Origin: Halalkalibacterium halodurans
GTDB lineage: Bacteria > Bacillota > Bacilli > Bacillales > Bacillaceae_D
DNA: 8,746 bases
NCBI RefSeq assembly: GCF_004376175.1
Contig: NZ_SNUY01000100.1
Coordinates: 1-8,746 of the forward strand
Direction of reading: 5' to 3'
Every line of letters starts with the position of its first letter. Positions within the stretch are counted from its first letter, which is position 1. Shown piece by piece: positions 1 through 8,746 of this stretch. The notes under the pieces are model-generated. The model had not been told where the DNA came from and ran no database searches. It saw only the letters and a list, made by a program, of their open reading frames with translations. The translations under genes were made by a program, and so were the position numbers.

Positions 1-81
1 TTTATCCTTGAAGGAATGGAAGAAATGGCTATCATCTCAAAAGGACAAAAGGAAACGAAAAAGGATGTAATTTTAAGATAA
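1..81 (+). CDS. Possible 3' end of an unidentified gene that begins outside the window (…FILEGMEEMAIISKGQKETKKDVILR*)
   Basis: Frame 1 is open from the window edge to a TAA at 79-81. The tail is hydrophilic and K/E-rich. I recognise no family. The opposite strand is also open here (see the bdbC finding), so the coding strand is ambiguous. Confidence 0.25.
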   Translation, partial: FILEGMEEMAIISKGQKETKKDVILR

Positions 82-118
82 AGTGAGATTAAGAGAGATA
101 CTGTCCAAAATACGGGGG

Positions 119-469
119 TTAATCCGTGGTCATGAACCCGAACCAATTAATATACTCAACATTACAAGGGACCCCGCTTGCACATGGCTTAATGGGAGCG
201 AAACCTGGAACTTTTTGAATCAAATAATGGTATAACGATATACTCCAACCGATTATGGCCAGCGGTAAAACAAATTTCTTTACAGATGAATCATGTTGAA
301 ACGTTCCTATCCCTAGTATGACAACTAATGGATACATCAAAATTCGTTGATACCAGCATAACTCACAAGGGATAAATCCTTTGATTTCACTAAAATACAG
401 ACTGCCGAGTGTTGCTACAATCGATACTAACCAAGCAAAGTATAGAGCGTATTGTCTTATGAATGCCAT
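119..469 (-). CDS. bdbC: Disulfide bond formation protein BdbC (DsbB-family thiol-disulfide oxidoreductase), apparently lacking its last transmembrane helix
   Basis: The translation is collinear with Bacillus BdbC as I recall it: LGSLYFSEI..FIPCELCWYQRILMYPLV…QKVPGF..IKPC.SGVPC…YINWFGF. The CxxC (CELC) is at 356-367 and the second Cys pair is PCASGVPC. The ORF stops right after WFGF, where homologues continue with a TM helix. It starts 4 nt after the bdbD stop. Confidence 0.85.
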   Translation of the reverse strand: MAFIRQYALYFAWLVSIVATLGSLYFSEIKGFIPCELCWYQRILMYPLVVILGIGTFQHDSSVKKFVLPLAIIGWSISLYHYLIQKVPGFAPIKPCASGVPCNVEYINWFGFMTTD

Positions 470-473
470 GGCC

Positions 474-1163
474 CTATTTCCCTTCTAATTCTTGCTCGAT
501 AAGACTTTTCATTTTTTCATAATCAAAAGGGTCTTCTAACATGATGTTATTTACCATAATAGTTGGAGTAAGTTGAATGTTATATTGACTAACTAACTGA
601 TTATCCGTATTTACGTTATTCATTTCAGTTTGATTTTCTAGACTGTCTTGCAACTGTTTAACATCAATTCCTGGAATCGCACTAGCTATTTCTAGAACCT
701 TTTCATTCGTTAACCATAAATCATCATGTGACTGAGTAGTTGGTTGTTCATCAAATATGGCTTTGTGAAAAGCCCAATAGTTCTCTGGAGACTGTTTTAA
801 TACGGCTTCAGCTGCAAGGGAACCTGTTTGGGATTCTTCTCCATGAAATAAGACATTAATATAGGAAAACTTCACTTTCCCTGTATCCACATAATCATTT
901 ATCAATTGGGGAAAAACAGTTTCTCCCCACGCCTTACAAGCAGGACATTTAAAATCGCCAAATTCAACAATGGTTACAGGAGCAGATTCCTCACCCAATA
1001 TAGGCTGTCCTTCAATGGGTGGTTGCTCTTCAAATACAGTAACTTCAGGATCTTGATTTGAAGATTTTGCATTATTTAATAAAACGATTGCCACGAGTAA
1101 ACCGATAATGACAATCGTTAAAACAAATAAGATTTTAACTGGTGATTTTGAATTAGTTTTCAT
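474..1163 (-). CDS. bdbD: Membrane-anchored thiol-disulfide oxidoreductase BdbD (DsbA/thioredoxin fold)
   Basis: The N-terminal TM anchor is ILFVLTIVIIGLLVAIVLL. Motifs APVTIVEFGDFKCPACK (CPAC at 936-947), VKFSYINVLFHG and IQLTPTIMVN match Bacillus BdbD. The RBS is AAGGAG (1173-1178), 9 nt upstream of the ATG. Confidence 0.9.
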   Translation of the reverse strand: MKTNSKSPVKILFVLTIVIIGLLVAIVLLNNAKSSNQDPEVTVFEEQPPIEGQPILGEESAPVTIVEFGDFKCPACKAWGETVFPQLINDYVDTGKVKFSYINVLFHGEESQTGSLAAEAVLKQSPENYWAFHKAIFDEQPTTQSHDDLWLTNEKVLEIASAIPGIDVKQLQDSLENQTEMNNVNTDNQLVSQYNIQLTPTIMVNNIMLEDPFDYEKMKSLIEQELEGK

Positions 1164-1201
1164 TAAAATACTCTCCTTATTGACTAAGTTTTTCTCTGTC
1201 G

Positions 1202-2287
1202 TTAAAAACTTGTCATTAAACTTAAATAGATTGATAACACACTAAGGAAACTCATTACAAAGGCAAAGATTGCTGGTGCCTTCTTACAAAACGAATAGAT
1301 AAGTAACGTCAAAAATATGGCAGCAAGCAGCATAAATATAATGCTGAACGTGGTCAAGGAAAATTGAACTTGCCCTGCAACAGTTCCTCCATAAAAATAC
1401 TGAAATAGAGCTGAGACCCCGTTTGTTTTAATGGTTGACTCTATCTCATGTGGAGGAGAACTTTGACCGAGAAAGGCTGTCGTTGAAAAAATAAAAAGCA
1501 ACAATAAACTTTCTCCTCTAACCCATGGCTTTGGATTAAATTGAGGGTTTTGATTCAATCTACGCTTCATCCATATTCCATTAAAAAAGGCAAAAACAAG
1601 TAGCGGAATAATGAATAAATGTTTTATTAGCAGAGCTTGTCCATAATCTAATAGCCATGAATTTGTATAATCGCTTAAATCTACGACAAGACTCATCATA
1701 TAAAATCCGCTTAATAAAGTGAGGATAAAACAGACAATAGCAAGTGGTGAATACCATTTTAAAAATACATTCCAATTTTTTGTATCTTTTGAAAACCAAC
1801 TAACGATAAAGAGAACTCCAATCCAGACACTTACTGCTGTAAAGTGTGTCGTATGAAAAACAAAGCCACTCCATTCTGTTAGCGAGGCAGCGTGGCTCGC
1901 CCAGCCTACTGCTAAAATCATGCTAAATAAAAATATGAGAGCTACGACAGCGTAAGATTTTTTTTGCTGTACGGGAAAGATAGAAATTAGTAAGTAATAA
2001 AAAATGGATAATATTAAAATCAGTGTCCATGCTCTACCTACTTCAAAATTGTTGATCACATTCGTTAACGTTAGTGACAATCCAATACCTTGATAAAGGT
2101 ACTCAACGATTTGAACGACAGGCATGGCGGAGAATAGAACAATTCCAAGAATAGATAGTTGTAACCAACGCTTATGAATGCTAATGGTAGGTTTTTTTTC
2201 ATTAGGAATGATAGCAATAATAAATGTCCCTGCTAGGATGGCAAAAGATAAATATAACATTAGTTCACTAATCAAATAGGTAATCAT
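1202..2287 (-). CDS. copD: CopD-family polytopic membrane protein (copper transport/resistance, like the C-terminal part of YcnJ)
   Basis: The 361-aa protein is highly hydrophobic, with about 8-10 predicted TM helices. Its start overlaps the stop of the upstream CopC-domain gene (ATGA at 2284-2287). This is the split version of the CopC-CopD fusion YcnJ. No terminator lies before bdbD, and the gap is 38 nt. Confidence 0.8.
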   Translation of the reverse strand: MITYLISELMLYLSFAILAGTFIIAIIPNEKKPTISIHKRWLQLSILGIVLFSAMPVVQIVEYLYQGIGLSLTLTNVINNFEVGRAWTLILILSIFYYLLISIFPVQQKKSYAVVALIFLFSMILAVGWASHAASLTEWSGFVFHTTHFTAVSVWIGVLFIVSWFSKDTKNWNVFLKWYSPLAIVCFILTLLSGFYMMSLVVDLSDYTNSWLLDYGQALLIKHLFIIPLLVFAFFNGIWMKRRLNQNPQFNPKPWVRGESLLLLFIFSTTAFLGQSSPPHEIESTIKTNGVSALFQYFYGGTVAGQVQFSLTTFSIIFMLLAAIFLTLLIYSFCKKAPAIFAFVMSFLSVLSIYLSLMTSF

Positions 2288-2826
2288 TGAATCTTTCCTT
2301 TTCTAATCACGTAAAAGAACGATACAATTGCAAGGATAGCTAAAATAATAGCAATTGTAGACATCATAGCTGGAGGATTTGCTGGTTCTATTTCCACCAC
2401 GACTGGATCTTCCTCCATAGATTGCTCGTCCTTATTAATGATTTGATTTGATTCTTCATTACTGTTTTTTTCTTGTTCGATTTTAACAGTGAATGAAACC
2501 TCTCCTTCGATTGGATGTCCATCTGCTCCGATTATTTTCCAATGAATTTGATACTCTCCACCTTGTAGTTCCTGTGGAAGCATTCCAGATAACATCTTAT
2601 CTTCAATACTTATACCAGTCACAGCCATTCCGTTATCAGATGGATTTATTACTTGAAACTGACTTCCTTTTTCGACCTTCGTATTAAATTCCAATACGAT
2701 TTCTCCAGGTGATGCGGTTAGCACTTCTCCTTCAGAGGGGGAGGAGCTTACTAAGCTTGTATGAGCGAAAGTTAAATTTGGAAATAGTAACAAACAGATA
2801 ATAAGCAATAGCAATGTTTTTTTCAT
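2284..2826 (-). CDS. copC: CopC-domain copper-binding protein with signal peptide, acidic linker and C-terminal TM anchor (YobA/YcnJ N-terminal type)
   Basis: The signal peptide is MKKTLLLLIICLLLFPNLTFA|H, which would leave a mature N-terminal His. The HTSLVSSSPSEGEVL start and the IIGADGHPIEG (DGH) motif are typical of CopC. The C-terminal anchor is STIAIILAILAIVSFFYVIRKGK. The RBS is GGAGGG (2832-2837). Confidence 0.85.
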   Translation of the reverse strand: MKKTLLLLIICLLLFPNLTFAHTSLVSSSPSEGEVLTASPGEIVLEFNTKVEKGSQFQVINPSDNGMAVTGISIEDKMLSGMLPQELQGGEYQIHWKIIGADGHPIEGEVSFTVKIEQEKNSNEESNQIINKDEQSMEEDPVVVEIEPANPPAMMSTIAIILAILAIVSFFYVIRKGKIQ

Positions 2827-2856
2827 TTAGTCCCTCCATTCTGTTAAGACCATTGT

Positions 2857-2885
2857 ATTATAGCAAGTAATCAAACATAATTAAA
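2857..2885 (-). promoter_or_regulatory. Candidate sigma-A promoter for copC-copD-bdbD-bdbC (extended -10 TGCTATAAT, weak -35 TTTAAT)
   Basis: On the minus strand, TATAAT is at 2857-2862 and is preceded by TGc (2863-2865). TTTAAT sits at 2880-2885 after a 17-nt spacer. This is sequence pattern only. Confidence 0.35.
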
Positions 2886-2904
2886 CGCTCATTTGAATGT
2901 AATA

Positions 2905-2933
2905 TTGACAATTCTGAAAACGAGGCATAGACT
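2905..2933 (+). promoter_or_regulatory. cad operon promoter (-35 TTGACA, 17-nt spacer, -10 TAGACT)
   Basis: TTGACA is at 2905-2910 and TAGACT at 2928-2933. The promoter lies immediately upstream of the operator palindrome and cadC. Confidence 0.55.
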
Positions 2934-2935
2934 TT

Positions 2936-2955
2936 AATCAAATGATAATTTGAAT
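2936..2955. promoter_or_regulatory. CadC (ArsR/SmtB) operator: near-palindrome AATCAAATGATAATTTGAAT
   Basis: The core TCAAAT-GATA-ATTTGA (2938-2953) is a perfect 6-4-6 inverted repeat. It lies just after the -10 and overlaps the cadC leader. It closely resembles the TCAAAT…ATTTGAATGAAG operator I recall from the staphylococcal pI258 cad operon. Confidence 0.6.
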
Positions 2956-2967
2956 GAAGGTGACGGT

Positions 2968-3351
2968 ATGAGTCAAAAAGTAAAACAGGACGACGATACA
3001 TGTGAGATTTTTTGTTATGACGAAGAAAAGGTAAAACGGATCTCATCTATTGTAAAGGCAGAGAACCTCGCTCCAGTTGCGTGTATTTTTAAGGCTTTAT
3101 CAGATGAAACTAGATTGAAAATTGCTTATTCCTTATTACAAGAAGGAGAGTTATGTGTCTGTGATGTCGCGAATATTATTGGCGCAACAATGGCCACGGT
3201 CTCTCATCATTTGCGCCATCTCCGCAATTTAGGAATTGCGAAGAGTAGAAAAGAAGGAAAGCTGGTCTTTTACTCTTTAGACGATGAGCACGTTAGAATG
3301 CTTGTTCAAACAGCGGTCGTGCATGGGAAGGAGGTAGAAGAACGTGACTGA
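2968..3351 (+). CDS. cadC: Cd/Pb/Zn-sensing ArsR/SmtB-family repressor CadC
   Basis: DTCEIFCYDEEKV, ELCVCD and the HTH segment IANIIGATMATVSHHLRHL…RKEGKLVFYSL are near-identical in pattern to pI258/Bacillus CadC. I prefer the ATG at 2968, preceded by AAGGTG at 2957-2962, over the TTG at 2950 used by the ORF track. Confidence 0.93.
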   Translation: MSQKVKQDDDTCEIFCYDEEKVKRISSIVKAENLAPVACIFKALSDETRLKIAYSLLQEGELCVCDVANIIGATMATVSHHLRHLRNLGIAKSRKEGKLVFYSLDDEHVRMLVQTAVVHGKEVEERD

Positions 3352-3423
3352 AGAAGCGAAAGGATTAGAACGGCAAAAAACGGTCTACCGTGTCCAAGGA
3401 CTTACTTGAGCAGGCTGTGCCGC

Positions 3424-3442
3424 CACGTTCGAAAAGAACGTG
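3424..3442 (+). other. Perfect 7-bp stem / 5-nt loop RNA hairpin (CACGTTC-GAAAA-GAACGTG), 14 nt downstream of the in-frame TGA
   Basis: The structure is read directly from the sequence. The loop starts with a G 22 nt 3' of the TGA. About half of the pairing follows from the conserved FEKN codons, and the rest depends on codon choice. Its function is unknown. Confidence 0.5.
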
Positions 3443-5491
3443 AAACACCTGGATGGTGTTGTTGATGCTAAAGTAAACTTTGGGGTTTCAAAGGTGACTG
3501 TTTTCGGTGAGACAACGATAAAAGATCTAGAAAAAGCCGGAGCCTTTGAAAGTTTAAAAGTGATTCCCGAGAATGATCAAGCAGGATTTGGAGAGAAAAA
3601 AGAACCGTTTGTTTTAAAATATTTAAACGTGATTACAGCTGCTCTTTTTGTGATTTTTGGGTATGTTTCACAATCTGTTTATGGGGAAGGTCACATTTTC
3701 TCCGTTCTCTTATTTATGGCTTCGATTGTAATCGGGGGATTTTCGCTCTTTAAAGTGGGTTTTAAGAATTTATTGCGCTTGCAATTTGATATGAAAACGT
3801 TGATGACGGTTGCGGTAATTGGTGCTGCGATTATTGGAGAATGGACAGAAGGAGCGATTGTCGTTATTCTGTTTGCGATTAGTGAAGCTCTTGAACGTTT
3901 TTCTATGGATAAGGCGAGACAATCCATCCGATCGTTAATGGACATTGCTCCGAAAGAAGCGCTGATTAGAAGAGACGGTCAGGAAATGATGATTAAGGTT
4001 GACGAGATTGAAGTTGGCGATATTATGATTGTGAAACCTGGGCAAAAAATTGCGATGGATGGCGTTGTTCGAAAAGGACACTCTGCGGTGAACCAGGCGG
4101 CGATAACTGGAGAGTCCGTACCAGTTGAAAAGTCGGTAGATGATGACATTTTTGCTGGAACGTTGAATGAAGAAGGGTTACTTGAAGTAGAGGTAACAAA
4201 GCATGTAAATGATACGACGCTTGCCAAGATTATTCATCTTGTAGAGGAAGCGCAAGGGGAGCGTGCTCCGTCCCAAGCGTTTGTAGATAAATTTGCTAAA
4301 TATTATACACCGGCTATTATGGTGGTAGCAGCGCTTGTCGCTATTGTTCCGCCATTATTGTTCCAAGCTAGTTGGGAGTTATGGGTGTATCAAGGTTTAG
4401 CGGTTCTAGTTGTTGGTTGCCCTTGTGCACTAGTCATCTCCACACCCGTAGCGATTGTTACAGCCATTGGAAATGCTGCGAAGAATGGGATCTTAGTTAA
4501 AGGTGGAGTTTATTTAGAAGAGGCCGGTGCTTTAAAAGCAATTGCCTTTGATAAAACAGGTACGTTAACAAAAGGTAAACCCGTTGTCACAGATTTTATT
4601 CGTTATCAGGATCAGACAGATGAAGAAGAATTATTATCTATTATTGCTGCTTTAGAGTATCGTTCTCAACATCCTCTTGCTTCTGCGATTATGAAAAAGG
4701 CAGAACAAGAGAAGATACCTTATATGGATACTGCTGTAGAGGAGTTTTCATCGATTACTGGTAAAGGAATTAAAGGGGCCGTCGATCAAACCGAGTTCTA
4801 TATAGGCAGCCCTTCCTTATTTGCTGAATTGCTGAATGACGATCTACCTACTAAAGTAGAAGAGGACGTTCGAACACTCCAAAAACAAGGGAAAACCGCA
4901 ATGATCGTTGGAACGAATAGTGAGGTTCTTGCCATTATTGCCGTAGCGGATGAAGTAAGAGAAACGAGTCAGGAAGTTATCAAAAAACTGCATGACTTAG
5001 GGATTAAAAAAACGATCATGCTTACAGGTGATAATAAACGAACAGCTGAAGCAATAGGTGGACATGTAGGTGTTACCGATGTTCAGGCAGAATTGATGCC
5101 TGAAGGTAAACTAGAATATATAAAACGATTACGCTCCGAGTATGGGAATGTCGCCATGGTAGGAGATGGGGTGAATGATGCTCCAGCACTAGCAGCTTCA
5201 ACCGTCGGAATTGCAATGGGAGGCGCTGGTACAGATACCGCGTTAGAGACAGCGGATGTTGCGCTTATGGGTGATGACTTAACAAAGCTTCCTTATACAG
5301 TTAAGTTAAGTCGGAAAGCTTTGAATATTATTAAGCAAAACATTACCTTTTCATTAGGGATTAAATTAGTAGCTTTACTTCTAGTGGTTCCAGGTTGGCT
5401 CACTCTTTGGATTGCCATTTTGGCGGATATGGGCGCAACTTTATTAGTTACCTTTAATGGGTTAAGACTGTTAAGAGTGAAAGATAAATAA
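3440..5491 (+). CDS. cadA: Alternative model: longest uninterrupted cadA ORF (683 aa), starting at a GTG inside the HMA domain
   Basis: This ORF contains the complete transmembrane and catalytic core of a P1B ATPase. It begins mid-way through the HMA fold and has no Shine-Dalgarno upstream (…ttcgaaaagaacGTG). The GTG is base-paired in the 3424-3442 hairpin, so it is unlikely to be the native start. Confidence 0.5.
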
Positions 5492-5498
5492 TACAACT

Positions 5499-5533
5499 AA
5501 GAGAGTTAAGGAAGCTTCCTTAACTCTCTTTTT
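5499..5533 (+). terminator. Rho-independent terminator of cadCA
   Basis: AAGAGAGTTAAGGAAG/CTTCCTTAACTCTCTT (5499-5530) is a perfect 32-nt palindrome followed by a T-run. It begins 8 nt after the cadA TAA. Confidence 0.85.
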
Positions 5534-5550
5534 GAAAGGAGAAAAATCGA

Positions 5551-5811
5551 ATGGATTATGATGTCCTGGTAATTGGTGGAGGGCAAGCAGGTTTAGCTGT
5601 TGGGTATTATCTAAAAAAAGAACAATTTCAATTTTTGATTTTAGATGAACAAGAAAGAACAGGTGATTCTTGGCGTAACCGGTATGACTCATTAGTCCTT
5701 TTTACACCAAGGTCGTATGGTGCTTTACCAGGCCTTGCATTAAATGGTGATCCAAACGGGTTTCCTACAAAAGACGAAATAGCTGATTATTTGCAAAACT
5801 ATGCAGAATAG
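5551..5811 (+). pseudogene. N-terminal remnant (86 aa) of a FAD/NAD(P)-dependent oxidoreductase (flavin monooxygenase-like, CzcO-type)
   Basis: MDYDVLVIGGGQAGLAVGYYL is a GxGxxG dinucleotide-binding fold. …SWRNRYDSLVLFTPR…FPTKDEIADYLQNYAE matches the first quarter or so of roughly 340-360 aa homologues, as I recall them. The RBS AAAGGAG (5535-5541) is intact. The ORF ends abruptly at the neighbouring gene's terminator. Confidence 0.7.
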
Positions 5812-5824
5812 AATAAATCAACAG

Positions 5825-5872
5825 AAAAAGGGTTCCAATCATTTTGTTTTTATGAGATTGGAACCCTTTTTT
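5825..5872. terminator. Bidirectional rho-independent terminator (A5-GGGTTCCAATC…GATTGGAACCC-T6)
   Basis: The 11-bp perfect stem pairs 5830-5840 with 5856-5866. It is flanked by an A-run and a T-run. It lies between the oxidoreductase remnant and the convergent peptidase gene. Confidence 0.8.
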
Positions 5873-5883
5873 ATTATTTTTGG

Positions 5884-7299
5884 CTAGTTATGTCCCAGCC
5901 TCTTAACATATTGGAGGAAATCTTTTAATTGTCCATTCTTATATAATTCAATGTGAAGGTGAACACCTGTTGAATTACCCGTTTCACCCATTACGCCAAT
6001 TTGTGTTCCTTTTGAGACCGTTTGACCTGTTTGCACGGAAAGGGACTTCATATGAGAATAGGTTGTTTTATATCCATTGTTATGTGTAATCTCGACCTTA
6101 TTTCCATAGCCTCCTGACCAACCTGCAAAAGTAACCGTCCCATTGTCAGCAGCTAAAATATCGAGTCTACTTGGTCTTGCAATATCTGTCCCTTGATGCA
6201 TTCTTCCCCATCGTTGTCCCATTTTACTAGAAACGTAGCCCCCAACTGTCGGCCAGGCAAATTGACCCGTTCCGCGTGAAGGGATAACCTTTGTCCCTTT
6301 AATGATAATTTCTGGTATGGGTTCTTCTACAATCGTTTCATCTATTATCTCTTCTTTAACAACAGATCCATTCTTTTTTGTGAGTTGATAAAGCACATCT
6401 TTCTTTCCGTTCTTCCCTTGTTGTTTTATCTTGCTGTCACCTTTATACATCGTATCGTCTTCAACGATTTTCGTTTCGAATTCAATCTCTTCAGCTTTAT
6501 TTAGTTTTTCTTTTACTATAATGTCTGTCAACGGTTGATAGTCTGTTACGATAAGTGGTTGTCCAATTTGAAGGACGTGATCATTTTTATATTCCGGGTT
6601 TAGTTTGAGCAACTCATCAATTGTCAATTGATATTTTTGGGCAATTGTACTTAGTGCATCGCCTTGTTGAATAAGATACTCTTTTTCCTGTAAACTTCCT
6701 TTAATGATATAGTTTACGGCTTCATCAACTGAAAGAATGTCGTCTGGACTAACTTGACCAGAAGTAATAGTTGGTTGTGTTGAATAAGAAACATCTAGAA
6801 CCTGGCTTTTGTTGTCACTCTTTTGCTCGCTGTTGGTCAGTGCATTAAGATCTTCGCTTGACACAAACCGTAATTTCAATTGGTTTAGCGTTTCTTCTGC
6901 ATCTTCTTTTTCTTTTAAATATAAAAATTGATCCTCGAATTCAAGCTTACTAGCTACCGCTTCAATCGTTACATTTTCTTTAATCCAACTTAAAATTTGC
7001 TCATCAGAAGTATCTGGAAAAAATGTGTGTTCTGGGATATATGTAATATTTTTTGAAGTGGTCAACTCTAGATCTTTGTAAGTCTTGTCTAAGTTATCAA
7101 TTTTAGCTAGAATCAGATCATTTATGAGTTCTTTATTGCTTATTGTTCCGATGCGTTTATCATCAATGAGTACATGATAAATAACCGGTATGTAATCATG
7201 ATTATCAGCGGCTAAAACAGATAAAGGAATGACAGTAGTAAATAAAATAATGAGATTCATCACCACTTTTAGTGATTTAAACAAAAAAGAAGAAAACAC
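5884..7299 (-). CDS. Secreted LysM-domain, G5-like-domain M23 family metallo-endopeptidase (peptidoglycan hydrolase); start codon uncertain (GTG 7299 or ATG 7260)
   Basis: The M23 catalytic motifs are HQGTD (6184-6198) and HLH (5953-5961), with a GYGNKVEITH…GETGNSTG context. LysM is YLIQQGDALSTIAQKYQLTIDELLKLNP. The G5-like stretch is KGDSKIKQQGKNGKKDV…IIKGTK. The N-terminal signal peptide is …LIILFTTVIPLSVLA|AD. The first 13-15 codons lie inside the IS left terminal repeat. Confidence 0.88.
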   Translation of the reverse strand: MFSSFLFKSLKVVMNLIILFTTVIPLSVLAADNHDYIPVIYHVLIDDKRIGTISNKELINDLILAKIDNLDKTYKDLELTTSKNITYIPEHTFFPDTSDEQILSWIKENVTIEAVASKLEFEDQFLYLKEKEDAEETLNQLKLRFVSSEDLNALTNSEQKSDNKSQVLDVSYSTQPTITSGQVSPDDILSVDEAVNYIIKGSLQEKEYLIQQGDALSTIAQKYQLTIDELLKLNPEYKNDHVLQIGQPLIVTDYQPLTDIIVKEKLNKAEEIEFETKIVEDDTMYKGDSKIKQQGKNGKKDVLYQLTKKNGSVVKEEIIDETIVEEPIPEIIIKGTKVIPSRGTGQFAWPTVGGYVSSKMGQRWGRMHQGTDIARPSRLDILAADNGTVTFAGWSGGYGNKVEITHNNGYKTTYSHMKSLSVQTGQTVSKGTQIGVMGETGNSTGVHLHIELYKNGQLKDFLQYVKRLGHN

Positions 7300-7327
7300 T
7301 CACAGATTCCTGGCAATAATGTTAGTG
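7254..7327. repeat. Left terminal inverted repeat region of the IS (two homology blocks split by a 19-nt A-rich insert at 7277-7295)
   Basis: By-eye alignment to the reverse complement of 8694-8746 gives two blocks. Block 1 (7254-7276) matches at 17 of 23 positions. Block 2 (7296-7327) matches at about 25 of 32 columns. Confidence 0.6.
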
Positions 7328-7356
7328 CTAACCAAACAAACCAGGAGGGTCTGAAA

Positions 7357-8550
7357 GTGTTTTCCGTATCACTAGAATTGCCGGAATTTAAAGTTGTTAA
7401 ACAAGTATTTCATGAAGAGTTTTTCCAACTCAATGTTGTAAAAAAATCAACGGAAGAGCGTTGCCCGTATTGTGGGTTTCTTACTAATCATGTCCACGAC
7501 AGACGTACACGTAAAGTACGTGACTTAAAGGTACTTGATAAGCCACTCTTTCTGTTTGTTCAAGTGAATCGTTTTCGTTGCTTCAATTGTGATGAAGTGT
7601 TCACACAGACGTTTGAGTCTATTCAACCAAATAAGCATCAAACAAATCGCTATCGAGAGTATCTCTATGAGCAGTGTCTTGGCTCAACCATCAGAATGGT
7701 GAGCGAAAAAGAAAACATTCCTTATACTACATTAGAACGCCTTTTCTATTCAATCGCCACAGAAAAGGAAATCGAGCATATAAACGAGCTCGAAGAGAAC
7801 TTGCGGGACGAAGAGCTCGTCATTAGTATCGACGAAGTCGCTGTCCGAAAAGGACATCGATACGAAACGGTTTTAATGGATGCCAAGACTGGTCGGGTAT
7901 TAGCGATGGAAGAGAACCGAAGCTTTGAATCCACTCAACTCCTTTTAACAAAGAACTTACTCTCTCAGTCGTGTGTAGAAACGGTTGTCGTCGATATGTG
8001 GAAGCCGTTCCATAAAGCCATCCAAACGCTATTTCCAGCTGCTTGTCTTGTCATTGATAAATACCATGTCGTTCAAAAAGTGACTCAAGCTTTAGATCAA
8101 GTTAGAAAACGGTTTCCAACACTTAAAAAAGGTAGATTTGCCTTATTAAAAGGCTACGAAAATCTAACTGAACAACAAAAGCAACAGCTAGAAGGATGGC
8201 TCGACGAACATGATGAATTGGCCTTGGCTTACTACTTAAAAGAATCATTCCGTGACTTCTACCAAGCCAGTGACTATGACACAGCTGAAGAACTATTAGA
8301 TAACTGGATCAATGAAGCAAAAGCAAGCCCATTTAGAGCTTATCAAGAGGTTGCCAGAACACTGGAGAAGTGGAAAGCATCTATCCTTCAGTACTTTCTC
8401 ACTCCGTACACTAATGGTCGAATTGAAGGAACAAACCATAAAATTAAAAACATCAAAAGGCGAGCATATGGCTTTCGAAATATCCAACGATTTCGCTTAC
8501 GTGTATTTTTGGAGTGTACGGGAAAAACTAATGAAAAACAGGCAGCTTAA
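7357..8550 (+). CDS. ISL3-family transposase (397 aa)
   Basis: The N-terminal zinc-finger pattern CPYCG…RFRCFNC is followed by …IDEVAVRKGHRYETVLMD…VVVDMWKPFHKAI…IDKYHV…NGRIEGTNHKIKNIKRRAYGFRN, which is typical of ISL3/IS204/IS1001 transposases. The start is a GTG with AGGAGG (7343-7348) 8 nt upstream. Confidence 0.93.
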   Translation: MFSVSLELPEFKVVKQVFHEEFFQLNVVKKSTEERCPYCGFLTNHVHDRRTRKVRDLKVLDKPLFLFVQVNRFRCFNCDEVFTQTFESIQPNKHQTNRYREYLYEQCLGSTIRMVSEKENIPYTTLERLFYSIATEKEIEHINELEENLRDEELVISIDEVAVRKGHRYETVLMDAKTGRVLAMEENRSFESTQLLLTKNLLSQSCVETVVVDMWKPFHKAIQTLFPAACLVIDKYHVVQKVTQALDQVRKRFPTLKKGRFALLKGYENLTEQQKQQLEGWLDEHDELALAYYLKESFRDFYQASDYDTAEELLDNWINEAKASPFRAYQEVARTLEKWKASILQYFLTPYTNGRIEGTNHKIKNIKRRAYGFRNIQRFRLRVFLECTGKTNEKQAA

Positions 8551-8563
8551 CAGCTTACAAATT

Positions 8564-8667
8564 CCTTCATCAGCTAGCCAAAGGGTAGTTGGTAGGTTGA
8601 AACCCGTCAAGGAACCCACTTGACCGCTTTCAACCTACCAACTGAATGGTGCCTAAGCAGATGAAGG
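8564..8667. repeat. 104-nt compound inverted repeat / long hairpin between the transposase stop and the right IR
   Basis: Three nested stems are visible. The outer one pairs CCTTCATC (8564-8571) with GATGAAGG (8660-8667). The middle one is a perfect 16-bp stem, AGTTGGTAGGTTGAAA (8587-8602) with TTTCAACCTACCAACT (8628-8643). The inner one pairs GTCAAG (8606-8611) with CTTGAC (8619-8624) around a 7-nt loop. Confidence 0.6.
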
Positions 8668-8693
8668 AGTTCGACTAGATTAGTATCTAATCT

Positions 8694-8746
8694 CGCTAAC
8701 TTTATTTCTGGAATTGTGCGTGTACCACAGAAAGTGGTGAAGAGAC
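8694..8746. repeat. Right terminal inverted repeat region of the IS
   Basis: The reverse complement, GTCTCTTCACCACTTTCTGTGGTACACGCACAATTCCAGAAATAAAGTTAGCG, aligns with 7254-7327. A small hairpin, AGATTAG-tat-CTAATCT, lies just inside at 8677-8693. Confidence 0.6.

What the first reader, a model, noticed from the sequence alone, without database searches (positions are those of the whole stretch)
3344..3442. In-frame TGA exactly replaces the first cysteine of the CadA metal-binding CXXC motif, with a perfect hairpin just downstream
What the sequence shows:
- From a well-placed GTG (3344), with a strong AGGAGG and the 8-nt overlap with cadC, the frame reads …[38 protein letters not shown].
- This is the canonical HMA fold GxTCxxCA with the first Cys codon (TGT/TGC) replaced by TGA at 3407-3409.
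- Everything 3' of the TGA is intact and in frame: [18 protein letters not shown].
- A perfect 7-bp stem (3424-3430 with 3436-3442) carries a GAAAA loop. The loop begins 22 nt 3' of the TGA.

Three readings, in my order of likelihood:
1. A recent single-base nonsense mutation, making cadA a pseudogene. Any HMA-less product would depend on inefficient restart at GTG 3440, which has no SD and lies within the stem.
2. A sequencing or assembly error.
3. UGA recoded as selenocysteine.

For the Sec reading: a UxxC in place of a redox or metal-binding CxxC is the classic position for Sec, and a hairpin with a G-initiated apical loop about 16-37 nt after the UGA fits the loose bacterial SECIS description. 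From memory and unverified, heavy-metal P-type ATPases and HMA proteins have appeared in computational selenoproteome surveys.

Against the Sec reading: Sec use is rare in Bacillaceae. Part of the hairpin (TTC GAA AAG AAC) is forced by the conserved FEKN peptide. Neighbouring genes also look decayed.
Basis: partly seen in the sequence, partly recalled or inferred. Interest (0 to 1): 0.75.

Follow-up and report, generated by a model that had tools for sequence, protein, structure and literature searches.

The report
Selenocysteine codon in cadmium pump CadA
The in-frame TGA in this cadmium-efflux pump gene is not damage: at least 38 other Bacillaceae species keep the same codon, and its features fit a selenocysteine codon in the pump's metal-binding motif, a type already listed in computational surveys but routinely mis-annotated as a truncated gene.

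Summary
In detail: GTG 3344, TGA 3407-3409 in place of the first Cys of the HMA motif G-x-T-C-x-x-C, and a perfect 7-bp hairpin at 3424-3442.

Its third reading, selenocysteine, is strongly supported.
- The same codon is TGA, never TAA or TAG, in 39 of 39 interrupted orthologues from about 12 Bacillaceae genera, all with an intact ~700-codon frame after it.
- The nine codons before the TGA are under purifying selection (pN/pS 0.24).
- The 18 codons after the TGA are the most synonymously conserved stretch of the gene.
- Hairpin 1 shows independent compensatory changes.
- Cys-form relatives lack both hairpins. Two Cys forms nested inside the TGA clade have decayed hairpins.
- SelA is present in the same assembly as one carrier. 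One carrier strain is a published Sec user.

Sec machinery in the window's own genome could not be checked. UxxC heavy-metal P-type ATPases are already a catalogued, predicted selenoprotein family, so this is a new, well-supported member rather than a new kind.

The parts
2968..3351 (+). cadC, an ArsR/SmtB-family metalloregulator. Its stop overlaps the cadA start by 8 nt.
   Evidence: Pfam HTH_5 at 1.1e-14. NCBIfam NF033788 at 97 bits against a cutoff of 55. Translation.
3329..3334 (+). Shine-Dalgarno AGGAGG, 9 nt upstream of the cadA GTG start.
   Evidence: A GGAGG-type site is conserved upstream of the start in L001-L006.
3344..5491 (+). Full-length cadA: a 715-residue P1B-type Cd/Zn ATPase if TGA 3407 is decoded. 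Gene callers report only the 683-aa ORF from GTG 3440.
   Evidence: Translation. TIGR01525 scores 630 bits (cutoff 346) and TIGR01512 scores 539 bits (cutoff 313.5). CPC lies at 4418-4426, DKTGT at 4550-4564 and [10 protein letters not shown] at 5162-5191.
3383..3535 (+). N-terminal HMA metal-binding domain (residues 14-64), spanning the TGA.
   Evidence: Pfam HMA scores 47.1 bits over profile positions 1-54 when TGA is read as Cys. It scores 25.4 bits over positions 10-54 for the part after the TGA alone.
3407..3409 (+). In-frame TGA, the inferred selenocysteine codon. It is the first residue of the metal-binding U-A-G-C motif; the partner Cys TGT is at 3416-3418.
   Evidence: TGA in 39 of 39 interrupted orthologues and never TAA or TAG. 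TGT or TGC at the same aligned position in Cys forms. TGA in four independent SRA assemblies.
3424..3442 (+). Hairpin 1 of the candidate SECIS: 7 bp in the window, with a conserved 4-bp core (3427-3430 with 3436-3439) and loop GAAAA beginning 21 nt after the UGA.
   Evidence: The core pairs are never broken in 38 sequences. Pair 3427:3439 is GC in 36 and AU in 2. Pair 3430:3436 is CG in 31, UA in 5 and UG in 2. On the tree the compensatory changes are independent events. In Cys forms the loop-closing pair is broken in 13 of 18.
3444..3460 (+). Hairpin 2 of the candidate SECIS: AACACC / loop UGGAU / GGUGUU. The block 3446-3459 is nucleotide-invariant apart from one loop base that differs in 2 of the 38 aligned sequences.
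   Evidence: Alignment A1. It has the lowest third-position entropy of 673 five-codon windows in the gene: 0.217 bits against a median of 1.45, and 1.7-1.8 bits in Cys forms. The motif occurs once per locus and only in TGA-form genes.
5499..5530 (.). Perfect 32-nt palindrome, 8 nt after the cadA stop. It probably marks the operon end as a terminator or a binding site, but its function was not tested.
   Evidence: Inverted repeat I9 with 16-nt arms, 100% complementary and no spacer.

Best explanation
The TGA at 3407-3409 is a selenocysteine codon. cadA here encodes a full-length, 715-residue cadmium/zinc-exporting P1B-type ATPase. Its N-terminal HMA domain binds metal through a Sec-x-x-Cys (U-A-G-C) pair instead of Cys-x-x-Cys.

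Inferred decoding mechanism: the ribosome initiates at GTG 3344, translationally coupled to cadC, and reaches the UGA. SelB carrying Sec-tRNA(Sec) is recruited by an RNA element in the next ~50 nt of coding sequence, hairpins 3424-3442 and 3444-3460, and inserts Sec in competition with RF2. Translation then continues through the pump.

Shown here:
- The TGA is conserved.
- The sequence on both sides of it is under selection.
- Both hairpins are selected at the RNA level, and only in TGA forms.
- Cys homologues align at the same site.
- SelA co-occurs in other carriers.

Inferred, not shown:
- That Sec, rather than another residue, is inserted.
- Which hairpin binds SelB.
- That the window's own host has selA, selB, selC and selD.
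- That the selenolate tunes affinity or kinetics for soft metals, making pump synthesis selenium-dependent.
For: 1. Conservation. The codon is TGA in 39 of 39 interrupted orthologues, never TAA or TAG. These are 38 GTDB species-representative genomes plus the window. They span Halalkalibacter, Alkalihalobacillus, Neobacillus, Cytobacillus, Robertmurraya, Peribacillus, Sediminibacillus, Aquibacillus, Niallia, Mesobacillus and Rossellomorea, at protein identities down to ~65%.

2. Intact frames. The 38 aligned TGA-form genes keep an open frame of 693-716 codons measured from 10 codons upstream of the TGA to the stop, about 680-705 of them after the TGA (L052 was not in this set). All 39 keep 15-41 codons from a start codon before it.

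3. Upstream selection. The nine codons before the TGA encode the HMA beta-1 strand (VYRVxG[FL][TS]) and are under purifying selection: pS 0.75, pN 0.18, ratio 0.24.

4. Synonymous-site conservation. Of 673 five-codon windows across the gene, 11 of the 12 with the lowest third-position entropy lie at codons -1 to +18 from the TGA. The minimum is 0.217 bits against a median of 1.45. The same windows in Cys forms score 1.1-1.8 bits.

5. Structure. In TGA forms 91.9% of cells are paired and 0 of 500 shuffles reach that value. Two hairpin-1 pairs show compensatory changes and no broken cells. These arose in at least four and two separate lineages respectively. In Cys forms 60.7% of cells are paired and 235 of 500 shuffles are as high.

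6. Sec-to-Cys reversions. Cys forms nested in the TGA clade are H. akibai L011, whose first ~50 residues including the UxxC/SECIS region are identical to those of H. halodurans P0001, and R. korlensis L044. All carry point changes that break the hairpins. H. halodurans C-125 is listed as lacking SelD, SelA and SelB (PMC5029168 Table S1).

7. Sec machinery in carriers. Bacillus sp. ISL-45 has SelA on JAGGQQ010000006 and TGA-cadA on JAGGQQ010000019 of the same assembly. R. massiliosenegalensis JC6 (L035) is listed as SelD+, SelA+ and SelB+ with 5 selenoproteins. SelA is found at species level for M. maritimus, R. aquimaris, A. kalidii and N. niacini.

8. Spacing. The hairpin-1 loop begins 21 nt after the UGA. 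The SECIS loop of a SelW-like selenoprotein gene next to selA in N. niacini has the same spacing.

9. Precedent. [quoted passage not shown]
Against: - No sel gene or tRNA-Sec could be examined in the window's own genome. None lies in the window or in the +/-10 kb flanks of any carrier locus.
- SelA of the window's closest subclade (Halalkalibacter, A. deserti, B. solitudinis) did not appear in the two top-120 SelA lists. Those lists are cut at ~50% identity, so this is uninformative rather than negative.
- Rfam gave no SECIS hit.
- The hairpin-1 loop (GAAAA) lacks the G-U dinucleotide seen in the two other Bacillaceae SECIS loops examined.
- The hairpin-2 loop begins 41 nt after the UGA. That is slightly beyond the 16-37 nt range of the standard bacterial SECIS model (the range is from my memory of Zhang and Gladyshev 2005).
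- No selenoprotein of this family has been verified experimentally, as far as the library searches show.
- The window's island is rearranged at both borders, so this copy could sit in a host that cannot decode it.
Confidence: 0.88

Rival explanations
1. Recent single-base nonsense mutation (TGT/TGC to TGA). On this reading cadA is a pseudogene, or at best yields an HMA-less pump by restart at GTG 3440.
For: - Gene callers and RefSeq treat the gene this way, reporting 683-aa or 665-aa products (P0002, P0003, P0004, P0009).
- Two neighbouring genes in the window are truncated.
Against: - The stop is TGA in 39 of 39 orthologues across about 12 genera and is old relative to ~35% protein divergence.
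- Both flanks stay open and are under purifying selection.
- The candidate restart codon is GTG in only 15 of 39. It is GTA, GTC or GTT, which are not start codons, in the other 24.
- A pseudogene would not show the strongest synonymous conservation of the gene just after its stop.
Confidence: 0.03
2. Sequencing or assembly error at 3407-3409.
For: None beyond prior plausibility for a single-base difference.
Against: - The same TGA is present in L001 (97.4% identical over 5.5 kb).
- It is also present in four contigs assembled independently from four SRA runs (L081-L084, 99% identical protein).
- It is present in 37 further species genomes.
Confidence: 0.01
3. Programmed UGA read-through or recoding that does not insert Sec. 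For example, near-cognate decoding by tRNA-Trp or tRNA-Cys stimulated by the downstream hairpins, or the UGA plus hairpins acting purely as a translational attenuator of pump synthesis.
For: - Conservation of the TGA and of the downstream RNA structure shows recoding or regulation, not the identity of the inserted residue.
- Low-level UGA read-through as Trp is known in Bacillus subtilis (my own knowledge, not checked here).
- Sec machinery was not verified in the window's subclade.
Against: - The site is the metal-ligand Cys of an HMA CxxC. Every non-TGA homologue has Cys there, including the two nested revertants, so a Cys-like residue is required. Trp would destroy the site.
- Carriers that could be checked have SelA.
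- The closely related gene from H. halodurans, whose type strain C-125 is listed as lacking SelD, SelA and SelB, is the Cys form.
- UxxC P-type ATPases are found by Sec-specific surveys in Sec-using organisms.
Confidence: 0.06

Closest known systems
[quoted passage not shown] Listed by Zhang and Gladyshev 2007 and 2008, by Peng et al. 2016 (25 organisms, 32 proteins) and in the 2022 and 2026 reviews.
   Same: - It is a heavy-metal P1B-type ATPase; TIGR01525 scores 630 bits.
- Sec is predicted at the first position of a UxxC metal-binding motif.
- Cys-containing homologues are far more common.
- It is known only from sequence analysis.
   Different: - The published tables name one example accession, ABB15669.1. 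By my recollection, not checked here, that is from a Clostridia-class organism (Carboxydothermus). They give no description of a Bacillaceae CadA clade, its SECIS, its location on mobile cadCA islands or its Sec-to-Cys reversions.
- I could not fetch ABB15669.1 to compare it directly.
Classical Cys-form CadA/CadC cadmium resistance operons of Bacillota. Examples are Staphylococcus aureus plasmid cadCA, A. pseudofirmus OF4 plasmid cadCA and H. halodurans CadA (P0001).
   Same: - The cadC-cadA operon has overlapping genes.
- The architecture is the same: HMA, then 8 transmembrane helices with CPC, then DKTGT and GDGxNDxP.
- DNA identity to S. aureus cadCA is 69% and protein identity to P0001 is 95%.
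   Different: - The first metal-ligand Cys is encoded by TGA.
- Two RNA hairpins are embedded in the next 50 nt.
- The peptide after the motif is frozen as [11 protein letters not shown] by nucleotide-level constraint, whereas it is variable in Cys forms.
Bacterial SelB/SECIS recoding. Comparators are the E. coli fdhF paradigm and the Bacillaceae examples seen here: C. spongiae selD and a SelW-like gene in N. niacini.
   Same: - An in-frame UGA is followed within the coding sequence by a stable hairpin.
- The hairpin-1 loop begins 21 nt after the UGA, as in the N. niacini SelW-like gene.
- The loop starts with G.
   Different: - There are two adjacent selected hairpins instead of one.
- The invariant hairpin is the distal one, with its loop 41 nt after the UGA.
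- Neither loop contains the G-U dinucleotide present in the selD (CGUGC) and SelW-like (GGUCU) loops.
Small HMA-fold selenoproteins (NCBIfam NF041115 'UxxU metal-binding (seleno)protein'; Sec forms of MerP and MerT listed in selenoproteome surveys).
   Same: HMA fold with Sec in the metal-binding loop. There is a weak match of residues 10-53 to NF041115: 29 bits against a cutoff of 95.
   Different: The match is below the family cutoff. Here the domain is fused to a pump and carries UxxC, not UxxU.

Membership tests
P1B-type heavy-metal (Cd/Zn) ATPase, CadA/ZntA group | Profile match above the curated cutoff | tested here: met
   TIGR01525 scores 630.2 bits (cutoff 346.25). TIGR01512, the cadmium family, scores 538.9 bits (cutoff 313.5).
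P1B-type heavy-metal (Cd/Zn) ATPase, CadA/ZntA group | Catalytic and transport motifs: transmembrane CPC, phosphorylation site DKTGT, hinge GDGxNDxP | tested here: met
   CPC at 4418-4426, DKTGT at 4550-4564 and [10 protein letters not shown] at 5162-5191, all in frame with GTG 3344.
P1B-type heavy-metal (Cd/Zn) ATPase, CadA/ZntA group | N-terminal HMA metal-binding domain with two thiol(ate) ligands | tested here: met
   The HMA domain is complete only if the TGA is decoded: 47.1 bits over profile positions 1-54. The ligands are U22 (inferred) and C25.
Bacterial selenoprotein gene (SelB/SECIS-dependent UGA recoding) | In-frame UGA conserved among orthologues, with open and selected reading frame on both sides | tested here: met
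   39 of 39 are TGA. The 38 aligned genes stay open for 693-716 codons measured from 10 codons upstream of the TGA. Upstream pN/pS is 0.24.
Bacterial selenoprotein gene (SelB/SECIS-dependent UGA recoding) | Cys-containing homologues align with the UGA position | tested here: met
   TGT or TGC at the aligned codon in 17 Cys-form loci and in P0001, including two forms nested in the TGA clade.
Bacterial selenoprotein gene (SelB/SECIS-dependent UGA recoding) | SECIS: a stable hairpin shortly downstream of the UGA, supported by covariation or conservation beyond coding needs | tested here: met
   There are two hairpins. 91.9% of cells are paired, with 0 of 500 shuffles as high, and compensatory pairs are present. 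Synonymous sites are conserved. The structure is absent from Cys forms. Which hairpin binds SelB is unknown, and there is no Rfam model hit.
Bacterial selenoprotein gene (SelB/SECIS-dependent UGA recoding) | selA, selB, selC (tRNA-Sec) and selD present in the same genome | not testable with these tools
   - The window's genome is not available, and no sel gene or tRNA-Sec lies in the window or the carrier flanks.
- The feature is met for other carriers. SelA is in the same assembly for Bacillus sp. ISL-45. JC6 is SelD+, SelA+ and SelB+ in PMC5029168. SelA is found at species level for four more.
- It was not established for the Halalkalibacter subclade.
Bacterial selenoprotein gene (SelB/SECIS-dependent UGA recoding) | Selenium actually incorporated (75Se labelling or mass spectrometry) | not testable with these tools
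   This requires an experiment. No report was found in the library.
[quoted passage not shown] | COG2217/TIGR01525 membership with a UxxC motif | tested here: met
   TIGR01525 is met. The motif U-A-G-C is at residues 22-25. The family definition is taken from PMC9312934 and PMC13188914.
[quoted passage not shown] | Direct homology of the Sec position to the published example ABB15669.1 | not tested
   The sequence of ABB15669.1 could not be retrieved with the tools.
Pseudogene (unitary nonsense mutation) | Lineage-restricted stop with relaxed constraint around it | tested here: not met
   The stop is shared by about 12 genera and is always TGA. The strongest constraint in the gene lies next to it.

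The most novel reading that the evidence does not exclude
The recoding signal may be a two-hairpin SECIS of a kind not covered by the standard bacterial model. The invariant distal hairpin (loop UGGAU, 41 nt after the UGA) would be the SelB-binding site. The covarying proximal hairpin would act as a compact spacer that brings it into range.

Biologically, Sec would make a horizontally mobile cadmium-resistance operon selenium-dependent and usable only in Sec-competent hosts. Conversion of Sec to Cys, followed by SECIS decay, would be the escape route on transfer to Sec-less hosts such as H. halodurans.
Probability: 0.25. Interest if true: 0.65.

Novelty: new member of a known kind. Interest (0 to 1): 0.5.

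Why it matters
- **Annotation.** In at least 38 Bacillaceae species this cadmium pump gene is annotated as an N-terminally truncated 665-683-aa protein or would be scored as a pseudogene. It is most likely a full-length selenoprotein.
- **An experimental entry point.** Sec-containing heavy-metal P-type ATPases have never been verified experimentally. This clade occurs in cultivable aerobic Bacillaceae, has natural Cys revertants 95% identical to it, and has an easy phenotype (cadmium MIC with or without selenite). That makes it a practical system for asking what a selenolate ligand does in a metal-binding domain.
- **SECIS recognition in Bacillaceae.** The alignment gives a well-supported Bacillaceae SECIS with natural compensatory mutations. 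It can be used to test SelB recognition rules outside E. coli and Moorella.
- **Horizontal transfer.** It is a clear case in which a recoded codon constrains the horizontal transfer of a resistance module.

Tried and rejected
- **Exact-protein look-ups.** Look-ups of the window's 683-aa ORF, its M23 peptidase, P0004, P0009 and P0475 found nothing on record. The source genome of the window was therefore not identified.
- **tRNA-Sec.** An ARAGORN search of the window and 39 related loci found no tRNA at all.
- **sel genes in flanks.** A local tblastn of Cytobacillus SelA and SelD against all fetched loci found no hits. sel genes are not linked to cadA.
- **Rfam.** An E-value scan of the window gave only spurious hits on a terminator-like hairpin at 5808-5885 and no SECIS model hit.
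- **Plasmid collection.** No TGA-form cadA was found among 72,556 plasmids. The best hits were Cys forms at about 71% identity.
- **SelA of the window's subclade.** I tried two named SelA searches seeded from C. spongiae and Alkalicoccus, one exhaustive representative search, and naming of 20 representatives. None showed Halalkalibacter, A. deserti or B. solitudinis, but the lists are truncated, so this is inconclusive.
- **A second Sec codon.** I checked whether the truncated DsbB-like gene or the oxidoreductase fragment hides one. They do not; they end at rearrangement breakpoints.
- **A split thioredoxin/YtkA pair in L081.** I considered it as another TGA-interrupted gene. The two ORFs are in different frames, so I did not pursue it.
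Full report
**1. Observation**

- AGGAGG lies at 3329-3334 and GTG at 3344. The start overlaps the cadC stop (3349-3351) by 8 nt.
- The frame reads VTEEAKGLERQKTVYRVQGLT, then TGA at 3407-3409, then [17 protein letters not shown]. It stays open to TAA at 5489-5491.
- It contains CPC (4418-4426), DKTGT (4550-4564) and [10 protein letters not shown] (5162-5191).
- The stem 3424-3430 pairs with 3436-3442. It is a perfect 7 bp with loop GAAAA.
- The 71-nt stretch around it folds better than 198 of 200 shuffles.
- If the TGA is read as Cys, the Pfam HMA match nearly doubles, from 25.4 to 47.1 bits, and reaches the start of the profile.
- The whole protein passes the curated cutoffs of TIGR01525 and TIGR01512, the heavy-metal and cadmium P-type ATPase models.

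**2. The TGA is conserved, not a lesion**

A protein search showed several relatives at 87-99% identity that were all exactly 683 aa. That length means gene callers started at the equivalent of GTG 3440.

A scan of one genome per species returned 80 loci. Reading the codon in each gave these results.
- 38 species-level genomes plus the window have an in-frame stop at G-[FL]-[TS]-stop-A-[GS]-C.
- All 39 stops are TGA. None is TAA or TAG.
- The carriers come from Halalkalibacter, Alkalihalobacillus, Neobacillus, Cytobacillus, Robertmurraya, Peribacillus, Sediminibacillus, Aquibacillus, Niallia, Mesobacillus, Rossellomorea and unnamed Bacillus.
- The 38 aligned TGA-form genes remain open for 693-716 codons counted from 10 codons upstream of the TGA. 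All 39 keep 15-41 codons from a start codon before it.
- The nine codons just upstream encode the HMA beta-1 strand. They show pS 0.75 against pN 0.18. A 21-residue dead-end peptide would not be conserved in this way.
- Four independent SRA assemblies of a 99%-identical gene carry the same TGA. This excludes a sequencing error.
- The proposed restart codon GTG 3440 is a start codon in only 15 of 39 orthologues. A conserved HMA-less restart product is therefore not supported.

**3. An RNA element is selected downstream, only in TGA forms**

I aligned the 69 nt starting at the TGA in 38 sequences (A1).

*Hairpin 1.*
- The 4-bp core (window 3427-3430 with 3436-3439) is never broken.
- Two of its pairs change on both sides: GC to AU in 2 sequences, and CG to UA in 5, with UG intermediates in 2.
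- All four varying positions are synonymous third positions of Thr, Phe, Lys and Asn codons.
- On a neighbour-joining tree built from the rest of the protein, these changes fall in at least two and four separate lineages respectively.

Its block CACCUGGAUGGUGU is invariant at every synonymous site. The only exception is one loop base that differs in 2 of the 38 aligned sequences.

*Whole-gene comparison.*
- Of 673 five-codon windows, 11 of the 12 with the lowest third-position entropy lie at codons -1 to +18 from the TGA.
- The minimum is 0.217 bits at KHLDG, against a gene median of 1.45.
- In Cys-form relatives the same windows score 1.1-1.8 bits.

*Control set of 18 Cys forms.*
- The same 13 pairs are paired in only 60.7% of cells, no better than shuffles (235 of 500).
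- The loop-closing pair of hairpin 1 is broken in 13 of 18.
- The hairpin is therefore not a by-product of the FEKN peptide.

**4. Sec-to-Cys reversions**

The TGA clade is deep, and at least two Cys forms nest inside it.
- H. akibai (L011) sits among the window's closest relatives. Its first ~50 residues, covering the UxxC motif and SECIS region, are identical to those of the H. halodurans protein P0001.
- R. korlensis (L044) sits next to two TGA forms.
- Both revertants carry substitutions that break the hairpins. L011 has ACTTTC...GAACGT and GACACCTGAAGGGCGT. L044 has AACCTGGATGGTGT.
- H. halodurans C-125 is listed as lacking SelD, SelA and SelB in Peng et al. 2016 (PMC5029168 Table S1).

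**5. Sec machinery**

The same paper lists about 27 Bacillus strains as Sec-utilizing organisms (SelA and SelB present), and all but four of them have at least one known selenoprotein. Sec use is therefore not rare in Bacillaceae.

For TGA-form carriers I found the following.
- R. massiliosenegalensis JC6 (L035) is SelD+, SelA+ and SelB+ with five known selenoproteins.
- I used a Bacillaceae SelA found on a Cytobacillus spongiae replicon as a query. SelA proteins named for several TGA-cadA carriers then appeared: Bacillus sp. ISL-45, R. massiliosenegalensis, M. maritimus, R. aquimaris, A. kalidii and N. niacini.
- For ISL-45 the selA contig and the cadA contig belong to the same assembly.

I could not identify the window's source genome. 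I also could not show SelA in its nearest subclade; the lists are truncated, so this remains open. No sel gene or tRNA-Sec is linked to cadA.

**6. Mechanism**

The best-supported model is standard bacterial Sec insertion. SelB carrying Sec-tRNA(Sec) would be recruited by the coding-region RNA element to the UGA, giving a CadA whose HMA domain binds metal through a U-x-x-C pair.

Which hairpin binds SelB is not settled.
- The hairpin-1 loop starts 21 nt after the UGA. This matches the spacing in a SelW-like selenoprotein gene beside selA in N. niacini, whose hairpin is CCGCG-GGUCU-CGCGG.
- Hairpin 2 is the invariant element, loop included, but its loop starts 41 nt after the UGA.
- C. spongiae selD, itself a selenoprotein gene, has its loop 32 nt after the UGA.
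- A 2022 review notes that some bacterial selenoprotein genes do not fit the consensus SECIS model (PMC9312934).

That pump synthesis becomes selenium-dependent, and that the selenolate changes metal handling, are inferences.

**7. Comparison with what is known**

- It is counted in 25 organisms with 32 proteins by Peng et al. 2016.
- It is described in a 2026 review as awaiting functional study.
- NCBIfam also holds a model for an HMA-type UxxU (seleno)protein.

The window's gene meets the family's sequence-level definition. I found no paper describing the Bacillaceae CadA clade, its RNA element or its reversions. Public annotations give truncated proteins. I therefore file it as a new, well-supported member of a known, predicted kind.

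**8. Context**

The window is collinear with its closest relatives only over about 127-5673.
- Within that block lie a thioredoxin/DsbA-like gene, copD, copC, cadC and cadA.
- The DsbB-like gene at the left border is cut to 116 aa, against 140 aa in L081.
- A fragment of an FAD oxidoreductase ends near 5811.
- An M23 peptidase gene and an ISL3 transposase gene follow.
- A relative's flank carries MazE/ParE toxin-antitoxin and cell-wall hydrolase genes typical of mobile elements.

The cadCA module thus sits on a rearranging, probably mobile island. That fits the pattern of Sec-to-Cys conversion in recipient lineages.

**9. Verdict**

The remaining uncertainty is the untested Sec machinery of this particular host and the absence of any experimental proof for this protein family.

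Noticed in passing
window 3444-3460: A second hairpin lies immediately after the one reported: AACACC, loop TGGAT, GGTGTT. It is nucleotide-invariant in 36 of the 38 aligned TGA-form orthologues, and it is the most synonymously conserved spot in the gene.
   Followed up: yes
window 1-469 (minus strand): The DsbB/BdbC-like gene is cut to 116 aa, against 140 aa in the near-identical locus L081. Collinearity with relatives ends at about position 127, which suggests a rearrangement breakpoint.
   Followed up: partly
window 5551-5811: An 86-aa N-terminal fragment of an FAD/NAD(P)-binding oxidoreductase ends abruptly. Similarity to L001 stops at 5673 and to L002 and L011 at 5807.
   Followed up: partly
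window 5499-5530: A perfect 32-nt palindrome (AAGAGAGTTAAGGAAG/CTTCCTTAACTCTCTT) with no spacer lies 8 nt after the cadA stop codon. It could be a terminator or a protein-binding site.
   Followed up: no
window 5808-5885: A 16-bp perfect hairpin (5825-5840 with 5856-5871) lies between the convergent oxidoreductase fragment and the M23 peptidase gene. It caused spurious sub-threshold Rfam hits (mir-465, ctRNA_p42d, CrcZ). It is probably a bidirectional terminator.
   Followed up: no
window 7357-8643: An ISL3-family transposase gene (397 aa) is followed by a 25-nt inverted repeat hairpin at 8587-8643. The element's ends were not mapped.
   Followed up: no
P0003, P0004, P0009 (public proteins); L002, L003, L005: Public gene calls for the TGA-form cadA are N-terminally truncated, at 665 or 683 aa. 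The selenoprotein is systematically mis-annotated.
   Followed up: partly
L044 (Robertmurraya korlensis) versus P0187: R. korlensis carries the Cys-form cadA although a SelA named for this species exists. Sec-to-Cys replacement is therefore not confined to hosts that lost Sec decoding.
   Followed up: no
L089 11983-13044 (Cytobacillus spongiae, 690-kb replicon labelled plasmid): selD is itself a selenoprotein gene, with TGA at 12043 in the motif G-U-G-C. An 8-bp hairpin follows, with its loop 32 nt downstream. selA lies next to it, and both sit on a replicon filed as a plasmid.
   Followed up: partly
L092 5200-5260 (Neobacillus niacini, next to selA): A SelW/Rdx-like gene has a C-M-Q-TGA motif and a hairpin CCGCG-GGUCU-CGCGG resembling the GGUC loop I recall from E. 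coli fdhF (not checked here). The gene call covers only the 42 aa after the TGA.
   Followed up: partly
L003, L041, L042, L044 (downstream of cadA): A second P-type ATPase gene with a CopA-like GMTCxxC HMA motif lies a few kb downstream in several loci. It keeps Cys, so Sec use is specific to the CadA HMA.
   Followed up: no
L081 1714-2413: MazE/ParE toxin-antitoxin genes and an NlpC/P60-SLT hydrolase gene flank the copCD-cadCA block in a 99%-identical metagenomic contig. This suggests a plasmid or an integrative conjugative element.
   Followed up: no
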